Source of the DNA: Pocillopora damicornis
Taxonomy: Eukaryota
NCBI RefSeq assembly: GCF_003704095.1
Contig: NW_020843379.1
Span: forward strand, 372,001-436,000
Length of the DNA stretch: 64,000 nucleotides
Direction: 5' to 3'
Positions 1-64,000 of the stretch are shown piece after piece. The position numbers were made by a program, and so were the translations under genes. The notes beneath the pieces are model-generated. The model was given only the letters and a program-made list of their open reading frames with translations. It searched no databases and had not been told where the DNA came from. Every line of letters begins with the position of its first letter. The first letter of the stretch is position 1.

Positions 1-787
1 AAAAGACACATATACCCATGTAATCAATACGAATTCCATGTAACATTCATGCTTACTTTCAATTCGTCGATTGATGAATGTTGTCGCTGCCGGTGTCATG
101 TGCCAACTAACTATGGATACAAGTCTGGTTAAGGTATTAAACACCATTACCTTAGCCACATATCAGCCTTTCTTTTTTTATTGTGATTGACTTTGTGCTC
201 AATTATCCCAAACTATCTAAACTCATTCACTGTCTTGTGTCTTTGACATGTACAAAATTTAATGTACAAATTCAGGACTTGTCGTATGCAGAACAAATAA
301 TTTGGTCCTATGCAAGAAATATGTCATCAAAATCTTAGGACTAAAAAAATTATGTAGTTGAATGCTGTAGAAAACAGAATCCAAAGTTCTTGTATAACAT
401 AAGATCTTGTTGAAACGCTTACAGCTTTGCTTGTGAAAGATCTGATCAGCAAATTTGGAGATTCAATCAAAAGATTTGGACTTGAAGATGGTACATGTTT
501 TAAATTTTTCTGCGGACCTAAATTTAGTCTTTGCTGAATCATTTATGCGTTTCATTTGGAGCAATATTACACAAAAATCTCCCTTTTTATTCCAAGACTT
601 AAAGCTAAAGTTATACTGATTGGCTGTAAACCTTCCTGTTAATACTTTTCTGGGAAGTGAAATCTAATGACTTATGTTGCAAAGCAGTTTGTCTGTTTGC
701 TGTCAAATGATAATGAGGTGCTTTCCTTTTTGATGAGATGTTATTAAAAGAGACATAAGTTGTAGAAAATGATTACATTTAGTCAAC

Positions 788-1170
788 CAGAGCTCTCAAG
801 TCCATTTGCTGGCAAAGAGTGAAATGTCATGGGCATCACCTATGAAGGGTGGGAAGGGAAAGAGGGTATGGGGGCATGTTTCCTCTGAAAATTGTAAAAA
901 AAAATGAAATAGCCAAGATGTGCATTTCTTTAGTCTGAGAGAGAATTTCTGCTATTGAAAAGTGTGCCAAGTGAGTGCACAGGGAAATTTTATTTGGAAG
1001 GATAACTAATGTTATAGGTACTTTATGAAAGCAGCAGTTTCCTTTCACAAAATATACAGAATAAATTAAAAACCTTAAAGGAGTTAGCAATAATGGCTTT
1101 AGCATGAGAGTGTAAGATTGAATTTGTTTGCATGAGTCTCACAATCAATGCATGAGACTGGAGAGCTCTG
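788..1170. mobile_element. Non-autonomous DNA transposon (MITE)
   Basis: TIRs CAGAGCTCTC...GAGAGCTCTG, flanked by the direct repeat AGTCAAC (781-787 and 1171-1177). Confidence 0.7.
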
Positions 1171-2122
1171 AGTCAACTCAACACATTAAGCTGCTACAGC
1201 ATATTTTGCTTTTGTTTCTTTTATTTACCCAGTAATTTAGAGGGGATTCTTCAATTCATGCCATTTATTTTTTAATAGTAACTGTAAATTTTTAGTGGGT
1301 AGGGAGGTTCAATGTAAAAGGAAATGATAGGATTAGGGCTGGTAAAAAAATTTCCAAAGTTAAATATGTTTGTTCTATCTTAGAATAATGTTCACCAACC
1401 AAGTGTCAAGCACAAAAGCAAAATCAAATAGTGGAATTTAATACAATTAAAATTGAGCAACTGTATCTTCAAATGGTTTAAGAACAAAGAGACAATTGTA
1501 ATACTGTAAATAATGCTGTCTCTACTGCCTCAGGTGTAAACTTCACTAGTAACTTCTATTTTTTATCGGGCAAACCCCTTGAGGACACTATGACACTGTT
1601 TAAACAACAGCTCAACAGAATTGCCAATTACTCCTGCAAAACAACCTTAAATCTATGATAGATTTTGTTTTCGTGACATTATTTCAACACCAAAAGCTGT
1701 ATCAATTTGTTCTACATAAGAAAGAGCTGACAATATAATCAAGTGTGAGCTGGTTATTGAGTCTCCCTTGGTTTTAGAACCTATAAGGGATGGTGTAGGA
1801 GTGTTTGGGATGAAGAACAGAGAATTTAACAAATTGAACAGATGGAGTGAAAGTGCCACCAGGTTAACTTGACTGTGAATGCAACCATTGACCAGGTAGC
1901 AAGTTAAATTAAGAAGTAATGTTCATTCTAAGAAGTTGTGCTACCTAATTCACCTCAGAACTGTTCTTACTTGAATCAGTCTATTTCAATGTGTATTACG
2001 CTCTGTGTCAAGAATGACACATTTTATGGGAACAAAAGTGTAGCAATATGCTACAAAAGAAAAAATAGTTGAGCACATCTATTTCATTATGAAACGGGTG
2101 ATCATTATAGAGTTGAATCTGT

Positions 2123-2586
2123 CAGAGCGTGAAATTAATTTTTTTTTCTGATAGCCACTTGGCTCCTAAATTCATCAAAGNNNNNNNNNNNNNNNNNNNN
2201 NNNNNNNNNNNNNNNNNNNNNNNNNNNNNNNNNNNNNNNTTTTTACGCTGTCATCGTTCTAGAAATTAAGTTAGGGAAAAGATCTTTAAGGTGCTACAAA
2301 GTGGACACTAGGATGGATGATATGCAANNNNNNNNNNCACCTAAATCCAAGATGGCATCTAGCTAGTTATCAATCAAGATGCATCTGCTGCATTTTGGAA
2401 ACAAACTTAACAAGGAAGTTTGCTGCAGATTTTTCTTTGCAAATCTTTTAAATTCACTATATCTCTAGGTAAGGTTATGATGAAACATTCTAGTCACCAA
2501 TTTGNNNNNNNNNNNNNNNNNNNNNGTCACCAAAGTGAAAAATTTAGTCACATTGGCACCTGTATTAGGTGCAATTTCACGCCCTG
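2123..2586. mobile_element. ~465-bp MITE with CAGGGCGTGAAATT-type TIRs and 5-bp TSD (hAT5-like)
   Basis: Ends CAGAGCGTGAAATT / AATTTCACGCCCTG, with TCTGT on both flanks. An inverted homologue lies at 46473-46939. Confidence 0.8.
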
Positions 2587-5175
2587 TCTGTATTAGTGGC
2601 CCTGTATTAAACAGTCACCCTGTTATAAAACGGTTAGTTGTCAGTTTTTCTCCCCTTAATCACTATTACAGTAATTTTCACCTCTATTAAGTGGTCATGG
2701 TCATGAGTCCCAGCTTCTGGTTTGTATTGTATTGTCTTCTACTTGCAAATGTTGAACAGTCACTAAAGAAGAGCCTCTCAAATAAAACTAGAGATAGTAC
2801 TCTGAGTTCAAATGTGCTCAACGTATAGAAAATTATCTAATTCTTCTTAGAACTGTGGGGACAAATATTATGCACAAATATTGCGCAAGTCAATTGGCCT
2901 GTAGTTATGACCTAGAATTCCAACTTATAGACAATAGTCTACAATAATCCTGCTCTAGTCTTCTTGTTTGGTGCTTTGTCAATCTTCATCAATCACTGCT
3001 ATTCAACACTGATACTGTTCTCTTTTCTATTTAGGAAAGAGCAATATATTACAAAAATGAAATCCAACAAGCTGTCCAGCAACTGGAGCAGCAGTTTTAG
3101 GAGTTTGACCCATCACCAGAAAACTTATCCACAGAAAATGTAGCCACAATTGTGGCTAATGTTATTGCTAAAAAGGCTGCTGTGAAAAGTGCCACTATCA
3201 GTTATAAAATTGAAGAAATACATCATTCTTTCAAATTCAAGTATACAAGGTTAGTCACGACAGATGAATGATAAGGAAGGTGAAAAATCTGCAGATTCCA
3301 GTCGTCGTTCCAAAGGAAATTCTAGAAAGTAGTGATCTCATTGCACAANNNNNNNNNNCAGTTGTAAATGTACTTTGGTATTATCATGTTGCTTTCAGAG
3401 AAGTTATTTCAGAGAGAATTTTACATCATTATTTATCACTGGATTAATCAACATTGTGAGCTAATTATATGTAGCTTTACAGACTCAGAGTTGATTTTTC
3501 TTCTTTTCAAACTTATGATTGCTAATGCTTTAAATTTCCAATGAACCTCTATCACAACATCCACTTAATTTTTCTTTCCTTTTGCTTAACATTAAATTGT
3601 CAGGTTGTTGATTCTTAGAAGAAAATGTGTGTATGCAAAAGCTTGCAAAATTTGTCCACTACAAAACAAATATAATTTTTGGCATCACTTGGCGTTTCTA
3701 AACAAATAGAGATATTTCTCAAACAGCTTTGAATAAGGTTTTCTGTGAAATTGAGTGGAAACTGGGAGAAGCCCTGCTCTGCATAAGTATCTTTCTTCAT
3801 GAGATATTCACACCCAAGATCTCACTAGTAATTCTCCTTTCTGTCTGCCATACAATTCTTATGATGTTAGCTCAAAGAATTTGGTATTGGGTCAACTAAT
3901 ATTACCCTCATGGACATTTCCTTTATTCTTATTACTTGTCTGCTTGATATTGTATTGACATTGTAAGGAGAAATTCTGTCTTTATTAGTTATGGGAATTA
4001 AAGGGTTTTTAAAAGAGATTAAAAGATATGTTCAATAAAAGTGTTTGGACACAGAAATTCTAATCACCTGCTTTTTCAAAAAAAGTTTGTAGAGATTAAA
4101 AGCATTCTTTCAAAAAAGTGGAGAGTTACATTTTAATTGTAAAGTCGTGCAAAAATCATGAAAACTGGAAATGAAAGTGTTACAAAAAAATGAGAAGTCT
4201 TAAGTGTTATGTTTTTTCTTCAAGCTGCAACAAATGGAAATCTTTTTGAGATTTTCTTGTCTCCTCTTCCCATTCTTTTTGCCTGTGGAATTCATTTTTT
4301 TACTTGGATTTACTCTTCTGTTAATTTTTGTGTGTGCAGAGATCCACTGATTTCATAAATCTTGCCTTTAAAAAGGTTAAAAGGTGTCCTTTAAGTGGCC
4401 AGGAACCTTACCAAGGAAATATGCTACATTGATTTCATGTCACTTGATATTCTACTGTTGGTTCAAAACATGGTGTTGAATTTTTGTCCAGGATTAAAAG
4501 GAGGAGGAGAAAATTGTTTAATTTGAGATAGGGTAAGGATTTTCTTTAGAGGTGCTTCATACCCTCACCTTGAAGGCTAAATATATCACCACACAAAGTT
4601 GCAATAGGTTTACAAAGTTTATTCTACAATGATAATATTTTGCCAGAAGTGTGAAACTACTTGAACCGGTTCAATCGAAAAAAAAATTATTGAAAACACG
4701 ACCAATGAAAAAAAAAACTGCAATCCATCAAGCAATCTGTAGTAGATACACTCATCTGCTCCGCTTAAAATCTCCATTTACATTTCATGCAATCAAAACA
4801 TACATAAGCATGGAGAGAATTTAGGATCAAAACTCACCAATCATAAATTGACGAAGTTTCCTGAGAGGTCCGAGGTTTGATTGTTCTCTCTGCAGTAAGC
4901 TTTGTGTTTTTACTTCAATGTTATTGGTTCGTTTATACAAGAAAACTAGTTTGACATCCTCTGTTCTCAATAAACATCTTCATTGGTTCATTTTTTTTCA
5001 TTTCGATCCGATTCAAATAATCTCGCTGCTTTGTGCAGAGTTAGTTTTCTCTCATTCACGTTTTTGTTTTGAGTCTTTGGGTTTAGTTGTCACTGAGCTG
5101 GTTACCTCACGGATATTTTGAATAGTAAGTGGTTGAAATAATTTAGTTTTAGTTTTAAATTGGAATTGGTGAACC

Positions 5176-5425
5176 CTAAATAAATAGCTCACACTTCGAC
5201 TGGTTATTGCGAGGAAAATTGAGTGCATGTTGCTTAACTTTTTCTGTGTTGAGATAATTCCATGCAAGGTATAATTTTCGTTGCTGACAGTTGTTGTTGT
5301 TGATGGCTTCNNNNNNNNNNTGTGCTCCAATGTCTGAGATGTTATTTATTGAGAGGTCTAACGTGCGTAGCTGACGGTTGTTGTTGTTGATGGCTTCAGC
5401 CAAGTGCTGTGCTCCAATGTCTGAG
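5176..5425 (-). CDS. C-terminal LRR fragment of an NLR (5' part lost in a gap)
   Basis: SDIGAQHLAEAINNNNRQLRTLDLSINNIS... RI-like LRRs ending at a stop at 5176; same repeat as in the neighbouring NLRs. Confidence 0.75.
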
Positions 5426-5526
5426 ANNNNNNNNNNNNNNNNNNNNNNNNNNNNNNNNNNNNNNNNNNNNNNNNNNNNNNNNNNNNNNNNNNNNNNNNNN
5501 NNNNNNNNNNNNNNNNNNNNNNNNNN

Positions 5527-8048
5527 TATACGATTGTCACAATCAACGAGCGGCAAAGAAAACCTACTGGATGTACGCTGCCCTTGGTGTGAATGGAATT
5601 CTTGTCATTACTATTCTGGTTGAAATCGTTTACCTTTTTTCACGGGCATNNNNNNNNNNNNNNNTCATGCAAGACTCAATGTTTCTTAAAACCCACTTCG
5701 GTCTCAACCAACACCTAGGTGGAAGGGACGAAACAATTCCACTCACTGAAACAGACACTGAAGAACTCCAAGAACGAAAGTTTCACGAATTCATCAAACG
5801 NNNNNNNNNNNNNNNNNNNNNNNNNNNNNNNNNNNNNNNNNNNNNNNNNNNNNNNNNNNNNNNNNNNNNNNNNNNNNNNNNNNNNNNNNNNNNNNNNNNN
5901 NNNNNNNNNNNNNNNNNNNNNNNNNNNNNNNNNNNNNNNNNNNNNNNNNNNNNNNNNNNNNNNNNNNNNNNNNNNNNNNNNNNNNNNNNNNNNNNNNNNN
6001 NNNNNNNNNNNNNNNNNNNNNNNNNNNNNNNNNNNNNNNNNNNNNNNNNNNNNNNNNNNNNNNNNNNNNNNNNNNNNNNNNNNNNNNNNNNNNNNNNNNN
6101 NNNNNNNNNNNNNNNNNNNNNNNNNNNNNNNNNNNNNNNNNNNNNNNNNNNNNNNNNNNNNNNNNNNNNNNNNNNNNNNNNNNNNNNNNNNNNNNNNNNN
6201 NNNNNNNNNNNNNNNNNNNNNNNNNNNNNNNNNNNNNNNNNNNNNNNNNNNNNNNNNNNNNNNNNNNNNNNNNNNNNNNNNNNNNNNNNNCTCAAGGAAC
6301 TGTTAATTCAGTCCGAGTATTTCCCAACAGATCAGCTAGATGACAAGGTCTGGAATCACCTGCTTGAGAACCCCAAAGGTGTACTCATACTTTTTGACGG
6401 ATTCGACGAATTTAAACATGACGCAAACNNNNNNNNNNNNNNNNNNNNNNNNNNNNNNNNNNNNNNNNNNNNNNNNNNNNNNNNNNNNNNNNNNNNNNNN
6501 NNNNNNNNNNNNNNNNNNNNNNNNNNNNNNNNNNNNNNNNNNNNNNNNNNNNNNNNNNNNNNNNNNNNNNNNNNNNNNNNNNNNNNNNNNNNNNNNNNNN
6601 NNNNNNNNNNNNNNNNNNNNNNNNNNNNNNNNNNNNNNNNNNNNNNNNNNNNNNNNNNNNNNNNNNNNNNNNNNNNNNNNNNNNNNNNNNNNNNNNNNNN
6701 NNNNNNNNNNNNNNNNNNNNNNNNNNNNNNNNNNNNNNNNNNNNNNNNNNNNNNNNNNNNNNNNNNNNNNNNNNNNNNNNNNNNNNNNNNNNNNNNNNNN
6801 NNNNNNNNNNNNNNNNNNNNNNNNNNNNNNAGCAACTTGAATTTGCTCTCGCTGTGTTATGTCCCGGTCAACAGCTTTATCATCGGCACAAGTCTGTTAG
6901 AAATCAAGAGATTACAAGAGTCCGAAAGTTCCGCTGACTTTACCCTCCCTTCCAAATTAACATTGATATACAATATTGCAGTGAAANNNNNNNNNNTTAA
7001 ACATACAATAGAATTGTGCAATATTTTGTTTCCTCTCGAACATAATTTGCCCAAAGATGTACTGGAGAAGTTCAAGATACTAGGAAAAGTAGCCTTTGAC
7101 GGAATCAAAGATGGAAAACTGATCCTTGGNNNNNNNNNNNNNNNNNNNNNNNNNNNNNNNNNNNNNNNNNNNNNNNNNNNNNNNNNNNNNNNNNNNNNNN
7201 NNNNNNNNNNNNNNNNNNNNNNNNNNNNNNNNNNNNNNNNNNNNNNNNNNNNNNNNNNNNNNNNNNNNNNNNNNNNNNNNNNNNNNNNNNNNNNNNNNNN
7301 NNNNNNNNNNNNNNNNNNNNNNNNNNNNNNNNNNNNNNNNNNNNNNNNNNNNNNNNNNNNNNNNNNNNNNNNNNNNNNNNNNNNNNNNNNNNNNNNNNNN
7401 NNNNNNNNNNNNNNNNNNNNNNNNNNNNNNNNNNNNNNNNNNNNNNNNNNNNNNNNNNNNNNNNNNNNNNNNNNNNNNNNNNNNNNNNNNNNNNNNNNNN
7501 NNNNNNNNNNNNNNTGAAGACGAACGAGAATTAGCAGTAACATTAATTAAATGTTTAAACGAAAATAGAAGAATGAAGTCAGAAGCACAGAGAAAACTTA
7601 AACAAATGAACTTTAATTGTGTAAATTTTTATCGTTGTCACATCACAGCTGTTGATTGCTCTTCGTTTGTAAATGTAATTAGTGTTCGACAAATTTCACA
7701 TTTAGATTTGAAATTCAATAACATTGATCCATTAGGTTGTCTTGAGATTTGTAAATTGTTAAAATGTAGTGAATCTCAACTGAGCTGGTTAAACCTCACA
7801 AGCAATCAATTGACAGATGAAGCAGCAAAGTATTTAGAGGACGCCATCAACAACAACAACTGTCAGCTACGCACGTTAAACCTCACAGACAATAACNNNN
7901 NNNNNNNNNNNNNNNNNNNNNNNNNNNNNNNNNNNNNNGCACTTGGCTGAAGCCATCAACAACAACAACTGTCAGCTACACACGTTAAACCTTACATACA
8001 ATGACATCTCAGACATTGGAGCACAGCACTTGGCTGAAGCCATCAACA
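5527..8048 (+). CDS. Connexin-like-4TM/NACHT/LRR NLR paralogue (gapped, partial)
   Basis: Sequenced islands give, in order: DCHNQRAAKKTYWMYAALGVNG (EL2/TM4), GVLILFDGFDE (Walker B), LLSLCYVPV and AFDGIK (helical and winged-helix region), then 29-aa LRRs. Colinear with the 10216-12875 copy. Confidence 0.8.
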
Positions 8049-8148
8049 NNNNNNNNNNNNNNNNNNNNNNNNNNNNNNNNNNNNNNNNNNNNNNNNNNNN
8101 NNNNNNNNNNNNNNNNNNNNNNNNNNNNNNNNNNNNNNNNNNNNNNNN

Positions 8149-9658
8149 CACTTTGACCGCAATCTTGTATATCGTGGTTAATTTGGAAGGCAGGGTAACA
8201 CTGCCGGAACTTTCGAACTGCATTATTTCTGACAGACTTGAGCACATGATGAAGCTGTNNNNNNNNNNNNNNNNNNNNNNNNNNNNNNNCATGTTGCTGC
8301 TGATGTGTCGCCATAGCGTTTCGCCTGCTTCCTTGTCATCTCCAGCGAATTTATCGATATACTCTTTAATTTGCTCGGTTGAGAAGCCAAGGATTTCAAN
8401 NNNNNNNNNTTTGAAGCGGCTTTTTATCTTCAATGCTTCTGGGATAAGTGGACGCCGCGGTTATGTTTTCGTTATGTTCGAATTCGTCGAATCCGTCAAA
8501 AAGCATGAGAACACCTTCAGGGTTCTTNNNNNNNNNNNNNNNNNNNNNNNNNNNNNNNNNNNNNNNNNNNNNNNNNNNNNNNNNNNNNNNNNNNNNNNNN
8601 NNNNNNNNNNNNNNNNNNNNNNNNNNNNNNNNNNNNNNNNNNNNNNNNNNNNNNNNNNNNNNNNNNNNNNNNNNNNNNNNNNNNNNNNNNNNNNNNNNNN
8701 NNNNNNNNNNNNNNNNNNNNNNNNNNNNNNNNNNNNNNNNNNNNNNNNNNNNNNNNNNNNNNNNNNNNNNNNNNNNNNNNNNNNNNNNNNNNNNNNNNNN
8801 NNNNNNNNNNNNNNNNNNNNNNNNNNNNNNNNNNNNNNNNNNNNNNNNNNNNNNNNNNNNNNNNNNNNNNNNNNNNNNNNNNNNNNNNNNNNNNNNNNNN
8901 NNNNNNNNNNNNNNNNNNNNNNNNNNNNNNNNNNNNNNNNNNNNNNNNNNNNNNNNNNNNNNNNNNNNNNNNNNNNNNNNNNNNNNNNNNNNNNNNNNNN
9001 NNNNNNNNNNNNNNNNNNNNNNNNNNNNNNNNNNNNNNNNNNNNNNNNNNNNNNNNNNNNNNNNNNNNNNNNNNNNNNNNNNNNNNNNNNNNNNNNNNNN
9101 NNTTCTCGGAGTTCTTCAGTGTCTCTTTCAGTGAGTGGCATAGTTTCGTTCGTGCCATCCAGGTGTTGGTTGAGACTTAGATGGGTTTTTAGAAACTTTG
9201 AGTCTTCCATGAAACTCCTCTCAATGCATGCCCGTGAAAAAAGGTAGACGGTTTCAACCAGAGTCCCAGCAACAATAATTCCATTCACCGCAAGGACAGC
9301 GTACATCCAGAAGGTTTTCTTTACAGCTCGTTGATTGTGACAGTCGAGTAAAGTAGAGTTTTGGGCGTTGTCAGATGAATTGCTTGGCTGAGTGGTTCCA
9401 TCGGTTAAATAACAGTTAAACTGAGNNNNNNNNNNNNNNNNNNNNNNNNNNNNNNNNNNNNNNNNNNNNNNNNNNNNNNNNNNNNNNNNNNNACAATTCT
9501 TATCGATAGTTGAGAGCAGTAAGCGATAAAAAGCTTGTTTCCAGTTGATGACGCAGTATCTTGGTCGAGCAGATGATCGACTTTGGGTCTTACTATTTGG
9601 GAGTAAATAGCACATACAAATGCGATAAGGAGTAAATTGAGGATTACGAAGCCATAGA
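8149..9658 (-). CDS. Connexin-like-4TM/NACHT NLR paralogue (gapped, partial)
   Basis: Islands translate to YGFVILNLLLIAFVCAIYSQ...GNKLFIAYCSQLSIRIV, FNCYLTDG...DCHNQRAVKKTFW, NPEGVLMLFDGFDE and EILGFSTEQIKEY. Frame changes occur only across N-gaps. Confidence 0.8.
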
Positions 9659-10215
9659 NNNNNNNNNNNNNNNNNNNNNNNNNNNNNNNNNNNNNNNNNN
9701 NNNNNNNNNNNNNNNNNNNNNNNNNNNNNNNNNNNNNNNNNNNNNNNNNNNNNNNNNNNNNNNNNNNNNNNNNNNNNNNNNNNNNNNNNNNNNNNNNNNN
9801 NNNNNNNNNNNNNNNNNNNNNNNNNNNNNNNNNNNNNNNNNNNNNNNNNNNNNNNNNNNNNNNNNNNNNNNNNNNNNNNNNNNNNNNNNNNNNNNNNNNN
9901 NNNNNNNNNNNNNNNNNNNNNNNNNNNNNNNNNNNNNNNNNNNNNNNNAGCTTGAATAAACAGCTAATGCGGCTTTGGTCTATTTGTAGCGCATGATAGT
10001 ACTTTTATTTGATTGGCTTTTTTGGAAACTTTTAACTGTCAAAACGACAATGGATTCTTTGTGCATGTTATTGTTCTACATAAGAAACACTTGTCAGAAG
10101 CTGAGACGGTTATAGNNNNNNNNNNNNNNNNNNNNNNNNNNNNNNNNNNNNNNNNNNNNNNNNNNNNNNNNNNNNNNNNNNNNNNNNNNNNNNNNNNNNN
10201 NNNNNNNNNNNNNNN

Positions 10216-12875
10216 GAGATGTTATTTCCTGTGAGGTCTAACGTGCGAAGCTGACAGTTGTTGTTGTTGATAGCTTCAGCTAAATACTTTACTGCTTCAT
10301 CTGTCAATTGATTTCCNNNNNNNNNNAACCAGCTCAGTTGAGATTCCCTATATTTTAACAATTTACAAATCTCATAGCAACCTAAGGAATCAATGTTATT
10401 AGCACTCAAATTTAAATGTGAAATTTGTGGAACATTAATTACATTTACTAACGAAGGGCAATCAACAGCTGTGAGGTGACAATCAATAAAATTTACAAAA
10501 TTAAAGTTCAATTGTTGAAGTTTTTCCTGTGCTTCTAACTTCATTCTACTATTTTCGTTTAAACATTTTATTAATGTCATTGCTAAATCTTTTTCGTCGC
10601 TAGTTGGCCAGCAGGTTACTTTCCTTTTTACTTCTTTATCTGTCCACTGTTCGGTGTAGCTTTCTTCTTTAGTTTTCACAGGAAGAAGGTTAGTAATAAT
10701 TTCGTTTGATAGATGAATTTTATCCTCCATTAATCCTGCTAGAAACTGAAAAACCAGCTGCCATTTGCCGTTCTTGATGTTCTCGGAAACAAAGCTTTTT
10801 AATTCTGTGTCACTCATGTTGTTTGCTAGGTGCCTCGCAGCGAAAAACTCTTGNNNNNNNNNNTGAATGAAACAGAATTGTGGTTCAGGATTAAGTGGGT
10901 CCGTTTTACGGTCGGGTAAGCGGTGGAAAAGAGCGCTGTCTTCCATTCCGCTTACTTCGCTTCCTCCAAGGATCAGCTCTCCGTTTTTGATTCCTTCAAA
11001 CGCTACTCTTCCTAGTTTTCTGAATATTTCCAGCACTTGGGTGGGCAAATTATGTCCGACTGGAAACGGATTATGGCACAATTCTCTTGTATGTTTAAAA
11101 TAAAACACCTGTACTGCAATCTTGTATATCGATGTTAATTTGGCAGGAAGGGTAACGTCATCGGAACTTTCGGACTCCATTATTTGTAACAGACTTGTGC
11201 AGATGATGAAGCTGTTGACCGGCACATAACATAGCGTGAGCAAATTAATGTTGCTGCTGATGTGTCGCCATAGTGTTTCGCCAACTGTCTTTTTATCTCC
11301 GGCCAATTTGTAGACATGTTCTTTAACTTGTTCCAATGAAAATCCTAGAATTTCGAACGTTTTGTCAAACTTGAGGTGTTTGATGCTCGACAAAGCCGAA
11401 GGTCTCGTGGTTGTCAAAATTGAGGCATCTTTTAGGAGTTTCCCGGTCACAAGCCACTGGTAAAGGATTTGGAGCGGCTTTTTCTCTTCAATGCACTTGG
11501 GATGAGCAGGTTCTCGGTCCATGTTTGCGTTAAGTTTAAATTCGTCGAATCCGTCAAAAAGTATGAGTACACCTTCAGAGTTCTCAATCAAGTGATTCCA
11601 GACCTCGTCATCTAGGTGATTTGTTGGGAAATGCTCGGACTGAATCAACAGTTCCCTGAGGCTAAGGTTGTTCTCCGATTTGAATCTTCTAAATTTCACG
11701 AAGAAAGCGGCATCAAAAGGGATTTTGGCTTCAGGTGACGCCCAGTCTCTGAGAAGTTTGGTACAACATAATGTCTTGCCGATTCCGGNNNNNNNNNNGA
11801 TTAACACTTTCTTATTTTCAACATTTAGGAGGTCTTCCAGGCTTTTCGGTTGTGAGTTTTCCCCGCGCGACATTGGATAAATCTTGAGTTGTTCCTCTCT
11901 GTTCTCAGTAAAGACATACGTAGCTCTGTTCGGAATCACAANNNNNNNNNNGTAAATTTGATCCAAAGTCAAATGTTTTACTATTGTGTTTTCGCCTGGA
12001 TTACCTGTAAAAGGTGATTGGAGTGCTAATAGTTCTTGGGTGTCTTGAAAAATTATTTTCTTTGTGCGTTTGATGAATTTTTTAAACTTTCGTTTTTGGT
12101 GTTGGTTGAGTCTTAGATGGGTTTTTAGAAACCTTGAGTCTTGCATGAAACCCCTTTCAATGCATGCCCGCGAAATAAGGTAGACGGTTTCAACCAGTAT
12201 GCCAGCGACATGAATTCCATTCATCACAAGGACAGCGTACATCCAGAAGGTTTTCTTTTCCGCTCGTTGATTGTGACAGTCGTGTAAAGTAGAGTTTTGA
12301 GCGTTGTCGGATAAATTCCTCGGCTGAGTGGTTCCATCGGTTAAATAACAGTTAAACTTCGAGTAAAACTTTAAAGGATAAAGCAACTGAGTTTGTAGGA
12401 TGATGAAAATTACTCCTAAAACAATTCTTAACAATAGTTGACAGCAGTAAGCGAAAAAGAGCCTGTTTCCAGTTGATGACGCAGTCTCCTGGTCAAGCAG
12501 CTGTCTCTCTTGATCATCGTTACGGATGCCTCGCGACAGTTGATCGACTTTGGCGCTCCCTATTTTAGAGTAAATAGCACATACAAATGCAATAAGGACT
12601 AGATTGAGGATTACGAAGCCAAAGATAGGAAAACCGTATTTGTTGTACTGATTCATATATTTCTCGTAACATTTTCCACGGACGATGTCGACGTTTTCAC
12701 TCTTCGCTCCGCCACAGCGAAAATCAAACCTGGACTCGTTGTTTTCCATGTCGACGAATATGGCGAGGAAGATGACACTGATCAGAATCCAAAAAACCAC
12801 TGCCACATAGTGAACTTTGTTGAAAGCTTTTGGATCCAAATATACTAAAATCTTTTCCATTGATGCGGTTGACAT
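10216..12875 (-). CDS. NLR with N-terminal connexin-like four-TM domain, NACHT NTPase and RI-like LRRs (3' end runs into a gap)
   Basis: Intronless ORF of more than 880 aa. Four hydrophobic segments in aa ~22-235; Walker A VLI....GIGKT; Walker B VLILFDGFDE; LTTTRP; LCYVPV; F.....QEFFAA; then LRRs. Confidence 0.92.
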
Positions 12876-12912
12876 TGTTACTCACTGTGTTAGAATGCTG
12901 ATCAATTGTGGA

Positions 12913-13075
12913 GCTTAATTAACCAGCTAATGCCACCTTGGTCTAATTATAGAGCGTGATAGTACTTTTATTTGATTGGATTTGAAACTTGCAACTGTCA
13001 AAACAACGATTGATTATTTATGCATTTTATCGTTTGACGTAAGAAACAGTTGTCAGAAACTGAGACGGATATAGA
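12913..13075 (-). promoter_or_regulatory. Conserved upstream non-coding block of the NLR duplication unit (second copy at ~9950-10115)
   Basis: CAGCTAATGC...GATAGTACTTTTATTTGATTGG...AACTGTCAAAAC...TAAGAAACA.TTGTCAGAA.CTGAGACGG.TATAG lies 5' of two minus-strand NLR copies. Confidence 0.6.
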
Positions 13076-16000
13076 TATTGGCATATGTGGCCATATACGG
13101 GACCTCGTTTCCTCCCACCCCCTCCCCCGGGCTTATTTCCATCCCCTCCCTCTTCTCCTTTTCTATTAATGTTGCTGCCGAGGTCCTGAAGAGAAACTCG
13201 TTCTACCGATGTAGCTCATTTTGAAGGTTGAAGACTACACTCTGAGTCGTTAGGTGTGGATATTTCATCTGGGTGGTAATTGTTTGGAAAGAAAATTGTA
13301 ACACTTGGCTGATTCAAGTCACGATTGGTCGAGGTTTTGCATCTGATTAAATTTGAGGGTGGTGTGAGTTTTCCTAACTTATCCCAAACAGCGGTTAGTG
13401 AAGCAAGACTAATGCAAATCAAATTATTATCGACTGCGTCGTAAAAATACGGCCCTGTTTCGATCCATGTTCTCATCTTATAACAATCATGATAGGTGTT
13501 AGGGTCTAGAACTACGTTGGCACGTTCTTTGTTCTTTGGTGGATGCTCCATGCATTTCGGAGCCGAAAACTCACCGATTAATTGCTTAACTTAAAACGAA
13601 GAGGTCATATATCCGAAAATAATTACAATAAGATCAGACAAACAGCTTCCAAGAATCTACCATCACCCTTGTCGAAAATGAGACTAAAGAGATTGCTAAG
13701 TTCCGAAACTTCACGTTTTATTTTATAAATCCACTTGATCTCCCTCTCTCTCACACCGCTCAAGTCTCACGCTCTAGTCTCTCTAACTTTAAATATATTA
13801 TATGATTCTATCGTTAAATCATCTGTCACTTATTGCAAAAAAAATCAACCGGAAATCAATTAACGCTGAATAATCTCTCACACCGTGAAAACCAAGTGAT
13901 CCTTCCAAAATCCTCCACCCATACCCCTCCCCCCTTTACAGGTGATAGTGATGACTCCTCCTCTCTTACTTGGCTCTTTCCGATTTTCTTTGCTGCTTTT
14001 TAAAGTTTTCAATGATAACATTTTTGCAGCTAACTGTATAACAGAATAGTCTGAAAGACTAGGGCAAGGAGTCTTTGGATGGGCAAACAAATTCTTCTTG
14101 TCAGCACCTTAGGACATGTATAAAGAATAGTGTGGAGAATATGCATACTGATGTTAGGGTGTAAAGGGTTAAGAAAATGAAAGACATCTTCCTTTGCAGG
14201 TCTTTTATGAGAGGTTATTGACAGACCTGCTAATTCTTTTACAGCAGTTTCACTAATTAAATTTATAATTTTAGTTTTCAAGGAAATTGTCTTTAAGTTG
14301 GGTGCTGACTTATACAATTTTTTAAGGTGTCAGGGAAACGATAGCGAAATTTATATCATAGAGTTAGGGGAAGGTTTAGGGGCTTAGTACCCGGCGCAAA
14401 TCTATCCAGATCTAGCTGACTCAACGAGGTAAAAAATGTAATTATACAGCCAAGTTCCGTTCGAGTGTATCAGTCAACCTTTTGTCTGGTTAGCAGGTAA
14501 TTTAGTGTTAAAAAACTGAGTTGAAAATGTAAATTGGCCACTGTAATTGTTAAAAGGCTGACATTTCGAGTGTCAGCCCTTCGTCAGAGCGATAGACGAT
14601 TGAATAATTTGCAAAGAGCGAATTTAACATTTCAAAAATCCTAAACATCGATTGGCCAACGTGACAAATGTCCCACGCTTTTATCACGTGATAGTTTGAT
14701 GGTTTTGTTGCCACTTGACTGGTCTCCTTTGCAACCACTTTGCTTCAATAACATCCCCCCCTTCCCTTCCTCAAAAAAAAACAAACACTGCTGTGAATAA
14801 GACCACTTGATTGGGTCATAGAAAGCAACACTAAAACTTTAACCTCTGCAGGAATATGATTTCAGACCAAATTACAGTCCACACATTTCAATTAGCATCA
14901 TACATCATCAATGAAAATACAAGTATCTAAAGTTGGTGGCTATAATACAAGCCATCAGAATGTTTTAAAACTTGCAACATGGTTGCAAAAATGTGCAGAA
15001 CTTGCAACAGGAGTACTGCAACAAAAAATTTAAAGAGAGAAAATTAGTAACCTTGTTATCCATTAATTTGTTTCATACACTTATTAAGTAGCTTAAAAAT
15101 TACAATGCTCCTGCTTAATTATAGCATCAGTCTGAGTTTTTTTAATAATAAATATTTTAGTAGGTGAAACCATCACCAAGAGTCAAATTTGGGGAGTACA
15201 ATGTATCTGATTTCAATTGTATTGAGAGTGTAATATGTATTAGAACACAGACTTGTTAATCTTGACTGGAGTGTAAATGTAAGTTTCATACAAAACACAG
15301 TGCATAGAAGAGCTGGAATGCTTTTGTGATTAATAAACTGTTATCAAACAGCCATATTATCAGTTTTGTTGTTTATTGAATTTCATTGTTTGTATCCCTT
15401 TGAAGTTATTTGTGTGTAATTTTTGCTGCAAATTTTTTTTTTCCTGAGTTACTTATTAATCTTACATGAAGAATTAATCCAAATATTATTTTTGTTTGAC
15501 TCTTTAATCCCAATAGTGACTTCAGCATATAATTTCCCCTACAATATCAACCCTGCGACAAATTTTAAGGTCATGAGAATAAAGGAAATGATCACCAATC
15601 AAAGCAGCTCTTAGTTGTTAAACAAATTCTCCTTGTCAGCACCTTAAAAAAATGTTTATCAAACAGTATGAAGGGTTAATTAAAATATAATATTTGAATA
15701 ATATTTTGAAACAGAACCTTTCTGAAAAAGGATGGAAATTTTGAAGTCAAAAGTCTTATCCATTAAAGAATTACATTTTTGCTTTACATAGTATGTCTGA
15801 CATTGATGCTTCAATTTTCTTAATGCAACTTTACTGGAACTGCAACAGTGTAAGGACACATTAAGCTGGAGAAAGCTATAGAGCAGATTTGTAGTAAAAA
15901 TATCAGTTTTATTTCAGAGTTCAGGAGTCTAAAAATTATATTACAACTCAATAAATTATTACTATTAACCTGCTGATTTCATCATTGTCAAGCTCTGCCA

Positions 16001-16547
16001 ACTTGATTGTGATAATCTGATGTATTACATTGAGCAATATTGGCCCATGGTGGGTATGTTTTACTCTGTGACCTTTGTCTATGGCATGGACAAGAGGAAA
16101 ACATAATTTGGTCATCACTTCCTGATATAGGCCAACACATGCACATGCCAAATACCATAATATCATGCAATGTTGGGACAATATTATTTACTATAGACTG
16201 TCTCCATAATAGCTCGAATGGTACTCGTTGAACAGACATAGGTCATTTCCAATGACATGTTGGCCAAGATGTGATGCAGGAATTTNNNNNNNNNNGTTGC
16301 AAGATTGGCATACAAAAATAAATTTTGGTCTTACCATATACCATGACAGTTCAGTAACGAATGGCATTGACAAAATCGTTTTAAGACATGTTCAGGTAGT
16401 TTGCTGAATTCCATCAGTCTGTGTAGTTGGCAGGTTTGTGTGTCCTTCGAAGCTTGAAAGAGACATAAAATAGTACAAATGCCAATCCAAACTTTGCTAC
16501 TCACCACTACAGCTACACAGGCTAAATTGCATTTATTGGAAGGTTCA

Positions 16548-18404
16548 TCATCTTTCTGCCATGAACACCGACTGACACCATTGCACAAACCATTCACACA
16601 TATCTGATATAAGCTCATGATTCACTCTGCCACGCAGCTTTAGTTCATGGTCTGCACCTTCCACCCAGTGCATTTTCCAGTCATTTGCCATTCTGTTCAG
16701 AGCTGTATCCATTAAATCGGGCCTGCAGTATGGATCTTTTCTGCCACTTATAAACAATGCAGGCAATCCAAGATGGAGAAGTGAAGATACTCGAATCTCC
16801 GAGGTCTTACGTGGAGGATGTAAAGGGTATGACAAACAAGCAACGCCAAATACAAAGTTTGTGGTCAAACTACTGTTTGAAGCTACCTCAGCAGCAACAC
16901 GTGCACCCATTGAACGGCCTATAAATAAACGCAACTTCAAAATCATCATTTTGCAAGGGGCATGGCAGGGTTTATTCCTGCATGATGTGGTGACAGGAGA
17001 ACATTGTAAAACTGTCAGTGAGGAGAAAATAAATTATCAACATCTGAAGAAAAAATCGCTCAGATCATCAAAATAAGCTGGTGAATATTAAGTAGTTGCC
17101 CATGTCAACAACCTGCATTGGATTTCATGTCAGTTTGATGTTTCCTTTTTTACTATGATCCAATCCATGATCTAATACACTGCATGATCCCAGCTGTGAT
17201 CACATCCATGATGTGATCTGTGATTAGATCTGTGTTTTGTCGACACTGGTGTCATAGCTAAAGAATTCACAAGCCTCCCATCTCTAATTCCTAATAAACA
17301 ACCTGCATAGACCATCTGGTTTCCTTACCAAAGAGCTATTATGTATGAGAACCTTATGTACCTGCTATGATGCACATGTTGATTGGAAACTCTTCAAAAT
17401 TCCTCAGGAACTCCTACAAATACAACATTCAATTATAATTTAACTCTTAAATATGACTGTGAAAATATGAAAATCATATATCTGCACTGCGGTAAAAGAA
17501 ACGAATAGAAGTAATCCTCACATTTATGAATACTGCTGAACTAGTAGTTGAAATAAGACAAGGATCACTCATATTCGTTTCTTCAATCGCAGTGCACACA
17601 TATGATTTTCATATATTCAAAGTCATCATTCACCACTTGGATGGTTTATTTGGATCCAACATAATGACCAGCTCCCAGTTGGCTTGTTAGATCAGTTGGT
17701 AGAGTGCTACACCAGTATCGCAGAGGTCATGGGTTCAAATCCCNNNNNNNNNNGAATTTTTGTCAGGCCTTATTTCAACTTCTAGTTCAGTAGTGTTCAT
17801 AACTGCGAGGACTGGTTATATTCGTTTCTTAAGTATGAGTTTTTGCTGAGATTATAAATAGTAGGAAGAAAGTAGCTCTAATTATTGAGTTTAGAGCAGC
17901 AGTCAGAGAAAAAAATCGTGCAGTTTGTAGGTGTTAAACTAAACCAATCCGTAAATTAAGTAAACAAAAGCGACATTCTTGACTCCGTGTCGTAAATTAC
18001 ATTACAAAGCTCGTACCACGTTACAATAAATTAATCGCCAACCACGAACAAGAAAGTTACTCTAACCACAACTGCTGTGAAACACTGTATCCTATACTTG
18101 AAGTTTCTTGTCCTGCAGGTGAATCTCAAACACAGTATTCCCGTGCTTGCGAGATGAGTAGCTAGTTTCTCTAGATGGAGGTAATTCATATCCCCTCCGG
18201 CCCCGTGTGTCAGAATCACAGCACAACCGTTCCACGACGCCTCGCATGGAAAATTAAACACGCCATCCAGTTCACGATCTTCAACTGGAATTTTAACTAT
18301 AACCTGTTTAATACAAATAGAGAAGGCAATGAACGAACAGAATCAGCTACAGGGGAATTTTTTCTATGCAGATCGGTATATACCTTCCGCAGATTGCGCG
18401 CCAT
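16548..18404 (-). CDS. TEX30: Testis-expressed protein 30-like alpha/beta hydrolase, 4 exons (18404-18384, 18303-18067, 17413-17362, 16918-16548)
   Basis: ILTHGAGGDMN, LCLRFTC, GRSMG nucleophile elbow, CLSYPLHPP, SGRKD, GADH. GT-AG introns join in frame. Confidence 0.9.
17452..17830. mobile_element. Repeat with inverted terminal segments and an internal tRNA-like (A/B box) sequence
   Basis: 17455-17556 is reverse-complemented by 17562-17626 and by 17769-17830. 17681-17743 has an A-box-like TAGATCAGTTGG and a B-box GGTTCAAATCC. Confidence 0.6.
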
Positions 18405-19553
18405 GTTTCTTGTTGCTATGCACACAGGAAAGACTGGTCCCTAGTGCAATGGAAGAATTGCGTCTAACCCTTAATTAATGGGAAAAATATTCATCCCCTT
18501 TCACGTGGCACTCTGCGCTCGTCTTAAGACGTTCGCCAGAAAACGCAAAAAAGTCGCGCCGGTTCTGCAGGCAAGGATGCACTTAAAATTGGACACCCAA
18601 AAGTCCTCTTCCTGGCCATTAAGTGGCCTGCGTTCGTTTGTCCAGTAACGACAGGACTTTATAAATAGGAACGAGTTTTAAGAATTAAAATATTGTACAT
18701 CTTTTAGAAACATTGCAAGGGCACCTCATTATGCGAAATGTTTTGAACGCAGTCTAGACAAAGATCGCAGTAAATTATGCATCCCACTTTGTTGAACGAA
18801 AGATTGTGCCGTAGTCTGAGAGAGTAATCAAGCGATCTCTATAGATTGAATTGCAAATAGATGAACATGATGCAGAAGTAACTATCACAAGGAAGTATAA
18901 AAAACTTTTTTTTAATAAATTCAACATAAACCAGGAAATGAGCTCTACAAATCCATCAACTTTAATTTCTTAAATATATTCGAGGTCACAGTACGGTTTA
19001 TTACAGTACATTACAAAATTGAGGCGAGGTAAACTAATTAAGGACCTCTCTCCTCTTTGTGTTTTACTCATTCATAAATGCTAATGACTTTCTAGTCTAG
19101 GAAAAATATTGAATGTAAATTTACTATATTTGCTTTTAATTTCTTATAACATTACCGTTACAGTGTGCATATATGTGACAGTTAAACATTTGGGGTTGTG
19201 ATGTTTAGCGACCACTCTAGTCATATGAATATTCCTGACATGATTTTACCTTTGAAAATCGGAATTACGTATCAGTATGATCCGTGCCGTTTCTTGAGGT
19301 GTTATTATTATTTTTAGGTGATGTTAGAAGATTACTAATGCGCAATCGCCACAGTTTGCTTTACTGTGATTGGCTTGATGGAGAACTACACCACCTAATC
19401 AACCAATCCGATGTAAGCCTTACTCTGGTTGAGCGTCAATGTTCCACATTTTCAAGCGATATGATGCAACCGCAACCTTGACCACCACTTAGTCACGGGT
19501 GTTTTCCCGCGCCTGACGCCCGTTACGGAGAGGGAAAAAAATGTTTGGTTCTC

Positions 19554-22500
19554 TCAGTACTTGGCAAGTTCTTTATCCAACTCATCCAGATCCGCCAGAG
19601 CTTGATCGCTCAATCTTTTGTCCTCTTCAATCTTCTGCTTACGTTCATACTCTCTCTGCAGGGCCTGTCTGTACTCCTCGTGCCTCATCACAACCTGTTC
19701 CACTTCTTTTTTGTACAATCGTTTCAGCATCGTCTGCCAACAATCAAGCTCCGCATAACGGAACAAATCCCACTGAAAAAGCACGTGGGGAAAAAAAAAT
19801 TTAAGATGTGAATAATAGGAACGTTAATCGTGCAAAATTTTACGACGTGAAAGATAGGCACGCACAGCATGCAAAGCAAAATTGAAAGGTGTCTTGAAGA
19901 AATCACGTAACACACAGCTGCTAGAGAAACGTGAATAATAAAAAAATTTGATTAATGAATGATCTTATTCAAGCCCTTAAAACATGAATAAACCGTAAGT
20001 CACTTCTCCAGTATTCTTAAACGCTAACCACACAAGAGTTGAATTAGAGAAGTGATCATGACCAACTTATACTAAGTTTTTGCACAGAGAATGATTATTC
20101 TATTTTTTATAGTGCCTTAAAAGTTGCATATAAATCTTACCTTTAGAAAACAGTCATAATCTGGGCTAGCCTTTGCATAAATTTGCAGCCATTCAGGTAT
20201 TTCTGGTCAAAACAAAACAAAGCAAACCAATGTTATGAAATAAATAATAATTACACTTGCAGACGATATACATGTGAAGAAACAATCTTTGTAGGTAACC
20301 TGGCTTCTACAGGATTTGAACCCATGCCTCCCAGATACTGGTTGGGAAGAGGAGGGTGGCATGGGTTAGAGTTCTGTCAAAGCCTGAATTTTTTGTCTTA
20401 TAAAAAGTAATCCTATTTGCCAAGTTTTCAATCAGTATACCTTCACTAATATATGGATTTGCTGGCACTAAGGGATTCTGTGCAGGAATGGCTTGTGATT
20501 CTGGACGTCCTCCATCTGACACTCTCCTCTCCTGCTGCTGTTGGTGTTGGATGAACTGCGTTTTCACTGGATGTTCATACTGTGTTATCTTTGTGTTATG
20601 GCTAGGTAAAAGGATAGACATGTTGAATGAGACTAACCCTTTGACCCCTCATAGAGACTAGCATCTAATTTCTCCTTACAACATCAACCCTCAATCACAT
20701 ATTAAGGTTACAAGAATAAAGGAAATGATCACCACCAACATAATTTCTTGATTGTTAAACAAATTCTCCTTGCCAGCACCTTCGCAAATGTATAGAAAAG
20801 AGTATGGAGAACATGTATACTGATGTCAGGGTGTAAAGGGTTAATCTTCTGTGGGATAGTGAGCCATAAAGCATGTTTCCAGTTTGTTATAACTTTTAAG
20901 TATGTTTCAGGCTCTCAATCAAAAATATAATGAGGGACCACTGTAGTGGTTGCTGGGTTTGCTAAATACTGTCAGCACTGAATTTGCAATCAATCAAACA
21001 TTATTCAATTCATTCATAATTAATATCCTTTTACATACTTGACATAATAGACTCCAAAGTTAGGAGATTCAATTTTTTCCCAGCCATCTGGTAAACCTAA
21101 AAATAAATTTTCAAATTACTCTTTTTTTTCAGTTACACATTAACTGCTATGCTTACAGATCAAATACTATCGAAGTTGAGCAATTTATGTATGTTCTATT
21201 AAGTTAACTGAAAAAGAAATGAAGGGATAAGTTCATAGAGAAACTGTGGTGCTGTGTCTGTCTCTTTGTGTCTGTGTCTGTGTCAGTGTGTGGGAGGGGG
21301 GTGGACATTACAAGATAATATGGTTTTAACAACTGGGTTGATAATGTGAATTGATGACTGTAAAGAGATTCCAAAGCTGATGTTTAGTCCATATACACAT
21401 GTAATTTATGAACTCAGCTGATAACACTAACTTATCTTCAAAAAAATTCTGTACCTGCTTTCTCAAGTGGGTGACACCAATCTGTTGTTTCTGTGTTGTG
21501 ACTAAAACAAAATGGAGATTTGATAACATTGAAGTATGAATCGTTAGAACTGTTTCTTCAGTTGCTCTAAGACAGATGAACATTCATATTACAAAAAAAA
21601 AATTGACTGACCAAACGAAAGACAAGCACTCTCACCACTGTACTATCTCCACTCCTGAAATATCCCAACTTTTTTAAGGTGTTACACTTTTCTAAGTTAG
21701 TTGGTGTTTGTTAACTTACTCTATGTAATATTTTCTCCCATCTGGAGTCCATGACACTTGGAACCCAGGAGGAAGAGACAGATCTAATTCGTTGAGTTGA
21801 CTGCCATTAAACACTAGAGGAAGAAAAACATTGTTTAAAAAAAATAATAACAACAACAATAAAACAAAAACGACCAAGAGAAAACAAAACTAGGTGGTCA
21901 CTTTTTGTAAATTTTTCCCTTAACCCTTTGGAATTTCTCCCTTTGATGTCACCCCTGAATCACACAATCAGGTCACGAGAATAAAGGAAATGATCACCAA
22001 TTAGAAAAGCTCTTGATTATTGAACAAATTCTCCTTATCAACACCTAAGGAAATGTATAGAGGACAGTATAGAGAATATGCATATTGATGTTAGGGTGTA
22101 AAGGGTTCAAGTGAGATTTATTGGGCACAATTTGAATGAACCTCGATCAACTAAAAGCTAATAATCAACTAAAAAGACCAGGAATGTATGACAACAACTT
22201 CTTTCAAAATTACCAAATTTCTTTCATATTCTTCTTCTCAGAAGTGACAATGCAGAAGAATCACAAAGACTGGAACTCCCAAGGGAATTGAAAAATGGTT
22301 TGAATTAGCAGGAATTCAAATTATTTGGATTGGTGTTAAATTTCAATTATCCTAATAGTAATTAATAAGGGAATGTGTTTTTTTTTTCTATTCTTGCACA
22401 ATCAACAATCATTTTCAAACATTAAGTTTGTTTTATAAGAGCTTTTTGATAAGAACATTTAGTTTGGGAAGTTAGGCTAAATACATTACGTTTTCAAAAC

Positions 22501-25140
22501 TCTTATCATGTTATAATCAATTAAGCACTGTATCAGGCTAGCACTACTTGCATAGTCCATTAATCAAAGCTGTCATTCAGCTATGTTCTGAGACTTTGAC
22601 AATTATTGACAGACATTTTTACTTAAAGATCTAGTTATCAAAATGTAAATGTGAGCTAAGGGAAAGTGAAATAGTTAAAGTAAACAGGGAGTTCAAGCAA
22701 ACTGAGCTTGAGTTAGTTGATAGTAAATAACAAAAAAATGGGGTCAAATCCAGGGAAATTGCATTTTGTTCCAGTGTGCAAGGAGTTTCAGTCAACCAGG
22801 TTCAAGTCTGTGGGGTCTTACTGTATCATAAGAGGGTGGTATGGCTCTGACACTAATAAGCATTTTTAAATGTCAAGCGTTTTTAACATGAGCCTCTAGT
22901 TTGCAAGATTGTGCGAACACTTTCCCCATGTTCAACATTAAATTAACTTTTACATTCTATTCTATTTTAATGAACTACTCCAAAATTACAAACCAAAACA
23001 TTTCTCCTCACCTAAATTCTTTTTGTCATTCATGTTGCCAGAGGGGAAGAACTTCTCACCAAATCTCCCTTGCTGCATGGTGACAGGTCCTTGTGGTTTT
23101 GCAACAGATTCAGCCTGTGATGTATAGATTCCCTGGCCTCTGCCAGAAAATGTAGAACCATTTTCTCCATAAGTAAACAACTCACTTCCATTTTCACTAA
23201 ACCCATTGTTTGTGGATGCAGCACCCTGATTTGTATAGAATCCAAACCTTTGCGATGCAGCTTCTGACATGTAAGGCTCACCATAAGACAGATCATAACT
23301 GATTGAATCTTGAGCATTTGAGAATGGCTTTCCACCATATGCACTGTACAGTCCTTTGTTACCATACAAATTTGAAACATTCTTCGGTGCATTCTGTGCA
23401 TAACTGTAACCACCAGGACTCAAATTTGATTCACTCATGACTTTCTTGTCCACTTTAAGCTTAGGAGGTCCATTAGCTAATCTACTGTCCAGAGAAACAC
23501 TATCTCCCGAAGGCCCAGGGAGTGCCCTGAAATGACTGTAAGATGGAGGATGTCTGTAGTTTGATTCCTCAAGATTATAGAATGCACTGTAATCACCAGC
23601 CATTTTTCCTGCCCTGTGGGAGTAGAAACTAGCTCCATCAAACTTTGACATGGTGTCCACAGGCTCTCTATAAGGAGGAGGATGTCGATACTTATCCAAA
23701 GGGCTCATAGAGTGTTCCATTTGCTCAGGATATGGAGGTGGGTGTCGGTATCCTGATTTTGTAGCCTCTGGGGGTGTTTTGTCAGTAGTACAAGTCTGAC
23801 ATGACTCTGCAGTCATCTGTAGTCTTTGTACTACTTCTAAAATATCCCCCATATTATTGTTTCTACTGTTTTCAAAACTGGATTGTGACAATCTTTCTCC
23901 AGCATCTGGTAAATCAGGTTGCAGGTGAGAACTGTGTGTTCTATTTGGATTGCTGTCATGAGCAACCATTACAATACCAGCATTATCAGTGCTAGCACAG
24001 TCCATGATGAAGGATTCTGAAATATCTGTTTCTGAGAGTACTGACTGGAAGCAAGGTGTTGATGCACATCTCTTCAAGCGTTCTTGACAAATAAAATAGA
24101 AAGATGGGGCAAATGTGAATATATGAGAAGTTGGATACATAAAAAATACTTGTGCATGTAATTGAAAAATGCCACATGGTCTTGTCTACATGGGAAAAGT
24201 TTAAAGAATGAAAAATATTAACTCAATCCGAAAAAATACAAGTGGATTTCTACATAAAGAATTCTTCCAAATTATGATCTTGGGAAATTTTTCGCCAGAC
24301 ACCACAGCATGAGAAAAACGTCTGAAAAACTGCTTCAAGGCCACACATTGATACTATATTGATTAAATTAAGAGGCAATATCATAATATTTCTGGTCATT
24401 TTTCCGACCTAGAAATTACACAATGACTATAGTGACTGTGTGAAAATATTGATTCATCAAACCAATATATATAGCAGTGACTCTGAAACGTGCACTAAAA
24501 ATTCAACCTTTCTTTCGGTACATAACTGTCTATCTTAGTTTTTTGTTTCTATATCGCACCTCTTGCAATGCTGAAAGAAAAGCTATTCAAAGAATTCAAT
24601 AAGGCATGCCGTGCGATAATCAATTCCTAAACAAAAATGTTACTAGGAAAGAGAGCGTTTGGTTTTACCACATTTTAAGAGAAAACTAATTTCTTCAATT
24701 GAAAATATTTGACTTCTATAAAATAACACTGCAGCAAGATCGCTATCTTCTGATATAAACAATAGAATGAAGAGATATTTTCCTGAAACAACAATTTCGA
24801 GTATGTGATACACTCGAATCAGAGTTGAATGGTCCAAATTGCCTCGGGCAGTTTTCTTTATACATACGATCGAAATAAACACATGGTTGGAATAAACAGT
24901 TGTCGAACCGAAAATCAGCGACGTATCTTGCAAATGCTACACAACCTAATTTAGCGATCTTTCCCAATAAGAAGGATAAAACTTCTTGATGATACATTCC
25001 CATCGGAAAAGCGGATTTGACAACGTACCCTCAAGAATTTCAGTTGTGTTTTCACGCTTCTTGTATTTGCCTTGTAGCCGTTCTTTGCCTCCTTTTCCTT
25101 TCTTCTTTACGAAGTACTTTCTTAAGAAGGGCATCTTCAT
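19554..25140 (-). CDS. SAV1: Salvador homolog (Hippo pathway scaffold), 8 coding exons: 25140/25134-25029, 24082-23012, 21813-21720, 21501-21455, 21096-21039, 20601-20441, 20202-20141, 19772-19554
   Basis: N-terminal QGKYKKRE; WW1 [30 protein letters not shown]; WW2 [44 protein letters not shown]; SARAH domain WDLFRYAELDCWQTMLKRLYKKE. Splice phases are consistent. Confidence 0.93.
20634..20844. mobile_element. piggyBac-type MITE family A (~205 bp); further copies at ~14085-14171, 15500-15679, 21920-22109, 29601-29808, 31506-31718, 32115-32290, 40256-40662, 50137-50342
   Basis: (T)TAA-CCCTTT...AAAGGG-TTAA ends, with the shared core GAGAATAAAGGAAATGATCACCAA...AAACAAATTCTCCTTGTCAGCACC. Confidence 0.8.
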
Positions 25141-25388
25141 TCTCGTTGACGATCCCAGCAGGTTCGTTCCTTCAAATATTTCGACAACAAAATTCCATCC
25201 TTTCCCACCACATAATTTTTGAGTAATGCCTAAAATTGTAAACATGTAATGTATCTTCTCGGGTGATTGTGCAGTGAAGGGACTAGTGATGAAATTCCGA
25301 TGATTCATCGATTGCAAAATTTCCGGCCGTTCGGTGATCGCCGACACTCCGAATAATCTCGAATGAGTATTGAATTGTAATGAACAGG

Positions 25389-25402
25389 GTTGCTATGGTC
25401 AC
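25389..25402. promoter_or_regulatory. RFX X-box candidate in the SAV1/RSPH4-6 intergenic promoter
   Basis: GTTGCTATGGTCAC, close to the GTTGCCATGGCAAC consensus, 90 bp upstream of the ATG of a motile-cilia gene. A YY1-like AGATGGCGG follows at 25412-25420. Confidence 0.65.
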
Positions 25403-25491
25403 ACAAACCATAGATGGCGGCTGACTAAGCTAGACCGCAAGAGACCTCGAGAAATATCGGTGATTATTTCTTTTTCAAATATCAAAAGACC

Positions 25492-28400
25492 ATGGATAGT
25501 GCAAGCGAATCTGGAAGCAGTGATCTAGACGGTGATTTTCAAAATGCAAAGGCTTTCTTGCTGAAAACAAGTTTACATTCGAATCTAAATGTGTAAGTAA
25601 TATTACACTTTGAGGTCTCGTTTGAGGATTTTTTTTAAACATAAACACCTTAGATGAAATCTTCTTTCTTCTTCTCTTTTACTTAGCTACGATCATCTTG
25701 CAACTGTGATTAGAAAGGTCTTGGAAGAGAAACCAGAAAATGTATCAGGCAAGCACTACTTGTATAGTCTTAGTGGCTCTTACAGCGTAATTTACTTTAC
25801 ATAGCAAATTGTAAACGCTGTGTTAGTTTTCTGGTAGATCCATTGATGTCTGCTTCACCACGTATTTAAGTTTTTTTTCCTTTATTTTACATTGATACAG
25901 ACTTGATAGAAGATCTTGTCAGAGATGAAAAGAGAGCAAAATTTTGTCCCAATTTTGACACTATTCAGGTAATGCAACACTAAATAAGCACTGAATTAAA
26001 AAGTGAACTACGTGGTCATTAAGTGTACAAGAAACAAAGTTAGGGTACATGACGAGACGTTTTATTTTTAAAAGAATTAAACAGTATTCTAGAATCAAGA
26101 GTCACACGCTTAACTGACAAAGAGAAGCAGAAAGTTCTCTATAATTACCAGGGGTGTGCATAATGTTTTTAAAATTTAATGATAAGCCGAGTTTTATACA
26201 CAGTTTAATTGGCTCTTACCAATGATCTATTGGAAGACAGATGCTTAACCCTTTAACTCCCACGAGTGACCAAGACAGAATTTGTCCTTACAACATCAAT
26301 ACAATATCAAGTNNNNNNNNNNTGAGAATAAAGAAAAATATCAGTTAGGGGATTTCAAGTTGATCTAATACCACATTCTCCAAACTAACATCACAAGNNN
26401 NNNNNNNCAGACAGTAGGGAGAATTACTAATAAGATCTTGAGAGTTAAAGGGTTAAATGACACCAGCTTTAATAAAACTTTCCTCTTTTATCTTATAACA
26501 GATAGATTCCATGTTGCCATGGGTCTGTACTGAAGAAATGTTAAAATGGTTTCCATTTTTACATAGCCTGATGTAAACACGCAGGAGGTTGGGAGAACAC
26601 GAGATAAGCATAGGAAACCATGACACAAAGCGGAGTGGTTTCCAGCTTATCGAGTGTTCTCCCAACCTCCCGCATGTTTACATCAGNNNNNNNNNNNNNN
26701 NNNNNNNNNNNNNNNNNNNNNNNNNNNNNNNNNNNNNNNNNNNNNNNNNNNNNNNNNNNNNNNNNNNNNNNNNNNNAAAATGGTTTTATGGCCAATCAGA
26801 GCACGCGTACTATTTGAATTATTTTATAAACTGTAATAGAACACAGAAGATGTTATAATGTGGTGAAAACAACAGTGCCACATAAGGCGCATCATCTATG
26901 ATCCATTACTGAACAGGAGCGTGGTAACATGGAATCCATTTGTTAAATAGTGTACTCTGATTGGTGTTTCTGTGAGCATAATAAGATCCATTGAGATTAA
27001 GTTGCAATGTTGATAATTATGCCTTATTTCTTTTTAATATTCTTCTTCCAGAATAAAGAAGATGAATCTACAGAGGTTTTACTTGCAAGGTCTCAGGTGG
27101 CATTATTTGAAGTAAGCTGTACCAAATTTTCTTGTATCCATCTGCTACCTAAATTCTTAAATACATATTTAGAGCATTTTAGTATGATGAGTGCAAGGCA
27201 TTGTGGGAGATGTGGTGACCAAATGGTCAGAGTGCTGGACTCTATGTTGGGAGGCCTGAGTTCACAAACTGACCAGGTCATTGTGTTGTGTTTGTGGGCA
27301 AAACACTGTACTTTCACAGAGCCCCTCTCTCTATCTCAGAGTATACATGCAAATGGGTTCTTGTAAATTGTCAATAAATGTAGCCTAATGAAATGATAGG
27401 GGTAGCCTTGCAATAGACTAACATCTCATCCAGGGGGGAGTAGTGATATTCCTAGTTGCTTCATGCTATAGAAACCGGGATAAGTTCCAGCTGCATGGGT
27501 GGCTTGGTTTGAGTACGGAGTTAACCTGATGCTAGGTATCTTTTGTATCAAAATTGTGTTTTCAGAGAAAACCCACTGAGCAAGAACTGGAGCCTTTGAT
27601 GCGAGATCCAGATATGGAAGAGGAGCAGGAGGAGGCCCCGTTACCAGATCTGATGGAACTTGCCAACTACTTTGAACAAGCTGGTATTGGCATTGGCAGA
27701 GAAGAAATATTTAGAATATTTTTGTCTCTGAAGATTTTAATTGACACATACCCAATTAGGACATGCAGATTTTGGGGTAAGAGCAATAATCATAGCAAAA
27801 AGTTTTGGATTATATTTTCTGTAAAGGATCACTGTATGGAAAGATAAGTGATTTGTCTTTAACTGAACTAATTTACATTTTATTCTAACAGGTAAAATAT
27901 TTGGCATCCATGCTAATTACTTAATCGCTGAAGTGGAGTTCTTTGAAGGAGAAGACCCTGAGGAGCCACTTGATGATGAACAACATCTAGAACAACAAGA
28001 GGTTAGAACCTATATCCTTAAGTTATACATATTTCCTAATCAGCCTGATATCCAATATTTTAAAGATGTTAAACCAAGTTTTGGGACAGAAGGCTGGACT
28101 TGACAACAATTGATCCTTGTCTACTTTGGAATTTTTAGTCCAAACACTTCAAATCCTTTTCAGGACCATGGTAGTAATGAGATACTTGAGTCAAGATGAA
28201 AAGCAGCATAACAGTGCATGCACATGGAGGCATACTATCCAATCACACAAGCACAACATGCACACTGTCCTATCAGTGCTCAAATTGGACAGGCAATTTT
28301 TCAAGAACTTTTTGTTTCACTTTTAATTAACATGGGAAAAAAAATTATCAAGTTCAAGTACAGCAAGCTTTTGGGAAATGGTTAATATTTTTTTTAATTG

Positions 28401-31400
28401 TTTTCTTTTTACCATAGAATGAAACAAAAACAGACATCATTAAAGAAGGTGAGAGATATTTTGCACTTCAAACCAGGTCGATAATTATTTATCTTTGTGT
28501 CTTATATTTATTATCATAATCTGAAAAAAAGAAGACAACAACCAAAGAAAAATTTGATCCCCCACACATTCAAAGATGACAACTTTATTCATAATTATTT
28601 TAAATGCCCTTGAATTTATTGGCCCCATGCATTTTGATTAATTGTGGTTCATACTTGTGCATGCAATCAACATATAGATATATTTACATGTAAAGTTCTA
28701 TTCTTCTTTAGGAGATTTTGATGTAGAGGAAGATGATGCTCCACAGGCAGACTTCAAACCACCTCCAGTAATCCCCAAAGAAGAAAACAGAACAGGCTGT
28801 AACAAGAAAACATACTTTGTATCCAATGAACGTGAGTTGCTTCAGACTCATAGATCATGATTTGTTTAACCCCCTAACTATATGAGTGAACAAGACAGAA
28901 TTTCTTCTTACAATATTAATACAATATCAAACAGACAAGTGATGAGAATAAAGAAAAATATCATTCAGGGGATTATTTGTTGATCCAATACCGAAGTCTC
29001 CAAACTAACATCATAAGAATATTGTATGGCAGACTGTGAGCTGGGGGAATTATTATGTGTCCTTTTAATAAAGTGTTTATTTTAATCTTACAACAGCTGG
29101 TGGTCAATGGGTCAGGCTACCCCCTGTCACACCAGCACAGATTGTTGTCTCAAGACAAGTCAGAAAATTCTTCACAGGAAATCTTCAGGCACCTGTAAGT
29201 TATAAGTTACACAATTTGAATTAAATCTTCTAAAATCCATCCTGCCTCAGCTCCACTGGTAAATAATAAACTAATTACCAAGTGTATTTAAGTATAGGAA
29301 ATCGTATGAACGCGAGTGCATTTCGTGATTTATGGGCACAAGTGATGTTTTGAAAGTTCTCAAAATTTCACGAGCCGTAGGCGAGTGCAATTTGNNNNNN
29401 NNNNNNNNNNNNNNNNNNNNNNNNNNNNNNNNNNNNNNNNNNNNNNNNNNNNNNNNNNNNNNNNNNNNNNNNNNNNNNNNNNNNNNNNNNNNNNNNNNNN
29501 NNNNNNNNNNNNNNNNNNNNNNNNNNNNNNNNNNNNNNNNNNNATTCATCATTGACCAATCAGAAACGCGATATTTTGTTGAGTATATAATAATATACCT
29601 TACCCTTTGACCCCTGAGAGTGACTAGCATCCAATTTCTCCCTACAAAATCACCCTTGAGTCACACACCAAAGTCATGAGAATGAATTAAATGATCACCA
29701 ACTAAAGAAGCTTGTGATTGTCCATAAATTCTCCTGATCAATGCATTAGAAAATATATAGAGAACAGTATGGAGAATACGCTTACTGATGTTAGGGTGTA
29801 AAGTGTTACTGTTATTTCCGGCCGATTATCCGCCAGTAATCTGTTTATTTTTCCACAAACAGTTCTTGGTGCGGGTTATCTACCAGTGTGGGTAATCTGT
29901 ATAAATTTTTTTCTCGTTATTGCAAAAATTGACTGATGTGGGTAATCTGCTGCACTGATGAATGGACAGAAAATATGGTAAGCCTTTCAGTTAGTTTAAT
30001 TTGCAACCTAGCAATTTTAATCAAGAGATTTTTTTATCAATAGGTTGTGAGCTATCCACCATTCCCCGGAAATGAAGCCAACTACTTGAGAGCTCAAATT
30101 GCCAGAATATCTGCTACAACACACATCAGTCCTTTGGGTTACTACATGTTTGAAGAAGAAGAGGAGGAGGATGATGATATAGGAGGTACAAAGCATATTC
30201 ATTTGCTCTATTTTCCTCTTTCCCTCCTTTCCTTCTTCCTTCCTTTCTCCCTTCCAAGCTTTTCTCTCTTCATACAATAAATGTGCTTTCCTTCCTCTCT
30301 GCTCCCCTTTTTCCTCTTTATCACCTAATACACTCCTTGCCTTCTTTCTTTCTTTCCTTTCCTCTTTCTTTCTTTCTCTTTCTTTTTTCCTTCCCTTTTT
30401 TCTTTTTTTTACCCTTCTTTCTTTCCTTTGTCCTCTCTTTCTTTTATCCTCTATTTCTTTTTTCATATTTTCTTTCCCTTTCATTCTCTCTTTTTTTCAT
30501 CCTTTCTTTTCTTCTTTCTTTCTCTCTTTTTCTTTCTTTCTTTCTCTTGCTTTTTTGTTATCCCCATGCCTTTCTCCCTTGTTCTCTTTAGCTTCCTTTC
30601 TTTCTTCCATTCATTCCCTTTGTCACTATCTGAATACTAAATTCAATGCTTTGTGCAATTTCAGCTCGAGATTCTTTTGTGGTGAATCATGAGTTTGAAG
30701 GACTCTCAATTAATGACATGGCTGATCCATCATGCGCAAACTGGGTTCATCATGTCCAGTACGTTCTTCCACAGGTAAGCTATGCATAGGTAACTTTGAA
30801 TGTCTGGCTAGTTAACTGTTGGGGTGAGTTTCAACGTGACAGTAACCTCACAGTAGTCCTGATCCCCAACAATTCTGATTATTTTGAAATTGGTTATAAT
30901 TAGCCAAAATCATTATGAAAACTTTAAATTTTAGTGGTAATAAACATTTCATTGCTAGGTGTTTACTGAGTGTCCCCTTTTCCATTTTCCTTGGGGATTC
31001 CATTTCAAGGCTTGCCTTGTACACTGTCCGGATGTTTCCTTGTGGTGTGGCCAATCCATCTTCACTTCCTCCAGCTGATTTGTATTTGAATGGGTACCTG
31101 ACCTGATCTTTCCCATTGTTCTTCCTAACCAAGTATCAATTTGGTTTTGCAGGGTCGTTGTACTTGGTTTAATCCTTCACAGAAGAGAGAAGAAGAAGAA
31201 CTTGAGGAAGAAGAGGAAGATGAAGAGAGGGAAGAACCAGATGAACCTGAGCCAGAGCAAGGTCCTCCCCTGCTGACACCTCTCTCAGAGGACGTAGGTA
31301 AGGAAGAGTGCTTGATGGTTCTGTTTTCACAGTCATGCTGTGGCAACTGATATTCTGCCTTGCCTATAGCCTGCTATCATCTTTGTATTGGAGTGTGGAT

Positions 31401-32897
31401 GTGTCCTATATTGCCNNNNNNNNNNCCCCGTGAATAACACTTTAAGGTCATTTAAGGAACTGCTAACCCTAAGATGTTCTAGATTGTACTTAAAAAGTGA
31501 TTTTTTTAACTTCTTGGCCCCTAAGAGTTTCTAGTGTCCTATTTCTTCTGACAGTTTTACCCTTGAATGAAACATAAATGTCATGAGAATAACAGAAATG
31601 ATCCCCAACTAAAGAGGCTCTAGACTGTTAAACAAATTATCCCTGTCAGCACCCTAGGAAAATGAAAATAAAGCAGTATGGTTAATAAGCATACTGATGT
31701 TTAAGTGTAAAAGGGTAATGCATCTACTCCTGAAAAATACCAGAGTGGCCATGATCTGTGAGACTGACAACACAGTGATGTGTATTTTTAAAATGATGAA
31801 TCATAAATGCATGGTCGTAATTTAATATTCTTACTGTTCTCAATTTCTTTTGTTGACAGAGGTTGATGGCATGCCACCTTGGACAGCACAGAAGTCTTCT
31901 ACCTTAATTCCACAGTACTCTTTAGCAGTAATGCACTCCAACCTCTGGCCAGGAGCACATGCATTTGCTCTTGAGAGGTTTGTATTCATGGAATAACTGA
32001 TTCCTTCTGTAACTTCATTAATGGTTGGATATTTATAGGATGCATCTATGCCAGGTTTTTTAAGCCATCCCCTCTCCACACCAATCTTTAACCTACCTGT
32101 ACTACTGCATAGATCAACCCTTTTGCTCCTGATAGTGACTACCATCTAATTTCTCCTTACAGTATCACCCCTCAGTTACACATTAAGGTCAAGAGAATAA
32201 AGGAAATGATCACCAACTAAAGAAGCTCTTGGTTGTTTAACAAATTCCCCTCATCAGCACCCTAGGAAAGTATAGGGAACAGTATAGAGAGTTGGGGTGT
32301 TGAGGGTCAGGCAGTGAAGACATAAAGCTTTGATAATAATGCATGCAGAAGGTTGGCAAGTCTGTCAGTGAAAAGGGCACTTGGAGAGCATGGTCACCCT
32401 TATTAAGCCGTTTTAGACAACCAGTTCCAAAACCAGACATTGCATTCCGATTCAATATCTTCAAGTGGAAGAGAAAAGAGAGCTACCAGTTTTATTACCA
32501 TTGTCACTTTTCTAAGAGAGAGAGAGAGTACATGAAATTGAATTGGATAACAATATCATTGAATACTGCACTTTGATTTGCAATAATGCAGTGTTATGAC
32601 ATTTTCATACAACAACCGATTAAGTCCAGAAATATATTTTGATAAAATTTCAATCTTCCTGTCCATCCTAGAAAATTTGAGAACCTCTATGTTGGTTGGG
32701 GCCAGAAATTCAGTGCAGAAAACTACAGCCCACCACCCCCTCCAGCACCTCAAGAGGAATTCCCCAGTGGACCAGAAATCACTGAGGCTGAAGACCCATC
32801 TGTGGAGGAAGAGAAGGCCCTGAAGGCTGCTCAACAGGAAGCAATGGAGGCTGCTGAGATGGAGGATGAGGAAGATGATGATGACGAAGATGACTAG
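25492..32897 (+). CDS. RSPH4A: Radial spoke head protein 4/6 homolog, ~14 exons (25492-25592, 25687-25748, 25901-25968, 27052-27111, 27566-27776, 27892-28001, 28419-28448, 28712-28831, 29097-29193, 30043-30186, 30665-30774, 31153-31297, 31860-31977, 32671-32897)
   Basis: AKAFLLK..NVYDHL; [13 protein letters not shown]; CRFWGKIFG..NYLIAE; GCNKKTYFV; [12 protein letters not shown]; [21 protein letters not shown]; NWVHH..Y.LPQGRC; [11 protein letters not shown]; SNLWPGA; [13 protein letters not shown]4A and RSPH6A orthology cannot be distinguished here. Confidence 0.92.
26245..26456. mobile_element. piggyBac-type MITE family B; further copies at ~28867-29040, 34010-34153, 36787-36993, 40394-40593, and related elements at 46056-46257 and 50582-50793
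   Basis: TTAA-CCCTTTAACTCCC...GAGTTAAAGGG-TTAA, with the shared core GAGTGACCAAGACAGAATTT...GAGAATAAAGAAAAATATCA. Confidence 0.82.
26567..26686. repeat. ~120-bp near-perfect palindrome within a dispersed repeat
   Basis: CTGATGTAAACACGCAGGAGGTTGGGAGAACAC...GTGTTCTCCCAACCTCCCGCATGTTTACATCAG. Confidence 0.75.
27205..27527 (+). mobile_element. Degenerate tRNA-derived SINE
   Basis: tRNA-like head (TGACCAAATGG...GAGTTCACA), CORE-like GGGCAAAACACTGTACTTTCACAG, and a 3' tail CATCCAGGGGGGAGTAG...GCTTCATGCTATAGAAACCGGGATAAG. Confidence 0.6.
29291..29595. repeat. Dispersed repeat (related sequence at ~37415-37730)
   Basis: Shared CA(C/T)GAGCC...AGG(C/T)GAGTGCA.TTTG and CCAATCAGA terminal motif; partly gapped. 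Confidence 0.5.
30205..30620. repeat. Polypyrimidine low-complexity tract (CTTT/CTT) in an RSPH4/6 intron
   Basis: About 400 bp that is almost entirely C/T on the + strand. Confidence 0.9.
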
Positions 32898-33439
32898 TTT
32901 CTGTTTTGGTGTTCAATTAATTTCAGTGAAATTGTGAATCACATTGTTTGCTTTTTTGAATGTATATAACAACCAACATTTAAAATTATGATGTAAACAA
33001 ACTTGAAAAGAATTAGTATCTTGTGTCAACATACACATTCTTATTTTGTTGCTTCCTTTATAAGCAAGTTATGTCTCTTACGTAGGTCCAGAAAACAGAA
33101 AAACATGTACATATTATTGAAAAGTTTTGCTTTTCCAAACTGTTACTGCTGTTGAGTTTATTGTGTCATACATCATAAAGCTTTCTTATTAAAATGTGAA
33201 TTGAGTCATAACAAAAGCGGATTGAACTGTTTCACGAACCATTTTAATTACTCATAAACAAACTACAAGGCTGTTAGTAAAACTTAATGACAAGTGTTTT
33301 AAAGAGGTGATCTAATGCATTGTACATTTCACTTGTAAAATACACAACTTTAACAAACGTCCATATAGAAAAAAAGTTATGTATTTAATAACTGGTGATT
33401 ACCACTGCATTGCCTGCTGTTTCAGTGCTTTGTATTGAC

Positions 33440-33582
33440 CCTGGTTGTTAGAAGGCTGGATAACACTATCCACTGGATAAATATTGCTATCCAGCAGATA
33501 GCATATCTATGTTTTGTTGGCACTTATGTGCTGGACAGCAATTTGTCCAGTGGATAACACTATCTAGCCTTTGAACAACTAA
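33440..33582. repeat. Short palindromic MITE-like element
   Basis: GTTGTT.GAAGGCTGGATA...TATCCACTGGATAAAT is mirrored by ATTTGTCCAGTGGATA...TATCTAGCCTTTGAACAAC. Confidence 0.55.
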
Positions 33583-33945
33583 GAACTGGTTGTTAAAATG
33601 AACAAAATTGAAGACAGCGACTAAAAACAATCACAAATCTTGCTAGGGAAAAGCATACATGAAACCCTCAAGGAAAACTGCTAATTAAATCAGTCTTGTC
33701 AACATACAAGGCCAGTAACTTGATAACACTGTGGTTGCTTTTGTCATGTTTACAAAGCAGGTGTAAAGGTTTAAAAAAATTAAAAAGGAAAAAGGTTTAC
33801 TTTTGCTGATGTTTTTGTGTTGTGTTAAACTACAGTTAAGATAAGAGGGCCTATTCACAGGATGAAATCAGGTGTCCATCACTTAAGCTATGTACTATTC
33901 CTGTCACTGGCTATGTCCTTGTTTCACAGTGTCTTCCCAGGAAGT

Positions 33946-46947: not shown

Positions 46948-47373
46948 TTCTTCAAAAGATGAATAAATGATTCAAGAAAGCATTTGCTAGAAATTTTTAG
47001 CCCCAAAAAGCTTAAAAACAGGGACTAGATAGGTCTGTTATCATAAAGGTTGCTTTCACACCAATCCCAAGCCATGATGTGAAGATGTTTACTTACTATG
47101 AGTTATGGTTTTGCTGCAGTGCTCCTTGGAAGTGTCAGACATGGATGATGATTTCTTGTGTTCTTTAAAAGATGAATAAATGATTCAAGAAAGCATTTGC
47201 TAGAAATTTTTAGCCCCAAAAAGCTTAAAAACAGGGACTAGATAGGTCTGTTATCATAAAGGTTGCTTTCACACCAATCCCAAGCCATGATGTGAAGATG
47301 TTTACTTACTATGAGTTATGGTTTTGCTGCAGTGCTTCTTGGAAATGTCGGACATGGATGATGATTTCATGTG
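46948..47373. repeat. Tandem 213-bp duplication spanning the COPS2 splice acceptor and start codon
   Basis: Near-identical units offset by 213 bp (acceptor AG at 47118-47119 and 47331-47332). Confidence 0.9.
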
Positions 47374-48676
47374 TGATGATGATGAAGATTATGACCTGGA
47401 GTACTCTGAAGACAGTGCCTCCGAGCCTGATGTGGATTTGGAAAACCAGTACTACAATTCAAAAGCCTTGAAAGAAGATGATCCTAATGCCTCATTGCAA
47501 AGCTTTCAGAAGGTTTTGGATCTTGAAACAGAAAAAGGTGAATGGGGATTCAAAGCACTGAAACAAATGATCAAGATCAACTTCAAGCTGGGCCATTATG
47601 ATGAGATGATGACCCGCTATCAGCAGTTGCTCACATACATAAAGAGTGCTGTCACAAGGAACCACTCTGAAAAGTCTATTAATTCCATCCTGGATTACAT
47701 TTCGACTTCAAAGCAAATGGAGTTGCTACAGAATTTCTACGAGACCACACTGGAAGCCTTGAAAGATGCAAAGAATGACAGACTGTGGTTTAAGACAAAC
47801 ACAAAGCTAGGAAAGTTGTACTTTGACAGAGGGGAATTCACCAAGCTGGCAAAAATCCTGAAACAACTGCATCAGTCTTGTCAGACAGATGAAGGAGAAG
47901 ATGATTTGAAGAAGGGAACTCAATTGCTAGAAATTTATGCTCTGGAGATCCAGATGTACACAGCTCAAAAAAATAACAAGAAGCTTAAAGCTTTGTATGA
48001 ACAGTCCCTTCACATCAAATCTGCTATTCCACATCCACTTATTATGGGGGTGATCAGGGAGTGTGGCGGGAAGATGCACTTACGGGAGGGAGACTATGGA
48101 GCAGCTCACACTGATTTCTTTGAGGCTTTTAAGAACTATGATGAGTCTGGAAGTGGAAGGCGCACAACTTGCCTGAAATACCTTGTCCTGGCCAACATGC
48201 TTATGAAATCTGGTATCAACCCTTTTGACTCTCAGGAAGCAAAACCTTACAAAAATGACCCAGAGATTCTAGCCATGACAAATCTCGTCAGTGCTTACCA
48301 GAATGATGATATCAATGAGTTTGAGAAAATTCTCAAAACCAACCGCAAGAACATAATGGATGATCCCTTTATCAGGGAACACATCGAAGATCTCTTAAGA
48401 AACATCAGGACACAAGTGCTTATCAAGCTGATTAAGCCATACACACGGATCCACATTCCATTTATATCCAAAGAGTTGAACATTGATACAGAAGAAGTGG
48501 AAAGCCTTCTGGTACAATGTATACTTGACAATACCATTCATGGCCGCATTGATCAGGTAAATCAACTTCTTGAACTGAACAGAACAACACAGAGTGTTGA
48601 TAGGTTCCAGGGACTGGATAGGTGGACCACACAGTTAAATTCGCTTCACACTACAGTCGTAAACAAGATTGCCTAA
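47345..48676 (+). CDS. COPS2: COP9 signalosome subunit 2, core CDS in a single exon
   Basis: [65 protein letters not shown] and a PCI C-terminus; very close to animal CSN2. Confidence 0.97.
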
Positions 48677-51230
48677 GCAGCCATTTACATAATCAACAGT
48701 CAAACAGACAAGTAACTGTTAAGCAGGTGCCATAAATCTTGCTGTAAATGTGAGCTTCTTGGACACATGTCTGTTGTTAATAAATGAAGGTTTGTGTGGT
48801 GATTCCAAGTTAGAAGGCTCTATTTTTAGGGTTTTTTTTTTTCTTTTTTTTCTTTTTTTTCTTTTTTTTCTTTTTTTTCTTTTTTTTCAGTATATCACTT
48901 TTTTCTTAAAATCAATGTAGCATTGGGAAAAAAAGAAAATGAATGAAGATTGTTGTGATTTACAAAGGCAAAACCAGTGAAATAGTTGAGACAACAATAA
49001 TGAATGCCAGTATTTGGAATGTTAAACTTTGGTGTATGGCTGTAGTTGTAGTTTTTTGAGGGATCTTCTAGAAAACATTTCAAACATTTGGAACAAGCTT
49101 GTGGAACAGGCTAAGAGACAGTCAGTAATTGTGAATTCATTATTTGCATGTGTAATTTTACTCTGAGATGAAGTCACTCTAGCCTCTTTAAAACATTTTG
49201 TATTTTTGTTAGAGGTACTTTATCTGGCAAAATAATCAATACAGTAATACAATAAATGTTGTTTTTTCATGGTATAAGTGGAAATGTTACATGTATGTCT
49301 CCAGAATTGTCAATTAGAGTTAAGAGCCAGTCAAAACTACATTATATTCTGCTTCTTTTAGCTGGCTACTTTCGCCTCATTTTACCATAATTGTGGATGA
49401 AACTCATTCAGTTATACACCAATCAATTCAAAGATACAACCTTTCCCTCTTCCTTGGTCAACAGGCTTTTGACTGTTTTCTGTGCCCATGGGGGTAGGAA
49501 ATTTGAACCAGTACAGTCAAGTCTTAACTGTTCTGGTTCAACAAGTTTTTAAACCATAAAACTTGTTTTATCTTTTAAAACACAGGTGTTTAAAGGTAAT
49601 GAGTTAATTTTTTTTTTTTTGGAGGGGGGGCAGTGTTGTAGCTTCAAATTGATCTCTGCACTATTGAAATACTGTCAAAGTATTTTAAACAGCAGTTATA
49701 TCCCAGTTTTGAGTGCAATTAAATGCATTTAGGTAAACTTCTGTGACAGGTTCATATCTATGGATCAATTTAAGTAATAATTTGGAACAAGGTTTGTGCA
49801 AATTTTGTGGAATGCTTGGAAAATTTTTATGGAATAGTCCTCGGTTGTTGCTGTAATCTAACAAATTAACATAATGTTACAATTTGCCTTTTCTTATTTG
49901 TCTTCTCCTTTTAAAGTTTGAGAGCTCTATGCATGATCTTTAAGAATCGATCATCAAAGATGCCCAAACTCTAGTTACATGAAGTAAGGTGATTTTAATA
50001 CACCAAAGCACAAATTTTCTATGTAGCTTGCAAAATGTTTGTTGATGTTTTTAAAGAAAACTCATGAAATGAAAGGACACTAATTAAGTTGCTCCGACTA
50101 TCCACAGAGTTATTGTACTTAAATAATGATTCTATTTAATACTTTGACCCCTAGAAGTGACTAACATCTAATTTCTCCTCACAATATCAACCCTGAATCA
50201 AACATTAAGGTCATGAGAATAAAGGAAATGATCACCAACTAAAGAAGCTCTTGGTTGTTTAACAAATTATCATTGTCAGCACCTCAGGAAATATATAGAG
50301 AACAGTATGAATAAGATGCATAATAGTGTTGAAGTGTAAAGGATATATTAACCTTGTACTTCAAGATACGCCTTCAAAGTCTCACAATTGATATGATTAA
50401 GGAAATCATGCCACTAGACTGTCAAATTTGATTCATTCTTGCCTTGGTCCTATGGGCAATGAAATAAAAATTTTTCTTCACCTGTTTAGCAATATGGTCA
50501 CCTCGGCCAACCGTAATATGATTTTATTAAACTCTGCAATTTATGTACTTGAATTTAAGATGTCACTTTTATTGTTGTTACTTAAACCTTATACTCCCAG
50601 TAGTGATTTACATGTAATTTCTCCCTGAAATATCTCTACATTATCTTGTAGACAAGTAGTGAGAATACCCAAACTTATCAAGTAGAAATTGCTACCTTGA
50701 TATAACCCCACGTTGTAGAAAATTTAAAAGGAAATGTGTAGCAGCGAGATGGGAAAATTAGTTTAACCAGATCTTGGGAGTGAAAAGGCTAAATGAAAGA
50801 AAATGTAGTATTGTGTGGAAGCACCAGATTTCGTTTGAAGTTCTCTTTGTCACTTCTATTTTCCTGTATTTAAAAGATTAGAAGGCAGTCAAAGGGCTGC
50901 TGGAATTTCTGTCCTGTGTACCAAACATAATTTAAACAAAAGCAAACATGTCTGAAAACTTTTTGAAAAGGACTTTGTAGAAATAGCGCGTGCTAACCAG
51001 AGTTAGAAGGGGCAAAAAGAGTGAAATAAGAATTACCGCAATATCCAGCTAGATACATGTAAGTGCCAAGAAAATTTTAACTTTAAAGCACTCAAGAAGG
51101 CAAGGCGGTTTCCCGATATGGATTAATAAATTATGTTCTCATTCAGCGCAACTCTCGGAAATGCTTTGAGATTCACTGCGCTTCGAATAGACTCTTGTTC
51201 TTGTCGCGTCTAGTAATTTTTGGCGTCGAC

Positions 51231-51480
51231 GCCATATTTTGGCGTCGGTCTTAAGATCCTACAGTGACGACTTGTTTCTCTCAAATCTCGGTGACTTCAC
51301 AAGTCTGAGGCCATATTTTGGCGTCGGTCCCAAGGAAGATCCTTCAGTGAAGATTTGTTTCTCTCAAATCTCGATGACTTCCGAGTCTGAGGCCATATTT
51401 TGGCGTCGGTCCTAAGTAAGATCCTTCAATGAAGACTTGTTTCTCTCAAATCTCTGTGACTTCACAAGTCTGAGGCCATG
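51231..51480. repeat. Three tandem units of ~79-83 bp
   Basis: GCCATATTTTGGCGTCGGTC...GATCCT.CAGTGAAGACTTGTTTCTCTCAAATCTC...AGTCTGAG, starting at 51231, 51310 and 51392. Confidence 0.9.
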
Positions 51481-52693
51481 TTTAGAAATTGAAATATAGG
51501 CAATAGCAGTATAGATCCTCGCTATGAAAACAAGTCAGTTCTGTTTCTTTTTTTAATCTTAAAACAGGTAAACCCGCTGAAACAAAAGTAGTCTCTCGGG
51601 AGCTATAACTATCGGGATTTTCGAGTGACGGGCTTCAGGAGATAGTACTGGGTATCATTGATTTGTTAAATACTAAGGGTAACACGTAAAGGATAACACA
51701 GTGGTCACACGTCTGCGCATGTGTGAACTTTGTAATGACTACGTGCCTGATTAAATGACTTGCTTTCAGTCTGTCAGAACCATGTTGTCTTACACGAGTT
51801 ACAAACAACCACAAAAACCAGTAAGTCACGGTGTTTAAAAAGCGTATTTTTTTGGGTAAATCTTAGAACAGAATGGTGTATCTGTACTTGAATAGGCTTT
51901 GTGCACGAAAAGTGTCAAAGTCTACTTTTGTTTCCTCTTTTTCTTTCACTTTTTTTGGTTGTTCCTTTGAAATTCTCAGCGGGAAATTACTGCACGGTCG
52001 GCCAGATTTGATCCCGTCGCGCATGCCCGACGTTTGCCCGGATGTATGTACTGAGAAAGTGTGATTGTGTCCAGCGGACCGATTTCCAATCCTCACTGGA
52101 ACCTTCTTTTTGCCTAGAAATGTTATTTATTATACTCGCATTAATGAGGAAAATGAAAGGTTAGAGGAAGCTTTCATTTAATAATTCTTAATGAATCAGA
52201 CTAAAATTACAATGGTATTTGGATAAGCCTTATCTTTCATCGTCCACGTAATTATGGGTTATCAATTTTCATTGATACTAAGAATTTTTCCGTCATACAT
52301 ATTTACAAATTAAATGGATATAAATATATACACACTACATTTATATGCTCTTTTCCATGATGTTTTTTCCTTTTTAGTTTGAACTAATTGCAACTTTTAT
52401 AACCATCCATAACCGACTCAGTGAGTAAGGTTCTTCAAAACCAAGCAGATTTTTGAACTAGCTAGCTTTCTCTGACGTCAGTTTAATTCCCTTTCGGCCT
52501 AAATGGCTTTATGACTATACATCACAGTTAAGGTGGCACTGCACAAGGACTTTCTCTCGGCCTACTATTAACTTAAGCTTACTAAATCGTAATTGATCTT
52601 CAAAAATTGGGCGTTAACTGCTTTCCCGCAGCAATTTCGTGCTTTTTTTCACGCAACCCGATTTTCAAGGTGTCAGTTTCCATAAACTTGTCC

Positions 52694-53638
52694 TCATTCT
52701 AAACCAGTATCACTTGTTTGCTCGCTGCGATATCGATATTGCCTGATCGTTTTCTTCACAGCATGCCTGACTTCTCTGATGCGCCAATAATAAAGCACTG
52801 GGTTCAGAGATGAATTGAAGAAGATTAAGGTGGCCGTGAATCCCTCGGCGACAGGCCAGACATTACCAGTAACAGCCTTCAACCCTGACACTATACTGTA
52901 CGGCAGATAACAGATCAGTAGTGTTAAATGAACCCAAAGCGCGCTTGATACGGTTTTCTTGTACCGCGCCATGTTCATTGGAGGGTTTTTATTTTCAAGT
53001 CCCTGGTTTAAAACGTTCTGGATTTTTGCCTGCTGCGCACAGAGTGTGTGGCAAATTTTTGCATAGCAAAACGTGGAAATAATAACACAAGTAAATATAC
53101 CTATGAGACAAACAAGATAGAAGAGATATCTATTCCTCAAGAATCGCGCAAAGCCATTTGCGATATTTACCGCCCAGAAAAATATCACAAATCTACGGAC
53201 CCGCGGAGCAGTCACAGTTTGTCGGTATCGCATTCCGAGCGACAAGGCGAGTAATCTGTCGACACTGATGAAGGTTAGAATAAAGAGAGACACTCCGCTT
53301 AGAACTGCACTTGTGATGTAGGTCACTTCCACGGTGAATTGGTAGATAGGCAAACGGTCAGTGAAAATAGAGATCGAATGCAGCGCTGCCAGTGGCTGAG
53401 AGATGAGACCGACGCACAAATCTGTGATCGCCAAATTGAGTATCAATAGGCGCGAAGGCGGATGAAAGCAGGATTCTCGTCGTAGCGCAATAAATATCAA
53501 CGTATTTCCAAGAGTGGCAGAGATGGAAAGGATAATATTTAAAACAGACAAAGCGACAAAAGAGTTGAAGACATGCGGAGAACTTTTGACCAGAAGGAAC
53601 AAGGGCGGTCGAGTTGCCACACTGTTGTTGTTCGCCAT
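52694..53638 (-). CDS. Class A (rhodopsin-like) GPCR, intronless; adenosine/melanocortin-receptor-like orphan
   Basis: Seven hydrophobic segments; GN in TM1, NLAITD, ISVDRL, CYLPY, NSSLNPVLYYWR. Confidence 0.92.
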   Translation of the reverse strand: MANNNSVATRPPLFLLVKSSPHVFNSFVALSVLNIILSISATLGNTLIFIALRRESCFHPPSRLLILNLAITDLCVGLISQPLAALHSISIFTDRLPIYQFTVEVTYITSAVLSGVSLFILTFISVDRLLALSLGMRYRQTVTAPRVRRFVIFFWAVNIANGFARFLRNRYLFYLVCLIGIFTCVIISTFCYAKICHTLCAQQAKIQNVLNQGLENKNPPMNMARYKKTVSSALWVHLTLLICYLPYSIVSGLKAVTGNVWPVAEGFTATLIFFNSSLNPVLYYWRIREVRHAVKKTIRQYRYRSEQTSDTGLE

Positions 53639-56558
53639 ATCGAAGACGAATTGTCACTAGCTTAATTTGAGGGTCTTTTTCATTTCATATGGAAAATAAA
53701 AGGAAGTAAGATCTCGAAAAATAGGTGGGATGGTTTATTTTAAGAGCGAAAGCTGTCAAGAATTTGTCAAATTGACTTTGAAACATGACGTTTGGTTGAC
53801 CATAACGATATCTTTTATCTCACTTCTTAATGAAATTAGGGTGATAACCTTCATTTTTAATGAAAAACAAAGCATAAATCACTCGCCATTTAATTGGAAT
53901 AGACCACTCTGAATCTTTGAATCATTCTTCTTTTTCTTTCTTTTTAGGTGTGGCGGAAAGCAACGTTTTTTAGCCAAAATTAGTGATTTCAAAAAGTTGA
54001 CATACTTGCTTGAGTTTTGCGTCTTCTTTTGTAAACAAAGAGCAAATTATAATAATTCTTAACTGCTTTTGCTTTTAGACGCAGTTAAAAGAGTAATTTT
54101 TGAAACTGATGTCTGTATGCCAATTGTTAGCAGCAACAGAATTTTTTTTGTCTGAATGTGCCTTTGTAACTGGCGGAAAATGTCCTTCGTTTTGGCAAAA
54201 TACCAGAGTCGCAGCTTCATTTTCGAAGTAATCTTTAAAATTCTTCCTTGATTTTTATTTCACTTTCAGAGACTTGCATTTATTCATGGAATGATTACAT
54301 TTAGATAGAGCATAGGGACAATGCTTTGACCAAAAGGTAAACATCTTCACCTACTGTTATTTAACAAGAGTGGGCGTGTCCCTATTTCATCAATGTCTTC
54401 CTTTCGGTAAGTCAAATGATCGAACTGGAGTATGACTTCTGTGGTAACAACAAACCTTGATCTTCTGACTTGTGCCTGTCGTCATCTGTTGCCTAAAATG
54501 TGGCGAGCTCCCATTTCGGTGCTTTTATTCACATTTAAATTTCCATTGATTAATCGAGGAGTTAACGGAAAAAAAGTTTTACTTGTTGACCGTTTTCCAG
54601 AGACGTAATGGCGATCTTACTCCTCAGATTCATTTATATAAGTTATTCAATCGATACTTATAATCTTTTTTCAACAATTTGGCTTTTTCTCTTTCCAACG
54701 TATGAATCGATGGAATCGTAATTTGAATAACATTCAGGTGCCAGGATTTAATTCCCACGACTAGATATTTTGACAAAAATCCATAATCTGATGACTTGGT
54801 TTGGATTATCTGCAATTCACAAAGAAAACCTGATCACACGAGAGGATCAGATTTTCTCTGAAAGCACAAAAAAAAAGAAGAAGAAAGCAAACAGTGACAA
54901 ATGGCGACATGAATAAACTTGCGCGCGTCTGGCCTTACAGTGCAACTTTGAGCAAATAAAGAGAATGAATTTTAATTTAATCTTCTTTACCTCATCATAA
55001 AAGCTATTTACTGATGGGCGGAACTAACAACGTTTTTTTTTTTTAAATTAACTTATTTGCTGACAAATATTTATGGCCGCAAAATTGAAAGGGCACAAAA
55101 AAGGGAGCCAGCAACCGACATTTAATTTTAGCCACGACATTATTGCAGAATGGCTTCGCGTCAACGAAAGGTTTAATTTTTAAAAAACGCAGATGTTTGG
55201 AGTGCGAGCTAATGAGGCCAATGCTGTTATTTTTAAACTGTTGAAACCGTTTTTTTTTTAATCCTTTTGGATATATTGCTAGTGTATTAGCAATTTCTGC
55301 ATAGTTGAGTGAACCGCAAGTTTAAGGGCTTTTTTCGAAATGGATGCCGGTATTTGAGTCTGTGAAAGGCAATATTAGAATGTTTAGTGAATGAGAAAAA
55401 CTTAATAGCGTTGAAGAGTTTATGCAATGATTTTAAGGAATATTAACTCTTTGCTAACATTTGTCAATTGGCATGTTCGAAATTGTATTGGAACTATGAT
55501 AAATTGATAATTTTGATCGTAATCAAATTTTCGCGTTAAATGCAATTCGATGTCGTGAAAATTTCCTGATAGCATCTAAGGCGAATTAAAGAACCCTTTT
55601 TCCGTCCATAAGATTTCCTTCAAGTCATTTCTTTTTAGACAAACACCACTGCAACCTCTTTTTGATCAGCCTTTCCCATTCTTCGGTGCCCAGTCCTGCG
55701 ATCTCACTGCTGTTGAAATTTCCAAACTTTTGCCAAACGCCAGCTAACTTTGAAATCCAAAATGAAAATCTTAAGGCAATACAAATGGCAAACTTCTCTT
55801 TTTATTCAAACCTCCATCGCTTACAAATCTGCTTGTGCTAAAATCATGGCTGTCACTGCCTTTTAAATAATGCTGCCAAAATATTATTCAAACGATACTT
55901 TTTTTTCACAGTTAAACATAGAACTCAGAAGAGTTGATGAGATGAAGCCAACAAATGGAGAGTTGGTAAGACATTTCCAAATGCTATTCATTACTTAGCG
56001 GAAATTAAAATTTTGGGGAAAGACCACTACGTAGAAAAAGCTGGGAGGCATTTTAAGTTTTTTTTCCTTTTTACCTCAACAGCCTGACTCTGAAAACCCA
56101 TTTTAATACCCCTTGTTTTCCATGTGCTCCAAACCTTTCTTCGACGCGTTAAAATTTGGATAATTTTCAATTCGAACTTAGTTCGATCTCCGAGTCGATA
56201 ACCTCGCGCTTTTTGTGAAAAAGAAAAATAAATTGACTTTATCCTAGATGTCAAAAAATGCCCCCATATGATGAAAAAAAAAGCATATGGACTCAAGTGC
56301 CATGAAAGATTTTGACCAATTACAGTGCACGTCTGTGTCATGCTGTGAAGTGACGTGATGTGGTAACAAAGTTCAATTTGGTTGCCTCGCAAACGTGCGT
56401 TTCTCCGCAGCATGCTGAAAGTGAAATGTTTATCAGAGGTGGGCTATCGGGAAATTTTCAAAAACTGTTCAAATATGTGGGTCGACTAATTTTACTATGA
56501 AAACAACAACTACAAAAATCGTCTGCGAATCAGGGCGAACCTGCTTCTAATTTTCAAG

Positions 56559-57473
56559 ATGGTAAATGAAACGGTGGCTTTGTTTATTCGCTCCAAAACT
56601 ACGCCATACGTTTTCAATTCCTTCATCGCACTGGCTTGTCTAAATATGGTATTGTTCTTTACGGCGAGTTTTGGAAACATCTTGATTGTACTCTCTTTAC
56701 GAAAGGAATCTCTACTTCATCCACCTTCGAGACTTCTTTTGCGTAATCTAGCCTTGACGGATCTGTTCGTTGGTCTCTTCACTCATCCATTAGCTACCCT
56801 GCACTCCATTTCCATTCTTGTTGAAAATGTGCCAATTTTTCAGTTCACTGTGCGGTCGAGTTATGTTAGCAGTGCCATCTTAAGCGGAATGTCTCTCTTT
56901 GTACTGACCTTGATCAGTGTGGACAGATTACTCGCTCTCTCTCTCGGGATGAAATACAGGCAAGAGGTGACTGCGAGACGTGTTCGTGGTTTTGTGATAT
57001 TTTTCTGGGTGTTAAATACTGCGAATGGTCTTGCACTGTTGTCTCGGGAGCGATTTGTCTTTTACATATTCAGTGCATCGAGCATCTTTCTTTGCATGAT
57101 AATTTCGACTTTTTGCTACGCGAAAATTTACCGCATCCTTCGTTTGCAAGAAATGAAAGTTCGCACCACTTGTTCCCAAAAACAAAAAAACAAAAACTCT
57201 CTGCTTAGCGTCAAGCGCTACAAGAATACTGTGTCAAACGCGCTTTGGGTTCACTTGACATTGCTGGCTTGTTATTTCCCGTACAGTATAGTGTCGGGAT
57301 TAAAAGCGGTGACTAAAGAAACTTGGGCAGTCGCTGAAGGCTTCACTGGGACTCTGATATTCTTCAATTCATCACTGAATCCTCTTCTTTATTATTGGCG
57401 CATTAAGGAAGTGAGACAGGCTTTATTGGAAATGATCAGGCAATACCGAAGTTTACTTTTGAGGGAAACTTGA
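56559..57473 (+). CDS. Class A GPCR, intronless; paralogue of 52694-53638
   Basis: GN, NLALTD, ISVDRL, CYFPY, NSSLNPLLYYWR; long stretches identical to the neighbour. Confidence 0.92.
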   Translation: MVNETVALFIRSKTTPYVFNSFIALACLNMVLFFTASFGNILIVLSLRKESLLHPPSRLLLRNLALTDLFVGLFTHPLATLHSISILVENVPIFQFTVRSSYVSSAILSGMSLFVLTLISVDRLLALSLGMKYRQEVTARRVRGFVIFFWVLNTANGLALLSRERFVFYIFSASSIFLCMIISTFCYAKIYRILRLQEMKVRTTCSQKQKNKNSLLSVKRYKNTVSNALWVHLTLLACYFPYSIVSGLKAVTKETWAVAEGFTGTLIFFNSSLNPLLYYWRIKEVRQALLEMIRQYRSLLLRET

Positions 57474-57669
57474 ATTTGAAAATTGTAGGGTTCTGGTTTG
57501 ACTACGGTTCTATTTTTTTCATCTCAAACTCTGTTAGCCTCTAGTTACAGGTTGGAAATTACACAAGTCTCTTGGCATGATAGGTTGGCTAACGTTTGGA
57601 AAAATTAACGAATTGCTAAAGTCTGCAGCGCATTTTTTGTTCAGCTTGCAACATCAATTGAAAAAAATT

Positions 57670-58085
57670 TGTAAAGCTTTTTTTCTTATATGATCACATC
57701 ATGAGGGTTTTATTCACAGAGGCAGACCGCTTAAAAACCACTTTCTATACCATGATAAAGGATCCCACGTGAAGGTAATGCTTAGAAATGGCTTTCATCT
57801 AAATAGTAACTCTCTGAGCCTTTCTTCACAAGCTTGAAAATCAGTAAAACTTCCTAGCTGGTACAATTTGTTATGCAGCACCACACGAAGGTATTGCCCA
57901 ATAGCTTCCATATGAATGATCACATGCACTTTAGGGTATCATTCACGAATTCTTTAGTTGGAACCACTTTGTAAAGCATAAAACTGATTTGAAGAGAACC
58001 ACACTTGGATACTATTCAAAAGCTTCCATTCAGTAAATGAAATAGGTTTTCATTTATCCCTAGACACAAAAGCTAAAATAAAGTT
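57670..58085. repeat. Degenerate tandem repeat (~110-120 bp unit, about 4 copies)
   Basis: Recurring CCACA/CG.GAAGGTA...A.AGCTT.CAT....ATG.TCAC...AGGGT.T.ATTCAC...AACCACTTT. Confidence 0.45.
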
Positions 58086-59346
58086 GTAAGCGAAATTGAA
58101 ATAGTATTGTGTAAATGTGTTGTTTATCGTAAAATTTGCAATGATTAATTACAGGAACAGTTATTTGGTTGCTAGGGAAGTTAATCGTAAATCCATCACT
58201 GCACCTTCTATACGCAAGATGCAGAGATGGATCACCCGGCGAGGTTTCATTTACAAATCACACGTAGAAAATGGATAATTAATTGACGTTTCTAAAAAAC
58301 GTGCCCTTTTATTCAACAATTTTGCTTTCAATTATCTTGAGAAGTTTCTGTTTGATATGTATAGTGGCACTTAATTAGATGATGTACGATTCATCATGTT
58401 TGTGATTTTGCTGAATTCAAGTTTTTTATCTTTCTAAAAATAGAGAAGGAATGCTTAAAAGTGTCCTTAAGTGATTTTCACAGTGATGCAACAAAATAAA
58501 AGTCATTAAGGTTTCGAAATATGCTATACAACAAAGTGTGAACTTAAACGCAATTTGTGAGCGATGTCTTCCGGCAAAATCATTTCGCGCGACTTTGAAA
58601 TGAAATTGTCTTCCGCTTCTTCGACATACCGCCAAGAGGGGATTTTCTGGCGTTCTTGTTATAGTATATCTGGTTAACACGAGCAGGAAGGTTTTCTTAG
58701 TTTTGAAGCTTGACACTTGAATTTTCCATTCATTCCATTATGACCTGCAAGTAATTAATTTAAAGGAATACCTTATGTTAGCTTCGGCGAGGACTAAACA
58801 ACGAAACGTCGGTTTTAATCAACGGTGTCTAATGAGCCCGCAATCTTGATCATTTTTTAGTTCAGCCGCACAAATGTTTTACCGTTTTCTACTACGTGTA
58901 AAAAGAGCAGCTTTGTTACGTTTGTGCTGTAATAATGTTTCTGAAATCATGATACCTTGTAGGAGCGTGCTTGCTGAGTGTTTCGACCTCCCTCCGGCTA
59001 AATTTGGTGCGCGCAGTGTTTTCCTTTAGGAAGACTTCATCAGGGGAGAGCTTTCAAACTGATGACATAAATATAAATTGAAGAGCTGACGATGGCCAAT
59101 CAGAGCAAAGGAAAACATTAAAAGAAGCTTATGAGAACTCAGAGTCTTTTCGAGAACTGAAAACGTAAGAGAAAAACCAATTTACGTTTTTCCTTTTAGT
59201 CTTGTATTAGATTGGTTGAGAACTTGACACGAGTTCCGTCCAACTCTCGACTCCCATCCGAAAATTGCTTGATTAAACGTGAACACAACTACAGTTGTGT
59301 GAAACACATGCCTTTAAGATACTCCGCTATTTGCATTTTAGCCAGG

Positions 59347-62300
59347 TCACTCGTCGTAAGACTCGCCGGTGTGAACAGTCAATTTAACATTTGTTCCGTA
59401 AAGACTCAACGCAGGATAAAACTCTCCCAATAAACCTACAAATGTCGGCCCATTTGGTCTGGATGGATCCGTTAGTAGTTTGCCTAAGAAGAAAGAAGAA
59501 TTAATGGAAATTATTATTACTTTTGATTTGAATAACTCTTTCTATTGTGGTATCTTAAGTTAAGTGGCCACAATCGGATTGCGTTGAAGTGACGTCTTTG
59601 CTCAGTATGGCACCATGAACGTCATATTCATCTAGCTTTACATCGCGACTTTGTCCACCCGCGGTCATGTTTGTTTACATGACCTTCGACTAAAGCGGTA
59701 CATTTACCCAGTGCTCCGAGTGCGACGCCATCTTTCTCCGTATTGCGGATTTTGTTTGATTATTACATGTAAGATGGCCAAGCTACGTGAGAAGAAATCT
59801 CCCGATGGTACGAAACAGTTGTGATTTGTTTTAACAAAGGTTCGCTCAGTGGATTAAGACACTGATGTAGGACACCGACTGTAATGTCAGCAAGTATGCG
59901 ATCGATAAAATAGCTTTATACTTCTGAAGGAAAGAGCCCTAGTTTTTACATGGCTCGAAGCAAAAATAGTCAAAACATCCACCAAGATGATAACGACAGA
60001 AGGGGAAGGGAGGGGGAGTGGGTGGTGTCTACTCTGTACAAATTAACACTTCTTCGCAAAAGCCACCTTCAGTTCCCTTCTCAAAATTCTTTTCTCATGA
60101 GTCTGATTTGCACATTGTAAACTACGCAATTATGCACCTACCCCATCTCTAAACCAACAAAAATCAACTGATAACAAATCAGGGTTAATGTTAAGTTAGA
60201 AAAGGTGAGCAGTTGCTCAGAAACTGGCATTGATTCAATTTTTTTATTACCCTCATTTGGCATAGTTTCTTACCGTTTAGATACAAATTCAAGAAGTGAT
60301 CATCTAAGTTCAACAGCACGCCGATATTGGCGTGGGTAAGTTCTTTTGACGATCTCTTGATCTGCACTCGGTTCTTCGTGTTTGAACACGAAGCGTTTGG
60401 ATGTTCGTTGATTTGAACGGCGTAAGAATCAGAATCTTCGCCCAGGATCGGGTCCTCGATAACTTTTCGAGAGACACCCACACCTGTCAATTGAAAAATG
60501 CATCGGTTTAGAAAATAATATAGGTGATAACGTCGAAAGTTTATGAATGTATGAAAATATGGACTGAGGCCGATGAGATCTGATGCAGACCTCTATGGGA
60601 ACAAGATCCCTGTGCTGTGATGTTGGACTTCATTGAACTTATACACAGACGTTTTTAAAAAGCGGACAGCAATCGAAAGGAGACTTTAGCTTCTTCACGC
60701 GCTCTTTGACATCTTTGGCAACCAATATACTGCAAAAAACCTTGCTTTTGGATTTTAATCTAAACAGTAGAGACTAAAGATCTGCACTAGACCCTAATTT
60801 AAAGAAGTTTGTAATTCTTGCTTCTATCCCCGTGTCATGATGATCTGTAAAGGGGCAGGGAAAAGGGAGGAGGAATTCAAAACTTTCTAATAAATATTAA
60901 GTCCAGGAAAGACACGGGAGCCTCCTGGTCTGTAGACGTGATGTGGTTTAAACCTATGATGGGGTAAAGAAGTCTTTTAGTGGGGTCTTGTGTTTTTTGT
61001 CACGCAAGCCTCTCCTCGAGATTGTGTGACGTACTAGAAATAGATTCTTTTTTCACTTACCGATGATGGAGAGTTTGTTGTGAGAGTTGAATTCATCCAC
61101 ATGAACTCTCCAATAATGACAAGCAGAGGAAAGCTTTACATTTCCCAGGATGAAAGTGTACACGGGACTTTTCAGACTCACAGTACAATTTTCATTGGTC
61201 AGTTCCAAGTCGTGATTCGCTGATGATGGATCCAGTTGGAAGTACAAACCTGGGAGGAATACATTTCGAGTTAGGTAGAGGTTTTGAAGGACAGCTGTTG
61301 TCAAGGCGAGATGTCGCACGAGTTCCGCCTCTTTCAAAAACTCATTTCAGTACCGCGGATAAGAAATCAGCGGACCAAACACGAAGACTTTCTGCACTTT
61401 CCACGTAAGATGATTTATTTGCGACCCCCAGGCGATTAAATGGTTCTTGGGGGTTCCATCAGAAACAATTTCCCGAACTGTAGCCCTGCTGGTCTCTATG
61501 TCGCTCGTTACTTTGACTTTCTTTGTATCTCTTTGTCTTTTTATCTGTCCGCCAACAGACCGATTGACCGGATGTCTGACTGACTGAATGATTGTCCCAC
61601 TAACCAACCAACCCACCCCAACCAACCCACCGAACGACTGACCAACCGACCGACCGGCAGATCTACTGACTGACTGACTGACTGACCGACCGACCGACTG
61701 ACTAAATGACTGACTGACTGTCTTACCGTCTGACTGACAAACTGACCGACTGCCGGAGTTTCTGGCCGACTAACGGACCAATCTTACTGACTAATTTATC
61801 GTCTCTAGGTTGCTTCTCAACACCTACCTGTTGGCGTTGAAAGAATGAGTTCCTCACTCGGAGTTCCTTCACCAGTCGGATTCGCGCCAAACACGCGCGC
61901 AATGATATTTACACTGTAAGGCACGCTGTACAGCGCATATTCACGCGCAGCACCCTCGTACAGTCGTTTAAACTTGCGATCCTTCTTTCTTCGTGTTGCA
62001 AACTCGGAGCTTTTCACCATGTCCACTTCCAGAACATAATAATCAACACAACATTTCGTTTCAGGAGCCAGCCAGCCAAGTAACACGGTTGTGTTGTTTA
62101 CTTTACATCTGGCCTTGTTGAATGCCGGAGAGTCTAAAGAGAGAGAAAAACCATGGTTGGTGAAAATCAGTGCTCGCTCGGTGACCCTAGAGGACACAAT
62201 ATTCAGTCAAAAATGAAGAATTGGTCACCCTGCTAATGAGTAAGGCACTCACCAATATCAGCCTTTCTAGGGAGATATGAGTGTGGGGGAGGGGGTGGGG

Positions 62301-63115
62301 GTGTGGATAGAGAACTGGGGAAATTGCATTCAATTTTACAATTTAAATTTTTAATTTCTGGTTGTGTGCACAGAGTAACTCTTGAAACTAGTGGTGTAGT
62401 ATGTGGACAGAAAAACCCTTGACGATTAAGAGATCTTAGCTAGCGAAGAGAATGAGAAAAAGCCTTACGACAGTATGCAAATTGTCGAAGCATAATGTGG
62501 AGGTAATCGAACATTCGATAGATGCAGGAGCCCTTCACTTGATGGGCTCCTGATAGATGACAAAGCGCAAATGGCTTGTCACCTCGGCATGTATTTTGTA
62601 ATGTTCATCTAAATGAGCAGCGTTTTTGAACACATTGTTCCAAACATAAAAATTCTCTAAGTGTTTGTTGGTTTTTCTTTCTCTTAATTTATGTAGATGC
62701 CCTTTTTCTGAAGGGCGAAAGTCTGCACAGTTATAAGTCAGAGACTCTTTGTGAGACCATCCCTGATTACCTGGAACTGAAGGAGTGGCTATCCCTGTTA
62801 CCATGGTCACCTCCACTTTGGTCCCATACAGACACAGGGCCGCACAGAATTCTCCGCTCAACCCCTTAAAACTAGGACCCTTTGGACGACCAATGTCTGT
62901 CTGAAGTTCCCCGTCAAGGTATATGTTCAGAAACTGATTGTTTAGGTCCATCAAAACACCAAGGCTGCTGTCCTTCAGGTCTTTCGCTTTTCGTTTAATT
63001 TGAATCTTGTGCTTGGCGTTCTCAGTTCGAGCTGTTGTGCCTTCGAAAATTTGTAGGGCATAAGATCCGGATGTGTTCCCCAGAATGGAATCTTGGGTAA
63101 TCCTTTTGGCAACTC
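59347..63115 (-). CDS. 3' part of a B30.2/SPRY-FN3-B30.2/SPRY protein (TRIM/FSD-like); exons 63115-62771, 62133-61828, 61249-61061, 60483-60274, 59483-59347; 5' part lies beyond the window
   Basis: SPRY motifs LGVLMDLNNQFLNIYLDG, GEFCAALCLY, FQLDPSSANHDLELTN, CHYWRVHV and IGVLLNLDDHFL; FN3 LGW....DYYVLE...Y.V...V.G.N..GEG.PSE. All introns are phase 1 GT-AG. Confidence 0.85.
61595..61790. repeat. (GACT/GACC/CCAA)n tetranucleotide microsatellite
   Basis: Runs of ACTG/ACCG directly visible. Confidence 0.85.
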
Positions 63116-64000
63116 CTGCGAATGAAAAAAAAAATTTTGAAGTTATGACAGAGAAAATTGTATCTGGACTTTCGTTCGATAACCTTTAGGACTAGAGACA
63201 CCGGTCCAGACAACCCCTGTAGTCCTTGTAATATGCCTTCACCAATGAGAAGTAAGATATTGATATATCAACCAATCAGGTTAGGTAATCGTTTCCCGTT
63301 GTGTCAACTACCTATTACCAAAGCCCGAGTGATTTAAGTTTTGCGTTTGATTGGTTCGGAAGATAACATGATTTTCCAGACATATCAGAGAGCGAAGTGA
63401 AGTAGAAGCAATCAAATTTCGGATACTTTTGACGCTTAATAGCAATTTGTCCAAGATCTGTAATTGCATCTGCTGATTGAATCTTAATTCTGACTTAATG
63501 ATAACCATGATAAATTTCTCAAATATTAATGGTGTATTCGCTGTACAGTCGTAATCGGACAGTTAGCTGTAGTGGGACACCTGTAATCAGACAGTTGAAG
63601 CAACCAATCATACTAAGTCCAATCAGCCAATTCACCAATCACAGAAATGATCAAAATAACCATAGCAACAACCACTTACAATAGAACCAACCAAACAAAA
63701 ACTGGGGAATTTCCAAAATGGAGGAATTTTTTTATTAAAGACATTGTCTCCACAGGAGATAGTTTTTTCTAGGTGTATTTGTTTTTGCCCGGAAATTGAA
63801 ATGGTTATGATTAATTGGTAACAGGACTTCTTGTCGTCCAATTCTGTCTGTAATCATACTCATGATTAACAAATCGGACTCCCGCTTCGCAGTCGTCCGA
63901 TTTTGTTAATCACGTATATGTTTACAGACAGAATTTGACTCCACTTGGTCCTATTACCATTATGTAGTACTAACTAACTCTGAGGTTTTCACATAATGTT

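What the first reader, a model, noticed from the sequence alone, without database searches (positions are those of the whole stretch)
12276..12745. N-glycosylation sequons in the extracellular loops point to a hemichannel, not a gap junction
Seen: EL2 is lengthened between C176 and C200 and carries NLS (N187) and NST (N194). The paralogue at 9340-9420 has NSS and NST at the same places. EL1 has NES (N46). Established: pannexins carry extracellular N-glycans that hinder docking, whereas connexin loops are unglycosylated and have three disulfides. Inference: the NLR channel works in a single membrane, plasma or endomembrane/symbiosome.
Basis: partly seen in the sequence, partly recalled or inferred. 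Interest (0 to 1): 0.7.

Follow-up and report, generated by a model that had tools for sequence, protein, structure and literature searches.

The report
Sugar-coated coral connexin immune channel
This coral gene joins a connexin-like membrane channel to an immune-sensor tail, and one outer loop keeps sugar-attachment signals across nearly its whole family, so it is likely a sugar-coated single-membrane channel like its tested relatives, although the sugars are probably not what stops it from linking cells.

Summary
Observation confirmed. The ORF (12875 to about 10216, minus strand) is a Pocillopora connexin-like (CxL)-NACHT-LRR protein with N46, N187 and N194 sequons, and both loops are extracellular by homology to connexins. 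The hemichannel conclusion is already published: a June 2026 preprint found plasma-membrane channels and no dye coupling for three anthozoan CxLs; its main text never mentions glycosylation. New here: EL2 sequons show a family-wide signature of selection. Of 150 representatives clustered at 50% identity, 102 cover both loops; 97 of these have an EL2 sequon (57 expected by shuffling), N-x-T is enriched 3.15-fold, and positions float in the domain's least conserved segment. EL1, the cytoplasmic loop, the tail and reversed motifs show no enrichment. N46 is unconserved and too close to TM1. The proposed cause is weakened: this genome's apparent orthologue of the tested, non-junctional pmCxL30 has no extracellular sequon, so glycans seem unnecessary for non-docking. 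The remodelled loop (23 versus about 10-13 residues between the end cysteines, middle disulfide absent) is the likelier block. Nothing supports a symbiosome location. Occupancy is untested.

The parts
10216..12875 (-). CxL-NACHT-LRR coding sequence, one open frame from M1 at 12875; the 3' end runs into an unreadable N stretch (10116-10215), so the LRR end is not seen (closest homologue P0003 is 1110 aa)
12156..12875 (-). Connexin-like four-helix channel domain (residues 1-240)
   Evidence: PF00029 E 4.5e-6, below the curated cut-off; profile hit to Cx31.3 E 2.4e-12; model pLDDT 90.1; Z 15.1, rmsd 3.2, 172 aligned to Cx50
12627..12749 (-). Extracellular loop 1 (residues 43-83) with C54 and C69
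   Evidence: C54 in 101 and C69 in 102 of 102 representatives
12732..12740 (-). N46-E-S sequon; poorly conserved and too close to TM1, so likely unused
   Evidence: 14 of 120 close homologues; model helix runs to residue 45; 12-residue rule
12276..12350 (-). EL2 C176-C200 segment: 23-residue, low-confidence loop between two strands, replacing the short connexin docking hairpin
12309..12317 (-). N187-L-S sequon, the main site in this clade
   Evidence: 113 of 120 close homologues
12288..12296 (-). N194-S-T sequon, second site
   Evidence: 55 of 120 close homologues
12462..12464 (-). R138, aligned to the CO2-gating K140 of pmCxL30
11304..11792 (-). NACHT NTPase domain
   Evidence: PF05729 E 2e-25
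10548..10853 (-). HD2 helical domain (weak match)
   Evidence: PF17776 E 1.1e-4, below cut-off
10216..10420 (-). Start of the leucine-rich repeats
   Evidence: sequence; PF13516 weak; LRR families on close homologues
8149..9658 (-). Tandem paralogue, partly unreadable; EL2 N-S-S at 9381-9373 and N-S-T at 9360-9352; NACHT pieces at 8149-8527
5527..8048 (+). Third, convergent CxL-NACHT-LRR copy; its extracellular loops are mostly unreadable

Best explanation
The gene encodes a coral connexin-like channel domain fused to NACHT and LRR domains, whose lengthened second outer loop is likely N-glycosylated at N187 and perhaps N194 and which likely works as an undocked plasma-membrane hemichannel. Shown here: the fold, the sequons, and their family-wide, EL2-specific, position-free enrichment. 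Shown by others for relatives only: plasma-membrane location, ATP and glutamate release on depolarisation, no dye coupling. Inferred: the loop remodelling itself (an insertion of 10-13 residues, no middle disulfide, docking positions not conserved) prevents docking. The glycans would mainly serve folding, surface delivery or shielding of a flexible exposed loop, and would add a second, redundant steric barrier. Gating by the NACHT-LRR sensor is inferred from the architecture and is untested.
For: Fold and topology. EL2 sequons in 97 of 102 representatives against 57.3 expected; 187 sites against 79.5; N-x-T 3.15-fold; between the two cysteines alone 94 of 102 against 47.4. Controls are flat: EL1 0.92, cytoplasmic loop 1.04, tail 0.94, reversed motif 0.93, N at i+1 1.03, D-x-S/T 0.84, Q-x-S/T 1.06. 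The signal survives pruning to under 35% identity (mean 19.6 of 20.9 against 11.4). Loop identity is 14% against 40% in TM2 and TM3, and sites lie 4-27 residues before the last Cys. 120 of 120 close homologues keep at least one EL2 site, including all 7 that lost N187. Hemichannel behaviour of relatives. Glycan not needed: L009 matches pmCxL30 in its first nine residues, K140, R232 and mass (29.8 kDa) and has no loop sequon; the same holds for the 15 listed members of its 109-member cluster. Positions matching Cx26 N54 and D179 are Asn in 5 and Asp in 14 of 102. Loss of those residues is the explanation given for non-junctional Cx31.3.
Against: No glycan was observed; occupancy is inferred from statistics. 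I did not see the actual pmCxL30 sequence (its table is an image and the supplements are closed), so the orthology rests on four matching features. L009 is on a long branch with a shorter loop (17 residues) and may have its own block, which would leave glycans as the block in typical members. Only three anthozoan proteins were tested, in HeLa cells with a C-terminal tag. The 102 rows are the best 150 of 319 hits and are mostly unnamed. The query itself keeps an Asp at the D179-like position. The junction-forming protostome CxLs were not retrieved.
Confidence: 0.6

Rival explanations
1. Pannexin-style block: the EL2 glycans are what prevents docking in typical members, and removing them would allow junctions.
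For: The selected sites sit in the loop that replaces the connexin docking hairpin. Panx1 N255A docks in cryo-EM and glycosidase-treated Panx1 couples oocytes weakly (PMC8042604). The three junction-forming connexins whose alignments were printed (Cx26, Cx32, Cx46) show no loop sequon.
Against: The sequon-free pmCxL30 type is still non-junctional. Seven junction-forming innexins carry loop sequons. A Panx1 glycosylation mutant gave no junctional conductance in oocytes. Docking residues and the middle cysteine pair are also missing.
Confidence: 0.2
2. The channel works in an endomembrane such as the symbiosome or phagosome, with the glycans facing the lumen.
For: Sequons fit a lumenal face equally well (established topology). 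Expression in coral immune cell types is cited in the preprint.
Against: pmCxL30 localised to the plasma membrane, and relatives released ATP to extracellular sensors. The family, sequons included, occurs in Dendronephthya gigantea (P0282), recalled as lacking algal symbionts. No targeting evidence was found.
Confidence: 0.07
3. The protein does form junctions in native coral tissue, glycans or not, and the HeLa result reflects the expression system.
For: Panx1 cell-cell channels were reported despite glycosylation (PMC9171361 abstract). Two protostome CxLs couple cells. Reports on anthozoan junctions conflict.
Against: 0 of 3 anthozoan CxLs coupled in the assay in which 2 of 2 tested protostome ones did. 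The loop is too long and variable for a fixed docking interface.
Confidence: 0.08
4. The sequons are incidental products of an N/S/T-rich flexible loop and are not used.
For: The loop is 10% N, 13% S and 14% T, so about half of the sequences would have a site by chance.
Against: The observed count is 2.6 times the composition-matched shuffles, with flat control motifs, and stays after pruning.
Confidence: 0.05

Closest known systems
Anthozoan connexin-like NLRs (CxL-NLR; pmCxL30, pmCxL62, edCxL50, plCxL60) of preprint 10.64898/2026.06.13.731801
   Same: N-terminal CxL domain, NACHT and LRR in one open frame, two cysteines per outer loop, long outer loops, many copies per genome; the apparent pmCxL30 orthologue falls in the same well-supported clade as this gene (98).
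   Different: This copy has not been tested. The preprint's main text has 0 occurrences of 'glycosyl' or 'sequon'. This copy has Arg where pmCxL30 has the CO2-gating Lys140.
Vertebrate non-junctional connexins (Cx31.3/GJC3; epsilon-clade Cx23/GJE1)
   Same: Same fold; Cx31.3 is the best sequence match; hemichannel only; the epsilon clade also has two cysteines per loop.
   Different: Short EL2 (10-13 residues between the end cysteines against 23 here), described as not glycosylated, and no NACHT-LRR.
Pannexins (Panx1) and sequon-bearing innexins
   Same: Single-membrane large-pore channels with loop N-glycans and two cysteines per loop; structurally similar (Panx1 Z 12.8, rmsd 4.4, 217 aligned).
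   Different: No pannexin or innexin among 35 profile hits. Pannexin sites are fixed in position, whereas here they float. The resemblance would be convergent.
LRRC8/VRAC channels
   Same: Large-pore four-helix channel with a cytosolic LRR tail (Z 13.0, rmsd 4.5, 215 aligned).
   Different: Pannexin-like transmembrane region and no NACHT (recalled); no sequence match.

Membership tests
Anthozoan CxL-NLR | N-terminal four-helix domain homologous to connexins | tested here: met
   34 of 35 profile hits in PDB are connexins, best E 2.4e-12; the top seven structural matches are connexins; Atlas first hits 0.93, PF00029
Anthozoan CxL-NLR | Central NACHT and C-terminal LRRs in the same frame | tested here: met
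   PF05729 E 2e-25; LRR start seen, end lost in an N run
Anthozoan CxL-NLR | Two cysteines in each extracellular loop | tested here: met
   C54, C69, C176, C200; 101, 102, 101 and 102 of 102 representatives
Anthozoan CxL-NLR | Depolarisation-gated ATP/glutamate release without dye coupling | not testable with these tools
   Shown for relatives only
Canonical junction-forming connexin | C-x6-C-x3-C and C-x4/5-C-x5-C loop signatures (three disulfides) | tested here: not met
   C-x14-C and C-x23-C here; motifs; extra Cys between the anchors in 3 and 5 of 102
Canonical junction-forming connexin | Conserved docking residues (Cx26 N54 and D179 equivalents) | tested here: not met
   Query has Gly and Asp; family has Asn in 5 and Asp in 14 of 102; the positions are offsets from aligned cysteines
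Pannexin/innexin | Sequence homology to innexins or pannexins | tested here: inconclusive
   Connexins rank first; pannexin folds score within about 2-3 Z units of the best match
N-glycoprotein (EL2) | Extracellular N-x-S/T at least 12 residues after and 14 before a membrane helix | tested here: met
   N187 about 22 after TM3 and 23 before TM4; N194 about 16 before TM4; N46 fails (helix ends are estimates)
N-glycoprotein (EL2) | Glycan actually attached | not testable with these tools
   Needs PNGase F or glycoproteomics

The most novel reading that the evidence does not exclude
Anthozoan CxL-NLRs are a whole branch of glycoprotein connexins that reached the pannexin design independently. The ancestral connexin was a glycan-capped immune hemichannel, and gap junctions arose when bilaterian lineages shortened EL2, lost the glycan and gained the third disulfide. 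Deglycosylating or trimming the coral loop would then restore docking, and junction-forming annelid and brachiopod CxLs would lack EL2 sequons.
Probability: 0.2. Interest if true: 0.75.

Novelty: new member of a known kind. Interest (0 to 1): 0.45.

Why it matters
Connexins are described as non-glycosylated, and the anthozoan branch was characterised only in June 2026, with non-docking put down to 'larger and more elaborate' loops. A loop-specific, position-free selection for N-x-S/T in 95% of the distant members examined says these are probably glycoprotein connexins. It gives a cheap test (N-to-Q, PNGase F, loop swap) of why they do not dock and whether the first connexins were hemichannels. 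The natural sequon-free member separates loop shape from glycan as the cause.

Tried and rejected
Junction-forming Owenia and Lingula CxLs were not retrieved: no listed hit or 53 carried such a name, most rows are unnamed, only 150 of 319 hits were listed, and 1 of 10 looked-up representatives carried a name. The named P. meandrina pmCxL30 record was not found (one search gave one unnamed 99% match; 0 of 40 members read were named). The maximum-likelihood tree did not finish, so FastTree was used. N46 was rejected as a meaningful site. A frameshift in the paralogue (the two readable pieces are 8 bases out of register across the N run 9426-9492) cannot be told from a wrong gap length. RNA contigs of 4 of 4 laid runs cover the gene in pieces but cannot show level or strand. 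No complex prediction was run, as oligomer models exist in the preprint. Earlier scan notes gave nothing relevant. 48 of 150 representatives were dropped because they did not cover both loops.

Full report
What is there. The finding lies in one open frame on the minus strand, from M1 at 12875 to an unreadable stretch at 10116-10215. It encodes four hydrophobic helices, a NACHT domain (E 2e-25), a weak HD2 match and the start of leucine-rich repeats. The closest named homologues are Pocillopora proteins at 92-95% identity. A tandem copy (8149-9658, minus) and a convergent copy (5527-8048, plus) lie beside it, both partly unreadable. The genome gave 24 matches, 11 of which I could align over the whole domain. 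Contigs from 4 of 4 RNA runs laid cover the gene in pieces, which shows presence in RNA libraries and nothing on level.

Observation. A profile of 43 family members matches connexins in 34 of 35 PDB hits, best human Cx31.3 at E 2.4e-12. It aligns C54/C69 with the outer EL1 cysteines and C200 with the last EL2 cysteine; C176 aligns with the first EL2 cysteine in the Cx31.3 and Cx46 alignments but not in the Cx32 one. A model with mean pLDDT 90.1 has strands at 173-179 and 195-202 around a low-confidence loop at 181-194. Its seven best structural matches are connexins (best Z 15.1, rmsd 3.2, 172 aligned), with LRRC8 and pannexin 1 close behind at Z 13.0 and 12.8. Both loops are therefore extracellular or lumenal by homology. 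Connexin EL2 signatures span 10-13 residues between the end cysteines (passages of PMC6858305). Here the span is 23, the family median is 25, and 100 of 102 are longer than 13.

Is it more than chance? Among the 120 listed close homologues (of 233 hits), all 120 have an EL2 sequon: N187 in 113, N194 in 55, N46 in only 14. The 7 that lost N187 all keep another EL2 site, though these rows are related. A profile search of 50%-identity representatives gave 319 hits, 150 listed, of which 102 cover both loops (median pairwise identity 28%). EL2 carries a sequon in 97 of 102 against 57.3 in composition-preserving shuffles (maximum 72 of 1000), with 187 sites against 79.5. N-x-T is enriched 3.15-fold and N-x-S 1.44-fold. 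Between the two cysteines alone it is 94 of 102 against 47.4. EL1 (0.92), the cytoplasmic loop (1.04) and the cytosolic tail (0.94, 72 rows) are flat, as are the reversed, shifted, D and Q control motifs in EL2 (0.84-1.06). One control outside EL2 was raised: the reversed motif between the EL1 cysteines, 18 against 7.1, probably a conserved column. After pruning to under 35% identity a mean of 19.6 of 20.9 rows keep a site against 11.4 expected. The loop is the least conserved part of the domain (14% identity) and the sites fall anywhere from 4 to 27 residues before the last cysteine. The 7 rows without an EL2 site fall at six scattered places among rows that have one (FastTree, midpoint root), which fits repeated loss. 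This pattern is what selection for a glycan, rather than for a fixed residue, would leave; that step is inference. N46 is within about 5 residues of TM1, short of the 12-residue minimum (passages of PMC4783361), and is likely unused. N187 and N194 pass.

What is already known. The bioRxiv preprint 10.64898/2026.06.13.731801 (whole main text read; figures, Table 1 and supplements not visible) describes this family. It reports plasma-membrane location of pmCxL30 in HeLa cells, release of ATP and glutamate on depolarisation and CO2, no plaques or dye transfer for pmCxL30, edCxL50 and plCxL60, and coupling for annelid ofCxL40 and brachiopod laCxL27. It puts non-docking down to larger loops. 'Glycosyl' and 'sequon' occur 0 times in its main text; its supplements could bear on this. 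Searches listed no paper whose title or abstract start concerns glycosylation of anthozoan connexins; the library lacks most subscription journals. So 'hemichannel, not gap junction' is known for the family, and the glycan signature appears to be an addition.

Do the glycans cause non-docking? The own-genome locus L009 is a stand-alone 257-residue CxL that starts with the same nine residues as pmCxL30 and has K140, R232 and a mass of 29.8 kDa. I take it as the orthologue without having seen the construct. It has no sequon in either loop, nor do the 15 listed members of its 109-member cluster. It sits in the same clade as the query, on a long branch. The nearest tested relative thus fails to couple without glycan sites. 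In addition, seven junction-forming innexins carry loop sequons (passages of PMC8769644, section 6 of PMC9171361). For Panx1, N255A docks in cryo-EM, but a glycosylation mutant gave no junctional current and the glycan is needed for trafficking (passages of PMC8042604). The family also lacks the middle cysteine pair and does not conserve the positions matching Cx26 N54 and D179, whose loss is the explanation offered for Cx31.3 (passages of PMC7455182). Against my reading: L009 has a shorter loop (17 residues) and may be a special case, and the selected sites lie just where connexins dock.

How it likely works. An oligomeric connexin-fold pore in the plasma membrane, with NACHT-LRR tails in the cytosol and a flexible glycan-bearing EL2 loop per subunit outside. 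It would release ATP or glutamate when opened. Opening by depolarisation is shown for relatives; control by the sensor tail is inferred from architecture only. Glycans would aid folding, delivery or shielding and add a redundant barrier to docking. Nothing here points to the symbiosome. My odds: EL2 glycosylated 0.85; hemichannel 0.85; glycan not the necessary block 0.75; the whole reading 0.6.

Verdict. A real feature of a recently described family: a new member of a known kind, with one property not found in the text I could read and a cheap test. Interest 0.45; 0.75 if glycan loss proves to be the switch from hemichannel to junction.

Noticed in passing
window 12462-12464 (R138) against the paralogue near 9530: This copy has Arg at the position of pmCxL30 K140, and K140R abolished CO2 gating in the preprint. 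The tandem neighbour and 94 of 120 close homologues have Lys. Neighbouring paralogues may differ naturally in CO2 sensitivity.
   Followed up: partly
L009:1423-2193 (-), G000:C2122: Stand-alone 257-residue CxL, apparent orthologue of pmCxL30, with no extracellular sequon. 7 of the 15 listed cluster members are 8 residues shorter in the cytoplasmic loop.
   Followed up: partly
L007:1498-2193 (-): Paralogue in a 782-residue open frame whose EL2 segment is cut to 14 residues with no EL2 sequon; a natural short-loop candidate for a docking test.
   Followed up: partly
PDB 6l3t alignment: Human Cx31.3, a hemichannel-only connexin, has an N-L-S sequon right after its last EL2 cysteine; its structure paper has 0 occurrences of 'glycosyl'. 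It is close to TM4, so possibly unused.
   Followed up: partly
window 5250-10215: Cluster of three CxL-NLR copies (two tandem, one convergent) plus an LRR fragment on the minus strand at about 5280-5426, broken by many N runs; order and intactness are uncertain. The 5' non-coding region was duplicated too (9949-10115 resembles 12920-13075).
   Followed up: partly
L010/L018 and L017/L020 (G000:C897): CxL copies with stops and frameshifts, consistent with birth-and-death turnover of the family.
   Followed up: no
window 43165-44550 (-), 47315-48676 (+), 52694-53653 (-), 56490-57473 (+): Long single frames: an F-box/LRR protein, a PCI-domain protein (recalled as COP9 signalosome subunit 2-like), and two similar rhodopsin-type GPCRs, of which only the first was scanned.
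   Followed up: no
window 22986-24185 (-) and 62535-63185 (-): Open frames of 399 and 216 residues with no Pfam match at E 0.1; the first has repeated proline-rich motifs.
   Followed up: no

What the first reader, a model, noticed from the sequence alone, without database searches (positions are those of the whole stretch)
12156..12875. Connexin-like four-TM channel domain fused to a NACHT-LRR receptor
Seen: aa 1-240 has four TM segments and matches connexin landmarks in order. EL1 'ENNESRFDFRC...KCYEKY' compares with connexin DEQSxFxC...VCYD. TM3 'RLFFAYCCQLLLRIVLGVIFIILQTQLLYP' compares with LLxTYxxSxxFRxxFExxFxxxQYxLYG. EL2/TM4 'FNC...HDCHNQRAEKKTFW...LVETVYL' compares with VxC...VDCFxSRPTEKTxF...xELxYL. 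Only C54, C69, C176 and C200 are present, which are the first and third Cys of each loop. The missing middle pair is the pair that forms one disulfide in connexins, so the loss is coherent. Established: connexins are hexameric large-pore channels conventionally regarded as chordate-specific; NACHT domains oligomerise on ligand sensing; plant CC-NLR resistosomes form Ca2+ channels; LRRC8 is a precedent for a large-pore fold fused to LRRs. Inference: these proteins are membrane-anchored NLRs whose effector is a built-in channel (ion/ATP release or lytic death). The connexin fold may pre-date chordates as an immune effector. I cannot confirm whether this has been described before.
Basis: partly seen in the sequence, partly recalled or inferred. 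Interest (0 to 1): 0.95.

Follow-up and report, generated by a model that had tools for sequence, protein, structure and literature searches.

The report
Coral connexin-like NLR, already described
This stony-coral immune-receptor gene does begin with a connexin-type membrane channel domain, but a June 2026 preprint already described and bench-tested this gene family, using among others a protein from this same genome.

Summary
Window 10110-12875 (- strand) is one intron-less ORF of at most 921 aa, with some masked codons. Residues 1-240 form a four-helix membrane domain, followed by a basic linker, a NACHT NTPase and a short LRR array.

Evidence that the membrane domain is a connexin homologue:
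- Pfam Connexin matches at E 2.5e-6, just below the gathering score.
- A 24-sequence family profile hits only connexins in the PDB; the best is Cx31.3 at E 8.6e-10.
- For the AF2 model (pLDDT 83), all 50 listed Foldseek matches are connexins.
- C54, C69, C176 and C200 are invariant in 121 relatives and align to the first and third Cys of each connexin loop.

The genome matches Pocillopora damicornis and holds at least 11 full-length copies.

Butler et al. (bioRxiv 10.64898/2026.06.13.731801) describe anthozoan "CxL-NLRs". They list a P. meandrina relative that is 92% identical over residues 1-245. They show that relatives form ATP-permeable hemichannels gated by voltage and CO2. One of these is pmCxL30, which is encoded in this genome.

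- This copy and its closest P. verrucosa and P. meandrina relatives carry R138 where pmCxL30 has the carbamylated K140. I therefore predict a CO2-insensitive channel that is still voltage-gated.
- RNA-library contigs cover the ORF without splice joints.

Whether NLR activation gates the pore remains untested. The scan's other notes on this finding are re-reads of this same stretch, not other DNA.

The parts
10110..12875 (-). Whole intron-less ORF of the connexin-like NLR. It is at most 921 aa, and several codons plus the last ~33 codons are masked.
   Evidence: ORF list. No splice joints in RNA-library contigs. The best relative is P. verrucosa 'protein NLRC3', 96% identical over residues 1-245.
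12156..12875 (-). Connexin-like (CxL) four-helix channel domain, aa 1-240.
   Evidence: Pfam PF00029 E 2.5e-6. Family profile against PDB: best hit Cx31.3, E 8.6e-10. AF2 pLDDT 82.9. All listed Foldseek matches are connexins. VIA Z 13.4-14.7 to connexins.
12840..12869 (-). Predicted N-terminal helix (aa 3-12), the counterpart of the connexin pore-lining and gating helix.
   Evidence: DSSP on the AF2 model; pLDDT is only 59-71 here. The MST(A/P)S extension is shared with the P. verrucosa and P. meandrina relatives.
12741..12818 (-). TM1 (aa 20-45).
   Evidence: AF2 helix and hydropathy.
12627..12740 (-). Outer loop 1 (aa 46-83), with C54, C69 and sequon N46.
   Evidence: C54 and C69 are invariant. 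They align to the first and third EL1 Cys of Cx31.3. Sequon.
12516..12626 (-). TM2 and its cytoplasmic extension (aa 84-120).
   Evidence: AF2 helix.
12381..12491 (-). TM3 (aa 129-165). It contains R138 in the motif RLFFAY, where pmCxL30 has the carbamylated K140 (KLFLAY).
   Evidence: Pairwise alignment to pmCxL30. Motif table in the preprint's supplement. K in 95 and R in 11 of 121 relatives.
12267..12380 (-). Outer loop 2 (aa 166-203): a beta hairpin with C176, C200 and sequons N187 and N194.
   Evidence: AF2 strands 173-179 and 195-202. The cysteines are invariant among close relatives and align to the first and third EL2 Cys.
12159..12266 (-). TM4 (aa 204-239), ending in R236, the counterpart of pmCxL30 R232.
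   Evidence: R in 106 of 121 relatives.
11304..11792 (-). NACHT NTPase domain. Walker A is partly masked (GIGKT is visible). A Walker B-type DGFDE and a TTR sensor motif are visible.
   Evidence: Pfam PF05729 E 1e-25, 91 bits against a cut-off of 26.7. Motifs read from the translation.
10548..10853 (-). NLR helical domain HD2.
   Evidence: Pfam PF17776 E 7.2e-5, below the gathering score.
10113..10430 (-). Short array of ribonuclease-inhibitor-type LRRs, about 3-4 repeats. The end lies in or just after a 100-base masked run.
   Evidence: Pfam LRR_6 E 8.5e-4. Repeats are visible in the translation. The masked run is 10116-10215.
12876..13155 (-). 5' flank and probable 5' UTR. Part of it is duplicated in front of the next tandem copy.
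   Evidence: RNA-library contigs reach 13,079-13,155 and nothing lies beyond about 13,200. Window 9949-10115 aligns to 12912-13074 (alignment mean column identity 79%).
7972..9948 (-). Tandem paralogue B. It is heavily masked; CxL and NACHT fragments are visible, and it appears interrupted.
   Evidence: Translations. Own-genome profile matches at C14:381163-381656.
5409..8050 (+). Inverted paralogue C. It is heavily masked and converges on copy B.
   Evidence: Translations. Own-genome profile match at C14:377523-377711 on the + strand.

Best explanation
This is a Pocillopora damicornis member of the anthozoan connexin-like NLR (CxL-NLR) family.

Shown here: the first 240 residues are a true, divergent connexin homologue with four membrane helices, two disulfide-type Cys pairs in the outer loops, and both termini on the cytosolic side. 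A basic juxtamembrane linker, a NACHT NTPase and a short LRR array hang from TM4 in the cytosol.

Shown for relatives only, by Butler et al. 2026: CxL domains, with or without NACHT, reach the plasma membrane. They form large-pore hemichannels that release ATP and glutamate on depolarisation, and they do not form gap junctions.

Inferred for this copy:
1. It assembles into a connexin-like ring and works as a hemichannel.
2. Because it has R138 in place of the carbamylated lysine (K140 in pmCxL30), it should be voltage-gated but not opened by CO2 through the TM3-TM4 carbamate bridge.
3. The NACHT-LRR part senses a cytosolic ligand and modulates the pore or signals beside it. This third step is the least supported.
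For: - Sequence: Pfam Connexin E 2.5e-6 and NACHT E 1e-25. PDB phmmer returns only gap-junction proteins.
- Family profile: the first 34 PDB hits are all connexins, the best being Cx31.3 at E 8.6e-10 across EL1 to TM4. 19 of 24 family members hit PF00029 at E<0.01, and no other family is hit by more than one member.
- Fold: AF2 pLDDT 82.9, pTM 0.75. All listed Foldseek matches are connexins at probability 1.00. VIA ranks 1-7 are connexins, Z 13.4-14.7, with 16-20% identity.
- Family size: 434 relatives, named ones from Pocillopora, mostly with NACHT and LRR. At least 11 full-length copies in this genome.
- Published work: family description, hemichannel assays and the K140R/R232A results. A 92%-identical P. 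meandrina relative, A0AAU9W6B5, is listed in their table. pmCxL30 is encoded in this genome.
- This copy: K140 aligns to R138 and R232 to R236. R138 is shared with the P. verrucosa and P. meandrina relatives.
- Expression: contigs from polyA and oligo-dT RNA libraries cover the ORF, stop in the 5' flank and show no joints.
Against: - This copy's Pfam score (27.9 bits) is below the gathering score (31.3), and the Pfam match covers only TM3 to TM4.
- Fold comparison alone does not separate connexins cleanly from other large-pore channels: LRRC8A Z 13.2, pannexins 11-12.8.
- No functional test exists for this copy.
- The LRR array is short. The stop codon lies in sequence that duplicates the neighbour's 5' flank, and the codons before it are masked, so the true C-terminus is unknown.
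- RNA evidence comes from assembled contigs at 97% likeness or more, in a family with paralogues about 90% identical.
- No experiment so far links NACHT activation to gating.
Confidence: 0.85

Rival explanations
1. The connexin-like domain serves in vivo mainly as a membrane anchor and pre-formed oligomerisation scaffold. It concentrates NACHT-LRR units at the plasma membrane, and signalling runs through other partners rather than through ion or ATP flux.
For: No data link NLR activation to the pore; the preprint tested only voltage and CO2. The linker after TM4 is long and basic, like a membrane-proximal tether.
Against: Relatives with a NACHT domain still conduct ATP and glutamate in HeLa cells. 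Pore-related connexin features are kept: the N-terminal helix, and the TM3 and TM4 gating residues in most paralogues. The four loop cysteines are invariant.
Confidence: 0.1
2. The domain is not a connexin homologue. It would be a convergent or innexin/pannexin/LRRC8-type large-pore four-helix fold, or a generic 4-TM protein such as claudin, tetraspanin or MS4A.
For: VIA Z-scores for LRRC8A (13.2) and pannexins (11-12.8) lie close to those for connexins. Two Cys per loop is the innexin number.
Against: Sequence-based searches find only connexins: Pfam, PDB phmmer and the family profile at E 8.6e-10. Identity in the structural alignments is 16-20% to connexins and about 10% to LRRC8 and pannexins. 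CD20 and peripherin score Z about 8, and claudin does not appear. The preprint's HHpred reports 99.95% probability to 6L3U and no links to innexins.
Confidence: 0.03
3. This particular copy is a decaying product of local tandem and inverted duplication. Its LRR array is truncated and its stop codon is borrowed, so it no longer works as a receptor even though the family does.
For: The ORF ends in sequence that duplicates the neighbour's 5' flank. It has only about 3-4 LRRs, whereas many relatives are 1000-1300 aa long. The neighbouring copies B and C look fragmented.
Against: The frame is open across 2.7 kb. All visible NTPase motifs are intact. A P. meandrina relative of 901 aa has a similar length. 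RNA-library contigs cover the ORF. R138 and the N-terminal extension are conserved in three species.
Confidence: 0.1

Closest known systems
Anthozoan connexin-like NLRs (CxL-NLRs), Butler et al., bioRxiv 10.64898/2026.06.13.731801 (June 2026)
   Same: Same architecture: an N-terminal connexin-like domain, NACHT and LRR in a single exon, with two Cys per loop. Same genus. Their table lists P. meandrina A0AAU9W6B5, which is 92% identical to this copy over residues 1-245. They count 13 copies in P. damicornis. I find at least 11 full-length copies plus fragments.
   Different: This exact copy was not assayed. It has R at the TM3 carbamylation position (RLFFAY against KLFLAY and KLFIAY in the tested pmCxL30 and pmCxL62).
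pmCxL30 (UniProt A0A3M6TUS9, XP_027045126.1), a stand-alone CxL protein encoded in this same genome (G000:C2122)
   Same: 43% identical over the whole domain. Same four loop cysteines. R232 corresponds to R236.
   Different: It is 257 aa with no NACHT or LRR. It has K140 and is opened by CO2; this copy has R138.
Vertebrate connexins, especially the Cx31.3/GJC3 hemichannel (PDB 6L3T) and the four-cysteine epsilon clade (Cx23)
   Same: Best sequence-profile and Foldseek match. Same helix order, the ExxYL-type end of TM4, and hemichannel rather than gap-junction behaviour.
   Different: Only 12-20% identity. Two rather than three Cys per loop, except in the epsilon clade. A longer, glycosylatable EL2. 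Fused to an NLR.
LRRC8/VRAC (SWELL1) channels
   Same: A large-pore four-helix domain followed by cytosolic LRRs. Fold similarity Z 13.2.
   Different: No detectable sequence relationship here. LRRC8 is pannexin-related and has no NACHT NTPase. It resembles this protein in how it works, not in family membership.
Plant CC-NLR resistosomes (ZAR1, NRC type)
   Same: An NLR whose N-terminal part makes a membrane channel after oligomerisation (from established knowledge).
   Different: The channel part is a soluble coiled coil that inserts only on activation, and the NTPase is NB-ARC rather than NACHT. Here the channel domain is a constitutive integral membrane protein.

Membership tests
Connexin (PF00029 / IPR038359) | Significant sequence match to the family profile | tested here: inconclusive
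   This copy scores E 2.5e-6 and 27.9 bits, below the gathering score of 31.3, and only TM3 to TM4 align. The family profile reaches E 8.6e-10 to Cx31.3 across EL1 to TM4, and the first 34 hits are all connexins. So this is a divergent member by profile, not by Pfam's single-sequence cut-off.
Connexin (PF00029 / IPR038359) | Four membrane helices with an N-terminal helix, an EL1 strand and helix, and an EL2 beta hairpin; fold match to solved connexins | tested here: met
   AF2 model. All listed Foldseek matches are connexins, E 6e-6, probability 1.00. VIA Z 13.4-14.7 at ranks 1-7.
Connexin (PF00029 / IPR038359) | Three conserved Cys in each outer loop (six in all) | tested here: not met
   There are two per loop: C54 and C69, C176 and C200. 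By alignment they are the first and third of each loop. According to the preprint, epsilon-clade connexins also have two per loop, so this feature is not universal in the family.
Connexin (PF00029 / IPR038359) | Inter-loop disulfides | not testable with these tools
Only the secondary-structure placement of the four Cys agrees with the connexin pairs C54-C200 and C69-C176.
Connexin (PF00029 / IPR038359) | Hexameric ring forming a large pore | tested here: inconclusive
   The four-copy complex job gave no verdict. The preprint reports plausible hexamer and heptamer AF3 models for relatives.
Connexin (PF00029 / IPR038359) | Channel conductance or permeation of small molecules | not testable with these tools
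   Shown at the bench for the relatives pmCxL30, pmCxL62, edCxL50 and others, not for this copy.
NLR (NACHT-LRR) | NACHT NTPase with Walker A, Walker B and sensor motifs | tested here: met
   PF05729 E 1e-25, 91 bits against a cut-off of 26.7. GIGKT, DGFDE and TTR are visible in the translation. Four Walker A codons are masked.
NLR (NACHT-LRR) | C-terminal leucine-rich repeats | tested here: met
   LRR_6 scores E 8.5e-4, below its cut-off. About 3-4 ribonuclease-inhibitor-type repeats are visible in the translation. The array is short and its end is masked.
Anthozoan CxL-NLR (Butler et al. 2026) | N-terminal CxL domain with NACHT (and LRR) in one exon, in an anthozoan | tested here: met
   (no joints). 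A 92%-identical relative is in their list. The genome matches P. damicornis.
Anthozoan CxL-NLR (Butler et al. 2026) | TM3 Lys and TM4 Arg carbamate-bridge motif of the CO2-sensitive subset | tested here: not met
   R138 stands in place of K140, and there is no Lys between residues 110 and 168. R236 is present. The K-R pair is present in 84 of 121 close relatives.
Innexin / pannexin / LRRC8 | Sequence match to those families | tested here: not met
   No such hit appears in Pfam at E up to 10 for this copy, in Pfam at E<0.01 for the 24 members, or in the PDB profile search at E up to 1. There is only fold-level similarity, Z 10.5-13.2.

The most novel reading that the evidence does not exclude
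Ligand sensing by the cytosolic NACHT-LRR part directly gates the fused connexin hemichannel. That would make it an animal counterpart of plant resistosome channels. In addition, the Pocillopora paralogues would have split into CO2-responsive forms (K138/R236, 84 of 121 relatives) and CO2-blind forms (for example R138 in this orthologue group in three species), so that different receptors couple danger signalling to different physiological states. The preprint tested neither point.
Probability: 0.3. Interest if true: 0.75.

Novelty: already known. Interest (0 to 1): 0.3.

Why it matters
Connexins were long held to be a chordate invention. Finding them in corals, fused to NOD-like receptors, moves their origin back to the cnidarian-bilaterian ancestor and ties large-pore channels to innate immunity. 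Butler et al. made that point in June 2026 and backed it with assays, so this window adds no new kind of system. It offers three things:
- an independent computational replication on one gene;
- a natural K-to-R variant at the CO2-sensing position, usable as a ready-made test of the carbamate-bridge model;
- a concrete locus, with tandem and inverted copies, for studying how the family expands.

Tried and rejected
- Homo-oligomer prediction with four copies of residues 1-240 gave no verdict: median score 0.26 against a mark of 0.32. It counts neither for nor against assembly.
- I tested whether the outer loops are hypervariable among 121 close relatives, which would point to an extracellular sensing role. 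They are not. EL2 has the lowest mean entropy (0.53) and EL1 is average at 0.74, so I dropped the idea and did not run dN/dS.
- Fold comparison without sequence (VIA wide) cannot by itself separate connexins from LRRC8 or pannexins, because Z differs by only 1-2. The assignment rests on the sequence profiles.
- Searches for a description earlier than 2026 found only the 2026 preprint in the held library. It cites two earlier papers (its refs 32 and 33) that annotated connexin domains in cnidarian NLRs, but its reference list is not held, so I could not read them.
- The masked stretches (Walker A, the winged-helix His region, the LRR end, and most of copies B and C) were left as they are. The true C-terminus and the state of the neighbouring copies therefore stay open.
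- Model coordinates are not exposed, so Cys-Cys distances could not be measured.
Full report
**What is there.** Window 10110-12875 on the minus strand is a single open frame of 921 codons. A few short stretches are masked, and a 100-base masked run (10116-10215) sits just before the stop. Residues 1-240 carry no masked letters. Pfam finds Connexin (PF00029) in residues 122-234 at E 2.5e-6 and 27.9 bits. That is just under the gathering score of 31.3 and matches profile positions 126-224 of 225. In the rest of the protein Pfam finds NACHT (E 1e-25, 91 bits), the NLRC4-type HD2 helical domain (E 7e-5) and LRR_6. A plain phmmer search against all PDB sequences returns six hits, all gap-junction proteins.

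**Is the connexin likeness real?** I aligned 24 divergent domain-length relatives, 25-69% identical to the query, taken from an exhaustive HMMER search that found 221 representatives at E<=0.001.
- A profile of this alignment hits 34 PDB sequences before any non-connexin appears, and all 34 are connexins. The best is the Cx31.3/GJC3 hemichannel at E 8.6e-10, aligned from EL1 to the end of TM4.
- Scanned singly, 19 of the 24 members hit PF00029 at E<0.01. No other family is hit by more than one member.
- AlphaFold2 on this alignment gives a confident model (pLDDT 82.9, pTM 0.75). It has an N-terminal helix, four long helices, a strand and helix in loop 1, and a beta hairpin in loop 2.
- In Foldseek against the PDB, all listed matches are connexins at probability 1.00; the best is again Cx31.3.
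- An independent all-against-all structural search places connexins at ranks 1-7 (Z 13.4-14.7, 16-20% identity). LRRC8A follows at Z 13.2, pannexins at 11-12.8 and innexin-6 at 10.5. CD20 and peripherin lie near Z 8, and no claudin is listed.

Fold alone places the domain among large-pore channels. Sequence profiles place it specifically with connexins.

**The cysteines.** Of the eight Cys in the domain, only C54, C69, C176 and C200 lie in the outer loops. They are invariant in 121 of 121 close relatives and invariant or nearly so across the divergent set. In the profile alignment to Cx31.3 they fall on the first and third Cys of each loop, and the middle Cys of each loop has no partner. In Cx26 the middle pair (C60-C174) forms one of the three disulfides; I state this from my own knowledge of the 2ZW3 structure. 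I could not measure distances in the model.

**Topology.** The three N-glycosylation sequons (N46, N187, N194) all lie in the predicted outer loops. The segment after TM4 is strongly basic. This fits cytosolic termini and a cytosolic NACHT-LRR.

**Organism and family.**
- The closest proteins are annotated NLRC3-, NLRP3-, NLRP12- or NLRC5-like, or left unnamed. The named ones come from Pocillopora verrucosa and P. meandrina, at 96% and 92% identity over residues 1-245. In all, 434 relatives pass E<=0.001, mostly with NACHT and LRR.
- The window's own assembly has 234,350,878 bases in 4,393 contigs.
So the genome is P. damicornis.
- The family profile finds at least 11 full-length copies plus fragments in this genome.

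**Already described.** The bioRxiv preprint 10.64898/2026.06.13.731801 (Butler, Aniol, Hillman, Nijjar, Dale, Smith; 15 June 2026) reports this family.
- Connexin-like (CxL) domains occur in anthozoans, an annelid and a brachiopod.
- Corals carry 4-100 copies per genome, and 92% of anthozoan CxL proteins carry a NACHT domain.
- The genes are typically single-exon.
- There are two Cys per loop, as in epsilon-clade connexins.
- Their HHpred top hit is 6L3U, the same protein as my best hit.
- In HeLa cells the proteins localise to the plasma membrane, release ATP and glutamate on depolarisation, and form no gap junctions.
- They report CO2 gating through a carbamate bridge, K140-R232 in pmCxL30.
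- They state that connexin domains had already been annotated in cnidarian NLRs (their refs 32 and 33).

Their supplement counts 13 copies in P. damicornis and 54 in P. verrucosa. It lists A0AAU9W6B5, the P. meandrina relative that is 92% identical to this copy over residues 1-245. Their pmCxL30 is A0A3M6TUS9, the ORF I recovered from this same genome. UniProt already names it "Connexin N-terminal domain-containing protein".

**What this copy adds.**
- Aligned to pmCxL30 (43% identity over the whole domain), K140 corresponds to R138 here and R232 to R236.
- The preprint's motif table gives KLFLAY and KLFIAY for the two CO2-sensitive Pocillopora proteins. This copy reads RLFFAY, and it has no lysine anywhere between residues 110 and 168.
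- Among 121 close relatives, position 138 is K in 95, R in 11, T in 10, N in 4 and L in 1. The K-R pair occurs in 84.
- R138 is shared by the closest P. verrucosa and P. meandrina proteins, so it is a fixed feature of this orthologue group and not an assembly error.
- The engineered K140R mutant lost CO2 sensitivity but kept voltage gating. I therefore predict that this receptor is a CO2-insensitive, voltage-gated hemichannel. This is an inference. Other Lys/Arg pairs (K104 or K109 in TM2 with R236 or R241) cannot be excluded, because the preprint also describes TM2-TM4 motifs.
- The five-residue N-terminal extension (MSTAS) before the methionine where many relatives start is conserved in those two species. 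In one of them position 6 is not Met, which favours the first ATG as the start.

**Expression and gene structure.** Contigs assembled from polyA-selected, oligo-dT and random-primed RNA libraries of two studies lie along the whole ORF at 97% likeness or more.
- They extend 200-280 bases upstream of the ATG, to 13,079-13,155.
- They are absent beyond about 13,200 in all four runs.
- They show no joints.

This fits a transcribed, intron-less gene. The silent 5' flank argues against simple DNA carry-over. Contigs cannot prove a single full-length transcript, and paralogues may contribute.

**Surroundings.** The 165 bases between this ORF's stop and the next masked block align to this gene's own 5' flank (alignment mean column identity 79%). 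The duplicated unit therefore includes the probable promoter or 5' UTR. This copy's stop codon lies at the junction with the next copy's flank. That may mean the LRR array was cut short by the duplication; it has about 3-4 repeats, whereas many relatives are 1000-1300 aa long. The masked run prevents a decision, and I did not try to fill it. Downstream lie a second tandem copy (minus strand, about 7972-9948) and an inverted copy (plus strand, about 5409-8050) that converges on it. Both are heavily masked. The rest of the window carries ordinary genes: an alpha/beta hydrolase fragment, an F-box/LRR protein, a PCI-domain protein and two rhodopsin-type GPCRs.

**Mechanism, with status.**
- Shown here: connexin homology, four-helix topology, an intact visible NACHT, family expansion, and RNA-library coverage.
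- Shown for relatives by others: plasma-membrane hemichannels permeable to ATP and glutamate, voltage and CO2 gating, and no gap junctions.
- Inferred: this copy forms such a hemichannel, it lacks the CO2 switch, and the cytosolic NACHT-LRR senses a ligand and modulates the pore or signals next to it.

The last step is the open question. It could be tested with NTPase and LRR mutants.

**Dead ends.**
- The four-copy complex job gave no verdict.
- The outer loops are not more variable than the rest of the domain among close relatives, so there is no sign of an extracellular recognition role.
- The library holds no description earlier than 2026.

**Verdict.** Novelty: already known. Interest is low to moderate. 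It rests on the natural K-to-R variant and on the untested coupling between NLR and pore.

Noticed in passing
window 9949-10115 and 12912-13074: The stretch right after this gene's stop codon duplicates the gene's own 5' flank (alignment mean column identity 79%). The tandem unit therefore carries its probable promoter or 5' UTR, and the stop codon of this copy sits at the duplication junction.
   Followed up: partly
window 5176-9948: Two further family copies lie here. One is tandem (minus strand, about 7972-9948) and one is inverted (plus strand, about 5409-8050). They converge near 7950-8050. A separate LRR tail lies on the minus strand at 5176-5556. This suggests an inversion or insertion inside a copy. 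Most of the region is masked.
   Followed up: partly
L001:246-1019 (G000:C2122:356145-356918, minus strand): The stand-alone 257-aa connexin-like protein assayed in the 2026 preprint as 'pmCxL30, Pocillopora meandrina' is identical to P. damicornis XP_027045126.1 / A0A3M6TUS9 and is encoded in this genome. The species label in the preprint's table does not match the accession.
   Followed up: yes
window 12462-12464 (codon 138): Position 138 is K in 95, R in 11, T in 10, N in 4 and L in 1 of 121 close Pocillopora relatives. About a fifth of the paralogues therefore lack the lysine that the preprint shows to be needed for CO2 gating.
   Followed up: partly
window 12900-13100 (minus strand): The probable 5' UTR holds short upstream ATGs, for example a three-codon ATG-CAT-AAA-TAA. 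Whether they lie inside the transcript depends on the start site, which contigs cannot fix.
   Followed up: no
window 52694-53638 (-) and 56559-57473 (+): Two intron-less rhodopsin-family GPCR ORFs (7tm_1, E about 1e-24) lie in divergent orientation. Some database gene models in this family fuse CxL or NACHT with 7tm_1 (for example P0073), probably through merged neighbouring genes.
   Followed up: no
window 16548-16949 (-), 43165-44538 (-), 47318-48676 (+): Ordinary neighbours: an alpha/beta-hydrolase (Abhydrolase_11) exon, an F-box/LRR protein and a PCI-domain (COPS2-like) protein.
   Followed up: no
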